From: a virus
Lineage: Duplodnaviria; Caudoviricetes
IMG/VR virus record: IMGVR_UViG_3300012952_000026
Span: 1 to 55,764 of that record
Strand: one strand, 5' to 3'
DNA length: 55,764 nt
Under the pieces are notes generated by a model, which made no database searches, was not told the origin of the DNA, and saw nothing but the letters and a program-made list of their open reading frames with translations. Within the stretch, counting starts at the first letter, position 1; each line of letters starts with the position of its first letter. The position numbers and the translations under genes were made by a program. Shown piece after piece: positions 1-55,764 of the stretch.

Positions 1-116
1 GCAACTTTACAAAAAGGCCAGGGGCTTACTTGATATTCCGCTGCAGAACCGAAGTGGGGCTTTGGCCACCTCATATTCTTTGGTGCACCTGTTTTATCCC
101 TATCATAATACGACAT
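1..116 (-). CDS. 5' part of a hypothetical protein running off the window edge (MSYYDRDKTGAPKNMRWPKPHFGSAAEYQVSPWPFCKV...)
   Basis: Not in the ORF track. Its ATG (116-114) overlaps the protease stop codon as TAATG, the coupling used elsewhere in this window, and the frame stays open to position 1. Confidence 0.7.
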   Translation of the reverse strand, partial: MSYYDRDKTGAPKNMRWPKPHFGSAAEYQVSPWPFCKV

Positions 117-718
117 TATTCATTCCATTTAAGAATACTATTAAATATTCTATCAATTTTATCTGTTTTGTTAAAGTTTTGGTCAATTTCTTCTTGAGAG
201 ATTTCTTTGCCTTCACGAAGCATAAATGCGCCAGGTGTACTTGGTTCGGACACCATATCAAAACAAATAAGCTGAAAATCTTCTTGCACCTCATCGTTAC
301 CTGCTCGTGAACGAGTACTACCTACACCCCTAGAAGAAATACCAACTGTAATGCCTGATTCAATTAAGCTTTGTAATATTTTTCCTGAAGGTGTGTTTAA
401 CAACTCAATTGTGCCGTATACATCCTCACCATCCATATATGCTTCACGAACAACATGAGAGACATTTTTAAGTTCAACAACTGACGATTCTGGGTGGTCG
501 CATTCACCAAGCGCCCTATTTTCCCTAATCAACTTTTGATAATTATCAATTTCACGAGACAAAATATCCATTGGATAAACCCTGCCATTTTGATTAAGTG
601 TATTTGCTCTTTGTATTATACCGCTTAATGTAATAGTTCCATTTTCACCTCTATTTTCATTTAGTGTTTTTGGATCAACAGTTAGCGGCAACCATTCTGT
701 AAGTAGTTTTTTAGCCAT
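116..718 (-). CDS. gp21: Prohead core protease (T4 gp21-like)
   Basis: Motifs LNQNGRVYP, ALGECDHP (His), SHVV, GISSRGVGS (Ser) and FDMVSEPSTPGAF; lies downstream of the portal. Confidence 0.93.
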   Translation of the reverse strand: MAKKLLTEWLPLTVDPKTLNENRGENGTITLSGIIQRANTLNQNGRVYPMDILSREIDNYQKLIRENRALGECDHPESSVVELKNVSHVVREAYMDGEDVYGTIELLNTPSGKILQSLIESGITVGISSRGVGSTRSRAGNDEVQEDFQLICFDMVSEPSTPGAFMLREGKEISQEEIDQNFNKTDKIDRIFNSILKWNE

Positions 719-1575
719 TATGCCCTCATTAATTCATCTTTAAGTGATGATACTTGCAAAAATCTTTGTATTGTAGAATCTTGTATATCATCAGTTTTTA
801 ATGACTCTATTTTATTTTTTACATCTTCAACTTTCTCTAAAATAATATCATTATCTGTTGTTTCATGCAGTTCAGAAACTAACTTAAGCGTATTTATCTT
901 AATTGAATCTAGATACTTTGTAAATTCACTCATGTCATCATTTGCTGCGGCAAAAACATAGTTTTTAATAATATCTTTTTGTTCAGTTGTGAGCGTACCT
1001 GCATACTTTTCATTTAACTTTTCTGTCATTATTTTAATTACAAGCCTATCAGAGTCTTCAGTTTTTTGCTCTTCAAGAACAGGTGTGGGTGCCTTTTCTT
1101 CTAATAGTTTTTGAATTAATTGACCTTCATACATAACCATCTTTGTGAGGTCTGCCCTGTCTTCACTTCTCCAATTATTAATCAGTGTCTGAATTGTAGC
1201 AAATGTTTTGTAATTAGAGATTGACCTTGAAAAAAATGTTGACTCATTTATTTTATAGTTTATGTCATGAATTAATCTGCCTTTTTCTGCTTCAAGTTTT
1301 TCTCCGTCTATTCTTTTTGCGGCAGCTTTTGATTCCTGTATTATAGCTGCTGCAACTGCACTATCATTTGCAGTCGCAGTAGTAAGTGCTTTAAACAATC
1401 TAAATTCTTTAAACAATTCAGTGCTATGATCAAATCGTTTTTCTATAATATCAAGTGCAACTTGGGCATCGGATTTTTTGTTTTCAACTAGCTTTGAAGA
1501 TACATGCTTTAGCAAAAGCTCATATACAATTCCAACATTTCTTTTTTTATTATGTTTTGCCATTTTGGTTTCCAT
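718..1575 (-). CDS. Hypothetical head-module protein (possible prohead core/scaffold component); start may be 1563
   Basis: 285-aa helical-looking ORF between portal and protease, with a TAATG overlap to the protease. Function is inferred from position only. Confidence 0.75.
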   Translation of the reverse strand: METKMAKHNKKRNVGIVYELLLKHVSSKLVENKKSDAQVALDIIEKRFDHSTELFKEFRLFKALTTATANDSAVAAAIIQESKAAAKRIDGEKLEAEKGRLIHDINYKINESTFFSRSISNYKTFATIQTLINNWRSEDRADLTKMVMYEGQLIQKLLEEKAPTPVLEEQKTEDSDRLVIKIMTEKLNEKYAGTLTTEQKDIIKNYVFAAANDDMSEFTKYLDSIKINTLKLVSELHETTDNDIILEKVEDVKNKIESLKTDDIQDSTIQRFLQVSSLKDELMRA

Positions 1576-1584
1576 TTAAATTAA

Positions 1585-3567
1585 TTATTCTTTGTTATCT
1601 TTATTTTCTTTATTTTCTTTTAAACCATCGAATGATTTAAGAGTTGACTTAAGTTCTGCTGTCATTTTTGCATTTTCACTTAATTTTTCATCAATATAAT
1701 TGTTAAAACTAAAACTTTCTTTTTCTTCCATTATTATCGGCTTTGGAGGCTTTAAGTCATTAGTGGCTGTTTTTAACGTCCGATTTGACTTTGCACCAAA
1801 CGGATGTGCCATTGAATCTTGATCCTGCTTTCCATACCTGTGTTTTCTAACACTTGGTCCATATCGATTCACGTTTGTTGCACGTGGACGATGGTCTATA
1901 TCGTTATTTGCTGTAACGGGTAATTTATGACCATGTTTATTGACTCTTGATTTCTTTTTGCTCTTAACCGGTCCTGCCGTGTTTGTGTTTAGTAGTTCAG
2001 ACGAAGTTGCATTATTTATTTTATCTTGCGCTTTTAGGGGTGCATTTTCATCTGTGATTGATTGCCTTACATCATCGTCAGTATTTGATTCTTCATCTGG
2101 TTTTTCTTCATTTTCCATAACAACGTCATCTGGTGGTGGGCCAACCTCAACACCTGCATCTGAATCATTTGATGATACAACACTTTCAACGTCTAAGTCT
2201 TTTAACTTATCGTTAATTCGGCCCTCTTCAATTGCAGAAATTTCTTCATCAGTCATTCTAAATACATTTTTACGAATCCATTCCCTGTCGACTAATCCTT
2301 CTGGAACTTGCCCCGCTATTTCAAAACGCGTCCTAAACAATTCTAATTTTTGTTGCTGCGCTATTGTTGATGGATTTGATAAATTAAGTGTAAAATCAAT
2401 TAAATCTTCACCATCAAATCCATTTGCATACAAATGAATCACTGCTATTTTATTTAACTCTGAAATAATTGTTCTTTGCATTCTTTGAATTGTTCGTGAA
2501 AATCTTACATCTTCTTGAGCTAAAGTAGCTTTTGCGCCGAGGCCCTCATCATATCCAAGATATGCTTTTGGAATTTTTAGTGCAGCAAATAATTTCTTTT
2601 GAATATATTCAACATCTTCAATTGCAGTCGTATTTGTACCACCGGCCAGCGTATCAATTTTTGTTCCTGTGTCTGCACCCCTAACAGGAAGATAATAATC
2701 CTCATCAACAGATAATGGATTATAACGAAGATCAACTCTTCCACTTGTTTGATCTACAACCTGATTTCTTTTAAGGGTAGTCTGGACTTGCTCCATATAG
2801 TTTCCTATATCTTCAGGTGGAACATTTCCTACATCTACATAAAATACTCTTCTTTCTGGTGAACGAACTACACGATAAACCAGCATTGCATCTTCAATTA
2901 AAATTAATTGCCTCCATATTCTACGCGCAGGCTCCAAAACAGAAGAACCATATGGCAAAAATGCATCATTACCAAGAAGCCTAAAGTGTGAAATTTGCCA
3001 ATTTTCTAAAACTTGATTACCCTGAGTAATCCATCGAAAACGAACAGCCATAGGATCATCTGGGTCGTATCCTTCTTCACGTTCTATTTCATTTACTGGA
3101 ATTGGAAATGCATTAATAATACCGTGCTCTGGTGAAACATCATTAAAAAGAAAGAAATCACCATATTTACAAAGATTTCTTGCCCATGAAGGCAAATTAA
3201 AATCAACATTAAGTGTATCTAGAAATAAATCATTTAATAATATTTCAACTTGTGGATTATTTGAATGAACATGTAATACTTGTCCGTGTTCATCTGCCGC
3301 ACAAATCTCTTCTGAGTATATGTCGAGTGCGCTTGCAATTTCTGGTGAATATTCCATTTCACCAAAGTCAGCTGATCTTGCCATTCTATCATAAGATCCA
3401 TACGCAGACATTGCAGTATTATAAATCGCACTATTTGATTTACGAAATAATTCATATGCAGATGAATCTACATTACTGTGACCTGAGTCACGTACCCTTC
3501 TTTTAATAACTGGGCCACTTCTAAAAAGCCTTGTTAAATTACTAAATAAATTTTTGTTATCTGCCAT
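1585..3567 (-). CDS. gp20: Portal protein (T4 gp20-like) with long C-terminal extension
   Basis: Motifs PEIASALDIY, QLILIEDAMLVYRVVRSPERRVFYVDVGN, EDYYLPVRG, TKIDTLAGG and DVEYIQKKLFAALKIPKAYL. Confidence 0.93.
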   Translation of the reverse strand: MADNKNLFSNLTRLFRSGPVIKRRVRDSGHSNVDSSAYELFRKSNSAIYNTAMSAYGSYDRMARSADFGEMEYSPEIASALDIYSEEICAADEHGQVLHVHSNNPQVEILLNDLFLDTLNVDFNLPSWARNLCKYGDFFLFNDVSPEHGIINAFPIPVNEIEREEGYDPDDPMAVRFRWITQGNQVLENWQISHFRLLGNDAFLPYGSSVLEPARRIWRQLILIEDAMLVYRVVRSPERRVFYVDVGNVPPEDIGNYMEQVQTTLKRNQVVDQTSGRVDLRYNPLSVDEDYYLPVRGADTGTKIDTLAGGTNTTAIEDVEYIQKKLFAALKIPKAYLGYDEGLGAKATLAQEDVRFSRTIQRMQRTIISELNKIAVIHLYANGFDGEDLIDFTLNLSNPSTIAQQQKLELFRTRFEIAGQVPEGLVDREWIRKNVFRMTDEEISAIEEGRINDKLKDLDVESVVSSNDSDAGVEVGPPPDDVVMENEEKPDEESNTDDDVRQSITDENAPLKAQDKINNATSSELLNTNTAGPVKSKKKSRVNKHGHKLPVTANNDIDHRPRATNVNRYGPSVRKHRYGKQDQDSMAHPFGAKSNRTLKTATNDLKPPKPIIMEEKESFSFNNYIDEKLSENAKMTAELKSTLKSFDGLKENKENKDNKE

Positions 3568-3624
3568 TATTCTCTCACAAAAGTATTATGCGTCAGCACT
3601 TTTATTTTTTACACAGTATGGTAT

Positions 3625-3632
3625 TAAATATA
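3625..3632 (-). promoter_or_regulatory. Putative late promoter motif ATATTTA upstream of the portal
   Basis: One copy of the recurrent motif described in findings. Confidence 0.45.
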
Positions 3633-3665
3633 CAGTATTTTAATAATTTGTGCTTCCTTTGTTTA

Positions 3666-5285
3666 TTATTTTTTCTTATCATGCATCATCCATGAAAACA
3701 TAGGATCGACTTGTTGTGTTTTAGACATTACTTGAGACTTTGATCCTGGTGCTCCAAACTGAGTCACAGGAATTATTTTTGTATTACTTAATTTAGTTTG
3801 AATTTTATTGTCATCGTGTTTTTTGGATGTTACTCCCATTGCAGCTAACATTGCCTCGTTAATTGCATTTGCATTTGCACCCGCATCAGATGAGCCATCA
3901 TATAACCAAACACAAATTGCTAAGCTCATTATAAGATCATCGTTATATCCTTTTAGCGCCTGGGCCTTGTTTCCCTTCCATGCAAACGTTTTCATTTCTG
4001 CATAAAATCTTGATGAATAAATCATGATATTTTTATTTCTTATAGTTTCTTCTAGTTTAGTTAATATCTGTGGCCTTGTTTTTCCTGATGTTGTAAATCC
4101 TGCAACTGATATATCTTGATCTGGTGTATAACTGCCAATAAATGCACCTTTTCTATTTCTATAATACATGTTTGGATAATTTAAATCTTTTAATTTTAAT
4201 ATTGTTGCATAACCGTATGAATTATTCTCAGGACACATAAGCGCCTTATTGTATTTTAATCCATATTCATTTAATAGTTCCCCATATCTATCAGGTGGAA
4301 TTTTTCCTTGGAACTCAGCAACAACTTCGCCAGTGTTAACATCAATTACGTGAAATGTAGAAAAATCTTTTGAATCACCGCGTGATATATCAGCTGACAT
4401 AATATACTTGTGCTCACTTAAAGGCTGCTTCCATATCCAAACATTTAAGTTTGGTCCCTCTCTTGTAATGGGTTTTTTAATTGTTGTGTTTACCCACTCT
4501 ATATCATCATCTGCTAAAAATACATCCCCAGATGTAGCAAAATCACAAAGATACTCTTGTGCAGTTTGACGCTTTGATAAGTTATTTGTAGTAGTCTTAA
4601 ACCATTCATCATCATGCTCAGGATGAACATCCCAAGGCAATAGTATTGGTTTAAAATCATTTGCGCCCTTTTCTGCATCTGTATATATTTTATGAAATTG
4701 GCCGCCGACACCATTTGGTGTTGATAAAATAATGGCCCTACCACCAGTTGTTAGTGTAGGATACAAACCAGTCCATAACGTATCGAAGTTATGAATAAAT
4801 GCAGCTTCGTCAATAATAAGAAGTGAAAGTGCCTCTGATCTACCTGCATCATCAGATGTAGGAACAGCTTTGATTGATGATCCGTTTGAGAACTCAATCA
4901 TCTGCTTGTTATCTGATACAATCTCAGGTAAAACTAGCCACTTTGGCATTTCCTTTATTACTGTTTTTACTTTTTTAATAAAATTTTGTGCGACTGCCAA
5001 CTTTGTAGCAATAACTAAAATATTTTTATCTTTTTGAAACAATGCAAGCCAAACTGAATATGCTGCAACAAGTGTTGATAAACCAAGCTGCCTTGATTTA
5101 TTAACGACTACAAAGCGATTATCAATAAATTCTTGAGTGCAGTCATCTTGAAATTGATATGTTTTAAATGATATTCGACCACGAACGGGATGTTGTATCT
5201 TTACATACTTATTAAAGAAATATGTCGGCTGTTTACCACACTTAATTATTTCTTTTATTTGTCTTGATTTTTGATTAGTAGCCAT
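3666..5285 (-). CDS. terL: Terminase large subunit (T4 gp17-like)
   Basis: Q-motif (YQFQ), Walker A variant KSRQLGLST, Walker B LLIIDEAAF, coupling motif STPNG, and RNase H-like nuclease motifs SADISRG and NDDLIMSLA. Confidence 0.95.
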   Translation of the reverse strand: MATNQKSRQIKEIIKCGKQPTYFFNKYVKIQHPVRGRISFKTYQFQDDCTQEFIDNRFVVVNKSRQLGLSTLVAAYSVWLALFQKDKNILVIATKLAVAQNFIKKVKTVIKEMPKWLVLPEIVSDNKQMIEFSNGSSIKAVPTSDDAGRSEALSLLIIDEAAFIHNFDTLWTGLYPTLTTGGRAIILSTPNGVGGQFHKIYTDAEKGANDFKPILLPWDVHPEHDDEWFKTTTNNLSKRQTAQEYLCDFATSGDVFLADDDIEWVNTTIKKPITREGPNLNVWIWKQPLSEHKYIMSADISRGDSKDFSTFHVIDVNTGEVVAEFQGKIPPDRYGELLNEYGLKYNKALMCPENNSYGYATILKLKDLNYPNMYYRNRKGAFIGSYTPDQDISVAGFTTSGKTRPQILTKLEETIRNKNIMIYSSRFYAEMKTFAWKGNKAQALKGYNDDLIMSLAICVWLYDGSSDAGANANAINEAMLAAMGVTSKKHDDNKIQTKLSNTKIIPVTQFGAPGSKSQVMSKTQQVDPMFSWMMHDKKK

Positions 5286-5293
5286 TGTGGCTC

Positions 5294-5680
5294 TTAGTTT
5301 GTTATTTCAAATGTTGTAATTCTCTTACAATATACAGTTCTTGCTGGATTAATATGGCCCTGGACACCTATTACTTCAAAGTCAGTATCTGAACTCTGCT
5401 CTTTTACTTTCAACGCTGACCCAGATGCTTCTTTAAAGTCTTTTTTTGCATTTTTCATAAAATCGTCAGTTAATTGTGCAGATTCTTTATCAAAACCTTT
5501 TGTTTGCTCCCATTGATCTTGCTCTGATGCGAACTTTCTAATGCATGCATAGGTTACAATTAATAAATTGCCCTGCAGTTTTGTTTTAAACGATGCAGTT
5601 GCTGAATCTTGTGTTGAACTACGCCCAAAAGTCGTATCTAATACTTGGCCTAAGGCTCTAACTTGCTCTTGTGATAACAT
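5294..5680 (-). CDS. Hypothetical protein
   Basis: 128-aa ORF with an AGGA RBS, 8 nt upstream of terL and preceded by the late-type motif. Confidence 0.8.
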   Translation of the reverse strand: MLSQEQVRALGQVLDTTFGRSSTQDSATASFKTKLQGNLLIVTYACIRKFASEQDQWEQTKGFDKESAQLTDDFMKNAKKDFKEASGSALKVKEQSSDTDFEVIGVQGHINPARTVYCKRITTFEITN

Positions 5681-5698
5681 TTTATATCCTGTATTTGT

Positions 5699-5708
5699 TA
5701 TAAATATA
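5699..5708 (-). promoter_or_regulatory. Putative late promoter motif (TATATTTATA on the coding strand) for the terminase operon
   Basis: Recurrent motif about 20 nt upstream of ATG 5680. Confidence 0.5.
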
Positions 5709-5981
5709 TTAAAGAATGAATTTATTACTTATTCTTGTTCTTAATTCTTTGTCTTTGTTTATTATATCCACATTTGGACGAGTGCCATTTGCCCATGCAT
5801 CCCTATCTTGATATGCCCACATTGTTGAACAATGGTCACAGCATTCAAATGTTCTATATGAAAGATCATCTTCGTTTTTAAGCATAGGAAGATCACACAC
5901 GGAACAAAATAAAGGAACATGGGCAGTATCATTTTTATCAATTAATATAGTATAAAATTCTTTTTCTATTTTTTTGTGCAT
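5709..5981 (-). CDS. Small Cys-rich, putative zinc-binding protein
   Basis: CSVC...CCDHC pattern; ATG at 5981 lies just downstream of a TATAAT box (5994-5989). Confidence 0.7.
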   Translation of the reverse strand: MHKKIEKEFYTILIDKNDTAHVPLFCSVCDLPMLKNEDDLSYRTFECCDHCSTMWAYQDRDAWANGTRPNVDIINKDKELRTRISNKFIL

Positions 5982-5988
5982 AATCAAA

Positions 5989-6017
5989 ATTATAACGTAT
6001 TATTCTATGAATGTAAC
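5989..6017 (-). promoter_or_regulatory. Putative sigma70-type promoter GTTACA-N17-TATAAT, possibly giving a leaderless mRNA
   Basis: Perfect -10 box with 17-nt spacing; chance matches are common in AT-rich DNA. Confidence 0.35.
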
Positions 6018-6026
6018 ATAGTTATA
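6018..6026 (+). promoter_or_regulatory. Putative late-type promoter variant ATAGTTATA for the plus-strand gene
   Basis: One-mismatch variant of ATATTTATA, oriented with the plus-strand gene at 6081. Confidence 0.35.
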
Positions 6027-6080
6027 AATGTTTTTAACAACAATAAATTCGTATAAAAATTAACAAAAAGGAGAATATTT

Positions 6081-7097
6081 ATGGGAAAATTTATATTAAC
6101 GGGTGTTACTTATGACAATGACGAGGAAGGTGATGGACATTCACCCCTGTGGGTTGCTGTTGGTGGTGGATATGTTGCGCACTCAACAGATGGTACAAAC
6201 TGGACAGAAGTAGCTATAAATGGTATTTCTGGGCTTAAGGATTTAACATTTGGTAAAAATGCAGAGGATGTAGATACATGGTATGGTTGTTCACATGTAG
6301 ATTCAAACTCAATTGCCTACACAACTGATGTTACTGACGCCAATTCATGGACGGCTGTAAACCCTTCTGGAAATGGTGGTGGGTATGCAATAGAATACAG
6401 TGCAAATGGCACTATAATACTTGGCAGAGAACATGAAAACTATGCGCTTAGAAGATCGACTGATTTTGGCGTAACTTGGACTAATTCAACAGTTGTCAAC
6501 CCGTCAGGAAACAATCCAAAAGTAACAAATTCATTAGCAACGAACGGCAGTGGACTTTGGGTTGCTGGGTTTGGAACTCTCGGTGTGATTATGAAATCAT
6601 ATGATGACGGTGTAACATGGTATAAATCAGCTGATTTGGGCTCAGATGAACATATTGGGCTTGAATACGCTAACGGAGTATGGGTTGCATCAGAGAAGGG
6701 AAAAACAATTAATATCTGTACAAGTATTAGCGAAGACACTAATCTTGATACATGGACGCAAATTGATCCTCCTGGTCAGCGAACACCAGACTCAATTACT
6801 TATGTAAGCGGGGACACATGGATTGTTGGTGGAGGCAGAAGAAATGTGTGGAGAAGCACTGATAATGCTGCTACGTGGACACAAGTAACAAGCCTGCCAA
6901 ACCCTAGTGGATCTGCAATATCAACAGACAATGTTCCATATTCACTTGCTTCAGATGGCACAAATGTTATCGCAACTGGTAAAAATGGGCACATTAATAT
7001 CTCTACAGATCTTGGTGATACATGGACATTAGTTTATACAATGTCAACAGGTCAAGACATGAATGCTGTTGAATACAACAAAGTTAAGCCGTTTTAA
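6081..7097 (+). CDS. Asp-box (BNR) repeat beta-propeller protein
   Basis: Repeated S-x-D-x-G-x-T-W motifs (STDGTNW, STDFGVTW, SYDDGVTW, STDNAATW, STDLGDTW); strong AAGGAG RBS. Confidence 0.88.
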   Translation: MGKFILTGVTYDNDEEGDGHSPLWVAVGGGYVAHSTDGTNWTEVAINGISGLKDLTFGKNAEDVDTWYGCSHVDSNSIAYTTDVTDANSWTAVNPSGNGGGYAIEYSANGTIILGREHENYALRRSTDFGVTWTNSTVVNPSGNNPKVTNSLATNGSGLWVAGFGTLGVIMKSYDDGVTWYKSADLGSDEHIGLEYANGVWVASEKGKTINICTSISEDTNLDTWTQIDPPGQRTPDSITYVSGDTWIVGGGRRNVWRSTDNAATWTQVTSLPNPSGSAISTDNVPYSLASDGTNVIATGKNGHINISTDLGDTWTLVYTMSTGQDMNAVEYNKVKPF

Positions 7098-7118
7098 AAA
7101 AACGTTAACTTTACTTCT

Positions 7119-7152
7119 AAATTGCCCGGCTTTGTCGGGCAATTTTATTTTT
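7119..7152 (+). terminator. Intrinsic terminator between convergent genes
   Basis: Stem AAATTGCCCGGC/GTCGGGCAATTT (one G-U pair), 3-nt loop, followed by a T-rich tract. Confidence 0.75.
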
Positions 7153-10100
7153 GAGACACATGAGAATTATTTTTGTCACTAGTAATTTCAATAATATTAT
7201 CTACAATATCCTTGACTGCATCAACATGTGATATAATAATTATATTTTTAAAGTATTGCTTAAGTGAAGTCAATAGTCTACCGCACATCTCTACATTCAT
7301 TTCATCTAATGCACCGAATCCCTCGTCAATAATAAGCATATTTGTTTTTGGTAGTGATGATACATTAATTAATGCAACCCTTATAGCAAGAGATGCAATC
7401 ATTTTTTCCATACCTGATGCGAGCTCTATAATGCGCTTTGAATCACCGTAGTTAATATAAATATCCATTGCATTTGTATTAGGGTCGGCCTCTAATTCAA
7501 CTGTAAACCCAACGGTGTTTTGTAGGATTTTTGATATTTCATTGTTGATATTAGGAAGCTGGCTCATGATAATTTGAAGAGGTATTCCTTTTTTGGAAAC
7601 TGCATTAATAAAGAGTTTGTATATTTCCCACCTATTTTTTAAGTCACTATATTTTTCTCTCTCTTCGTTTAACGATGATATCTCATTTTCTATTCTACCT
7701 ATGTTCTGCGCTGCATGCATTCTTTTCGCATCGACATCACTAATTTCAGTATTTAATGTTGAAATTTTTGTTTTTAGTTGCTTAGTTTCATCACTAACAT
7801 CTGAAGTTTTACATTCTCTCTTTAGTTTTTCAAGAAGTAAATTAGCTTGAATAAGTGCATCTTCAGCTGATGAAAGCTCAAGTGTCTTTGCAGCAAGGCA
7901 CGCTTTTTCATTTGCAAGCTCTACCCTATTTGTGGACTCTTTTCTTAACACCTCATTATATTTTTCTAATTTTTCATCTAGTTTCTTAGACACAAATTCA
8001 TTATGAGTCCTTTGAGTTGCATCTAATATTTTTTGCAATTCATTTACAAACTCTAATTGTTCTTGAATTGAAGCCTTGTCCTTAAAAGAGTCTTTTATAA
8101 ATTTACATGTTGGAAAAGAATCACCACATGGCACTTCAGAAAGCTTATTTATTGATTTTTCTTTTCTATTTAAGATCTCATTTTGGTGCTTTAGATCTCC
8201 TGTTAACTGAAGCAATGTTTTTTCATTTTCAGACATTTCCTTTATTTGCAAGTTTAATTGTTCATAAGGAAAATTTTCTTTGAATAGTTCAATTTTGTCA
8301 ATCTTTGATTGAATTGTTTTAATTTCATTGTTTCTAGACTCTATTAAACCATTAATTCTTTTAATTTTTTCATTTAATTTATTTACATTATCCTGCTGGT
8401 TGTTAACATCATGCTGTGTTACTCCACAAGAATCATCTAGTTTATTTAATTCAATTTGCAATGTTTGTAAAGTATGCCTCTTTTTAGATAGCTCTGACTC
8501 TAAGTTTTTAATTAAAGATTTTTCGTCTTTAAGGTCTTCATTCAAACTATAAAGAACAACATCCCAGTCTCTGTCAGGAACATCTTTCATTAGTGTGTTC
8601 ACTTCGTCTAATTCTGTTTTTGCAAACTTTTGCATTCCATCAAAAATATCTAAATCAAGAAACTTTGTTAGAATCATTTTTCTTCTTGTGGCTTTTTCAC
8701 CAATGAAATTATTCATTCCACCTTGTGATGCCAATGAAGTCATAAGAAAATCCTCAGAAGTTCCTATTAGGTTACGAAGTATTACCTCTGTTTCACGGCG
8801 CTGTTCACCGTCCATATCTTTTGAAACATTTCCTGCCGCATCAACAAGATCAAGTGTAAGATCTGTTCTTGCTGTAACTACGCCCTTTTTGCTTTCACTT
8901 TTTGTTGATGTTCGTGTTGTTTTATATCTTTTTCCATTTACTGAAAATTGTGTTGTAACATCACATGAGCCTTTTCTTGAATTAATAATGTGCACATTTT
9001 TAATTGGCCCCCTGTCTGTTGTGTTAAACAATCCATACATCATGGTCCCAATAATTGAAGATTTACCAGATCTATTTGGTCCAAAAATTCCAATTATTCC
9101 GCGTAATTTATCAAAGTTTATTGAGTTATCTTTACCGTAAGAAAAAGTATTGTTAAAATCTACTGAGTGTATGTTCCACTTTGCGTTTCGCGATATTTCA
9201 TCTGATTTTGATAAAGATGACAAAGATCTTGTTATTAACTTATCAAGGCTTTCAGTCTTTTTACTATCAAGATCAGAGTTTTTATAAAACTTTTTAAATA
9301 GTGTTGAATGAACAGATGAATCTCTCAAATTATAAGATGTTGGTGCCTCTTTGTCAATTATTTGAGGTGCCTCAAAATCTTCTTCTATTTTATATACTAT
9401 TTCAGCAGCTTCTTTTTCATGCTTTAGCTCAGAGTGAAGATGTATAATATCTGACTGCGCTATTGCTTTATCGCTTCTTATTCTAAATCTTGAACCATTT
9501 GGAAAACCCCTTGCTACATCTATTGTATCTTTTACGTTGTTTTGCCAATCAATAGTTACAAAAGGACGTGTGTGTTCAAGTTCATGGTATTTTACGCTAA
9601 AGTCATCTTTGTCCTTAATGTCCCAAACCAAAAATCCTTTACCTGTATTTTCACCATAATTTTGCTGAATTAGTGAACCTGGATATCTTACGCGTCCATA
9701 GTCATCAACAATTTGTCGCTGATGAATGTCACCCAATAATGCGAAATCAAACTTATCAAAAAACGATATATCAACTTCGCCTTCAATTGTCCAGTCTGTG
9801 TCAGTTTTAGAGCCGCGAACAGCTCCATGAAATAATGCAATATTTATTTTATCTTCTTCTGGTTCAATATCATCCCATTTTGCTTCGTCAAAACAAGAAA
9901 AGTTATTCCAAACAAACTTATCTTCATATCCTGCAACTGGGAAATTACCAGACTCTTTATATAAAAATATATTTGGATTATTTAATGCATTTACAATTGG
10001 TGTAATTGCGTCTTGCCTGTCTTTGTTTTTTATTAAGCCATCGTGGTTTCCAAGAATGATATGTGTTGGTGCTATCTCTGCAAGTGATGTAAACCACCAC

Positions 10101-10285
10101 TGAATCAGATCAATGAGCTCTGGTGATATCCCCTGTGTCTTAGAGTGTACAATATCACCACCAATATAGATAATATCTGGTTTTATTTCACGTGCCATTT
10201 CGTTCATTTTTTCAAATGACGCTCTATATTCTTTATGCCTACTCAGGCCCCTAATGTGAATATCTGCTGTATGTAATATTTTCAT
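7145..10285 (-). CDS. Mre11-Rad50 (SbcD-SbcC; T4 gp47-gp46-like) fusion protein
   Basis: Metallophosphoesterase motifs DIH, GGD, GNHD, HG and GDIH, followed in the same frame by Walker A GPNRSGKSS, Q-loop, coiled coil, signature LASGME, Walker B LIIDEGFG and H-loop IISH. Confidence 0.93.
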   Translation of the reverse strand: MKILHTADIHIRGLSRHKEYRASFEKMNEMAREIKPDIIYIGGDIVHSKTQGISPELIDLIQWWFTSLAEIAPTHIILGNHDGLIKNKDRQDAITPIVNALNNPNIFLYKESGNFPVAGYEDKFVWNNFSCFDEAKWDDIEPEEDKINIALFHGAVRGSKTDTDWTIEGEVDISFFDKFDFALLGDIHQRQIVDDYGRVRYPGSLIQQNYGENTGKGFLVWDIKDKDDFSVKYHELEHTRPFVTIDWQNNVKDTIDVARGFPNGSRFRIRSDKAIAQSDIIHLHSELKHEKEAAEIVYKIEEDFEAPQIIDKEAPTSYNLRDSSVHSTLFKKFYKNSDLDSKKTESLDKLITRSLSSLSKSDEISRNAKWNIHSVDFNNTFSYGKDNSINFDKLRGIIGIFGPNRSGKSSIIGTMMYGLFNTTDRGPIKNVHIINSRKGSCDVTTQFSVNGKRYKTTRTSTKSESKKGVVTARTDLTLDLVDAAGNVSKDMDGEQRRETEVILRNLIGTSEDFLMTSLASQGGMNNFIGEKATRRKMILTKFLDLDIFDGMQKFAKTELDEVNTLMKDVPDRDWDVVLYSLNEDLKDEKSLIKNLESELSKKRHTLQTLQIELNKLDDSCGVTQHDVNNQQDNVNKLNEKIKRINGLIESRNNEIKTIQSKIDKIELFKENFPYEQLNLQIKEMSENEKTLLQLTGDLKHQNEILNRKEKSINKLSEVPCGDSFPTCKFIKDSFKDKASIQEQLEFVNELQKILDATQRTHNEFVSKKLDEKLEKYNEVLRKESTNRVELANEKACLAAKTLELSSAEDALIQANLLLEKLKRECKTSDVSDETKQLKTKISTLNTEISDVDAKRMHAAQNIGRIENEISSLNEEREKYSDLKNRWEIYKLFINAVSKKGIPLQIIMSQLPNINNEISKILQNTVGFTVELEADPNTNAMDIYINYGDSKRIIELASGMEKMIASLAIRVALINVSSLPKTNMLIIDEGFGALDEMNVEMCGRLLTSLKQYFKNIIIISHVDAVKDIVDNIIEITSDKNNSHVSQK

Positions 10286-11145
10286 TGAACTATTCTCCGC
10301 TGTGTAGAAAACGAATCTACAGTGCTGCTAATAATTTTCTTTTTTGATTTTTTTCCAATTGTTATTATTTCTAGTGTAGTAAATTGTCTATTACTATTTG
10401 ATGTAACTGAATTAAATGGTTTATTCTTTTTTAATTTTATAAATTTAGGCGATGTTATTTTTTCTTTTTCTATTTTTCCAAATATTGTTGCAACGGCTCT
10501 TTTGTTGTTCTTTATAATAAATGTTAATTTTTTATTGACATTTTCATTTTCTATTGTTATATTGCACACTTTTTTTAGACTTCCATCAATTAATTGAAAA
10601 CACCTAAAATATTTTTGTTTGTTATTTATAAAAAATGATTTTATAATAACATCGTGTTTATCGTTATTTAATGTAAACCAATCACCGTCGTATTCATTAG
10701 AACTTTGTTGCGATATTTTATATGTTGATTCACTTGGTTTAATAATAAAATTATTGATATCATCTATATCATTTATGCATGTAAACTCTTGAATATTTAA
10801 TATTTCTTTATTTTTATCAATATATGAAATCCTTTCATGCAATGGCTTAGTATAAATTATTTTTTCATCATAAATTAATGAATCTATTATTGTTATATCA
10901 TTATCAGGTGATATTATAGAAAGATATGCTGTATTGTTTGGAATTTCATCTGGCATGTCTGGAATATTTTTAAAATTTATTCCAATCCTTGTTTTAAAAT
11001 ATGTTTTATTATTAAATTTATAAAAAATGCCAAGTGTGCCTGGTAGTTTTTTATGTGCTAAAAGACTATCTTTGTCATATATTTTTAATAATTCATCTAA
11101 ATTATTTATTTTTTGTGTCCTCATTAGAGAAAAATTATCAAACAT
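10282..11145 (-). CDS. Degenerate ATP-dependent DNA ligase-fold protein (probably catalytically inactive)
   Basis: Colinear relics of ligase motifs: SLMRT, HKKLPGT, KTRIG, IIDSLIYD..KPLHER, FIIKPSESTY, DWFTL, DVII and SPKFIKLKKNK. AAGGA RBS before ATG 11145; ATGA overlap with the Mre11-Rad50 start. Confidence 0.65.
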   Translation of the reverse strand: MFDNFSLMRTQKINNLDELLKIYDKDSLLAHKKLPGTLGIFYKFNNKTYFKTRIGINFKNIPDMPDEIPNNTAYLSIISPDNDITIIDSLIYDEKIIYTKPLHERISYIDKNKEILNIQEFTCINDIDDINNFIIKPSESTYKISQQSSNEYDGDWFTLNNDKHDVIIKSFFINNKQKYFRCFQLIDGSLKKVCNITIENENVNKKLTFIIKNNKRAVATIFGKIEKEKITSPKFIKLKKNKPFNSVTSNSNRQFTTLEIITIGKKSKKKIISSTVDSFSTQRRIVQ

Positions 11146-11155
11146 ATGTTGTTCC

Positions 11156-12106
11156 TTAAAAAATTGATCCACTTTTAATGTTGTTTATTATAAAACTCAT
11201 TCTATCGTTTCGTACCCATGGCTTTGCTTTAGATCTTGCTTCTTCAAATTGTTGTTTTGTCATTTCACCTACATCATCATAATTACCCAAGTCAAGAACC
11301 CTTATGTCTATATTGTACTCGCTTAATAGTTTTGCTATTTTATGTGTTTTATGTGGCATATCTGAATCAAGTGCTAATAATATTGGTGTTTTATGCTTTA
11401 TTATCTCCTGAAAAAGTAGCCCATCTTCTGGTAAAGCTGAACCCAATATTGCAGTTGCGTTTTCATTACATCTCATTAAATCAAATGGCCCTTCAACTAA
11501 TGTTAGTTCTTTTGACCAATCAATGTTGATATGATTAAATATTATTGTCTTTTTGGGAATCTTTGCATTTAAGTATTTTATAAAAGAATCATCATCTATT
11601 GAGCGAGCCGCAAAAAAATTAAGTTCACCTGCATTATCAAATGAAGGCATAAAAATTCTCCGCCTAAATCTGCCTGACGTATATGTTCCTAATTTATAGT
11701 ACCAAATATCAGCTATTGATATATTCCGCCTAGAAAGATAAAAACGAGCAGCTTTTATATCTGGATCCTCTAGTTGCCTCTTTTTTCCTAAAAATGAAAA
11801 ACCCTTTGGTAATTCTAATTTTTGCTCTTCTGCAACTTCTTCATGTGTTATTTTTTTACCAAGGATTTTTGATGTATATTCATCTACTTTTGCTGGATAA
11901 TATTTTTTTAAAATGCCTAAAAGATTTTTGCCCTTAAAGCCGCAAACCCAGCATTGAAACATATCACTTTGTAAATTAATTGATAGTTTTTTCTTTCTTT
12001 TATCTGCACACTTAGGGCAGGGCACTGTAATATCCGTTGATGATATTATACTAGCTTGCCCAAATGTGCGTTGAATAAAATCTATTTTTTGCTTTTCAGA
12101 ATACAA
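11156..12106 (-). CDS. DNA primase (zinc-binding domain plus TOPRIM)
   Basis: CPKC...CWVC zinc motif, YLSRRNI, RRIFMP, KYLN, VEGPFD, ALDSD and DVGEM; TTG start. Confidence 0.9.
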   Translation of the reverse strand: MYSEKQKIDFIQRTFGQASIISSTDITVPCPKCADKRKKKLSINLQSDMFQCWVCGFKGKNLLGILKKYYPAKVDEYTSKILGKKITHEEVAEEQKLELPKGFSFLGKKRQLEDPDIKAARFYLSRRNISIADIWYYKLGTYTSGRFRRRIFMPSFDNAGELNFFAARSIDDDSFIKYLNAKIPKKTIIFNHINIDWSKELTLVEGPFDLMRCNENATAILGSALPEDGLLFQEIIKHKTPILLALDSDMPHKTHKIAKLLSEYNIDIRVLDLGNYDDVGEMTKQQFEEARSKAKPWVRNDRMSFIINNIKSGSIF

Positions 12107-12134
12107 ACAGTTCTTTAACCTTGAATATATTAAT

Positions 12135-12163
12135 ATTTTATATAATATATTTTATTTGTTCAA
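12135..12163 (-). promoter_or_regulatory. Putative sigma70-type promoter TTGAAC-N17-TAAAAT for the primase operon
   Basis: Near-consensus -35 and -10 boxes with 17-nt spacing, directly upstream of the primase. Confidence 0.45.
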
Positions 12164-12700
12164 TGTTTTATGCCCTGCTTTTGCTATCACATATGCATCT
12201 GCAACATCGTAGCATCCGGGATCGTATATTTCTAAACCTTTTCTTGGCCCAGATTTTAATGTCTTCATTTGCCATGAATATCCACCAAGGTCAGCGTCTA
12301 CCCATTCAAGTACTTTTTCTTTCGTTGTTTTTGATTTATCTTTTTTATTTATCTTTAAATTTATTAGCTTGCGAGCCATATTAACATTTAAAAATTCTGG
12401 CTCGATTCCTAAAATTTGATATGACAATAATGTTACCATTCCATTAAAACGAGCAAGTGTTATTAGCACTTTTGCAGAAGACAAACCAGGCCTAAACATT
12501 TGTAAGTTTTCTTCTATAAAAATATGCGATATATCATATTTTTTACGTATGCTTTTTAGCTCATCAATGACCCTCTCAGTCTTCTGGAGGGTACTGTTTA
12601 TCTTACCTAATGGAATACATGCCTGTTCTATTAGTGTACCATCCAGTGACAATAGAGACCACCCTGTTGATGATGTGGATATATCTAAGCCAAGAATCAT
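12152..12700 (-). CDS. RuvC-like Holliday junction resolvase
   Basis: RNase H-fold acidic motifs ILGLDIS..TGW, IFIEE and DVADAYVIA. Confidence 0.82.
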   Translation of the reverse strand: MILGLDISTSSTGWSLLSLDGTLIEQACIPLGKINSTLQKTERVIDELKSIRKKYDISHIFIEENLQMFRPGLSSAKVLITLARFNGMVTLLSYQILGIEPEFLNVNMARKLINLKINKKDKSKTTKEKVLEWVDADLGGYSWQMKTLKSGPRKGLEIYDPGCYDVADAYVIAKAGHKTLNK

Positions 12701-12703
12701 AGC

Positions 12704-15208
12704 TTACCAATCCATCTTTGTCCTAAATACATACTCATCTTCGTCTTTTTTCTTAATAGGCTGTGTAAGGTTTGTTCTCATTATAACATTTAAATTCTCA
12801 TCATGATAATTTATTCCTGTAATATATACAAAACTATTGTCAGGATTATTTGCGTCAAATGATGCAGAAACTGGAAGATATGATGGATTTGTTGATTTAT
12901 TTATTTGCCCAGCTTTTGCCTTTGCATCTACAGTCATAATATGCAGATTTTGAGATCCTTTAAAAGTTAATTCATGCTGATCAATTCCAAAAAATGGTAT
13001 TGTTGGTGCCTTAACTATAGCGATTCCTTCTTCATAAAATATATTTCCAACATTACTCCAAGTAGCTTGTTTTGTCAAACAGTCAGCCCTGTATAGTGAT
13101 CCACGACCATTGTCTTTTAATACCATTGATACTTTTCCATCAGATCCAGTAAGAGCAGAATCATACATCATAAATGTATCTGGCTCAATTTGGTTACCAT
13201 ATGTTAAATTTGATATATCAAATATAGTTATTTCATTTGATGAATTATCACGGGTACGCTGAAATATTGTTAAAACAGCGCCTGGTGATACACCTGGATT
13301 CTCAGGTGATACACCCATAATCTGTGATGCTAGTGATGATTTTGATGTTTGAATTAATCCTGGAAATAATGAATCCATTGGAAGCAGATTGTCAATTGAC
13401 ACTTTGCTAATATCTACGTTTCCTAATTGATTTTTAAATTTATCTTGAGAATACTCTTCAAGGTGAGAATAAGTAGGGTTAAATAGTCCATTATCAGACG
13501 GAAGAATTGAAAGGTTTCTTTTTCTAAGCGAGCCTGTGGCATAAATAAATTCATTTGCTAGGCTTCCTGATGAAGTAGTTGAGCCGTCGGCTGATGTATC
13601 GCTATATGCAGTAGTATCCACATCTATGGTTGTTGTGTCGATTCTGCTTCCTGTTAGGTTAAAAAGCCTTGGATGAATTCCATGCCTAAATTCTTTTGTA
13701 AAATTCTCTAGGTTAAGCATAAAACCACCTACGCCAAATGACATAGACACATTAAAAGGATCATCAGTTGTTGTAGTTATTGTTTGAAATGGTGAAACAA
13801 GAACTTCTCTTTCGTTTGTCTCTTCTGCAAATGATGGTGGAAGATAAAACATTAGTGAACCAGACATATTAAAAGGTGTTGGATTTGTTGTTTCAAATCC
13901 GTCTACTTCAGATGTGCTTAAATGCCTTGAGTATAGTTTTAGTTCTTGTAATTCAGCCTGGAGAGGATGATCAAATGTCCAATCAAAAGCGTCAGCGTCT
14001 ATCCTGTCTGTAAAACTAGATTGTGGAAAATTTATAGATCCTACTGTTCCATCGTCACCCCATATTAATCCATCATCTATAAGAAATCCAGGAGATGTTC
14101 CTGCAAGTGGTGCATCACCCCAGAAAAAACGTTCAGTTCTATTGTCACCTGTGTTCGTTCCTTCATAAAAATTACCAATAAATAATATATCAATGTCACC
14201 TTTTCCAGCTGCTGAAAGCTCAGCTTCTGTTGGCGTCACTGTTGCTTCATTAACATTGAAATATGTCTCACTTGACTCATCAATGCGAATGCTACCACTT
14301 CCCATATTTACAACATTTGTTCCCCATCGTATGGAAACATGATGCCAATGATTGTGTTTAAGTGAATTGTCTTCAGATAAAAATGTTTTATCATATGTTC
14401 CAATTAATGAATGATTTATTTCTGACGGTGCTATCTCTGCATCTTCACCCATTTGAAGCATTATTCTGAATCCATTTGCTTTTCCGTTTTCGTCAGTTGA
14501 TGACCCAGAAACTAATGAGACAGCCAACGTCGATGATAAATGCAATATTGTCCCAGCCTTAAACTCAACAGAAGAATCTTCATTTTGATAGCGCGGATTA
14601 ATATAAAAATCAACAGAAAATGCACCATCTGGTACGTAGCGACCTCCATGATTTTCATCGCCTGGCCCAGGAGGTGTTGGAAACATTAAAACAGAATCAG
14701 AAGGAACATTATCAGATGTAAAAAAGTTCAATGAATTATAATTTGTAAACGTAAAGCCGCAGTGGTCATAATCTAAATTGTATGATGGCATTAGGTTGTT
14801 TCTAACTATGTTTTTTATCTCTGTATTCTCAGTGAAAAAGAATGGAGGATCAAACCGAAAAACGCCCATATCTTTGTCATTTCTTGGAGATAAATCACGC
14901 TCGTTAACAAGAGTCATATACTCTTCAATCATTGACTCTACATCAGTAAGTGATTCAGCAGATGCAGATGTTATTAATTCATATAAATGATATTCAAGGT
15001 TTTCAGGTGTCTCTTCGACTGCACCTGTTTCATCTTCTCCCTCACTACCAGACATTGGTTTATATACATCTTTTAATATCTTGTCTGGGCGGGGCTTTAC
15101 TTTAACCGTTCCAGTTTCACCAAGTGAAGATGATGCATACTTATAACTTGGATGAAGCTCAAGTGAAACTACATCTAAAAAATCTGGCGTAATTTTCACG
15201 AATGACAT
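12704..15208 (-). CDS. Virion tail/baseplate protein with LamG-like domain and tail-collar-like C-terminus
   Basis: HWHHVSIRW...LFIGN...ELKLYSRHLS (LamG-like); C-terminal YITGINYHDENLNVIMRTNLTQPIKK. Confidence 0.7.
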   Translation of the reverse strand: MSFVKITPDFLDVVSLELHPSYKYASSSLGETGTVKVKPRPDKILKDVYKPMSGSEGEDETGAVEETPENLEYHLYELITSASAESLTDVESMIEEYMTLVNERDLSPRNDKDMGVFRFDPPFFFTENTEIKNIVRNNLMPSYNLDYDHCGFTFTNYNSLNFFTSDNVPSDSVLMFPTPPGPGDENHGGRYVPDGAFSVDFYINPRYQNEDSSVEFKAGTILHLSSTLAVSLVSGSSTDENGKANGFRIMLQMGEDAEIAPSEINHSLIGTYDKTFLSEDNSLKHNHWHHVSIRWGTNVVNMGSGSIRIDESSETYFNVNEATVTPTEAELSAAGKGDIDILFIGNFYEGTNTGDNRTERFFWGDAPLAGTSPGFLIDDGLIWGDDGTVGSINFPQSSFTDRIDADAFDWTFDHPLQAELQELKLYSRHLSTSEVDGFETTNPTPFNMSGSLMFYLPPSFAEETNEREVLVSPFQTITTTTDDPFNVSMSFGVGGFMLNLENFTKEFRHGIHPRLFNLTGSRIDTTTIDVDTTAYSDTSADGSTTSSGSLANEFIYATGSLRKRNLSILPSDNGLFNPTYSHLEEYSQDKFKNQLGNVDISKVSIDNLLPMDSLFPGLIQTSKSSLASQIMGVSPENPGVSPGAVLTIFQRTRDNSSNEITIFDISNLTYGNQIEPDTFMMYDSALTGSDGKVSMVLKDNGRGSLYRADCLTKQATWSNVGNIFYEEGIAIVKAPTIPFFGIDQHELTFKGSQNLHIMTVDAKAKAGQINKSTNPSYLPVSASFDANNPDNSFVYITGINYHDENLNVIMRTNLTQPIKKKDEDEYVFRTKMDW

Positions 15209-15235
15209 GCTTCTTCCTTTACATAATTCTAATAA

Positions 15236-15242
15236 TAAATAT
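15236..15242 (-). promoter_or_regulatory. Putative late promoter motif ATATTTA
   Basis: Recurrent motif about 28 nt upstream of ATG 15208. Confidence 0.45.
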
Positions 15243-15270
15243 TATCTGGTTTGTTCTCCAGGAGATAAAA

Positions 15271-16812
15271 TTAGAAATCAAGTCTTACACGCAATGTCAA
15301 ATCTTTCTCATCGTTCTTTTCAATCGGCCTTGATAGCTTAGCGACAGCAAGAAGACTATTGTTTGCATCATATAGCCCGACTGAAGTAATAAAGGAAAAT
15401 GTTCTTTGTGTATTTTCACTACCTTCATCAATTACAACTATTCTATTATCTGCATCTGTAAACGTTGGGTTTGATGAATAATTAAACTCATCTGCAGTTG
15501 CACGACAGAATATAAGTGTTGAGTTTATGTTTGTAACATTTTGAAATGTCATTGCTGAATCTGAACTATCTCCAAACCTACATTGTGCAACATGATTTAA
15601 AATGTTATCAATAGAGCCTGAAACCATCAAATCAGGTATAAATGTTGCATCTGGGTTTGACAGTAGTGAGCCATGGAAACCATCAGTACTGGCATCGTCT
15701 GCACCCATAAACCGATTTGCACCTATAATAGTTTTTCCGTCCTGGAGGGATGCAGTGTCAAGAACTGTTGTGGTCGAATCATCCTCAGCAAACAATGTGC
15801 GTGAGCCTCCAGTTGCGTCTGTCAGTTCAGCTGTTACTGCGTCAATTGATCCTGATACGTGTTGGGCACCCATTAAAATTTTGGAAAGATCATATACAGC
15901 TATTCCGTGATCATAAAACATGAGGCCAACTGATTTTGTTGTGTCACTTGCCTTAACTATGTTTCCAACTGCACCACCTGGAGATGTCTGCTGTGAGGTT
16001 GAAGAGCCAATATCTGTAAAAATTTCAACAGCGTTTAGTGAAAGACCGTTGATATTCTCTGTTCCTGATACTGTATTTGGCGTCCCAGCTGTTGCATCGT
16101 ACACACCATCGCCGTCGCCGTCGGTTGTATCACCACCTGTATATACACCATGAAGCATTGGTGGATCTTCATTCCACGGATCTAAAATATCTGGAACTAC
16201 TGAGCCGTCATAATCAGTGTCAAACCCTGCACTGTCATATACTGCCTCAGAATAAAACTTCATTGCATATGTTTCGCGTTTTATTGCATCACGCGCAAAA
16301 AGTCGCTTATAACAAACAAAAAATGCGCAATCTATTCCGTTAGATGAATCTGTATCTCCATACGGAGCTGTAAATTTACCATCGGCATCATTTAATAATA
16401 ATTGTGCAAACTGCCTGTATATGTTTATTTTTTCACGCATCATAAGCGTATTGCTTGCAAACGACAGTTTTCCAGCATCATCTTCTGCCAGATGCAATGG
16501 TGTGCGCAATCCAGTACTTGTGTCTAATTCACCAGCTTCTGTCATAACGTATTCACGGTTCATACCTACTGTCATATCAAATACTGGATTTGCAGTTTGC
16601 AATGTAAAATCTTGATCATATACAGTTTGAAACAAAGATGATGTAACACCCGGCGCAACTGATGCTTCGTCGCTACTTCCTGTAACAAATACTTGATATG
16701 ATTGTCTAGTTGTTGACCCAGAAATGTCTTCTTGTATTACATCAACCAATTGATTTAAAAATGATCTGCTTGTTGTAATATCAGCAGATGATATTTCTTT
16801 AAATGTCGCCAT
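15271..16812 (-). CDS. Virion tail/baseplate protein with tail-collar-like C-terminus
   Basis: C-terminal EFNYSSNPTF...FITSVGLYDANNSLLAVAKLSRPIEK, paralogous to the end of 12704..15208; acidic, with a DGDGDG motif. Confidence 0.7.
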   Translation of the reverse strand: MATFKEISSADITTSRSFLNQLVDVIQEDISGSTTRQSYQVFVTGSSDEASVAPGVTSSLFQTVYDQDFTLQTANPVFDMTVGMNREYVMTEAGELDTSTGLRTPLHLAEDDAGKLSFASNTLMMREKINIYRQFAQLLLNDADGKFTAPYGDTDSSNGIDCAFFVCYKRLFARDAIKRETYAMKFYSEAVYDSAGFDTDYDGSVVPDILDPWNEDPPMLHGVYTGGDTTDGDGDGVYDATAGTPNTVSGTENINGLSLNAVEIFTDIGSSTSQQTSPGGAVGNIVKASDTTKSVGLMFYDHGIAVYDLSKILMGAQHVSGSIDAVTAELTDATGGSRTLFAEDDSTTTVLDTASLQDGKTIIGANRFMGADDASTDGFHGSLLSNPDATFIPDLMVSGSIDNILNHVAQCRFGDSSDSAMTFQNVTNINSTLIFCRATADEFNYSSNPTFTDADNRIVVIDEGSENTQRTFSFITSVGLYDANNSLLAVAKLSRPIEKNDEKDLTLRVRLDF

Positions 16813-16842
16813 TTTTTTGTTTTCCTATAACTTTTATTTTAT

Positions 16843-17547
16843 TTAACTTGTAGTTGAGTTTGAAATTGTTACTTCAAATTGAAACTCTGTACCGTCTTGC
16901 AGTCCCTGAACCGACACATATGTTGAAATTGATGTTCCAGTACCATAATAATTAAACATTGTAGCGCTGAGTGTTGATTTAAGATTCAGTGCCAACGAAA
17001 GAACTGAACCGCCTGATGTTGGGTCAAGTGTCGAATCTTTTACAAGTAGGTATGTTGCAATGTTATTTGATGATATACTTTCTGGAACATCATTTGTCAC
17101 CTCTAAAAACATATTATCAACTGACACACGGTAAACATGGTTAACTAATTCATCTGGAACTGTTACTGTGTCACTAATAGATTGTGTTAGCGATGTTGAA
17201 ATAGTTGTTACACCGCTAAGACTTAGTGCAAATGTTGTTATGTCTGAATTTGTGAAAGAAATCTTAGGATAATGCGTTAGTGTCTTATTTGATATGCTTG
17301 TAAGGCGGTTTCCTTGTGCGAGATAACCTGTTGTTAATGCCTCAAGCACTGGAGTGTTCTTTTCTATTTTTTCTTTTCCAACATTTCTGCCATATTGAGA
17401 AATTATACTGTAGTCAACTTCTTCATCTGACAGTGCAAACTTAACAATTGAAAATGAACCATCATTTCTTGCTAGCAATTCGCGACCTTTGTCGGTAAGA
17501 ACAGCATCTAACATAATGTCATTTGTGTCGTGTCTTAAAAATCCCAT
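16843..17547 (-). CDS. Virion tail/baseplate protein with tail-collar-like N-terminus
   Basis: N-terminal LDAVLTDKGRELLA...IVKFALSDEEVDY; Ser/Thr-rich beta-type C-terminus. Confidence 0.7.
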   Translation of the reverse strand: MGFLRHDTNDIMLDAVLTDKGRELLARNDGSFSIVKFALSDEEVDYSIISQYGRNVGKEKIEKNTPVLEALTTGYLAQGNRLTSISNKTLTHYPKISFTNSDITTFALSLSGVTTISTSLTQSISDTVTVPDELVNHVYRVSVDNMFLEVTNDVPESISSNNIATYLLVKDSTLDPTSGGSVLSLALNLKSTLSATMFNYYGTGTSISTYVSVQGLQDGTEFQFEVTISNSTTS

Positions 17548-17560
17548 TACTCATCCCGTT

Positions 17561-17586
17561 TAAATATAAATATACCACTTAAATAT
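17561..17586 (-). promoter_or_regulatory. Three copies of the putative late promoter motif ATATTTA
   Basis: Plus-strand TAAATAT at 17561, 17567 and 17580, upstream of ATG 17547. Confidence 0.5.
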
Positions 17587-17618
17587 TATCTGTGTAAATT
17601 AACATTTATATTATTTCC

Positions 17619-19328
17619 TTATTTTTCATCAACGTAAAAGTCAAAAGATGCCATCTCCTGCAAATCTGTGTTAATTATCTGTATTTTATATTTATTTGTC
17701 TCACCGGTTTTTATTATATCTATTTCAGATTTATTACCATCAGGCAACGTTTTTATTATTGATTTATATTCTGGATTAAAGAAAATCCTAACATTATTAT
17801 AGTTGCTATGTTTTATAACGTCTGGAAATGTATCGTTCTCTAAATAAATATTGGGATAAGGCTTTGGAGCACCTGGTCTTGAAATATAAACAGATTTCAT
17901 TCTATTCTTAAACCTATCATAAGATACTTGAAACTGCGCTGAATATCCTGATGTTAATCCTCTTGCATCAATTGATGCCAATGCATAAATATACTTAGAG
18001 TTTATATTAAATTCTGTGTCAATAAACGATAGTTTTGGATTACGGCTTCTTTTTACATTATTTCTGTTTCCAGATGCTGGTGACCTTGCTTTAATTGTTG
18101 AATCATCAAAATTAAATTCACGAAGCAACTCAAAAGGCTCTTTTACGCTTTTTCTTCTATAAACTTGAAATCGTTTTATGTCACGTTGCGGATTTAAAGG
18201 AAAATTCCATGAAACAAGCAGTGAGTCTGTTTTGTAATCAAACTTAAATAATAAATTTTCAGGAGGCTTTGGTGGAATTTTTTCATCACATAAAACATCT
18301 GAAATTTTTGAACCAGATGATGCTATTAATGCTGTGGCTTTCACTCTTATTTTTTTGCCTTTTCTTGTCGGTATTGATGTTGCTTCAAAAACTGACGCTG
18401 AAATTGTTCTTATTTGGTACCTATACATTCCGCCATATCTTACATTCCTGTCAATAATAGAAGATCTATTCATTCCTTGAACTATTATTGGATCCATTTT
18501 TCTTGCGCTTCCATTTTTAAGCACTTCGTATTTCTCTATGATATATCCAACTATCCATGACTTTGGTGCAACTTTTTCATTTTCTTCAAGCTTGCGCTGA
18601 CCAACAATAACGATATGCTGATCTTCATCAGAATCACTTGGGTGAACAAGTGTTGGTTTTGAATCTGTAAACTTTTCAAGAAATTCGTCAGCGTATGGTG
18701 TTGTAGCATCATTTTTCATATCAGCCGCTATAAACGCTACATTTTCACTTGAAAAATATGAGCCAAGAGAAAGATCCCTAACATCATTAAATGTTGGTGT
18801 CATTATTACACTGTCGATGTCTGACCTTGCTGCACGAGAACCTCTAGGTTGTGCTATCTCAATATTTGTAAAAATCTCACTTAAAAATGCATCATCATTT
18901 TCTTCATCTTGATTCATTAATGCTAGTTTTGCAATTGGTGAATTTGCTACATATTCACCCCAAGTTTCATTAAAAATAGCTGTGCTAAATTTATAAAATG
19001 ACTTTTCAACATTTTTATCTTGAAATTGAAAACCAATAAAATTTTTATTGTTTATATTGTCTTCGTCTATTAGTCTTTTTTTATGCCTTCTTATTGATAT
19101 GTACCTTTCATTATGTGGGATTTGATGAGGAGTAAATTTAATTGTAACAAATCTTGAAAAATTATCAATTTGATTTCTTGTAAGTTTTTTTGTATTTCTT
19201 ATCGCCCTATATCTATCAGATATATTTTCACGCTCATCTCTTTCGAAAAAATTATATGTAAATGTAGTTGTTACATCTTGAACTTCTGGTACAAAAATAA
19301 ACCTTGCTTCTTTGGATTTTAAACTCAT
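17619..19328 (-). CDS. Putative structural protein with fibronectin type III-like domains
   Basis: PPKPPENL...LLVSWNFP...FQVYRR...FIDTE...KYIYALASID, plus GYIIEKYE...IIDRNVRYGGMYRYQIRTI. Confidence 0.65.
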   Translation of the reverse strand: MSLKSKEARFIFVPEVQDVTTTFTYNFFERDERENISDRYRAIRNTKKLTRNQIDNFSRFVTIKFTPHQIPHNERYISIRRHKKRLIDEDNINNKNFIGFQFQDKNVEKSFYKFSTAIFNETWGEYVANSPIAKLALMNQDEENDDAFLSEIFTNIEIAQPRGSRAARSDIDSVIMTPTFNDVRDLSLGSYFSSENVAFIAADMKNDATTPYADEFLEKFTDSKPTLVHPSDSDEDQHIVIVGQRKLEENEKVAPKSWIVGYIIEKYEVLKNGSARKMDPIIVQGMNRSSIIDRNVRYGGMYRYQIRTISASVFEATSIPTRKGKKIRVKATALIASSGSKISDVLCDEKIPPKPPENLLFKFDYKTDSLLVSWNFPLNPQRDIKRFQVYRRKSVKEPFELLREFNFDDSTIKARSPASGNRNNVKRSRNPKLSFIDTEFNINSKYIYALASIDARGLTSGYSAQFQVSYDRFKNRMKSVYISRPGAPKPYPNIYLENDTFPDVIKHSNYNNVRIFFNPEYKSIIKTLPDGNKSEIDIIKTGETNKYKIQIINTDLQEMASFDFYVDEK

Positions 19329-19330
19329 TA

Positions 19331-22114
19331 TTATACTTCCTCTAACTCAACTTCAAAACTTACCTTAAAATCATAATGATCAGCTGTAGAATATTCATTT
19401 AATAAATGTAAATTTGACCAACTATTTAATTCAATATCACTTAAGTCAATAACAAAATCATTTTCAACGTCTACTAAAATATTTATAATTTTTTCAAACT
19501 TTGAAGCTTGTAAAATCTCATACGTAAACTTATCACCATTAAAAAATATAGACTTATTGAGTAACAGGCTTCGAGATGACTTAAATCTTCTTCTTCCAAA
19601 TTTATTATTAATTATTTTTCTTGCACCAGAATCAGGACCTTTTCTGTTTGATATAAATGTTGTCTCTGACATGTCTATCCCATATACCCTATAGATATAC
19701 TCTTTTAAAACATCGCTTTCAATTCCATTTTTTATAATCTTATCTACACTTTCAATTGAATCAACACTCATAAAATCTTCAATATCTTTAAATGAATTTT
19801 TAAACTTTATTAACTTCATATTGTTTGAAATAAACTCGTTAAACGATGTGCTTGCTACTATATCATCTGTTGTCTCAAACAATAATTCACGATTAGAAGT
19901 ATTTGTTAGGCCTGCAATTTCGTAACTATTTAATGCAGCAAAAGATGATATATCAAATTCAAACTCAAGCGGTTTAAATTTTATACCATCAAATACTGCA
20001 AGCTCTTTTTCTATAAATATTTTTAACTTTACGATATGATCACCAGAAACTTTTTCTAAATTAGAAATGGCATTCTTTATTGCATTATCTTTTATTCCAA
20101 TTGAAAAGATTTTTTTCTTTCTTTCACATTGGCTTTTTTTGCTCATTTTACATTTATCTTCAGTCATATAACTTTGTAATAGTTTATAACTTCCAGTTTT
20201 TGCTAAATTAAATTTTTGAGGTGTAAATCTATCTTCATGTTGCTGAAGCAAATCAAAGAAGTGCCTAATTCTAAATCCGTGCTTGTAATTATGATCAGAC
20301 AAAAGATGCTTATGTGGAAGCATTGCTTTTAGAGCTTCGTTATTCATATATTTAACTTTGCTAATATCATTTTCAATATTTGAAAATAGAACTTCAATTG
20401 ATTTTAATCCTGCAACGTGGCGTGCTATGTGGTAATGTGAATCAGCACATATAAGATAAATTCCTTTTAATGAATCATGAAGTGGATTATCAGTCCTGTT
20501 TGTATTCTTGTTATCAAATGTCTTGCCCAATTCCCAATTAATATCATCGTCTAGATTCGTATAATTTTTATGGACATGGTTTCCCATATACAGCTCTGTT
20601 TTTGTTTCAATATAAGAACTCCGCGCAACAAGAGACATCATATTTAAAACTATTAGTAATATACATGTTTCTGTCTCATTAGTTCCATCACCCCATTTTT
20701 CATTTAGCGATTTTACAGCTTCAAATATTCGTGATTTATTTTGTGAGCCTTTTACTGTGTATGAATGGTTTTTATAATAATTATTTGTATCACCGGCTAT
20801 TAATGTTTCATGGAACTCATCCTCTGGTGAAAAAGCATACGAATGACTACCATCATCTGCGCTTACAACAGATGTCTTTTTATAATAGTTTTCATAATAC
20901 CCTGCAACTTGTTTTATTCCACGAGTATAGCCGGGCCTATTTCTTAATATACTAACAAAAATATCATCTAAGCAGTCAGTCCAATCACTGTCAGGAAAAA
21001 TACCAGCCCAAACATCTCCTAATTTTCTATAAAAATTATCAATAAATGTGTGCTCTTTAAAAAATCCATTATTAGAATAATAAATATCAATAAAAGTATC
21101 TATAAATAATTCTAACATTGTTTTTATTTGTGTTATCTCATTGATCTCAAAACTTGTTTTTTGATTTTCAACAGTATTATCAAAAATATCCTCTAGGTAC
21201 TCTTCATATCCCTTGTACTTGCCATGCTTTGATTCTCGTTTAAAAAAATTATATCCGCTATTTCTCTCTGGTGTTAATATATCTTTTACTTGTTTTGTCC
21301 ACTCATCAAGATTTATTATATTTGGTTTTGTTTTTCTTGCATAAGAATGACCAAGCATAAAAAATAAAAACGCTATTCTTTCTCTTATATTAGAAAAATC
21401 ATCCAATAAAGAAATCACAGTGTCAATTGAATAATCTAATTCACCATTAAAAAACGATACTAAATTATCTGATGCTGCGTCGTAATTGCCTTTTCTTACT
21501 GTTTTTGCAAGTGATCCAATTGATTTTCTTGTCATGTTATAAAGACCATTTGGAATGCCCCATCCAACCAAACCTGATTTCATAGATGTGTCAATTGTTG
21601 CCATGTTATAATGAAAATCAGGAATATGTTTTTTAATCTTGTCTTTTAAATTATATTGATTATTAGTTACGCTATAGTTCTCTATCCTGCTAAATGCTCC
21701 AGCAAAAAGCTCAGATGTACTAAATAACAATTCAACAGCCTGAAATGATGTGTCTGTATAATAGTCAAAATTTCTTCCAAGTGCCCTGTATTGCCAAAAA
21801 GTTGGCAGCTTTAAAAGTTTGTTTGATGAAACAAGCCTTCTTGTTCCTTGAGTATCATCAAATGATTCAAGCACTTCTGGTGTTTCATCACCAAAACTAA
21901 CATTAAAAAGGCCGTGAAATTTTCTTTTAATAAACCTTCTGTTTCTTAAGAATGCATTTGCTCTTAAATCAACAATTTCTCCAGTGGGTGTATTTTTTCC
22001 TTCATCATCTAATAATGGTAAAAAATCTAAAATAGATATAATTTCTGGCGCAGGAACGTGATATATTTGAATTTTAGGTATTGGTACAAAATTATTTGGC
22101 TTAATTATTCCCAT
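19331..22114 (-). CDS. Large hypothetical protein (927 aa)
   Basis: Long ORF abutting its neighbours within 1-2 nt; no motif recognised. Confidence 0.75.
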   Translation of the reverse strand: MGIIKPNNFVPIPKIQIYHVPAPEIISILDFLPLLDDEGKNTPTGEIVDLRANAFLRNRRFIKRKFHGLFNVSFGDETPEVLESFDDTQGTRRLVSSNKLLKLPTFWQYRALGRNFDYYTDTSFQAVELLFSTSELFAGAFSRIENYSVTNNQYNLKDKIKKHIPDFHYNMATIDTSMKSGLVGWGIPNGLYNMTRKSIGSLAKTVRKGNYDAASDNLVSFFNGELDYSIDTVISLLDDFSNIRERIAFLFFMLGHSYARKTKPNIINLDEWTKQVKDILTPERNSGYNFFKRESKHGKYKGYEEYLEDIFDNTVENQKTSFEINEITQIKTMLELFIDTFIDIYYSNNGFFKEHTFIDNFYRKLGDVWAGIFPDSDWTDCLDDIFVSILRNRPGYTRGIKQVAGYYENYYKKTSVVSADDGSHSYAFSPEDEFHETLIAGDTNNYYKNHSYTVKGSQNKSRIFEAVKSLNEKWGDGTNETETCILLIVLNMMSLVARSSYIETKTELYMGNHVHKNYTNLDDDINWELGKTFDNKNTNRTDNPLHDSLKGIYLICADSHYHIARHVAGLKSIEVLFSNIENDISKVKYMNNEALKAMLPHKHLLSDHNYKHGFRIRHFFDLLQQHEDRFTPQKFNLAKTGSYKLLQSYMTEDKCKMSKKSQCERKKKIFSIGIKDNAIKNAISNLEKVSGDHIVKLKIFIEKELAVFDGIKFKPLEFEFDISSFAALNSYEIAGLTNTSNRELLFETTDDIVASTSFNEFISNNMKLIKFKNSFKDIEDFMSVDSIESVDKIIKNGIESDVLKEYIYRVYGIDMSETTFISNRKGPDSGARKIINNKFGRRRFKSSRSLLLNKSIFFNGDKFTYEILQASKFEKIINILVDVENDFVIDLSDIELNSWSNLHLLNEYSTADHYDFKVSFEVELEEV

Positions 22115-22115
22115 T

Positions 22116-24266
22116 TTATATTCCTTGCATGTAATGATATTTTGTTTTATCTACACTATTTTCTTCACCAAAATAAAATGAACCAATATATGTTTCAGTT
22201 AGTACTTGCATGTCTTTTTTTACAGGAACTATTGAATATAAAACATTTCCAGTATTTTCTCTTGTTATATTGTCTGTAAAATTAATTCTACGTGAGGGAG
22301 ATAGTGCACTTATAAAATACATCTTGTCAATTGTTTGAACTTTCACTAAAAAACAATCTAAATCTGTAAGACCATGTGCACTGAATGATATGACGGGCCT
22401 CTTTCTAATTTCTATAATTTTTTCATTCTTAATTATTGGATCAGATTTTCTTTCAAAATAAATAGGATTACAATTTACTATTCCTGTTTTGCCATGTTCT
22501 ATTATTTTTTCAAAGCGCTCTGCCATAGACCTGCCATAAACAAGCGTACTGTCAAAAATAGAGTATTGATTTAAAAACTTTTCATTAAAATTTAAATCAA
22601 AATTATTATTTAAATGTGCATCTGAAATAAAATCAGAGAACTTTCCTTTATTTTGAAACGTAAATTTTGATGTTGCTGAAATGTCTGCTATGATTTGCCT
22701 TATTGGCCGTGCAAATAGAGAGCTTGTATATGTGTAATTCCCAGAGTCTCTTAATCTATCCCTTATTACTATCTTACCGTCATTATTGACATCGCCAAAA
22801 AATCCAAGTATTTTTTCAGCGCCAGTATCAGTATTTGTTCTTACAACATGTGAAAGTAAAATATAGTCATAATTATTTATTAGTGATTCTAAGTCTGCAT
22901 CAGTCATGCTTGGTGAATCATTAAAAAATGATGAATAAAGAATCGACGCATCAGACTTTTCAGACGCAGGAACAATAGTAATTGTAGCTCTTCCACTTGC
23001 ATCTACAGAAACATCAGTTGTCATTGAAAATTTTTCAGATGGGAATATGTATTCAATTAATTTAGTTTTATTTGATTCATAGCGAAGTCCACCCTTTGAA
23101 AAATACACCAAGTAATATGAATAAGTTTGCCTATGAAGTGCAGTGTAATCTGCAAAATATGACGCATTTTGAACATTTTTTGCAATAGTTTCTTCAAAAT
23201 TAGAAACCATATTTTTTCTTATTAATTCTGCATAAACTACATCTACATTATCAAATATAAACTGAACATTGACATAATCATCTTTTTGATTACAAACAAT
23301 CGTAGGATGTTTTTTCATATTTATTTTTTCAAAATCACCAACTGCACAAGACGAATAAGATGTATTTTCATATAGGACATCTAATCCATGCCCCTGGACC
23401 CTATATATTGTTGGAAGTGAAGCTGGAAGCTTTACAATAGTACTTGAAGAATCTGATGCATTGAAAACGCCACATGTTTTAAAATTTCTAGATGTTGCGC
23501 TTTTTGATAAAACTTTTAATTTTTTAATTTTTTTATCTGGGTGTGAAATGTTTAAAACATGCTGCCCTGGTGCTTCACCGCCAGTTACTGTTGGAACTGT
23601 GCTTGGTGCAAGAAACTTTAATAATTTTTCCCTGCAGTCAATATCTCCTTCAGTATATGAGCGGGGCATATTGTTTTTTCCTGTCTCTGATAATACAAAA
23701 TTTAAAGTTTCAACATTAAACCATACAGGAACAATAAATTGAGCGTTTAATGTTTTTAATCTTTTTCGTATTTTTCTTTTTACATGTGTTGTATCATCTT
23801 GATAGACATCATAAATAAATTCTGAATCTTTTAATGCAGAAATACCAGTAAGGCTGTTGTATGATGATGGTGCCACTTTTGTTATAGCTGCACTAATGGG
23901 GTCAATATTATTTTTAACTTTATCTCTTAATTGCTGTGTTACTAGCTCCTTGTCTATTCCTGCCAATTTTGTTGATTGCGAATTATGTGCAAAAGAAGAT
24001 TGTGTGTCTTCAAAATTCATATTATTAGGAAAAGCTTTTGTAACATCAAATGAAAGTTTTCTTTTGAATGGATAGGCGGGCCATTGAGATTCACCAAAAA
24101 TATCAACAGCTACTTCAATTATATTGTCTCTGAACATTTTTCTTGCGTCTACATGAATTCTAACATTATAAACTGTGTAGTATTTTGCTTTTTTAATAAT
24201 AAAAATATCATCATCATTTATTTTAAAATAAGCTTTTCTTAGCTTATGCGAAACTATCATTGCCAT
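22116..24266 (-). CDS. Large hypothetical protein, possibly with Ig/FN3-like repeats
   Basis: Recurring F/I-x-D...Y-x-Y patterns (FADYT..QTYSYY, IRDR..NYTYT, FTDN..VLYSIVP); TAATG overlap with the upstream gene. Confidence 0.7.
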   Translation of the reverse strand: MAMIVSHKLRKAYFKINDDDIFIIKKAKYYTVYNVRIHVDARKMFRDNIIEVAVDIFGESQWPAYPFKRKLSFDVTKAFPNNMNFEDTQSSFAHNSQSTKLAGIDKELVTQQLRDKVKNNIDPISAAITKVAPSSYNSLTGISALKDSEFIYDVYQDDTTHVKRKIRKRLKTLNAQFIVPVWFNVETLNFVLSETGKNNMPRSYTEGDIDCREKLLKFLAPSTVPTVTGGEAPGQHVLNISHPDKKIKKLKVLSKSATSRNFKTCGVFNASDSSSTIVKLPASLPTIYRVQGHGLDVLYENTSYSSCAVGDFEKINMKKHPTIVCNQKDDYVNVQFIFDNVDVVYAELIRKNMVSNFEETIAKNVQNASYFADYTALHRQTYSYYLVYFSKGGLRYESNKTKLIEYIFPSEKFSMTTDVSVDASGRATITIVPASEKSDASILYSSFFNDSPSMTDADLESLINNYDYILLSHVVRTNTDTGAEKILGFFGDVNNDGKIVIRDRLRDSGNYTYTSSLFARPIRQIIADISATSKFTFQNKGKFSDFISDAHLNNNFDLNFNEKFLNQYSIFDSTLVYGRSMAERFEKIIEHGKTGIVNCNPIYFERKSDPIIKNEKIIEIRKRPVISFSAHGLTDLDCFLVKVQTIDKMYFISALSPSRRINFTDNITRENTGNVLYSIVPVKKDMQVLTETYIGSFYFGEENSVDKTKYHYMQGI

Positions 24267-25216
24267 TATTTATTCTCCATCAAAAGAGTAAACATGTTAA
24301 TAAATGTTGGCTGATTGTATTTATCAATCATTACCTTCCCAACAAACACAACATAGTATGATCTTTTCCCAATTTTTATATTGCCGTAATCAATTGTGTC
24401 TAATTTTGTTATTTTTTTATCATTCTCATTTGTTTCAAATATTTGAATAAATGAATTATTTGACCTTGATATGTTCCTTAAACTAATAGTTAGTGTTTGA
24501 GATTTTCTTAGCTCTCTGTATAGTTGCCTGTCTAAAATCCTTTTACCATTTGGCGTATCATTATAGTCTACATAGCTGCCATTTCTTGTTTTATCATTAT
24601 TATTTATTGGTGGTAAAAATTGAAAATTATCAACATGTGCAAGTTTTTCATCTAAAATAAATGCACTTGACTCCTCTAATGTTCCAGTGCTTTTTCCAGA
24701 TGAAAATGAAGTTGAATCAGAAATTGTAAAGTGATCTTTTCTAATATTTCTTATATAAAACCCTTCTTTTGTTCTTGATTTTCTTATTAAGTTACCATCG
24801 TTAGTTGTTATAATATTTAAATCATAAAAACTTTCAAGTGATGCATCCGTTAATGATGTAACAGCGCTTGAGAATGCCTCTGCAGTTATCACAACAGACG
24901 GTGCTGCTGTTCCATCACCAGACAACAGTAAAGAACCTTCTGGTGTCATACTTGTTTTTCCACCCTGAAACGCTAACATATTTCCGCTATCGTCAGTTTC
25001 AAATACAATATTGTCTTGATATCTATTCGCTGCCTCAAAAGATAAGCGAATGGTTGCATCTGAAGAGCCGGATAATATATCACCTTCATAAAATGCAGTG
25101 CCATCTGTAAATGACGCATACTTAATTTGAAATTGACCTGAAGCCAGTTGTCGTTTCCCTTCTTGGGTGACAATTGTATCCATAACTCGTTTTTTATTAT
25201 CTAATATTCCGGCCAT
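24266..25216 (-). CDS. Virion tail/baseplate protein, N-terminus paralogous to 16843..17547
   Basis: MAGILDNKKRVMDTIVTQEGKRQLASGQFQIKYASFTD compared with MGFLRHDTNDIMLDAVLTDKGRELLARNDGSFSIVKFALSD. Confidence 0.7.
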   Translation of the reverse strand: MAGILDNKKRVMDTIVTQEGKRQLASGQFQIKYASFTDGTAFYEGDILSGSSDATIRLSFEAANRYQDNIVFETDDSGNMLAFQGGKTSMTPEGSLLLSGDGTAAPSVVITAEAFSSAVTSLTDASLESFYDLNIITTNDGNLIRKSRTKEGFYIRNIRKDHFTISDSTSFSSGKSTGTLEESSAFILDEKLAHVDNFQFLPPINNNDKTRNGSYVDYNDTPNGKRILDRQLYRELRKSQTLTISLRNISRSNNSFIQIFETNENDKKITKLDTIDYGNIKIGKRSYYVVFVGKVMIDKYNQPTFINMFTLLMENK

Positions 25217-25233
25217 TTTAATCTCAACATATA

Positions 25234-26388
25234 TTAAATATTGTTTTTAGCTAATTCTAAGATTAGTTTTTTTAACTCATCAATTTGTGATTGCTGATGG
25301 TTTATTATAGCCTGCTGCTCTTTAATTGCACTGATTATTATTGCATTCCACGCTGGGCTTGTGGTTTTTAACTGCAACATATCTGTGCTACTATCTTTTA
25401 ATATCAGCTCTGGATATGCTTCTTTAATATTTTGAGCTATAAAACCCGTCTCTCTTTTTCCAGTTTCATTTAATTCAAATGTTACAGGTGTTATATTTTT
25501 TATTACGTCTTGCATGTTCTCCAAATATATGATATTGCTTTTTAGTCTAATGTCTGAAAATTTTCCTATTTCGCCTGATAGTTGTATATTGCCATCAGCT
25601 ATAATATCACCATTGACATGAATATCACTTTTTGTTTGTGTCGTGCCAATAATAACATCATGTGGAATACTTACAGCTTTAATATTTCCTTTAATATCTT
25701 TAATTGGAATATATTTTGACTCATTTATTTTTTTTCTTGGGAGCTTAATTTTATTTGACAGTCTTGTTTTTTTCTTTGTTACATCAGGTATTTCAGCTGG
25801 GTCACCCTTTAAATCAACAATAAAATCAGCCTCTGTTTTAGAATCTGAATGCCCTTTTACAGACTTCCATATTGAAAAAGCAGAATCACCGTCTAAACCG
25901 TCTGACCCAGGGAGACCTATGACACCTTGGATGCCCTGAATACCCTGGTCACCTTTCAATGAATCTAATTGTGATGCTGTAAAATCACCGAACGTAAAAG
26001 CGTCGCCTTTATCGCCCTGTAATCCTTGAATACCCTGGATACCTACATCTCCTTGCAATCCTTGAATACCCTGAATACCTGCATCGCCCTGTAATCCTTG
26101 GATGCCCTGTAATCCTTGGATGCCCTGAATACCCTGGTCACCTTTTAATGAATCTAATTGTGAAGCTGTAAAATCACTGAATGTGAATGCATCACCTTTG
26201 TCGCCTTTTACACCTTGTGGACCTTGAGGACCTGCTGAAATTGCAGCAACATCGGCAGCTAGCGTTGCAATTGCCGCTGTGTTACTGTCTGCTGTTGCCT
26301 GCGCAGTGTCTGCTTTTGTTACTGCGGTTGAGGCAAGATTATTTGCTGAAGTTGCAAGATTGTTTGCCTGTTGTGCCGTTACTGCCAT
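25234..26388 (-). CDS. Collagen-like fibre protein with C-terminal peptidase S74 intramolecular chaperone domain
   Basis: Gly-X-Y tracts (GIQGLQGD...), then SDIRLKSNI...PVTFE...GFIAQ...YPEL...AIKEQQ and a coiled-coil end. Confidence 0.85.
   Translation of the reverse strand: MAVTAQQANNLATSANNLASTAVTKADTAQATADSNTAAIATLAADVAAISAGPQGPQGVKGDKGDAFTFSDFTASQLDSLKGDQGIQGIQGLQGIQGLQGDAGIQGIQGLQGDVGIQGIQGLQGDKGDAFTFGDFTASQLDSLKGDQGIQGIQGVIGLPGSDGLDGDSAFSIWKSVKGHSDSKTEADFIVDLKGDPAEIPDVTKKKTRLSNKIKLPRKKINESKYIPIKDIKGNIKAVSIPHDVIIGTTQTKSDIHVNGDIIADGNIQLSGEIGKFSDIRLKSNIIYLENMQDVIKNITPVTFELNETGKRETGFIAQNIKEAYPELILKDSSTDMLQLKTTSPAWNAIIISAIKEQQAIINHQQSQIDELKKLILELAKNNI
25925..26205. repeat. Imperfect 92-bp direct repeat (25925-26016 and 26114-26205) flanking 9/18/27-bp collagen codon repeats
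   Basis: Encodes two copies of GDKGDAFTF(S/G)DFTASQLDSLKGDQGIQGIQG. Confidence 0.85.
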
Positions 26389-26392
26389 TTTT

Positions 26393-29300
26393 TTACTCCA
26401 CTGAATCTAAGTCATAAGACCTGTTATGCGGCATACCATCATCAATAAATGGCATTGAAGAAGTTGCATGATTATCAACATTAGATGATGACAGCGTGCT
26501 TAGTGGACTAGCCCTGGTCTCCGTATTTGGTTCAACAAACTTTACAGATACCGGGCCACGTGAGACATATGTTTGGTGTGGTAACATGGCAAATTTAAAT
26601 CTTGACTGATCTGTTCTTTTGCCAGCTTTTTTATAAAATCTACTATATGTTCTTTGTTCAAGCATATCTCTAAACTGTCCGTAATGTTGGTGCCTAAATA
26701 CCGCTGATGTCTTTATTGGTGATATGTTTCTAACGCCATATGAAAAATAATTGACTGCATCATCGTTATATGGAATTTCAGGATTAAAACCAAAATAAAA
26801 TTTTGGACCACCCCTCTGTATCACTTCAAACTCACCAATGCCGCTTGAGTCACGTTTATCTTTGTCTTCACTGATTAATGTTGAAACTCCGCCCATAAAC
26901 ATAAATTTCTTTAATTCTTGTCCACTAATTGTTGATACCCTTGGGCCTATTTTTAATGCGTCAAAGTATTGTGTAGTACCATCAAACATATCGAAGGCTG
27001 CACGATAAAAATGGCGCATTGCTGTAGTTGGATCACCATTTGAATCTGTAGGCTCGGTCACCAGCTCTGGGTTACCGGAATCCTCGATAGAATTATAATT
27101 GTGATCATAATATGCACTCGCATGCCTTGTTAAAAGTGAACCGCCGGTTGACCATTCTGAACGTTTTGTTGAATTATCAATTGAAAATGGATACAATGCT
27201 AATGATGATGTCATAAAATTGACATGGTAATTATACCTTACCCAAGAAGCATTTTGATCCATATAACCCGTCGGGTATTCTGCCAAATCAAACTTGTTTG
27301 GATGGTTAACCTCTTCATAGTCTGGATGAACCCACAATTGACTTGCATACGGGTCAATTTTCGTATAATTAGGTTTATCAGTTACAACTGTGAAATCGCC
27401 GGTGAGTGTGAAGGTCCACACAATGAGCAGAAACGTACCTTCATCAGGAACTTGAGTCTGTTTTGCATTCCACAGCTGCCATGTCCTAAGCTGCTGTCCA
27501 TCTAAGTCGTAGTCGAGTGTTCCGTCGCCGTCCAGGTCTACCATGAGGTCGCCGGTTGTAACAGACGAAAATGACGACTCATTTGCTGCAAGTAGTACTT
27601 TATGTGCTCCAGAAGGTATTCCTGACAATGATGTAATTAACGCTGAATCATCAGTTGGATCAAGGTTGGAAACTTTTCGTAGTCCTAACTCTGCAAACAG
27701 TTGCTCCATTGAAGGCAATAGTGTGTCATAGAAACGTTCATTTTCATCAATTGTTCTAACACCACGAAGAAGAGACCATTCAGTGACGTCGTCATCAAGT
27801 GAAGCGTTGTTTCTCACATACCTTCTGAACGCTGAGGTTTCGTTTGTGTTGAACATATTGCCGCTTACATACTCATTAAGCATTGATCCAGAATACAATA
27901 ATCCAGGTTCTATTTCAAACTGATCTAATACAGGATCACTATTCATTGCCTCATGAATTGAAAACGATGTAAGATCTTGGTTTCTTGTCTCATGATATTC
28001 TTTGTTTTCGCTTATCAGTGATCCGTACATTGTCATTGATGCTTTTTCATCTTTTATTGTCACGTATGATGATGATATATAAGCACAATGATAATCACCA
28101 TTTGCTGAATCTGGGTGGCCTTCTTCTTCATTCTGCCAGGGCATGGAAGGAGAATATTCTACGCCAAGAACTAAACTATCACCTGGTAATAAAACATATG
28201 GGGCAATTGTAGATGTCTCTTTTGATGTTTTTGATGATGGGCTTAGTTGCTCAACGAACGCTGTGGTAGTGGGATCATATTTTTTCCATGAAATTCTAAC
28301 CGGCTCACTGTTTCCAGCACCTGTCTTTGACTTAACAAACCTATTTGGAAATTGTGCTTTCATAGCTGGAACGCTATCATATCGAGATTCTCGAAGACAG
28401 CCCCCTCCTGATTTATCTGAGTACACAAAACAGTCTTCTTCATCATGACCTTTTTCTCTTACTCCTGCGAACCATTTATGATAAAAAGATTTAAGTTTAA
28501 TAGCTGGACCAGTTGACAAACCACCTGCAGCAAGTGTCTGCGCTGCTGGGTATTTATTTCTTGACTTAAATGCATTTTGAGATATTGCTGGAATCATTTC
28601 AATTTTTACATCTACTTCTTCGTGAAACTCAACAACATCTGTTTGACCAGGTTCTCTTACCTGAGGATTAGTAGCTGACCAATCGTATTCAAATGATGGA
28701 GAATGATAAAGTTCAATTGTACGCTCGACAGAGCTTGGTGCACCAGATATTGTGCTATATTCTGATGTTGTGTCTGGTGACCAAGATATATTTCTTTGCC
28801 AAAATGCTGCCGAACCAGATGCTATTAATGTACGAATGCTGCCACTTGCAACTTCTTTATACTTTTCAGAGTCTATTAGTGATGATATTTCATGACCAAC
28901 ATTTGAACGTTGATGATATAAAAAGAAAGTAAGACTATCAATTGTCTTTGTACATGAGTGCATGTTTCTTTTGTCATATGTATTAGAATAAATAACTGGA
29001 ACATTTAGCGTTATTTTCTCAAGTAAAAATGGAGAAGATATTGGTAATGTTATTTCCTGCGCTTGTTTTGCAAAATATCTTACATTGTTTGGTGCGTCAT
29101 GAGACATTGTAGGTGATGCAAAAAACTTTGCGTCTGAGTACTGTTCAATATCTACATCATGGCTTACTCTTAAATTATTTGCAGGTATGAACTGAACTGG
29201 GTTATGCACTAATCCTGTATAAAGTGTATCAGGGCCCATATTTCTAACAACTATCTCGTGTTCAGGAACAAATGCAGCTTCTGTTGTATAGTCAATAACA

Positions 29301-31147
29301 CCTACATCTTCCCATATTCTATCACATATTGTAAAATAAGCAAAACCTGAGTGAGGTCCCGTAGTTCCATGTCTGGCGTGAGGGTCTGCATCAACATCCA
29401 TGTCTAGGAATGTTTGCGGGCATCTTGCAAGTATATGTGACTCTGCAGGTGTGATGTCAACCATAAATGATGTTTTACTTTTAAGCGGTGAAGTAAATCC
29501 AGGATATATATCCTCTGCTGTTCCTGTCATATAAAATGCTGCATCTGTTAACACGTTTAAATTATCAGTAAATGCAGATATATCTTCACCAGGTGTATAT
29601 ATATCAAACGTTTCATCACCTATGCCCTTTAGCACTCTGCCCTGTGCGATTATATCTGAATTGTGTCGTTTTGGTGGAGATGCTGGGCCATCATGTGTAT
29701 CGTATGCTATAGTTAAAGGCATTAATTTGGCATCGTTTTCTTCAAGCATTTGTGAATAATGAACTGTGTTATTAAGGTTTGATGTCCATTTACAGCCGTT
29801 AAGATATATAGCTTTTATATCGTCTGCATCAAGAATTGTATCCCAAACTGCAAAATTTGAAATGTGACCCTTAAATCTTCTGTCGCCTGCTTTTCTATTT
29901 CCGATAAGGCAATCATTGCCATGTATCTTTAATGTATTTGCTGGCGCTAATCCCGCAGATAGAGAGCACTCATTACCATTGATATAAATAGTAGGTTCAG
30001 TACCCGTGTCTACATTAAATGTTATAGCAATATGTGACCAAGTATTTAATTGCAGTATTTCAGTGGATGTATAATGCCCAAGAGGATTACTTGCATTGAA
30101 CCATCTAAAAAATAATTTACCACTAACGAGTGGAAGTAGCGCAATATCAAAATTTCCAAATTCAAAAATCCTTGCGAATTGTGATCTTGGATCTGGCTCA
30201 TCATCATTAAAACAAACTGGCCCATAGTCTTCTGGTTTAACCCAAATGGATAGCGTTACATCAAATGTTGCCCTATTAGATCCAATTAATTTATTCCACC
30301 CATATGCAGATCCAATATTAATACGTGAATAGGTTTTGTCGAGATGTAAAGATTGCGCTTTACCGTGCAACTGATCAAATGGTGACTCTTGCGAAGTGTA
30401 TACGCCGAAACCAACTTTTGCCCTTAATCTACCATGTATTGATGTTTCATCTGATGTTGGTGTTATTGCATGTGTAGGTGAAATTGCATGCAATCTTTTG
30501 CCAGGTGTGACCATATTTGTATTTAGATAAGTGTCATTTGATGAAAGCGGAACATGAACTAATAGTTTATTGCTTTTGTCATAATCATAACTATTTGTAA
30601 ATTCACTTGTGCCAGCGTTATACGTAAAATCATAAGATAAATCACCTGGAGATATATCTTGGTACCTATTAAATTTTACAGTGTTTAAATCATCGAAAGA
30701 AACCCTAAATGTTCCCCTTCTGTCAATGTCACCAGTTCTTAATATTGTTGGATACTCACCTCTTCTGTTTGATCGCATATTTGAATAAACGCGAGGGGGT
30801 GTTGTAAGCTTCTCCGTTAATATCTCTGTCTTCATGTGAGGAAGTGAAGTGTCACCACCACATAAAAACTGCAGCATGATAATAGCTTCATTAATTGCTT
30901 CATTTGCCTCTGCTACAGCATCATTAGCTTCATCATGTGATTGATCTGAGTCATCTTGATTTTCTTGCGTAGACGTAGTTATTTTTTCTTCATTGTCAAT
31001 ATTTATTTTTATATTTAATGTGTCATCTATGTCTGTCTGTATAGTTGAGCTTGAAACGCCCAAATAATCTATAGTTGGATAAACTGCATCTATTGCGCCA
31101 TGAGTTGTTGATAGTGTCCCCTGTTGTGGGATTGGATCGTTCGCCAT
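26393..31147 (-). CDS. Large virion protein (1584 aa) with a LamG/concanavalin-like domain
   Basis: VTLSIWVKP...WSHIAITFN...IYING...CLIGNR...FKGHISNFAVWDTILDADDIKAIY; DLDGDG calcium-binding-like motif. Confidence 0.72.
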   Translation of the reverse strand: MANDPIPQQGTLSTTHGAIDAVYPTIDYLGVSSSTIQTDIDDTLNIKINIDNEEKITTSTQENQDDSDQSHDEANDAVAEANEAINEAIIMLQFLCGGDTSLPHMKTEILTEKLTTPPRVYSNMRSNRRGEYPTILRTGDIDRRGTFRVSFDDLNTVKFNRYQDISPGDLSYDFTYNAGTSEFTNSYDYDKSNKLLVHVPLSSNDTYLNTNMVTPGKRLHAISPTHAITPTSDETSIHGRLRAKVGFGVYTSQESPFDQLHGKAQSLHLDKTYSRINIGSAYGWNKLIGSNRATFDVTLSIWVKPEDYGPVCFNDDEPDPRSQFARIFEFGNFDIALLPLVSGKLFFRWFNASNPLGHYTSTEILQLNTWSHIAITFNVDTGTEPTIYINGNECSLSAGLAPANTLKIHGNDCLIGNRKAGDRRFKGHISNFAVWDTILDADDIKAIYLNGCKWTSNLNNTVHYSQMLEENDAKLMPLTIAYDTHDGPASPPKRHNSDIIAQGRVLKGIGDETFDIYTPGEDISAFTDNLNVLTDAAFYMTGTAEDIYPGFTSPLKSKTSFMVDITPAESHILARCPQTFLDMDVDADPHARHGTTGPHSGFAYFTICDRIWEDVGVIDYTTEAAFVPEHEIVVRNMGPDTLYTGLVHNPVQFIPANNLRVSHDVDIEQYSDAKFFASPTMSHDAPNNVRYFAKQAQEITLPISSPFLLEKITLNVPVIYSNTYDKRNMHSCTKTIDSLTFFLYHQRSNVGHEISSLIDSEKYKEVASGSIRTLIASGSAAFWQRNISWSPDTTSEYSTISGAPSSVERTIELYHSPSFEYDWSATNPQVREPGQTDVVEFHEEVDVKIEMIPAISQNAFKSRNKYPAAQTLAAGGLSTGPAIKLKSFYHKWFAGVREKGHDEEDCFVYSDKSGGGCLRESRYDSVPAMKAQFPNRFVKSKTGAGNSEPVRISWKKYDPTTTAFVEQLSPSSKTSKETSTIAPYVLLPGDSLVLGVEYSPSMPWQNEEEGHPDSANGDYHCAYISSSYVTIKDEKASMTMYGSLISENKEYHETRNQDLTSFSIHEAMNSDPVLDQFEIEPGLLYSGSMLNEYVSGNMFNTNETSAFRRYVRNNASLDDDVTEWSLLRGVRTIDENERFYDTLLPSMEQLFAELGLRKVSNLDPTDDSALITSLSGIPSGAHKVLLAANESSFSSVTTGDLMVDLDGDGTLDYDLDGQQLRTWQLWNAKQTQVPDEGTFLLIVWTFTLTGDFTVVTDKPNYTKIDPYASQLWVHPDYEEVNHPNKFDLAEYPTGYMDQNASWVRYNYHVNFMTSSLALYPFSIDNSTKRSEWSTGGSLLTRHASAYYDHNYNSIEDSGNPELVTEPTDSNGDPTTAMRHFYRAAFDMFDGTTQYFDALKIGPRVSTISGQELKKFMFMGGVSTLISEDKDKRDSSGIGEFEVIQRGGPKFYFGFNPEIPYNDDAVNYFSYGVRNISPIKTSAVFRHQHYGQFRDMLEQRTYSRFYKKAGKRTDQSRFKFAMLPHQTYVSRGPVSVKFVEPNTETRASPLSTLSSSNVDNHATSSMPFIDDGMPHNRSYDLDSVE

Positions 31148-31165
31148 TTTATTGTCAGTCCTAAA

Positions 31166-31981
31166 TTATTCGATTAAGTTGCCAGCGTCAACTACATATT
31201 CAACAGCTTGATCCCACTCTGTGCTGAGATCTTGTGTATGTGTTGGCGGTGATGTGAAACAACCATCACCATCAGTCGCAGAGTACCATACATTGCCATG
31301 TGCATGACCATAAAGAATTTCAATCTCTATAAATCTGTAATCAATATTTTCTTTCTCTGTCTCAGCTGCAGCTTTTGCTGTCTGAGCAAGCGCTACACAA
31401 TTATCAATCGCTGCTTTTGAAGAAATAGCTTCTGCATCGACAGCAGCTTCAATATTGGCAACCTCTGCATATAAATCATTTTTATATGAAAGTGTTGTCG
31501 CCAAATGAGCCTCTGCTTCTGTCAGTTTAGTTTGCGCCAACTCAATTAAAAGTGTTAATTCTTCTGCTGTGGTATCTGCAAAAGAAATGCCACTTAACAT
31601 ATTTTTTATTTGTGTTGAAGCAGTAATTGCAGCTGAAGACGCTGTATTTTGATCTGATAAAATTGAGGATAATGTAGATAGCGCATCATTATTTATTGTT
31701 GAAACAGAAGATTGAAATGTTGTAAAAATTGTTGAAGCATTTGCAAGCTCTCCCTCAGCAACGATTTTTTTTGATTCTATTGCATTTAATGATCCTGACA
31801 TTATTGCAAGAACTCCCGCGGCTTCAACGTCTGCTTTTTCGACATAATTGTTTAGATCAATTAAAATAGGTGAACCACAAGGGAAGTCAGTAATATCATT
31901 ACCACCCAAGTCAACAGGTTGAAGTGATGTTTCGTTTCCATCTAAGTCTGCTGTCGTAGGTATCGCTGTTGGGTCAGGCAT
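31166..31981 (-). CDS. Acidic, Ala-rich coiled-coil protein (putative virion protein)
   Basis: GGAGG RBS, heptad-like helical composition and upstream late-type motif. Confidence 0.75.
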   Translation of the reverse strand: MPDPTAIPTTADLDGNETSLQPVDLGGNDITDFPCGSPILIDLNNYVEKADVEAAGVLAIMSGSLNAIESKKIVAEGELANASTIFTTFQSSVSTINNDALSTLSSILSDQNTASSAAITASTQIKNMLSGISFADTTAEELTLLIELAQTKLTEAEAHLATTLSYKNDLYAEVANIEAAVDAEAISSKAAIDNCVALAQTAKAAAETEKENIDYRFIEIEILYGHAHGNVWYSATDGDGCFTSPPTHTQDLSTEWDQAVEYVVDAGNLIE

Positions 31982-32011
31982 GTTAAAAACCTCCTATAAT
32001 ATAATTAAAAC

Positions 32012-32018
32012 TAAATAT
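32012..32018 (-). promoter_or_regulatory. Putative late promoter motif ATATTTA
   Basis: Recurrent motif about 30 nt upstream of ATG 31981. Confidence 0.45.
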
Positions 32019-32031
32019 AATTATACACTTT

Positions 32032-33768
32032 TTATTTTCTAGTTAAACCACCGAACGCCAAAGAATCTGTACCTGTAACAGCTGCACCGCTATAAACAAA
32101 TCCCGCAGGCGCAGATTTTATTAAATGATTATATCTTTGCTTGTCTTTTACATGTTCTATTGTTACGGTTGTACCTAAGCGTAATGTTCCAACCGCGATT
32201 TCATCAGGCAGTGCCAAAACTGCAGCTGGGCTGAGTTCATTGTCATTAAACACAACCTCTGTATTTCTTGTGTCAGAGATATATCCCGGTGAGTGAACAA
32301 GAATTCCAGATGATTCAATTTCCATCCCTATTTCATCTGAGTCATAGAACGGACTGTAGTTTATCATTGCACCTGTCACTGAATCTTGTTTGATATTTTC
32401 TTTCAATTTTATATCACTTGTTACCAATTCATCACCGAGAAGTGGATTATTATTTCCACCCATTACTGATCCACGTATATCATGGGCATGAAAGGGAGCA
32501 TCTATAGAATTATTTGTGATCGCACGCCGTATTACAAGGGGCTCAATAACTCCGTCAAACACAGATGGATCTGTAAGGTTTTCTGAATATACAACTGGAT
32601 ACTGCATGGTATCTTCATTATTTATTATTTTTATATCATCAGTCTCGTTCCATACAAATGGCTTAAATTTACCCTCTATATCATTAAATGCAATGCCATC
32701 TACATGAGCCTTAGGTTGACCGAATTCTCTCTGTTCAACAAAATGATCCGGGTGACCGTTCCTTCTCTGTTGGCCAGATGATAACTTAAAAATCAGTGAA
32801 GAATACTTATGCTTATTCGTTAAAATTGATACACCTTGGCGATATTCGTCAATTGATGAAGTGTCCATTTTATTTGACAAACCAGATGACGAGTCATAAA
32901 TTGCAATTATCTCTGTTTCATCTAAGTGCGTTGACCACATTGCGAATTCTGTAATCATTCCTGAAAGGTCGCCGACCGGACCAAGACCTATACTCATGTT
33001 TGATGTTTTTGCAGCTAGTGATGCCCAAGAAGATGAGACTGTAACGTCTGTGTTATTATCTTTTTTTGCATTAATGTATAACTTAACAGTTGATGAATCA
33101 AGTGACGAAGTAAAATCTGCAGACGAATTTAAAGTAATATGAGTCCATGTTTTTGGCAAAATCACTTTAGACGATTTTATATTTATTAGCTCTGTCCCTG
33201 AATCCTGTATTTCAAACTCAATATTACCATCAGAATTTAAAATAAGTGAAAAATCTGAACCTTTGTATACAAGTGTCTGATCTTTAATTTCATCAAAATA
33301 TACCCAAAGCGTAATTGAAAAAATCCCGCCGTAGCTTGCTGGACTAAAAATTGCTGTTCCGGGGGCGAAAAGAAAACCGTTTGAGCCTCCGTCGACTATA
33401 ATTGAGTGTGGCGCTTGTGAGAAAGTATACCCTGGTCGCGGAACAAATGGACTTGCATTAGAAATTTCTTCAGAAGTAGGTGCCATGATGACACTAAATG
33501 AAGTTCCTGACACTGCGTCAAATGGACCAGCAGGTAATTCATTGACCCTAACAAACGTTAATAGCGACGATGATGATTTATAGTCATGTCCGGTTATTGA
33601 ATGAAAATTCTTTGACAGATCATATAATTCAGCTTCTTTCTTTTTCCTTGGTGTGTTTGGAAAATTTACTGTAACAGATGTTCCTGATGCACTGTTTCTA
33701 TTCCTAAACATCACGTTATCTGAAAAGGGTGTTAATTCACCTGAATCTTGTTTTTTATCAAATGCCAT
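32032..33768 (-). CDS. Virion protein with LamG-like domain
   Basis: FSITLWVYF...WTHITL...KLYINA...GMITEFAMWSTHLDETEIIAIY. Confidence 0.72.
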   Translation of the reverse strand: MAFDKKQDSGELTPFSDNVMFRNRNSASGTSVTVNFPNTPRKKKEAELYDLSKNFHSITGHDYKSSSSLLTFVRVNELPAGPFDAVSGTSFSVIMAPTSEEISNASPFVPRPGYTFSQAPHSIIVDGGSNGFLFAPGTAIFSPASYGGIFSITLWVYFDEIKDQTLVYKGSDFSLILNSDGNIEFEIQDSGTELINIKSSKVILPKTWTHITLNSSADFTSSLDSSTVKLYINAKKDNNTDVTVSSSWASLAAKTSNMSIGLGPVGDLSGMITEFAMWSTHLDETEIIAIYDSSSGLSNKMDTSSIDEYRQGVSILTNKHKYSSLIFKLSSGQQRRNGHPDHFVEQREFGQPKAHVDGIAFNDIEGKFKPFVWNETDDIKIINNEDTMQYPVVYSENLTDPSVFDGVIEPLVIRRAITNNSIDAPFHAHDIRGSVMGGNNNPLLGDELVTSDIKLKENIKQDSVTGAMINYSPFYDSDEIGMEIESSGILVHSPGYISDTRNTEVVFNDNELSPAAVLALPDEIAVGTLRLGTTVTIEHVKDKQRYNHLIKSAPAGFVYSGAAVTGTDSLAFGGLTRK

Positions 33769-33777
33769 ATCGTATTC

Positions 33778-36700
33778 CTAAAACTTCTTTATTGTACCTA
33801 CAATTTGTGATAAAAATAAATTACCACGTGAATTATCTCGCTCTGTTGATTGCATATAAATATCATCATATGAATACTTAAAGCGATGCCTCTCTAGAAG
33901 ATGCGATTCAATAATAAAGTTTGTGCCCATATAGTTTGTTTTTCTTGGTATTAGCTGCACTATTATTTTAGTGAAAGTATCATTAAACCATTTAAATAAT
34001 TCAAAATATGCATCAAGACTTATTTTATCTGTAAGCCTATTAAAATAGACGTCTTGTAGTTTTTCTAAATCCCTATATGAATCCGCAAAAACATTATTTG
34101 GAGCGCCAAGAATATCATTAATAATGTCTAGCGAAGAAAACATTTTTACTATATCTTCATTTAATGCGTCTATTGATGAAAACTCAATTGAAAATCTTGG
34201 ATCATCAAAAAATTCACCGCGCTTTGTAAGCTCATGCATGAGGCCCTGAACAGCATTCATTGATGCATCTGCATTGTACTCTTTTTCAAGGCCTCGTGCA
34301 CGTATTTTATTTGTTACTTGTAGCATATCAAATTTAGATGAAATAATACCAAAGTGAAAAGATTCTGGCTTAATTATTTGCGCATCAGCCTCAAAACCAG
34401 TACACTGTAAATGGTGCTCGTTTTGTGAATAATCAAAAATTTCTAATTCACCTGAACTGTTTGAACCTGTTGTTGATTGATCAGTTGACGTATCTACTCT
34501 AAGCCTACTAAATGAACCTGGTGTGACTGTATTGAAGTTAAAATTCTCAAATGGTGATGCAACGCCTAACGAAGTATAATTTCTTGCATGTTCTTTCCAT
34601 TCATGGTCAGAAAATGCTTTTGACCACATTCTTAAATGGCCTACTTTTCCTGCAAATTGTGATGTCCTTGCCTCGTCTGGTATTGCTTCATTATTTAAAA
34701 ATTTATATGTAGGCGTTGAACCTACTGTGAAAGCTTGCCTGCCTATTGTAAAAAAAGCACCATTTTTATTATGAAAATCAGTTGATGTTCCAAAAATATC
34801 TGTCCCGTCAGTTTGTTCGTCAAAAAATGATGATGTTGAATAAAACTCTTTTATTTCACCAAATATTTGCCTTGCACATTTAATATAATAAGATGATGAT
34901 TGAATACTATCTATTTCAGAAAAATGATGACGACCAATTGCAATGTTCCATTTTTGGCCATCAAAAATATTTGCGCCAGTTAAAACAAGCTCAACCACAT
35001 CATTTTCACTTGAAATATCTTTTGAATTGGGTGCAAAATAACATTTCAATACATGCTCATCTGGTGACATTGAAGAAGACAGCGCAACAATATTCGCAAC
35101 AACACTTCCCGTGTCAGATGGTGTCGCATCACCATCGACCATCACACGCATTAAACTTTGAGCCTCTGGGTAATCTCTTCCTTTTGGAAAACTATATATT
35201 CCCTCAAATGTAAATGAACCTGATGTATACAATCCATCAGATCTGTCATCTGACTTTCCTGTTGACATATCACCCCTGGGCGAAGGCAATCCTGGCTCAA
35301 CCCTTGAGCCCGATAAATAGTCAGACTTTATAAATGGAATATTAGTATATGAACCATCATGTGGCGGAGATGCTGGCAAAACAGGTGTTACGTCAGCAAG
35401 TGTACCAGACATATCTAGCATTGTTGACACTTCTGTCTTCTGTTGCCTAGAGTAAACTATATCTTTTTTAACATTTCCACCATATTCACGTATTCTAAGC
35501 AATGAGTCAGAATCAATACCAGCACTTCTGAGCAATGACTCAATACTGCTTATTGTACCTTTCGACTTATATATGTCATTAATATTTACTAAAATTCTTT
35601 TCCAAAGCTGCGACTGAATATAATGCAACGACATCTCTGAATTTGACACAGTTTTTCCAATATCGCTTCCATTAATATATTGGTCAAGCGTAGCGTTTTC
35701 AAAAAATGGAGGGAGATCAAACCCATAATAATCTGCCAAGAACGGCATAAATGTTGTTAATGCAGATTCTTCATCATCGTAGCGTGCATGAATAAGATTA
35801 GAAAAATGATCTAATACTATTTTTAATTCATCAAAAAACTTGCCCCACATTAGCAATATTGCAGTCATCATCTGTGCGGAACCTAATTTTCCTTCACCAG
35901 GAACATTTGAACCAGAGTATGCTTCATCTAACGTTCCAAATCCTTTTTCATCAGATTTTACAATATTCATTCCCTCTAAAAAATAATGCGGCGGAATTAA
36001 CCTTGTTATTAAATTTGGATTGTTTTCATCATATATGCTTGCAGACGCAAGAAGTTCAGAGTTTAAAGTTGATAGTGATGTTATCTGTGGAAAAAGAACA
36101 GGTGTGATTGATGTGTCTTCAATTTCAATTGGATGACCTGGCAAAGAACTGGTCATTCTAAGCGATGGTGAAAAATTATTAATAAAACTATGCAATGAAT
36201 TTCCTGAACTGTCTAGCGCAACAGCAGGTGTATTTGCAGGTGTTTCATTATCATATGGCTCATTAAATTTAAGGTAAAGTTGTAAGTCATCATTTGCAAA
36301 AATTGTTTTTTTGCCAAAATATTCAAGGTCCTCAATTGTTCTTGCAGAATGAAAAAATCTAAACTCATCAATATATCCATTAAATGTTTCTCTTGGTTCA
36401 AATTCATCAATGCCATTTAATATTGTAGAAGTTCCCGATGCAATGAGAAATTTTTCACTTATTGGATTAATTTCAATCATCTCTAAGTAATCAGTTGATT
36501 CTGCTAGGAGCTCTAAATTGTTGTATATCTTTATTGAGTTTCCAGAAAATGTTCTATCAAAAACAGCACAAACGTGATTAAATTGGCCCTTCGTGAATGG
36601 AATTTCTTCATATGCAACCATAGACCCTGATGCGACAATAAACTGAAGTTGACACTCTGTTGTTGACGAAGACTGTGATAATACAAGTGAAAAACCTATA

Positions 36701-37263
36701 TTATTTGATTCAATTTTTTGGCAAATAACTTGGTTATCATTTGCTTGCTCGGGAGAAAATATGTGTGCCTCAATGGAAAAAGGATTCGTTCCTGGGTTTA
36801 AAATTCTTTCACCTTTTGCGCTTCCATCAACTACAACCTCGTCTGAACCCTGAAGGTCGTTTATTTCTAAAAATGCTGGCTGTGAAACTGAATTATCAAA
36901 TATTAAATAGCCTGTATTTTTTGGAAATGAATCAAAAACATAGCGCTCAAAACCTGTGAGTTTTACCATGAACTCACTAATATCTTTTCTTGTTCCATCA
37001 AATGGAAACTTATTAATAATTGTATCAAATGCAGTATTTACATTTGCTTCTGCTGAGTTAAAAAATGTATGATTTTCAAATTTTGACCAATCAAGACTTA
37101 ATTGTTGGGTTGAGTTTATCATTCCAAAAAAATAATTCTTATATTCTTCATCAGAGCCAGTAAACTCAGATTCATTCACCTCTTTTGCTGTTGAAAACCC
37201 AGATAATTTATCAATATTATATTTAGAAAATAATGATGGTGATTTTTTTGTACCAAATGCCAT
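33778..37263 (-). CDS. Baseplate wedge-like protein (P2 gpI/T4 gp7-like motif) with two LamG-like domains
   Basis: MPFLADYYGFDL...LWKRILVNINDIYKSKGTISSIESLL; FNHVCAVFDR...FNGYIDEFRFF; WNIAIGR...FAGKVGHLRMWSKA. Confidence 0.7.
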   Translation of the reverse strand: MAFGTKKSPSLFSKYNIDKLSGFSTAKEVNESEFTGSDEEYKNYFFGMINSTQQLSLDWSKFENHTFFNSAEANVNTAFDTIINKFPFDGTRKDISEFMVKLTGFERYVFDSFPKNTGYLIFDNSVSQPAFLEINDLQGSDEVVVDGSAKGERILNPGTNPFSIEAHIFSPEQANDNQVICQKIESNNIGFSLVLSQSSSTTECQLQFIVASGSMVAYEEIPFTKGQFNHVCAVFDRTFSGNSIKIYNNLELLAESTDYLEMIEINPISEKFLIASGTSTILNGIDEFEPRETFNGYIDEFRFFHSARTIEDLEYFGKKTIFANDDLQLYLKFNEPYDNETPANTPAVALDSSGNSLHSFINNFSPSLRMTSSLPGHPIEIEDTSITPVLFPQITSLSTLNSELLASASIYDENNPNLITRLIPPHYFLEGMNIVKSDEKGFGTLDEAYSGSNVPGEGKLGSAQMMTAILLMWGKFFDELKIVLDHFSNLIHARYDDEESALTTFMPFLADYYGFDLPPFFENATLDQYINGSDIGKTVSNSEMSLHYIQSQLWKRILVNINDIYKSKGTISSIESLLRSAGIDSDSLLRIREYGGNVKKDIVYSRQQKTEVSTMLDMSGTLADVTPVLPASPPHDGSYTNIPFIKSDYLSGSRVEPGLPSPRGDMSTGKSDDRSDGLYTSGSFTFEGIYSFPKGRDYPEAQSLMRVMVDGDATPSDTGSVVANIVALSSSMSPDEHVLKCYFAPNSKDISSENDVVELVLTGANIFDGQKWNIAIGRHHFSEIDSIQSSSYYIKCARQIFGEIKEFYSTSSFFDEQTDGTDIFGTSTDFHNKNGAFFTIGRQAFTVGSTPTYKFLNNEAIPDEARTSQFAGKVGHLRMWSKAFSDHEWKEHARNYTSLGVASPFENFNFNTVTPGSFSRLRVDTSTDQSTTGSNSSGELEIFDYSQNEHHLQCTGFEADAQIIKPESFHFGIISSKFDMLQVTNKIRARGLEKEYNADASMNAVQGLMHELTKRGEFFDDPRFSIEFSSIDALNEDIVKMFSSLDIINDILGAPNNVFADSYRDLEKLQDVYFNRLTDKISLDAYFELFKWFNDTFTKIIVQLIPRKTNYMGTNFIIESHLLERHRFKYSYDDIYMQSTERDNSRGNLFLSQIVGTIKKF

Positions 37264-38483
37264 TATACAACCTTAAAGATGTTATCTTTTCCAATTGTGT
37301 ATCTCAGTGAACCAGTGTCTTCATATAATCTAAATTTAATCTCATATGAATAACCTTTGACAAGCCCAGAAGTATCAAGAACCATATACATTTCATCTTC
37401 ATCATATGATACAGCAGTTGCATCTTCATCAAATGGTATAATTACATCATCTGAATTTGCATCAAAAATTGAATAGCATAGTTTACCCTCAACATCCTGC
37501 CCCGAGCCCACGATTACACCAGTGTTTGCAATTGGAAGCTTTGTTGCTTCGACAGAGTTATAGTTTCTGTTTTCAACAAAAACATGTAACCTTACTTTAT
37601 CACCCTCAGAATATTGCTTGTTTAAATTTAATATTGTTGCTTGATAGTTTGTGTATTCAACTTCTGTTGGATCTGCTGTGTCATATTCAGGGGTATCATA
37701 CTTTATAATTAATCTTGGTGTCTTGTTTTTATCGTTTGAATGCCTTGATACAAAACGTTTTACAAAACGTGTTTTATTATCCTGCTCCTCTGATTGAATA
37801 TAAGATATTCTAAATCCATGATTTGATGTAATTGTGCCATCTAGCATAGCTGTCACTGCATCAGTTACATCAACTGATAAATCTTCAGTTCCTGTTTCAA
37901 ATTCCTGCGTCGCACCATATGTTGCAATATCTAAAATATCTGCCTCAGAAGCAATATTAAAAATAAGATAATCATCTCCTGATGTTGGTGTTATTGTTGT
38001 ATGAGTTCCCCATGTTGTGGTTGTTCCATCAGAATATGATGCAGTTACAAAATTACATACATCAAGATCGTTGAACGACTCTACATCCCTGCCTGCACCC
38101 TCGTCAAATGCAACAGCTAATGGAACTGCAAGCAGTGAAAAATTTGAAGGTGTTGTCTGGCCACCATATACATCATACATTTTAAGAGTAGCTGAAAATC
38201 CATCCTTTTCTTCAATGCCAGAGTCTAAATCTGATAAATCAAATTTAACAAGGCCCCTTGATAGCTCTACTGGAATACTTTCGCCGTCTTCTTCATGAAG
38301 TAAATCTGTTTCAGTGTCATCTATGTAAGTTTTTGGATGACCTGAAAATGTTGACTCGTCATAGAGCTTAAAAATATCTATTGTAGAAGCATTTCCCATA
38401 TTTGCATCGATTGCACGGGCAGATGTGCTTATTACTTTATTTGTTATATACGCATCAGCAGATGCTGTTAATATTTTATACAT
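37263..38483 (-). CDS. Putative virion protein with DNRLRE-like N-terminal domain
   Basis: ASADAYITN...NMG...SRGLVKFDLSDL...ATLKMY...VDVTDAV...NHGFRI...PRLIIKY pattern. Confidence 0.6.
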   Translation of the reverse strand: MYKILTASADAYITNKVISTSARAIDANMGNASTIDIFKLYDESTFSGHPKTYIDDTETDLLHEEDGESIPVELSRGLVKFDLSDLDSGIEEKDGFSATLKMYDVYGGQTTPSNFSLLAVPLAVAFDEGAGRDVESFNDLDVCNFVTASYSDGTTTTWGTHTTITPTSGDDYLIFNIASEADILDIATYGATQEFETGTEDLSVDVTDAVTAMLDGTITSNHGFRISYIQSEEQDNKTRFVKRFVSRHSNDKNKTPRLIIKYDTPEYDTADPTEVEYTNYQATILNLNKQYSEGDKVRLHVFVENRNYNSVEATKLPIANTGVIVGSGQDVEGKLCYSIFDANSDDVIIPFDEDATAVSYDEDEMYMVLDTSGLVKGYSYEIKFRLYEDTGSLRYTIGKDNIFKVV

Positions 38484-40312
38484 TATTTCACATGTCCTAT
38501 TATATCGCTATTTGGATTAAGCAATTCAAAAATAGAGCCAACAGGTCCTACGATAAAATTGTTTTTTGTATTTGTTTCAACGTCAAATGATGTTTGAGAA
38601 TAATCACCACCAAATTTATTTGTAATAGTAAGATCAAGTAATGAAACCACACCAGGAGAATTTAAAATAATATTATAAACTTCTGACTTATTTATGGGCT
38701 GATCAATTTGCCATTTCTTAATATCAAAATATGAAATTATACTAGAATTTATTTGCTTGATTATTATATTTTTATGTAATACTCCGTCTGATACAATTTC
38801 ATAGTCAACACCAATATTAATTACAAATGCGTCCATTATATCAACGGCATCAGATATTAGTCTAAATTGATTTAAATATGTTTCAAGATTCTTTTTAAGA
38901 TTATCTGAAGAGTGTGTTAATTTTTTAGATTTATTTCTACTTATTATGAATAATTGTGTAGCCAGTGGGTTTGCTGAATTCTTTGTAATTCCTGCACGAT
39001 ATACCCTTCCAAAGTTTGACGGCATTGTATACACCCTAGAAAGTAAATCATTTTTTGTTACTATTCTATTCTGTGAGTTCATATGGCCTCTGTATTCATA
39101 TCTCATTTGGCTTAGTGATGGTTTGTCTTCTCCACCTACAGCAGCTTCATCATTTAAAACGTTTAGAGATGTTTTTATAGCTAAGTTTGCAGAATAGTTA
39201 GAATTACGATTATATTCAATAAAAAGTTTTTCAATTGTTTTAATGTTTTTTGGTCTAACATTGTGCCTTAGTCCACCGCCAAACCTGTATTTAATAAACA
39301 ACGTAGTATCATGGGGCGCCATTCCAAGGGTTGATGTAGAAAGCATGTTAGATGGATCAATTGAGATTTTTGGAAAATTTGATTTGCCGTATAGGGGCAT
39401 TGAAAATTCACTTGGATCGGGAATAAAGTCGTTATCTAATGATGAAGCATTTCCTGATCCAAATGTCAGTGTGGTAAAACCCGTCTCTCTACTTAGTTCT
39501 CTTGTAAACCTATAAGGTGCAGGCATTATTTCAAGGTTTGCGCTTACAACATCGTAATCATAATCCTTATTTTGAACCTCTTTAAAAACAACATCTTGTG
39601 ATAGGTACTCAACCTCATAGTACTCGTTTCCGCTTGAGTCAACAACAGAAACAATTTCATTTATATCTTGTTCTGCTATTAATATTCGTTTAAACTGCTT
39701 AAACGGCCCAGCAGCTATTGTTTTAACTTTTGTTTCTCCTGAAACGCATAAGCCTGTCATTTTCATTATCATTGTTATTGGAATACCATCACCATTCATT
39801 TCACCAACAACAAAATCAGCTTTCCATTCATCATTTATCTTTTTGGAAAAGTCAAGATCATCCATAAGTTCAAAAATAATATCAGTGTTTGATTTCAATT
39901 GGGTTCCTGTTTGAATTATTGGCAAATAATCTTCATCAGGGACATAATTGTCGTTTATATCTTTTATAGCTGGAACTTCAATGTAAAATGAAACATAAAC
40001 AATGGCGGGTGCCGCCGCTCTTAGTTTAACCCCTGCAGACTGCAATAGTTTTTCAACATTTTTCGTTTCTACAGCTGTATCTATGTTTAATTCACCAAAT
40101 TGATGATCTAAATAAAATGACATTGTATCACCAACTGATGCTGCCATGTCTAATAATAGGCCACCAACTGATGCATCTGAAAAATCCCTTATTTGGTCTG
40201 AGAAATAAATGGTTGCGTACCTAATTAGATCGCCTCTCATTGCATCAAAATCACGCCCAAAAAAACTGCGCATTCTTTTCTTTGATATTCCATCAACTAT
40301 TTTTTTTGACAT
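38483..40312 (-). CDS. gp6: Baseplate wedge protein (T4 gp6/baseplate J-like)
   Basis: RDFDAMRGDLIRY...DFSDASVGGLLLDMAASVGDTMSFYLD...FGSG...YRFGGG...AVGGEDK...QNRIVTKND. Confidence 0.85.
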   Translation of the reverse strand: MSKKIVDGISKKRMRSFFGRDFDAMRGDLIRYATIYFSDQIRDFSDASVGGLLLDMAASVGDTMSFYLDHQFGELNIDTAVETKNVEKLLQSAGVKLRAAAPAIVYVSFYIEVPAIKDINDNYVPDEDYLPIIQTGTQLKSNTDIIFELMDDLDFSKKINDEWKADFVVGEMNGDGIPITMIMKMTGLCVSGETKVKTIAAGPFKQFKRILIAEQDINEIVSVVDSSGNEYYEVEYLSQDVVFKEVQNKDYDYDVVSANLEIMPAPYRFTRELSRETGFTTLTFGSGNASSLDNDFIPDPSEFSMPLYGKSNFPKISIDPSNMLSTSTLGMAPHDTTLFIKYRFGGGLRHNVRPKNIKTIEKLFIEYNRNSNYSANLAIKTSLNVLNDEAAVGGEDKPSLSQMRYEYRGHMNSQNRIVTKNDLLSRVYTMPSNFGRVYRAGITKNSANPLATQLFIISRNKSKKLTHSSDNLKKNLETYLNQFRLISDAVDIMDAFVINIGVDYEIVSDGVLHKNIIIKQINSSIISYFDIKKWQIDQPINKSEVYNIILNSPGVVSLLDLTITNKFGGDYSQTSFDVETNTKNNFIVGPVGSIFELLNPNSDIIGHVK

Positions 40313-40325
40313 ATTTAATTCCTAT

Positions 40326-40796
40326 TTAACTAATTGGCTGTAATTCAACTTCTAATTTTTTATTTGACACTGCAGCTGTTGGTACGCTGTATGTAATTAA
40401 TATTAAAGTAGCAGCAACACCTGTCACTTCATCAATCTTACCAACCCTTGACTCGAAATCACCTAACTCTATATATGGCATAAAATTCTTGACAGATGTT
40501 GCTATTCTTTTCATTGCAGCTTCATCAAAATCTTCCTGCGATAATTTTTCAGATAATAGCGGCCTAATATTTGCACCAAAATTATAATTACCTAATCGTT
40601 CACCTAAATTAGTAAATATAAGATTTTTTAGGTTATCATGAATTTGTCCACGCATATCTGTAGACATTTCAAATAGCTCACCATCACCTTTTCGCACAGG
40701 CGTTTTTATCCCATATGGAAGTTCGAAAGTCCGAGACGATTTAAATTTCTCTGAGTCTTGTGTTTCTCCAACACTTTTAAAACTAATAGCAGACAT
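40326..40796 (-). CDS. gp25: Baseplate wedge/sheath initiator (T4 gp25-like)
   Basis: QIHDNLKNLIFTNLGERLGNYNFGANIRPLLSE...VKNFMPYI. Confidence 0.88.
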   Translation of the reverse strand: MSAISFKSVGETQDSEKFKSSRTFELPYGIKTPVRKGDGELFEMSTDMRGQIHDNLKNLIFTNLGERLGNYNFGANIRPLLSEKLSQEDFDEAAMKRIATSVKNFMPYIELGDFESRVGKIDEVTGVAATLILITYSVPTAAVSNKKLEVELQPIS

Positions 40797-40813
40797 AAAA
40801 TAAAACCCTTTAT

Positions 40814-40820
40814 TAAATAT
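40814..40820 (-). promoter_or_regulatory. Putative late promoter motif ATATTTA
   Basis: Recurrent motif about 18 nt upstream of the gp25-like ATG. Confidence 0.45.
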
Positions 40821-40880
40821 AATGCATAAAAAATATTATGTTATTAAATTATGCCTGTTCCATCATAGGTAAAATATTTA

Positions 40881-42221
40881 TTATTCAACTTTTATTATTT
40901 CACTAAGATTTTCTTCTGCTTGCAATTTTGCTTGAAACTCTGTTAGCGCTGTTAATATTTTTGGTGATAAAATCCCAGGACCTACACCAGTTGCAACAAA
41001 TTGAGGTGCATTTGTAATCATTTCAGAAACTACTGCAAGTATCATTTCATTTAACGTATTTCCTATTACAGCTTTTTCTACACTAGCATCAGACGCGCCA
41101 ATTCTAATTTGACCGTCTTCTGCGCATTGAATTTGTATATTACCGTTTTCATCCATGACAATACTTGATCCAGATTCATGAACTATTCTAACAGTCCCCT
41201 CTGCACGACCTATCATTAATTGATTTGTAGATTTTGATACAATTGCTGGTAATATTTTTTCTTCTGAACCTGTTTTCATTGAATATGACGTGTTAAGCGG
41301 CAAGTCTTCGTCAAGGCTTTTTACATCTATTTTAAATTTATCGTCGATGTCTGAATTCATTGTCACAACTATTCTTGAAGAATCATTTACGTAATCGTAA
41401 ACACCCTCTTGCATGTTTTGTTTTCCAGATTGCTTATCGGTTTCTTGAAAATTTCTTGCATTTGACGCGATAGGGTTTGGTTTTGTAGAATCATCCATTC
41501 CTCGTCCGGCAACAATATTTATAGTGCCTATATGCTCTTTTTTACCAGTAGTTGAATCAGTACCCAATTCAATTAGAGTATTGTTTGAGCCTTGCAATGA
41601 AAAATCTGCAGGTTTTGTTTTATGTCTTGGAATTGCCTCACCTTTAAAATGCGCAAATGAATCAGTTCTAGATATATCTAATGCTGTTGTAAATTTTGGA
41701 GATGGCTTTTCTGAAACAGGTGGAAATGAAAAAGATTTCGGACTTGATTCCTTTGGAGGATTCCCCTTAAATTTGTCAACGGTTTCTGTTTTTCCTTTGT
41801 CAGGTGTAATTGTTCTATTTCTTAAGTTTGCTGTATAATTTGCATCTTCATACTTTGATACAGAGTGCTTTCTTGACAAATAAAAACATTGACCTGCTTC
41901 ATCTTGCATACACCATGCAACTTCGCCTGCCTTTATTGGATATGAAATATGTGATGAAAAAAATGGTAAAACAACCTTAATTAATTCACCCTCTGGTTTT
42001 CCGTCGGCTAACTTAACGGCAAGGATAGATCCTGCCGGCATTTTTTCTAATGCGTCTGGGAACTCCATAAGTGGCTTAAAATTATTTAAAGTTGATAACT
42101 TTACTGTACTTGGATCCGTAATAACGTCAATAACATACATAGAAAAAAACGCAGAAGGGCTTTTTTCGTTTGTTTCTGTTTGTTTTCCTAACGTTTTGGA
42201 TTTTCTTGCAAAATCAGTCAT
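40881..42221 (-). CDS. Baseplate hub/central spike protein (gp5/VgrG-like)
   Basis: OB-fold-like PFFSSHISYPIKAGEVAW, LQGSNNTLIELG, beta-repeat HESGSSIVMDENGNIQI and C-terminal AVIGNTL...TGVGP; directly upstream of the gp25-like gene. Confidence 0.65.
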   Translation of the reverse strand: MTDFARKSKTLGKQTETNEKSPSAFFSMYVIDVITDPSTVKLSTLNNFKPLMEFPDALEKMPAGSILAVKLADGKPEGELIKVVLPFFSSHISYPIKAGEVAWCMQDEAGQCFYLSRKHSVSKYEDANYTANLRNRTITPDKGKTETVDKFKGNPPKESSPKSFSFPPVSEKPSPKFTTALDISRTDSFAHFKGEAIPRHKTKPADFSLQGSNNTLIELGTDSTTGKKEHIGTINIVAGRGMDDSTKPNPIASNARNFQETDKQSGKQNMQEGVYDYVNDSSRIVVTMNSDIDDKFKIDVKSLDEDLPLNTSYSMKTGSEEKILPAIVSKSTNQLMIGRAEGTVRIVHESGSSIVMDENGNIQIQCAEDGQIRIGASDASVEKAVIGNTLNEMILAVVSEMITNAPQFVATGVGPGILSPKILTALTEFQAKLQAEENLSEIIKVE

Positions 42222-42224
42222 AGC

Positions 42225-42593
42225 TTATTCCATTATTGTATTATAAATATCATCTGGATTAATCTGTGCACCCTGTTCCTCTGCTTTTGATATTAACTCT
42301 GCAAGTTTTAAAATTTGATCATTTGATTTACCCATTCTCTCTAAGTATTTTGAAGCTATTGAACCTGCAACTGAATGCTGGGCAGCGCCGGAAAGATCTT
42401 TAAATAAATCTGCAAATAAAAATGATGCACATTCACGATCATTTAATGCATTCTCATATATCTCTTTCCAAAGGAACTTTCTTTTATCTTCAAGTGATTC
42501 TATTGAATCAAGTAAATCTGAAAACTGTTTTACTTTTTTATCTTTGTCATTTACTTTTGTAAGCTCTTCACTAATTCTATCTAATTTTGACAT
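42225..42593 (-). CDS. Hypothetical helical protein
   Basis: 122-aa ORF tightly packed between the sigma factor and the gp5-like gene. Confidence 0.8.
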   Translation of the reverse strand: MSKLDRISEELTKVNDKDKKVKQFSDLLDSIESLEDKRKFLWKEIYENALNDRECASFLFADLFKDLSGAAQHSVAGSIASKYLERMGKSNDQILKLAELISKAEEQGAQINPDDIYNTIME

Positions 42594-42598
42594 TGTTT

Positions 42599-43333
42599 CT
42601 ACCTAAAAAATATATCAAATTGATCATTTTTCTTAATTGACCTATAATGGCGTCTTATCGCTGACATCGCAACAGACAATTGTTTTGGATTTAGTCCTGA
42701 TAAATCTCTTAAATACACAAAGACCGCTCTTTTGTTTAAAAAATCTAAATCATCAATACTGGAAAATAATGTTATTATGGCGTCTATGCATGCAATTTCA
42801 TTTGCGCCGTCAAGCCTTCCTTTTATTTCATCTAGCAACGTAAATAAATTCTCTATAGCATTCTTTTTTAACATTGCTGCATCTTGTGATTCTGCTATTG
42901 AATGTGTTTCAATCGCAACTTTGTCGCGATGACTTAATATTTCTACATCGTCAATTGACACTGAGCGTTTTAATTCGCGTGTATTTTTCTTTGATCTGAT
43001 TATTAACCAATTCTTTGCCACAACATTAAAATAAGAAAACGCCTTTGAACCCTTTGATGGATCAAACTTATTAAGTGTTTCGTATAAAAAAGTAACACAA
43101 TCATTTTTTAAATCTTCGTATGAACCAGTTAATGATTTAAACCCATGAATAAAAATAAGATTTTCAACCAACTTATTAAAAGGTTGCTTAATTCTTGTCA
43201 CATATATTTCGTGCCGCTCTTCTTCTGTTTCTGCTTTTTGGAACTCACAAATCGCATCATGGGCAGGGCGACCAAAATACATTTTAGTTCCTTTTCGTTT
43301 CCCCCGTTTTCTTGAAACTCGTCTTGTTATCAA
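42599..43333 (-). CDS. gp55: Phage late-type sigma factor (T4 gp55-like, region 2 dominated)
   Basis: Sigma region 2 signature YEDLKNDCVTFLYETLNKFDPSKGSKAFSYFNVVAKN; no canonical region-4 HTH recognised; TTGA overlap with the upstream gene. Confidence 0.75.
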   Translation of the reverse strand: MITRRVSRKRGKRKGTKMYFGRPAHDAICEFQKAETEEERHEIYVTRIKQPFNKLVENLIFIHGFKSLTGSYEDLKNDCVTFLYETLNKFDPSKGSKAFSYFNVVAKNWLIIRSKKNTRELKRSVSIDDVEILSHRDKVAIETHSIAESQDAAMLKKNAIENLFTLLDEIKGRLDGANEIACIDAIITLFSSIDDLDFLNKRAVFVYLRDLSGLNPKQLSVAMSAIRRHYRSIKKNDQFDIFFR

Positions 43334-43659
43334 TTGTTTGCCTCTTCTTCTTCAACATCTATATCTTCGCTTTTAAAGTCTTCTATTATATAATTTGAAA
43401 TATTTAAAAATGTTGACCTAACATTATCTATACTTGCTATTACTTGTCTAACCTCAACACTGTCGAAAAATACAGGTTTTTCAAGTATTTTTGATATTTC
43501 CATGTATTCCTCATCTATTGAATCTAAAATGTTTGTTAATTTCTCTTCTGTTCTTAATATTATCATTGCAAATTTAATTGAAAAATAAACAGATAAAATG
43601 CAAAACAATACAAGCAATCCTATAATATATAAGTGATAATGTGAAATAAAATTAATCAT
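43330..43659 (-). CDS. Small membrane-anchored hypothetical protein
   Basis: N-terminal hydrophobic helix (YIIGLLVLFCILSVYFSIKFAMII) followed by an acidic helical region. Confidence 0.75.
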   Translation of the reverse strand: MINFISHYHLYIIGLLVLFCILSVYFSIKFAMIILRTEEKLTNILDSIDEEYMEISKILEKPVFFDSVEVRQVIASIDNVRSTFLNISNYIIEDFKSEDIDVEEEEANN

Positions 43660-43660
43660 T

Positions 43661-44827
43661 TTATAAAATATTTTTTTGAATTAGGTTGTCATATTGTTTT
43701 GAAATTGCAGAAAAAGAGTATTTTTGTTTTATTTTTTCAGATAACTTATTTGATTTTGATTTGATTCCTTTTCTATTTTTATAGAAGTTTTTTACTTTGT
43801 TTTTAAAATCTTGTTCATTTACTTCGGCCCACTTTAATCCATTTACAAATATATTATTATCTATTTTTCTTTTATCAACTTCTTTTAATTCATAATCTAG
43901 TTTAATAAATGATCCAAGATTAAGAAAGTCTAGGTGTCCTGACCAGTTTGTAGCAACCACAGGAAGTGATGATGCCGCTGCCTCAAGCAATGGTAAACCG
44001 AAACCCTCACCTCTTGTTGCAGAAACTATTGCATTTATTTTTTTATTTTTGTATACTGCTGCAATTTCACTAGGCGTCATATTACCATGCAGCACATGTA
44101 TTTTTGGGTATTGTCCTACCCTTACTTCTTTTATTAATTTTCTTATAATATTTGTAGTTATTGCTTTGTCAATTTTTGTTGATCTGCCAGAATTAGTCTT
44201 AAAAACTATACCTACGTCACTATTATCTTTAAATTCTTCACAAAGCCACTTAATAGTATTGAATAAATTTTTTCTGTCTGTTTCTGGCTTAAATCCTGTA
44301 AATTGTCCAAATACCAAAAAATTAAATTTAGTGTCAATATTCAAATCAATATGTTGAATTTCATTGTCAATTGATTCATGATATGACTCTCCTATAACAA
44401 TTATTTTCGTAGTAACATCTATACCAGTATCATAAATAGTTTTTTTAACAAACTGTGATGGAACAATTACAAGGTCCATATTGTTTATTTTTCTTATCCA
44501 TGCTGGATTACATTTATCTGTTTCAACAAGAGCAGTCACACCAATATTAAACTTTGCTAATTTTGGATCCCACTCATTAGGAAGTTGAATTTGAAATGAT
44601 ATATCAAATGTAGCTGTGTCAGAAACTGATGCATTTAATATTTTACCAATAAGTCCTTCTTCTGCATCATGGTTTAATAACCACGGTGTATTTCCCCAAT
44701 TCACAATTTGCGATGTTACATTAAAATCATTCTTACTAAATAAATATTTTATTATTTGCCTTGAATGAACTCCATATCCTGACTGGCTTAACAACGGTGC
44801 TCTAATTACTACATTTTTTTTATTCAT
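43661..44827 (-). CDS. GT-B glycosyltransferase (family 4-like)
   Basis: SGYGVHSR, DRKNL and RGEGFGLPLLEAAASSLPVVAT; ATG 44827 forms an ATGA overlap with the upstream glycosyltransferase. Confidence 0.9.
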   Translation of the reverse strand: MNKKNVVIRAPLLSQSGYGVHSRQIIKYLFSKNDFNVTSQIVNWGNTPWLLNHDAEEGLIGKILNASVSDTATFDISFQIQLPNEWDPKLAKFNIGVTALVETDKCNPAWIRKINNMDLVIVPSQFVKKTIYDTGIDVTTKIIVIGESYHESIDNEIQHIDLNIDTKFNFLVFGQFTGFKPETDRKNLFNTIKWLCEEFKDNSDVGIVFKTNSGRSTKIDKAITTNIIRKLIKEVRVGQYPKIHVLHGNMTPSEIAAVYKNKKINAIVSATRGEGFGLPLLEAAASSLPVVATNWSGHLDFLNLGSFIKLDYELKEVDKRKIDNNIFVNGLKWAEVNEQDFKNKVKNFYKNRKGIKSKSNKLSEKIKQKYSFSAISKQYDNLIQKNIL

Positions 44828-46062
44828 AGTGTTGTTACATCCCATGGTTTATAATCATTTTTCCAATTATTAATTGTTTCTTTTAGAGAATTATGCCACA
44901 AATCAACTGTAGTTTTAAGATTAAACTCAGATTTTACATAGTCGATTACCTTGTTTGACATCTCTGCTTTCTTATTTTCATCATATGAATATACTTCAAA
45001 AATACCGTTTGCTATATCTTCTATTGAAGAATAATCTTCATAAATATATGGCACTTGCTGAGCACCTGCTAACGTTTTTGTTGTGATATCTATAGCAGCA
45101 CCATTGACAGATCCATCCCTATGGTCAATAACTTGCCGTGTTAATCCACCAGTTTTTGCTGCAATAATAGGTACACCACACTGCATTGCCTCAAGTGTTG
45201 AAAGACCAAAACCTTCTGAGAAACTTATATTAATACATGCATCTGAAATATTATACAGCACATTTATTTTTTCAAAATCAAGCCTATCCCTTGAAAAAAA
45301 TACTGTATCTTTTATCCCAAGATGCTCTGAAACCTTGTATAGGTTTGGTCCCTCTTTGTCATATGGATCTGTATGCATGATTAATACTGCATCATTTTTA
45401 TTTGTTTTTTCTAAAAATGCTTTCCATGCGACCAATAAATCGCCTGGTCTTTTTCGTTTAGCGTTTCTATTATTCCAAATTACAACAAAATGATTTTCAC
45501 GCTCTGGGCCCAAAATATTTCGCTTGTATTGCTTGATTGATTCGTCTGGAAGTTTATGAAATATAGATTCAGGAACTGCGTGAGGTATAAAGTTTACCCT
45601 TGGGTGCTCTAAATTTTCAGAAAGCATTTTATATGTTATATATGAATGGCAATTAATTGTGTCTGTAGATTCATAGAGTGATCTATTGAATTCTGGAAAC
45701 GGATAATTGTCCCAAACATGCCAATATGCAATTGGGCAGACCTGATGAATTTCATCTTCCATCTCCCATAACCAAATAAAAAACCTGGGGTCAGTAAAAA
45801 TAAAAATAAGATCAGGCTTTTCGGTTGCTAATGTAAGCCTAATTAAATTTCTATCACCGAAGCCATCTATAGGTTTAATTACGAAATCATCATTAACATG
45901 AACTGGTTTATAGTCAGCATGTTTCATTGCTGCACCAAACTGCCTAAATGTCCATTCGTTTTTCTGAAGTAAACCATTAATAAGGTGACGAGTTTGTGTC
46001 CCTACACCTGAAGTAGAGAGTGCATGATCAGATAGCACTAATATCTTTTTCTTTTTTTGCAT
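44824..46062 (-). CDS. GT-B glycosyltransferase (family 4-like)
   Basis: SGVGTQ, RNAKRK and SEGFGLSTLEAMQCGVPII. Confidence 0.9.
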   Translation of the reverse strand: MQKKKKILVLSDHALSTSGVGTQTRHLINGLLQKNEWTFRQFGAAMKHADYKPVHVNDDFVIKPIDGFGDRNLIRLTLATEKPDLIFIFTDPRFFIWLWEMEDEIHQVCPIAYWHVWDNYPFPEFNRSLYESTDTINCHSYITYKMLSENLEHPRVNFIPHAVPESIFHKLPDESIKQYKRNILGPERENHFVVIWNNRNAKRKRPGDLLVAWKAFLEKTNKNDAVLIMHTDPYDKEGPNLYKVSEHLGIKDTVFFSRDRLDFEKINVLYNISDACINISFSEGFGLSTLEAMQCGVPIIAAKTGGLTRQVIDHRDGSVNGAAIDITTKTLAGAQQVPYIYEDYSSIEDIANGIFEVYSYDENKKAEMSNKVIDYVKSEFNLKTTVDLWHNSLKETINNWKNDYKPWDVTTL

Positions 46063-46088
46063 TTGTTATATTACCCTACGACTTAAAC

Positions 46089-46116
46089 ATTATATCAAAA
46101 TTAAAAAAAATTTAAA
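46089..46116 (-). promoter_or_regulatory. Putative sigma70-type promoter TTTAAA-N16-TATAAT
   Basis: Perfect -10 box upstream of the glycosyltransferase operon; AT-rich background lowers significance. Confidence 0.3.
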
Positions 46117-46123
46117 ATAATTT

Positions 46124-46972
46124 TTAAGTGCAGTGTGGTGTGTCTTTGTATGGGCAGAATTGGCATGAATTTCTATTTTTCATTGCAAATTCACGCATAA
46201 CTGATGAAATCATATTATTCATTAACTTTACGCCTTTGGCTAAAGTTTTAGGGCCAACTGAAACAGGAACAATATCAACAATGTTTCCAATCTTTCCGCC
46301 TCGCTTAAGAAGAATAAATGCACATCTAATATCTTTTAGGTCGATATTATATTTCTTTGAATAAAAATGCTTGTATAAAACTAATTGAGCCTGAAGTTTA
46401 AAATCTTGTTTTTTATCTCTTCGCCACCCATATGCACCTGCTGTCTTCCAGTCAAGAATCCAGTAGTTATATCCTTCACCGCGTTTCTTTGGAACCTTAA
46501 TAATAGCATCAACAAACCCCTTAAACTTTACAGGTTTACCCTCAATTTCTTCATAAAGATATTCTTCAGCCTTAACTGTTTCCCAGCCAGGAAATTCTTT
46601 ATCAAGATAATCAGGTACTTCAGCCCACATATTAACAGCCCATTCACACCATTTTTCTACACCTACATCTGATGATTTCTTATACCAATTGGGTTGTTTT
46701 GCAACCCATTCAGGATCATCAAAACCATGCTTTTTAAAATCTTCTCTGATATCATTTAGAAGCTTATCTTTATTTAGATCTTTTCCTTCCAGCATGTTTT
46801 CACAGCCTTCATGAACAGCAGTTCCAAAACCAAGATAAGGTGATGGCTCAAACATATCAATTTTATCTATTTTTGCGAGTTTATGTCTCCAACTACATTC
46901 AGCCCATTCTTTAATTTCAGAAAATGAAACATGAGGCTTTCCAGTTGGTAAAATATATTGTTCTTCATCCAT
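46124..46972 (-). CDS. PD-(D/E)XK exonuclease (RecB/AddB/Cas4-like) with probable Fe-S cluster
   Basis: SFSEIKEWAEC, FGTAVH, GFVDAII, LDWKT, QLVLY and C-terminal CQFCPYKDTPHC. Confidence 0.85.
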   Translation of the reverse strand: MDEEQYILPTGKPHVSFSEIKEWAECSWRHKLAKIDKIDMFEPSPYLGFGTAVHEGCENMLEGKDLNKDKLLNDIREDFKKHGFDDPEWVAKQPNWYKKSSDVGVEKWCEWAVNMWAEVPDYLDKEFPGWETVKAEEYLYEEIEGKPVKFKGFVDAIIKVPKKRGEGYNYWILDWKTAGAYGWRRDKKQDFKLQAQLVLYKHFYSKKYNIDLKDIRCAFILLKRGGKIGNIVDIVPVSVGPKTLAKGVKLMNNMISSVMREFAMKNRNSCQFCPYKDTPHCT

Positions 46973-46994
46973 AATGTATTTTCCCGTATAGATT

Positions 46995-47022
46995 ATTATA
47001 ATATAAAATATTAAAATTTACA
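46995..47022 (-). promoter_or_regulatory. Putative sigma70-type promoter TGTAAA-N16-TATAAT
   Basis: Perfect -10 box about 23 nt upstream of the nuclease ATG. Confidence 0.35.
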
Positions 47023-47212
47023 TATTTTAAAAAACTTCTATACTGTTTTAGTATACTGTATATCAGAATATTGTATTAATATTTTTTATGTTTGTGAGTG
47101 TAACGAACAATCACATTTTTTAATATACATTACAAATATAACTGATATAATTAAAGGGAGTGTAGGGTGGGAATAGATAGAAATAACACAGAAAAATTAT
47201 TTGTATAATTTA

Positions 47213-49951
47213 TTATTGAATTTTTTCTACAGTTAGCCATGTTTGTCCGTCTCTGACACTGTATTCCGCACCGCCGGGATTATCACCGCCGACCCATGCT
47301 ATTTCAACACCAATTTTATCACCTGCATTTGCAGAAACAAATGTTGTTGCCGTAAATAAGTGTTTTGTTATGTACGTAAACCTTAGATAACATGAACTGT
47401 AACTATTGTCAACTATTGAAAAACCAGATCCTGTATCTTTTACTAATCTACCTGTTACATTTGAACGTTGCCCTAAAGTTGCTGTTTGTCCGGATGGCGG
47501 AGCCCCTGGCGATCCGTCATTTACACTTAAGTCTGTATTTACTGATTGCCATGTCCATGCACCGTATGAAATCCTATAAACACCATCACGCTCAACAGTC
47601 AAATGATCATTTCCAGGAGTAAAACTATAAAATGTGTTTAAAGGATCATTAAACAATGCATTATCAAATGTAATTACCCCTCTTGGTAAGTTTGTGAAAT
47701 CCCATGTAGTAAGACCATTCCATGCTGGCGGGGCTATCCTTTGCGGTGTATCTTTCGTTAATTGAATTAATCCTCCCCTAGACACAAATCCGTTAACACT
47801 CAAATCTCCACCAAATTGAGCTGATTTTTTAACAGCTGTTGCACCTGTACTTCCTAAAGATCCAGGCACACCATCAACATAAAAATTAATATCTGGTGAA
47901 CTAACGATGGCAGTAGATGCAACTGACATGGTATCTGTCAACATTGTTACGCATGGTCCCTGTGCTGCGTTGCCTTCACTTCTTATCACGTCATACTGTA
48001 CTTGTGGTGTTCCCAGTCCAGAATCTGCAATTCCAATAATTTGCACAATACCATTATTTTGATTATTTAATATTTTAAAATCATCATCATCTAATGAAAT
48101 AGTAGAACTTTTGTAAGTTGGTGGGGCACCTGAAACAAAGTTGTTCGCTAATATTATTTGTCCAATTGTGCCTTTATTTGCTAATGCAAGATCAGCGGTC
48201 ACATCATCAGTGTTACTCTCTATTAGCAGCGGTATCATGTTTGACCTTGTTGAAGGTACTGAAGTATGTATAAGTTGCTCCAATCTTAGACAATGAAAAG
48301 AATCCGCTTGCGCATTTACAATTTCTAGTCTTGCATCTGGTGATGTTACAGTTCCACCAGTCGATATTGAGACCCTACTTTCTGCAGGGACAGCATTAGG
48401 ATGATATTTAAAAACAGATGCTGCATCAAAGCCACCAGAACCATCACTTACCTGAATTATTCCTGGAGCACCTGAAGATGAGCCGCCACCTGCTGAGATT
48501 GCCACATTTGTCACACCTGTAATTCTACCCTGTTGATCTACTGTAAGTTGTGGTACGTTTGCAGCATCTCCATATGTGCCAATTGTTACTAATGTATCAT
48601 CAAGTGAAATTTCAAGATTGTCTGTGGCTGTCACACTAGTTGTTAGTCCCACACCACCTGTAACTGTTAGCGTATTTCCATCTTCAATTGTTTGTGCACC
48701 TGCTGTTGGTGTCGCACCATCAGAGATTGTAAATGTCATACTGCCACCACCGCTTGGTGGAGCCCATGCTAAACCAGATGCAGCTGTTGAATCTGCAGTG
48801 AGAATATCACCATCAGCACCAACACCTAACCTTGTTTGTGCAGTTGTAAATACTTCTAAGTCACCTTTAGTTGTAAGGTTACCACCGCCACCGCCACCGC
48901 CGCTAGATGCAGCCAATTCAGCTAATGCACCCTCAACATTAGTAGACGTAAAATTACTACCGCTATCTTCAATACCAACTTGGCTTGCTCCTTCACCGCT
49001 ATTTGTTGAATAAAGCTCTGCAAGTGCCGCTTCATCAGTTGCAATTCTTGTGTCAATCGAGCTGACCTCTCCGTCCGTTGCAGCTATTTCAGCGATTAGT
49101 GCTGCCTCCTCTGCTGTCAATCTTGTTTGTAATGATGTGTCAGCTGCTGCACGTGCAGTCTCTTCAGCTGCAAGGCGTACCTCAAGTGATGTGTCATCTG
49201 TAGCACGTGCAGATTCTTCAGCTGCAAGCCTAGTTTCTAGTGATGTGTCTGCTGACGCACGGGCACCTTCTTCAGCTGCAACCCTTGTATCAATTGAAGA
49301 AACATCAGCGTTGGTATCAGCGATTTCAGCAGCAAGAGCATTTTCAGTATCAGTGACACGTACTTCAACAGACGCAAGATCTGCAGCAACAACAGCAACC
49401 TCATTTGAAACATGTGCCTCAATATCAAAACAAGTGGCAATATGATTAGCGCTGGCATTCCCGACTAAACCAAGTACAGTACTGCCTTCATGAATGCCAT
49501 CATTTGCATTAATATAAATTTTTTCATCTGTCTCGCCAATTGATGCATGACCTTCATCCCACATTATGTGACCTTGTTGGGTCCCAGTTATGTGAATTGC
49601 AACATCCTCACCGTGTATTTCCTTATTTGCTCCTTCAATAATAAGAGAGCTGCTCGTGCTAGATGTAACTTCAATAATCTGATTTTCTGCATATAATGTG
49701 CCTGACACAACGACATCGCCATTAAACAATGCAACACCGCCGGATGGTACAGCTGCCTCCTTGTCACCAGGTGAGCCTGCGAATACAAATGAAACATCAT
49801 CACCACCCAAATCAACACCGGGATCTCCACCATCATAATCAGGAGGATCAGTGCTGGGATAAAATACTATTTTTTTCTCGTCGGCTGTATCGCCATCTTT
49901 TCCAATGATTTTTGACGTTCTAATTTGACCTGTTTTAAAATCTTTTGCCAT
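47213..49951 (-). CDS. Long fibre/spike protein (coiled-coil repeats, fibre motifs, C1q/TNF-like C-terminal head)
   Basis: SL(E/Q)xRLxAEExAR repeats, poly-Gly hinge, TTKGDL...RLGVGADGDILTADS, GTYG...TVDQQGRIT and C-terminal ITFDN...TVERDGVYRISY. Confidence 0.75.
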   Translation of the reverse strand: MAKDFKTGQIRTSKIIGKDGDTADEKKIVFYPSTDPPDYDGGDPGVDLGGDDVSFVFAGSPGDKEAAVPSGGVALFNGDVVVSGTLYAENQIIEVTSSTSSSLIIEGANKEIHGEDVAIHITGTQQGHIMWDEGHASIGETDEKIYINANDGIHEGSTVLGLVGNASANHIATCFDIEAHVSNEVAVVAADLASVEVRVTDTENALAAEIADTNADVSSIDTRVAAEEGARASADTSLETRLAAEESARATDDTSLEVRLAAEETARAAADTSLQTRLTAEEAALIAEIAATDGEVSSIDTRIATDEAALAELYSTNSGEGASQVGIEDSGSNFTSTNVEGALAELAASSGGGGGGGNLTTKGDLEVFTTAQTRLGVGADGDILTADSTAASGLAWAPPSGGGSMTFTISDGATPTAGAQTIEDGNTLTVTGGVGLTTSVTATDNLEISLDDTLVTIGTYGDAANVPQLTVDQQGRITGVTNVAISAGGGSSSGAPGIIQVSDGSGGFDAASVFKYHPNAVPAESRVSISTGGTVTSPDARLEIVNAQADSFHCLRLEQLIHTSVPSTRSNMIPLLIESNTDDVTADLALANKGTIGQIILANNFVSGAPPTYKSSTISLDDDDFKILNNQNNGIVQIIGIADSGLGTPQVQYDVIRSEGNAAQGPCVTMLTDTMSVASTAIVSSPDINFYVDGVPGSLGSTGATAVKKSAQFGGDLSVNGFVSRGGLIQLTKDTPQRIAPPAWNGLTTWDFTNLPRGVITFDNALFNDPLNTFYSFTPGNDHLTVERDGVYRISYGAWTWQSVNTDLSVNDGSPGAPPSGQTATLGQRSNVTGRLVKDTGSGFSIVDNSYSSCYLRFTYITKHLFTATTFVSANAGDKIGVEIAWVGGDNPGGAEYSVRDGQTWLTVEKIQ
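49013..49385 (-). repeat. Degenerate 54-bp (18-aa) and 75-bp (25-aa) coding repeats
   Basis: SIDTRVAAEEGARASADT / SLETRLAAEESARATDDT / SLEVRLAAEETARAAADT, flanked by 25-aa variants. Boundaries are approximate. Confidence 0.75.
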
Positions 49952-49955
49952 TTTC

Positions 49956-50186
49956 CTATTTTCCTAATATTTTATAATTCACTATTGTTCCTACACCTGG
50001 TGAATCACTTAAATTTAATGTACATCCAAGCTTTGATAAATTGCTTACGTAAACATTTAAGTCAGGTATAGATGATGGACCCGCAGTTATAACAACCTTT
50101 GGTGCCCTTGCATAAACGCCATCAAAAATAATTGCCTTGCTATCTTCATCACTTGCAAAAACAATGCTTCCTGTTTCAAAAGTCAT
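49956..50186 (-). CDS. Small beta-rich fibre-associated protein
   Basis: TGSIVF...IIFDGVYARAPKVVIT...VYVSNLSKLGCTL; resembles the C-terminal part of the adjacent 106-aa gene. Confidence 0.65.
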   Translation of the reverse strand: MTFETGSIVFASDEDSKAIIFDGVYARAPKVVITAGPSSIPDLNVYVSNLSKLGCTLNLSDSPGVGTIVNYKILGK

Positions 50187-50506
50187 TATTCTGCCACATA
50201 CATTATGTGAAGATCTACATATCCCGTATGCAATTCACTAGTGTTAACTGTAACTGAACTAATAGATATCGCAGTGATAAAAACATTTACATTGTCATCT
50301 TCTGCAGTTGCTGTAACAACAGGGACAGTAATATAAGCCTCTTCAAACTCATATAAAACTTCAGATTCATCATCAAAATAAACGCGTGCTGTTTCTATGG
50401 TTGTGTTCTTGTCTAGAAGATACCCATAGACTGGTCGCCTACGAACATAAGGATAAACTTTTTTATATTCGTTTCTATTTATTCTTTTTGATTTAGTTGC
50501 ACCCAT
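50186..50506 (-). CDS. Small beta-rich fibre-associated protein
   Basis: YEFEEAYITVPVVTAT...NVFITAISISSVTV; TAATG overlap; late-type motif upstream. Confidence 0.7.
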   Translation of the reverse strand: MGATKSKRINRNEYKKVYPYVRRRPVYGYLLDKNTTIETARVYFDDESEVLYEFEEAYITVPVVTATAEDDNVNVFITAISISSVTVNTSELHTGYVDLHIMYVAE

Positions 50507-50525
50507 TAATAATCCCGTATATTAC

Positions 50526-50540
50526 TATAAATATAAATAT
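50526..50540 (-). promoter_or_regulatory. Tandem putative late promoter motif (ATATTTATATTTATA)
   Basis: Two overlapping copies about 20 nt upstream of the fibre operon. Confidence 0.5.
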
Positions 50541-50558
50541 TACGAAATTATTTTACTT

Positions 50559-51863
50559 TCAAATCATTTTTGATATAGCAGTTGCAAGCTCTGATCTTTC
50601 ACCCTTTTGCAGTGTAATGTGACCTGAAAGGTGTGATGATTTCATTTTTTCTATAAAAACAGTTAAACCATTAGAAAGTGTATCAATGTATGGCGTGTCT
50701 ATTTGTTCAAGGTCACCAAGTAATACAATCTTTGATCCCTCACCTATTCTTGTAACAACTGTTTTTAGTTCATGTACAGTTAAGTTTTGTGCTTCATCAA
50801 CAATAAAAAAAGTATTTGCGAAAGTTCTACCACGGATATAAGACAGTGGCGCAATTTCAAATTGACCCTTTTTTCTCATCATTTCAAAATAAGATAAATC
50901 ATTAAATGCCTGCCTGAAATTGTCAACAATTGGTGCTATCCATGGATCCATTTTTTCATCAATATCACCAGGTAAAAATCCAATATCCTTTCCTACAGGT
51001 TGCACAGATCTTGTCATTACAATTCTATTGTATTTTTTATCATTAAGACCAGATAATCCTGCCATAAGTGTTAAAAAAGTTTTTCCTGATCCTGCAAGTC
51101 CAGACAATGTTACAAGTGGGACATCATCTCTTGTTAGTAAATTCAATGCAAATTTTTGCTCTTTGTTTCTTGAGTTTATATCTATTGCTCTATTTAAAAA
51201 ATCTTCAACCTTTACAATTCTATTTTGTGTATGATCATACCTGCATATACATGATTGCTTTGTGCCTTTATTTTTTAATACTATAAATTGATTTGGTAGA
51301 AATTCATTTTCAAATTCATCTCCACAAATCCAACCATCAGCATAAAACTCATCTATAAGTGAGGGATCAAATTCATCAATTAAAACCTGTCCTGTAAATA
51401 TTTCACTTGTTTCTTTTACAATTCTATCTCTATAATAGTCTTCAGCTGCAATTCCTAATGCATCACATTTTACTCTAAAGTTTATATCTTTTGTAATGAC
51501 TATTACATCTTCATCTTCATTTTCTTGAATATATTTTGCAACACCAAGAATTTTATTGTCACCATAATCAGTTTCAAGTCCATCAGGTATTTTATCATCA
51601 TAACAATTTAATTCAACACGAATAGTTTGGCCATTGTCAATATCTACACCTTCGTTTATATTTCCTTTTGCTCTTAAGTCATCAAGGAAACGGTTGATAT
51701 ACCTGGCATTCTCTCCGATTAATTCCTGCCTATCCTTGAACCTATCCAGTTCATCGAGAACAACAATTGGTATAATGACCTTATGACCGTCTAAAGTATG
51801 AATAGAGTGGCAATCATAAAGAAGAACGGATGTATCAAGTATGAATGTTTTTTGTTTTTTCAT
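50559..51863 (-). CDS. phoH: PIN-PhoH (PhoH2-type) ribonuclease/ATPase
   Basis: PIN motifs ILDTSVLL, VLDELD, DNKIL and TKDINFR; PhoH motifs GLAGSGKT, IGFLPG, YIRGRT, VDEAQN, LGDLEQID and ERSELA; AAAGGA RBS before ATG 51863. Confidence 0.93.
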   Translation of the reverse strand: MKKQKTFILDTSVLLYDCHSIHTLDGHKVIIPIVVLDELDRFKDRQELIGENARYINRFLDDLRAKGNINEGVDIDNGQTIRVELNCYDDKIPDGLETDYGDNKILGVAKYIQENEDEDVIVITKDINFRVKCDALGIAAEDYYRDRIVKETSEIFTGQVLIDEFDPSLIDEFYADGWICGDEFENEFLPNQFIVLKNKGTKQSCICRYDHTQNRIVKVEDFLNRAIDINSRNKEQKFALNLLTRDDVPLVTLSGLAGSGKTFLTLMAGLSGLNDKKYNRIVMTRSVQPVGKDIGFLPGDIDEKMDPWIAPIVDNFRQAFNDLSYFEMMRKKGQFEIAPLSYIRGRTFANTFFIVDEAQNLTVHELKTVVTRIGEGSKIVLLGDLEQIDTPYIDTLSNGLTVFIEKMKSSHLSGHITLQKGERSELATAISKMI

Positions 51864-51950
51864 TAATAGAGTTCCTTTCATTATGAACAATTAAAAATAA
51901 TAAATTATATTTTAACTATAAAACCCCAGACACAAAGAGTAAAAATATAA

Positions 51951-52184
51951 ATGAAGACATGCTACTTAGAAAATAAACATAATAAAATAAATTGCAAAAA
52001 GATAGAATGCAGATTTTGGAATGATAAATGCGAAAATAAATGCGTAATTTCAGAATCAGCAAATGGTTCTAAAACGCTACAAGAGATTGGTGATATTTTT
52101 GGTGTCACGAGAATGCGCATTTGCCAAGTAGAAAAAAAGATACTTCTTAAGCTTGCAAAGATAATAGATAAAGAAATATTATAA
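51951..52184 (+). CDS. Stand-alone sigma70 region-4 HTH protein with Cys-rich N-terminus
   Basis: KTLQEIGDIFGVTRMRICQVEKKILLKL matches the region 4.2 pattern; five N-terminal Cys residues. Confidence 0.8.
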   Translation: MKTCYLENKHNKINCKKIECRFWNDKCENKCVISESANGSKTLQEIGDIFGVTRMRICQVEKKILLKLAKIIDKEIL

Positions 52185-52188
52185 AATA

Positions 52189-52476
52189 TTATTCTTCTGA
52201 ATCTGCAGCTGAATCATCACCAGCATCAACTGAATCATCGCCAGATGTTTCCTCCGCTTCTTCAGCTACATCATCTTGCACTTCTTCAGCAGCTGTTTCT
52301 TCAGCAGCTGTTTCTTCAGCAACTTCTTCAACAACAACCTCAACAACGGGAGCTTTTGCCTTTTTTGCTTTTGCCTTTTTTGCAGGCGCTTTTACTTTTG
52401 GTGCTGCAACTACTGGTTTTTGTGCCTCTTTTTTAGCTGCGGCTCTTCTCATTTTTCTACGTCTACGTAAATTCAT
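52189..52476 (-). CDS. Low-complexity protein with basic N-half and acidic C-half
   Basis: GGAG RBS; RRRRKMRR..PAKKAKAKK followed by EEVAEETAAEE..DD; late-type motif at 52506-52514. Confidence 0.75.
   Translation of the reverse strand: MNLRRRRKMRRAAAKKEAQKPVVAAPKVKAPAKKAKAKKAKAPVVEVVVEEVAEETAAEETAAEEVQDDVAEEAEETSGDDSVDAGDDSAADSEE
52282..52321. repeat. 15-bp tandem repeat, about 2.7 copies (encodes AEETA)
   Basis: TTCTTCAGCAGCTGT twice, plus a partial third copy. Confidence 0.8.
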
Positions 52477-52552
52477 TGGTATTCTCCGTTAATAGTTTTA
52501 CCACTTATAAATATGCATAAAATTCAAAACATACAAAATCATATTATGTAAA

Positions 52553-52879
52553 TTAAAATGAAATTGATTCACCACAACCGCATGTTCTTTTTGCTGTCGG
52601 CGTGTTAAATACAAGACCAGACTTTAATAAATCTTCTTCATAGTCAATTTCCATTCCATTTAAGAATATGTATGATTTTATATCTATGCAAATTTTAATA
52701 TCATCAAAATGAAATGTTTTATCTGTATCAGATGCATCTTTAATAAATTCATACTGATACATAAACCCAGAACAGCCACCGCCCTGAAGACTTATTCTAA
52801 GATAAAAATCAGGTGTTTGCCTTTTAATCAGAAGATCTTTAATTTTTTTCTTTGCAGTGTCAGTTATTGTTATTGCCAT
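52553..52879 (-). CDS. iscA: A-type Fe-S cluster carrier protein (IscA/HesB family)
   Basis: ITITDTA...LRISLQGGGCSGFMY...IDY...FNTP...CGCGESISF. Confidence 0.93.
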   Translation of the reverse strand: MAITITDTAKKKIKDLLIKRQTPDFYLRISLQGGGCSGFMYQYEFIKDASDTDKTFHFDDIKICIDIKSYIFLNGMEIDYEEDLLKSGLVFNTPTAKRTCGCGESISF

Positions 52880-52906
52880 AGATAAATGCACCTACCATAA
52901 GACATG

Positions 52907-53869
52907 TTACTCAAGCTCAATTCCGTTCCAAAATTGAATTGTTTGTCGTGCGTGCCTCAACTCTAGTTTCAATTTTCTTATAATTTCTTTATGTACTGAG
53001 TCACGTTCAGCCTGCGTTGCACCTATATTTGAGGCATGATGTCTTGACATATAAATATATTTTCTTGCATCTTCTTCAATGTATTTTTGCACATCTTTAT
53101 GAATAGACTCTTCTAGGTCTTGTAAAATATACTTTACAACCCATGAGTAATTTCTTTGATCTTCTAATAGCTTTAAAACAAAATGAAGAGAATAATAATA
53201 CCATTCGCTGTCTGACCATCTATCCCTAAATTCTTTTTTAAATTTCTTATTTAGTTCAATGCCATCCTTTTTTTCGTTATCACCATATCCAGAGTGTGCC
53301 CCTGTCATTGCCTCCCATCTGTCATATACACAATTACCACCCTTACTTTTGCTTTTGTCAAGGATATTGTGTTTATCCCAGTGACTACCACCCCCATGGT
53401 CAATTCCGCTTTGTGTTCTACCTATGGGTTTTAGCACCATAAAACCTTGTGGGTCAAATTCAAGATGCAAATATGCACCATTTATTTTTATATTTGACCT
53501 ATACATCCCATCCCTTTCAGTTCCTGCCACACCCAACCCAGTTTTTCTAGCCCTGCAAAAATTACTATCAGATTTTATTTGAGCAAGTGTAGGAAAGTAT
53601 ATAGATTCCTGAGTCTGTTCACCGTTTCTTTTTGTTATTGAAAAACCAGGGGTTGCTACATTGCCACCACCCGTGCCTTCATCATATGTTGAAATTTTAT
53701 AAATCCATTCTGGATCATATTTTTCATTAGGGAGCAAACGTGAATCAGGATCATCATAAACAGCAACATCTTGGTGCGGTGATTGCATATCAATCACTTC
53801 TTGTTCTGTGATATGATTATTTGAAAGAAATTCTTTCCATGATCTCATTATTAGTTGCATATTGTTCAT
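52907..53869 (-). CDS. Hypothetical protein with putative cleavable N-terminal leader
   Basis: 320-aa ORF starting MNNMQLIMRSWKEFLSNNHITEQ; late-type motif at 53873-53881. Confidence 0.75.
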   Translation of the reverse strand: MNNMQLIMRSWKEFLSNNHITEQEVIDMQSPHQDVAVYDDPDSRLLPNEKYDPEWIYKISTYDEGTGGGNVATPGFSITKRNGEQTQESIYFPTLAQIKSDSNFCRARKTGLGVAGTERDGMYRSNIKINGAYLHLEFDPQGFMVLKPIGRTQSGIDHGGGSHWDKHNILDKSKSKGGNCVYDRWEAMTGAHSGYGDNEKKDGIELNKKFKKEFRDRWSDSEWYYYSLHFVLKLLEDQRNYSWVVKYILQDLEESIHKDVQKYIEEDARKYIYMSRHHASNIGATQAERDSVHKEIIRKLKLELRHARQTIQFWNGIELE

Positions 53870-53900
53870 GAATATAAATATCTTTTAATTTTAAAATATT

Positions 53901-53932
53901 AAAAAAATAAGGCACCTGTAAACCCGTGCCTT
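53901..53932 (-). terminator. Intrinsic terminator after the small lipoprotein gene
   Basis: Minus strand reads AAGGCAC-GGGTTTACAG-GTGCCTT-ATTTTTTT. Confidence 0.65.
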
Positions 53933-53946
53933 CCTGCGGTAAATAT

Positions 53947-54063
53947 CTACTCTGTGTCTTCTAAAAGTGCAGTGTCTTCAGAACCTGTATCATTACCTGT
54001 ATCTTTATTGTCACTGTCACAAGCAATTAAACCAAGTAGAATAAGTGGCCATAAATTATGCAT
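53947..54063 (-). CDS. 38-aa putative lipoprotein MHNLWPLILLGLIACDSDNKDTGNDTGSEDTALLEDTE
   Basis: Below the ORF-track cutoff; GGAGG RBS just upstream of ATG, hydrophobic core, lipobox-like LIA-C and a downstream terminator. Confidence 0.75.
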   Translation of the reverse strand: MHNLWPLILLGLIACDSDNKDTGNDTGSEDTALLEDTE

Positions 54064-54140
54064 GTTACCTCCAAGCGACAAATATACCCAGAAGTATATT
54101 AATGTATACAAAAAAGTGATTTTATTATTCTTTAAAATCT

Positions 54141-55151
54141 CTATGCAAATGAAGATTCTTGATCATCATTACCAGGTTTATCTAAAGCAGCTACTTTCAT
54201 TATATCTTCTATAACGTTTTTATCTTCACAATTAAGATATAAAATTCCAATTAATGGAAAGCCAGATCTGTCTTCTACAGCTTTTAAATATTTTTCAATA
54301 TCACTTGCATTGGCATTTTCCCAGTTAAAGTTTTGGGCGTCACTTTTTTCTTTGCAAAGACCATCAAGCATACTCTGTGTCATTGTTCCACCCACCTGCG
54401 CAAGAAGGCTTTTTATCATAGATCGCTGCTCTTCATGTTTTCCGCCCCATCGTGAACCTAATACACCTGAACCTATAGGGCTTTTCATAGCAAAATTTGA
54501 CATTTTCTTTGCTTTTTGAGAACTGCCACGATCTAAAGCCCAGTCAGGTACATTATCAATATGAAATATATTTTTATATAAAGCTACTTGTGATTTTTCA
54601 CCAGATGCTCGTCCAGTAGCATTTGCTTTGTTTCCAAAATACAAATCGAAGTCATCCCATTTTTCATTCCAGTCTTTTGCATATTTTCCAATTAGTGTGC
54701 TAATTGCATGCTCAATTTCATGAAATAACAATCTTCTTTGCTGTGCCTCTGATGCACTTAGCCAGTAATCACTATCAAGTGCAATTGTAACATCACCAGT
54801 AGCTTCTTTTCCTGTTTGTATACCCCTGGCACCGTGACTATCTTTGAGATTTTTACCAAATTTTAAAAGCCATTTTCCATTTTCTCTTGATTGATTTTCC
54901 CAAAAGAAAGTAAAATTAATTCTTTTTTTAAGAATATTATAAAAATCTTCATATGATATATTACTTTGGCTTATAATTGCTGATATATTTTTTGAATTTT
55001 GTGAACCTGGTTTATAAAGATTTAAAATCTGATTTGACCAATTTCTAATATTTTTACTTGCATGAGCTCCCAAATCATTATTTTCTTGTTCATAAATTCT
55101 AGACAATTCTTCTCTTATTATTTCACGAACTCTATTTTTTTTAATTTTCAT
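54141..55151 (-). CDS. HExxH (zincin-like) protein with putative cleavable N-terminal leader
   Basis: N-terminus MKIKKNRVREIIREELSRIYEQE; LLFHEIEHAI; downstream KHEEQRS could supply the third ligand; late-type motif at 55171-55179. Confidence 0.72.
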   Translation of the reverse strand: MKIKKNRVREIIREELSRIYEQENNDLGAHASKNIRNWSNQILNLYKPGSQNSKNISAIISQSNISYEDFYNILKKRINFTFFWENQSRENGKWLLKFGKNLKDSHGARGIQTGKEATGDVTIALDSDYWLSASEAQQRRLLFHEIEHAISTLIGKYAKDWNEKWDDFDLYFGNKANATGRASGEKSQVALYKNIFHIDNVPDWALDRGSSQKAKKMSNFAMKSPIGSGVLGSRWGGKHEEQRSMIKSLLAQVGGTMTQSMLDGLCKEKSDAQNFNWENANASDIEKYLKAVEDRSGFPLIGILYLNCEDKNVIEDIMKVAALDKPGNDDQESSFA

Positions 55152-55195
55152 AAGACTTTGCCTGCACAAATATAAATATGTATGAATATAGAAAA

Positions 55196-55565
55196 TGGTG
55201 GACCCGGCGGGAGTCGAACCCGCGTCCGCAACAGCTTTAAAGTCAAATCATTCACAGGTTTGTCTAATTTACTATCACAAATTAGAAAAGATAGCTGATT
55301 ATCCCTGCGCTTTATCAACCTATTGCGCCCCACCTGTTTCCAGGGAACCATTATGATTTTTTATTTTTGCAGGATCTCTACCTGTTATCTTAAGTTGGGT
55401 AATAAGGTCTTAAGAAACCCCATGAATTAGGCCGCTAAGCGGGCTGCTTCGAAGTGATAATTGTTATTTGCAATTAAAGTTTTGAAACCGCGTTTTAGGT
55501 CTGCTATTTCGTGAGACCACCTGCACTATCGTTCTCTGCTACTCCGTCGAAGCCGTTTCGGGCCC
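55196..55565 (-). ncRNA. ssrA: tmRNA (transfer-messenger RNA), 370 nt
   Basis: 5' GGGCCCGAAACGGCTTCGAC and 3' GCGGGTTCGACTCCCGCCGGGTCCACCA form an acceptor stem with the G3-U alanine determinant, a T-arm and an encoded CCA; an internal tag ORF is present. Confidence 0.95.
55427..55471 (-). other. tmRNA proteolysis tag reading frame, ANNNYHFEAARLAA-stop
   Basis: Resume codon GCA after TTAATT; C-terminal LAA typical of ssrA tags. Confidence 0.88.
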
Positions 55566-55570
55566 GTATA

Positions 55571-55759
55571 TTATCTAGCCTTATCTGTCTCAAGCGATAC
55601 CTTAACAAGAGCTGCAGCATTGTTCTTTAAAAGACGTAATCCTTTACGAACACGAGTTCCTGCAGATTTATTGCCATTAGCATTTTTGAGAAGATCAACT
55701 TCAATTGTTTCAAGAAGAACCTTTAGTTCTTCAAATCCTGCTGTTAGATTATTGTTCAT
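55571..55759 (-). CDS. Hc1-like (histone H1-like) nucleoid protein, N-terminal helical domain only
   Basis: LLETIEVDLLKNANGNKSAGTRVRKGL matches the Hc1 GNK(A/S)A..RVR signature. Confidence 0.78.
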   Translation of the reverse strand: MNNNLTAGFEELKVLLETIEVDLLKNANGNKSAGTRVRKGLRLLKNNAAALVKVSLETDKAR

Positions 55760-55764
55760 AACAC

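Follow-up and report, generated by a model that had tools for sequence, protein, structure and literature searches.

The window, that is, the whole 55,764-nucleotide stretch of viral DNA that was analysed, carries on its minus strand the gene ligL, which lies between the genes of a DnaG-type primase and of a single-chain Mre11-Rad50 (SbcD-SbcC) fusion (Table 1). Domain matches were to DnaG_N and Toprim for the primase and to Metallophos and SbcC/SMC for the fusion. The ligL reading frame is uninterrupted and encodes a product of 287 aa, whose start was placed at the ATG at 11145 and not at the GTG at 11172 because all full-length ligL homologues begin with MFDNFSLM. At the upstream end, the primase stop codon TAA (11158-11156) is overlapped by the sequence AAGGA, located 7 nt ahead of the ligL ATG, and at the downstream end the TGA of ligL (10284-10282) overlaps the ATG of the fusion (10285-10283) to give ATGA. 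An earlier note on this DNA had claimed the intact frame, the overlaps at both ends and a high AT content, and all of these hold, the bin that contains ligL (10001-12000) having the lowest GC content of the window (0.281). The composition of ligL is rich in K, N and I. Promoter-like sites did not exceed those in shuffled sequences (55 versus 45 ± 5.9), and no convincing terminator was found between primase, ligL and fusion.

Table 1. Coordinates of ligL, its parts and the neighbouring genes in the window
Feature	Position	Strand	Remarks
ligL (protein P0001)	10282..11145	-	287 aa and a stop codon; homologue of ATP-dependent DNA ligases with a degenerate catalytic site
Nucleotidyltransferase (adenylation) domain, residues 1-162	10660..11145	-	Degenerate motifs I, III, IIIa, IV and V; VIA-align, hhalign, residue table
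OB domain, residues 163-240	10426..10659	-	Motif VI remnant (K237-L-K-K-N-K-P243) at its end
Family-specific C-terminal extension, residues 241-287	10285..10425	-	Absent from canonical relatives, which end here
Codon of K33, counterpart of the adenylated motif I Lys	11047..11049	-	Homologue alignment, hhalign, residue table
RBS AAGGA of ligL	11153..11157	-	Overlaps primase stop codon
DnaG-type primase	11156..12106	-	Zn finger, DnaG_N, Toprim; immediately upstream of ligL
RuvC-like Holliday-junction resolvase	12152..12700	-	Opens the conserved block RuvC-primase-(slot)-Mre11/Rad50
Mre11-Rad50 (SbcD-SbcC) single-chain fusion	7145..10285	-	1046 aa; start overlaps ligL stop (ATGA)

Direct searches with P0001 against Pfam, PHROGs, the PDB (phmmer), NCBIfam and PADLOC, as well as a search of the PDB with the close-clade profile, gave nothing significant. 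P0001 did not match PF01068 at E ≤ 1, no Pfam, NCBIfam or PHROG model reached its threshold, and tblastn with P0001 and two distant members found no match in 50,697 GenBank phage records. When 1.84 billion representatives were searched with a profile, 41 matches at E ≤ 1e-3 were obtained, and the Pfam DNA_ligase_A_M cut-off was passed by 25 of the 30 that were scanned. By hhalign, the alignment to canonical small phage ligases extended over 247 columns (probability 99.4%, E 3.7e-21), and the ligL family profile matched ligase IV with an E of 5.5e-4. The homology of ligL to ligases is visible through profiles only, and the curated family thresholds are not reached.

The structural model of ligL is confident (pLDDT 86.7), and its comparison by VIA-align with the Pyrococcus furiosus ligase (2cfm, residues 218-535) gave a Z of 16.3 and an rmsd of 3.2 Å over 237 aligned residues, a likeness that is far above chance; the VIA-align rows limited to the nucleotidyltransferase (NTase) domain cover model residues 1-159/164. 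Foldseek against the PDB yielded at least 132 matches at E ≤ 0.001, the best with an E of 7.9e-9, and all the top matches listed were DNA ligases or capping enzymes. In agreement with this, the best BFVD matches were viral DNA ligases, and the Atlas feature search indicated viral PF01068 clusters with a score of 0.95. The order of an adenylation domain followed by an OB domain, which the earlier note had proposed from the letters, was recovered by VIA-align and Foldseek and agrees with the profile-profile alignment. On the profile-profile alignment, ligL is a descendant of DNA ligases, and both its ligase fold and its homology to them are established.

The profile-profile alignment to the canonical small ligases also reproduced the motif map of the earlier note, and the retained Lys codon that it had pointed out is that of K33. 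Motif I (KxDGxK/R) reads K33-L-P-G36-T-L in ligL, the motif III Glu position is occupied by I77, the Y-D of motif IIIa by I87-D88 with the Asp kept, motif IV (EGxxxK) by N131-N132-F-I-I-K136 with the Lys kept, the KxK of motif V by T158/N160, and motif VI (RxRxDKP) by K237-L-K239-K-N241-K242-P243, which is basic and has lost the Asp; motif Ia (T52-R53-I-G55) is kept. The ligL family does not have the motif I KxDGxR, the motif III and IV Glu residues or the Lys-x-Lys of motif V, and it does have motif Ia, the IIIa Asp, the motif IV Lys and a basic motif VI. Thus, none of 28 sequences has the motif I Asp and none of 29 the motif III Glu, the motif IV Glu is absent from all (Asp in four), the first Lys of motif V is found in 0 of 29, with the second in one, and the Arg/Lys position of motif I is Leu in 17/17 close homologues, in which the IIIa aromatic position is always aliphatic. 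Of the 17 close homologues, 16 retain the motif I Lys (Arg in one), as do 5 of the 11 aligned distant members, the other six having V, Y, R, L or I. Motif Ia retains its Gly in 29/29 sequences and its Arg in 25/29, the IIIa Asp and a Lys or Arg in motif IV are present in all 29, and G36 and K136 occur in every one of the 17 close homologues. Alanine substituted singly at the replaced positions of motifs I (Asp/Arg), III (Glu), IV (Glu) and V (Lys) abolishes the activity of the Chlorella virus ligase. Judged from the alignments, most of the catalytic residues are gone across the whole ligL family.

The minimal ATP-dependent ligases, represented by the phage proteins P0035, P0037 and P0059 of about 300 aa, have the same two-domain fold, size, and order and spacing of motifs I to VI as ligL, and they have in common with its family an N-terminal MRxxK, a C-terminal DKP (NKP in the window protein), motif Ia, the IIIa Asp and the motif IV Lys. 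In contrast to these enzymes, ligL has replaced the motif I Asp/Arg, the motif III Glu, the Glu-Gly of motif IV and both Lys residues of motif V, its distant orthologues often lack the adenylated Lys as well, and it carries an extra basic C-terminal hairpin of about 45 residues. Minimal ligases such as those of Chlorella virus and the Lig E type consist of the adenylation and OB domains only. The ligL tail contains a predicted beta-hairpin (257-262/268-273), for which the deeper model gives a pLDDT of about 55-80 and whose turn, GKKSKKK, is rich in Lys. An additional hairpin of this kind is common to the family members, whose pI ranges from 8.9 to 9.9 in 27/27 cases.

The dN/dS of ligL was 0.095-0.126 in the seven pairs with estimable dS. 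Constraint acts on all three parts of the protein (NTase, OB and tail); dN is lowest in the tail, and the NTase domain has an omega of 0.095-0.19. None of the eight loci with DNA and none of the 27 aligned proteins shows a broken frame, the 17 close homologues agree in 69 alignment columns, and the variants of ligL in fragmentary contigs of other marine runs are synonymous in 8 of 8 cases. Among the 22 sequencing runs listed, none that contained the sequence was of RNA. Purifying selection on ligL is clear and, because it has been maintained while the catalytic residues were lost, ligL is regarded as a pseudoenzyme and not as a decaying gene. The earlier note had proposed to collect syntenic homologues and compute their dN/dS; the orthologues occupy the same position, and the values (0.10-0.13) are not neutral. 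The identity between ligL orthologues is 24-27%, versus 47-54% for the neighbouring genes, so that ligL diverges about twice as fast.

The order RuvC-primase-ligL-Mre11/Rad50 was found in all eight ligL loci wherever the flanks are present (for the distant family, three sub-alignments were searched, with one locus each), and the ligL stop overlaps the Mre11-Rad50 start in five of the eight. Among 80 related Mre11-Rad50 loci, the primase stands directly beside the nuclease in 39, other inserts occupy the slot in 18 and ligL does so in 5; the slot of ligL carries other accessory genes elsewhere, namely an acidic ORF family of 70-150 aa, a PAP2-Fic fusion and further unknown ORFs. With 5 of 80 loci, ligL is not a constant companion of the phage Mre11-Rad50 (SbcCD/gp46-gp47). 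Within the ligL clade, the two close relatives L037 and L039 do not have the gene, which implies at least one loss inside the clade, and the outgroups are also devoid of it, Mel-JY01 having in the slot a 57-aa ORF, acidic and not visibly similar to the tail of ligL, and LR756508 having nothing there. Because 39 of the 80 loci, L037 and L039 do without ligL, it is not an obligate subunit of the primase or of Mre11-Rad50, and its presence in 5/80 loci together with its loss in the two clade relatives makes the coupling a property of a sub-lineage. Hence, ligL is accessory and not core, and its operon-like block belongs to a single sub-lineage of marine jumbo myoviruses that have not been cultured. 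As to the interpretation in the earlier note, the pseudo-ligase stands on fold, homology, lost residues and selection, the alternative of a gene in decay does not, and the cofactor or decoy of the nuclease is weakened as an obligate role.

The canonical ligase relatives (16 loci) have no primase or Mre11-Rad50 nearby, and therefore no active ligase was found in the same slot. Searches with PF01068 and PF01653 gave no match in five long contigs of relatives (125-242 kb, 37-73% complete), and in the five ligL-bearing records, all of them fragments that are 7-19% complete, no ligase gene other than ligL itself came up, so that a true ligase may lie elsewhere in these genomes. The related phages seem to be without a ligase of their own.

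We have little doubt that ligL is a dead but selected ligase homologue. Its fold, charge and context point, with somewhat more weight for than against, to binding at DNA nicks or ends, and the reading that we prefer on balance is that of a pseudo-ligase, kept by selection, that would attach to nicks or ends and leave them unsealed. Accordingly conceived, ligL would be a non-catalytic, ligase-shaped DNA-binding module in which the DNA-contacting scaffold would be kept (the motif Ia Arg/Gly, the motif IV Lys, the OB domain and the basic motif VI remnant), and the C-terminal hairpin with its Lys-rich turn may close over the duplex like a latch. Nicks or 5'-phosphate ends that result from replication and recombination are its likely ligands, and their binding without sealing might leave the breaks marked, held or shielded for the co-expressed primase and Mre11-Rad50. 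Alternatively, nicks may be held for the host ligase, a beneficiary suggested by the apparent lack of phage-encoded ligases in the relatives. That ligL acts specifically with the neighbouring Mre11-Rad50 or primase is rather doubtful. Equally tentative is the wider proposal of a ligase core turned into a non-sealing "reader" of DNA breaks. Such a clamp would recognise nicks or 5'-phosphate ends and, at forks of recombination-dependent replication, gate the phage's Mre11-Rad50 and primase, or else it would conceal the phage breaks from nucleases and defence sensors of the host. In either case it might be the first pseudo-ligase of a virus, and its C-terminal latch would be new.

DNA ligase IV (Dnl4) has a catalysis-independent role in end synapsis during end joining. 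As in the role proposed for ligL, a ligase body is there used structurally at DNA ends beside Mre11-Rad50-type processing; ligase IV, however, is still an enzyme and acts via BRCT/XRCC4 partners, and ligL has nothing of that kind. Jumbo phages without a known ligase keep a standalone ligase DNA-binding domain, for which recruitment of the host ligase has been proposed (Iyer et al. 2021, PMC7824862). This domain resembles ligL in being a non-catalytic piece of an ATP-dependent ligase in jumbo phages, whereas in ligL it is the catalytic core itself (adenylation plus OB) that is kept and inactivated. No phage counterpart of the ligL pseudo-ligase module was found in the literature searched, in line with the absence of any described module stated in the earlier note. 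The ligL family is small and well defined, with a confident model and intact orthologues across deep divergence. If nick binding is true, ligL shows how an apparently ligase-less phage lineage handles nicks beside a powerful end-processing nuclease, and it could be a natural nick- or end-binding reagent.

The accessory slot and the fast divergence of ligL fit a host-interaction role as well. An accessory host-interaction or anti-defence protein, which would act as a decoy or shield over phage nicks and ends against host nucleases or defence systems that sense breaks, or titrate a host factor such as the ligase or clamp, and have no working link to its neighbours, is a less probable alternative. 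The variability of the slot (ligL and other inserts in 5 and 18 of the 80 loci, respectively), the patchy distribution with loss inside the clade and ligL-free outgroups, and an evolution faster than that of the neighbours are all consistent with it. Nevertheless, a mean dN/dS of about 0.1 gives no sign of an arms race, the position of ligL has remained constant while its neighbours diverged to about 50% identity, and translational coupling is observed in the close clade. A PADLOC search at E ≤ 0.01 with four members gave no match, in a library that consists of defence and not anti-defence proteins. If the anti-defence role is true, the primase/Mre11-Rad50 junction of these abundant marine jumbo phages would stand out as a slot in which accessory genes could profitably be sought.

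The ligase/capping-enzyme fold has, to our knowledge, given rise to few pseudoenzymes, of which snurportin is the textbook example. A nucleotide- or cap-binding module in the style of snurportin-1, whose inactive adenylation pocket would have been turned to holding a small ligand or a modified nucleic-acid end in place of duplex DNA, appears improbable for ligL. The m3G-cap domain of snurportin-1 (1xk5) is, like ligL, a catalytically dead NTase of this fold, reused in snurportin-1 as a binding module, and it aligns with the ligL model with a Z of 14.3 (3.6 Å, 154 residues); unlike ligL, it comes from eukaryotes, lacks an OB domain of the ligase type, binds an RNA cap and is unrelated in sequence beyond the fold. 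One distant member gave a weak match, below the cut-off, to the Pfam model SPN1_m3Gcap_bd (E 0.0039), and the retained motif IV Lys contacts adenine N1 in ligases, according to Williamson & Leiros (2020, PMC7470946). In contrast, the IIIa aromatic of ligases, which stacks on the base, is replaced by an aliphatic residue in all the close homologues, and a protein that bound small ligands only would have no need of the OB domain and basic tail, both of which have been retained under constraint.

It is likewise improbable, and slightly more so, that ligL is still an enzyme, i.e. a divergent ligase, an adenylyltransferase or a de-adenylase with a rebuilt pocket that would use Lys33, Gly36 and Lys136. 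The conservation of these residues in the close homologues and the purifying selection on the NTase domain favour this possibility. However, the Lys is absent from 6 of the 11 distant, syntenic orthologues and is an Arg in one close homologue, and the motif I Asp/Arg, III Glu, IV Glu and V Lys, which bind ribose, metal and alpha-phosphate (Williamson & Leiros 2020, PMC7470946), are replaced throughout by non-equivalent residues. Finally, a ligase gene in neutral decay, the other option of the earlier note, would agree with the lowest GC content of the window, the K/N/I-rich composition and the loss of catalytic motifs, but it is highly improbable in view of the intact frames, the dN/dS of about 0.1, the exclusively synonymous variants, the invariant columns, the confident model and the orthologues that are intact where the neighbours have diverged to about 50% identity. 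The conserved K33, G36 and K136 of the close clade count against the preferred reading to the extent that they leave room for some residual nucleotide or 5'-phosphate chemistry.

Single-protein searches with P0001, the product of the ligase-like ORF ligL, gave no significant match, with best E-values of 0.057 in Pfam, 0.099 in PHROGs and 0.11 in PDB. The protein has 22 metagenomic homologues (51-86% identity). A profile built from 17 of these homologues was run against 1.84 billion representatives and retrieved 41 proteins with E<=1e-3. When 30 of these 41 profile matches were scanned, 25 passed the Pfam cut-off for DNA_ligase_A_M, and the remaining five (P0026, P0027, P0033, P0036 and P0041), each of about 300 aa, matched the whole query length. 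The AlphaFold model of ligL improved in pLDDT from 73.8 to 86.7 (pTM 0.81) once distant members of the family were added, and superposition by VIA-align on the adenylation and OB core of the P. furiosus ligase gave a Z score of 16.3 (rmsd 3.2 Å, 237 aligned residues). A BFVD structure search with the model returned viral DNA ligases, and an Atlas feature search returned viral PF01068 clusters with a score of 0.95. The ligase-like two-domain reading of the earlier note was upheld by Foldseek against PDB, where only DNA ligases and capping enzymes appeared among the top matches listed (best E 7.9e-9), and by profile-profile comparison with six canonical small ligases (probability 99.4%, E 3.7e-21, 247 columns). 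In ancestry and fold, ligL is a member of the ATP-dependent DNA ligase superfamily. It is nevertheless not classed as a ligase, because it fails the defining catalytic motifs and the curated sequence thresholds of the ATP-dependent DNA ligase family.

The profile-profile alignment with the canonical ligases also reproduced the motif map of that note. Motif I reads K33-L-P-G36-T-L, K33 being the counterpart of the adenylated Lys, the motif III Glu is replaced by I77, and the Tyr-Asp of motif IIIa, the Glu-Gly...Lys of motif IV and the Lys-x-Lys of motif V correspond to I87-D88, N131-N132...K136 and T158/N160, respectively; motif VI reads K237-L-K-K-N241-K-P. Aligning 17 close and 12 distant members with the six canonical ligases, in which all these catalytic positions are invariant, extended the claim of mostly altered positions to the whole family. 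The motif I Asp is retained in 0/28 members, with Leu at the motif I Arg/Lys position in all 17 close ones, and the motif III Glu in 0/29; no member keeps the motif IV Glu, four having Asp instead, and the first motif V Lys is found in none of 29 and the second in one. Of the close members, 16 of 17 retain the adenylated Lys, P0004 having Arg in its place, whereas among the distant members it survives in just 5 of 11. Conservation persists in motif Ia (Gly 29/29, Arg 25/29), the motif IIIa Asp and the motif IV Lys/Arg (both 29/29), the motif V Trp, the OB core and a basic motif VI remnant. Single alanine substitutions at the catalytic positions abolish the activity of Chlorella virus ligase. 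According to Williamson & Leiros (2020, PMC7470946), the motif I, III, IV and V residues keep the ribose, the alpha-phosphate and the catalytic metal in place. On both grounds, nucleotidyl transfer by the ligL family is very unlikely.

Selection on the gene was analyzed by the Nei-Gojobori method in the window and the four related loci with DNA. The dN/dS of ligL was 0.095-0.126 in the seven pairs with estimable dS, ratios that are approximate because dS was high (0.8-1.5), and the three pairs involving locus L003 were saturated in dS; the values for comparison were 0.04-0.09 for the primase and 0.04-0.06 for the single-chain Mre11-Rad50 (MR) fusion. Constraint was found in all three parts of ligL, with the lowest dN in the C-terminal tail, and the eight listed within-gene differences in contigs from other marine runs were all synonymous. 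ligL is thus shown, by its fold, motifs and dN/dS, to be a ligase-derived pseudoenzyme under purifying selection.

The gene is tightly packed in the same orientation as the MR fusion and the upstream gene for a DnaG-type primase (DnaG_N, Toprim, phrog_47 at 4.7e-39), which is preceded by a RuvC-like resolvase gene (phrog_159, 1.3e-12). The MR fusion shows Metallophos (residues 1-189, E 7.7e-14) and SbcC Walker B/SMC matches in Pfam and matches phrog_77 of PHROGs at 4.2e-59. The coordinates tabulated below agree with the coupling described from the sequence, that is, a ribosome-binding site over the primase stop and a ligL stop over the Mre11-Rad50 start, and such a stop-start overlap occurs in 5/8 ligL loci. 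A GTG at 11172 was ruled out as the ligL start because every full-length homologue begins with MFDNFSLM. A 12-bp GC-rich hairpin with T-runs, located exactly between the ends of the MR fusion and a convergent gene, is likely a two-way terminator closing the operon.

Coordinates of ligL, its flanking signals and other features of the window
Feature	Position	Strand	Remark
Primase stop TAA	11158-11156	-	
AAGGA	11157-11153	-	overlaps primase stop; 7 nt upstream of ligL ATG
ligL (P0001)	10282-11145	-	intact ORF, 287 residues
ligL stop TGA	10284-10282	-	overlaps MR fusion ATG
MR fusion ATG	10285-10283	-	
MR fusion	7145-10285	-	1046 aa, one chain; next after ligL
GC-rich hairpin	7119-7145		
Convergent gene	6081-7097	+	
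gp55-like sigma factor	42599-43333	-	
Glycosyltransferase pair	43661-46062	-	
PhoH-like region	50559-51890	-	
tmRNA	55196-55565	-	

The eight ligL loci (the window, L002-L005 and L006-L008) all share, as far as their flanks extend, the order RuvC-like - primase - ligL - Mre11/Rad50 - p128 - terminase - portal. In the three distant loci the identity to the window is 47-50% for the primase, 49-54% for the MR fusion and 62-70% for TerL but only 24-27% for ligL, which is therefore a positionally fixed orthologue whose rate of evolution is roughly double that of the adjacent genes. Extending the scan in IMG/VR gave 464 stretches that encode MR fusion relatives, the longest contigs reaching 242 kb. 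They represent an abundant lineage of marine jumbo phages in which the block p834 - RuvC - primase - (slot) - MR - p128 - TerL - portal is fixed (L033-L112). Among the best 80 of the 464, counted as contigs including duplicates and near-duplicates rather than as independent lineages, the primase lies directly beside the MR fusion (gap <120 nt) in 39, ligL is present in 5, which are the five ligL contigs already known, and other inserts of 247-2370 nt occupy the slot in 18; 12 have no primase in the available upstream sequence, which in 6 more is too short for a call. The other inserts comprise acidic ORFs of 70-150 aa that form one family, a fused PAP2-Fic gene and other ORFs in L103 and L104. 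The acidic ORFs (L038, L041, L045, L048, L053, L055, L063, L065, L066, L085, L088, L097 and L098) share an N-terminal LRxLIREEIKKLxQDDAxF-like motif, to which the longer ones add a C-terminal DDDLPEWVQSK, and none has a Pfam match. The PAP2-Fic gene, at L086:2220-3539 (+), encodes a 439-aa PAP2 phosphatase-Fic/DOC protein (Pfam E 1.3e-16 and 4.2e-6) and is flanked by two further ORFs.

In a FastTree phylogeny of the MR fusion protein (82 rows), six of the seven ligL rows fall within one supported 8-row clade, whose two rows without the gene (L037 and L039) imply loss; the seventh, L102, is placed at an unresolved fork, and ligL presence requires a minimum of three state changes. Both outgroups lack ligL, the slot holding a 57-aa ORF in Mel-JY01 and being empty in LR756508. 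The scan counts, the loss within the clade and these outgroups indicate that ligL, though old, is an accessory gene in a variable slot and not a core part of the primase/Mre11-Rad50 module. In LR756508.1, a 484-kb uncultured phage (L032), the Mre11-Rad50 gene (5944-10169), directly downstream of the primase and with the ligase-like gene absent, is split after about residue 191 by a stretch of about 1 kb that resembles a mobile insertion and contains, in a different frame, a Cys-rich ORF of 305 aa (6665-7582).

Each of the 27 aligned members of the family is a basic protein (pI 8.9-9.9, net charge +5 to +31), and in the window ligL the OB domain carries +10 and the tail +7, residues 1-130 being slightly acidic. 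Whereas canonical relatives stop directly after motif VI, the ligL family extends by about 45 residues, predicted in the deeper AlphaFold model as a beta-hairpin (257-262/268-273) with the turn G-K-K-S-K-K-K, and the pattern of hydrophobic strands and basic turn is also present in the tails of distant members. This hairpin might help to enclose DNA, as an analogue of the latch in Chlorella virus ligase (PMC7470946).

We infer that ligL may bind DNA in the fashion of a ligase without sealing it. Its ligands would be nicks and 5'-phosphate ends, the natural targets of a ligase body and the structures made or attacked by the primase-driven lagging strand and the Mre11-Rad50 nuclease, which ligL could hold or mark for recombination-dependent replication, protect from the nuclease or pass to a host ligase. 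Because most relatives do without ligL, its role must be modulatory. No ATP- or NAD-dependent ligase adenylation domain was found in five long contigs from relatives without ligL (G005-G009, the records of L077, L079, L086, L084 and L048; 125-242 kb, 37-73% complete), and no second ligase domain in the five ligL-bearing records, all incomplete; phages of this lineage may use the ligase of the host. A rival view, in which ligL would protect phage DNA or act as a distraction for a host factor or a defence system, accounts about equally well for the variable slot and the rapid divergence of ligL. Residual enzymology is less likely, as is the binding of a small ligand. Neutral decay, which the earlier note had offered as an alternative, is excluded by a dN/dS of about 0.1, the intact 287-residue frame and the exclusively synonymous variants.

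Ligase IV, with its non-catalytic role at DNA ends, is a concept near to ligL. Another is snurportin-1, whose dead NTase fold binds an RNA cap and which matches ligL structurally with a Z score of 14.3. A third is the ligase DNA-binding domain that Iyer et al. (2021, PMC7824862) noted as a standalone protein in jumbo phages lacking a ligase. An inactivated adenylation and OB ligase core in a phage was found nowhere in the full-text literature searched, a limited collection, in agreement with the first impression that no phage module like this had been described. The ligL observation is solid and testable, and the family is restricted to a single lineage of uncultured marine phages.

The window is a 55.8-kb fragment, its virus record being rated 17% complete, and also encodes a T4-like terminase, portal, prohead protease, baseplate and tail-fibre proteins. 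The closest isolates, Microcystis phage Mel-JY01 and Flavobacterium phage immuto, are remote (TerL identity 42-43%), and marine metagenome runs from several studies contain DNA near-identical to the window. Further genes encode a PhoH-like protein (E 1.9e-100), a tandem pair of paralogous glycosyltransferases (phrog_2170) and, by a weak match (E 1.1e-4), a late sigma factor of the gp55 type. A tmRNA gene of full length and in one piece within the virus record (Rfam RF00023, 100.7 bits, E 3e-38; tag peptide ANNNYHFEAARLAA according to ARAGORN) either is phage-encoded or marks an end adjoining host DNA.
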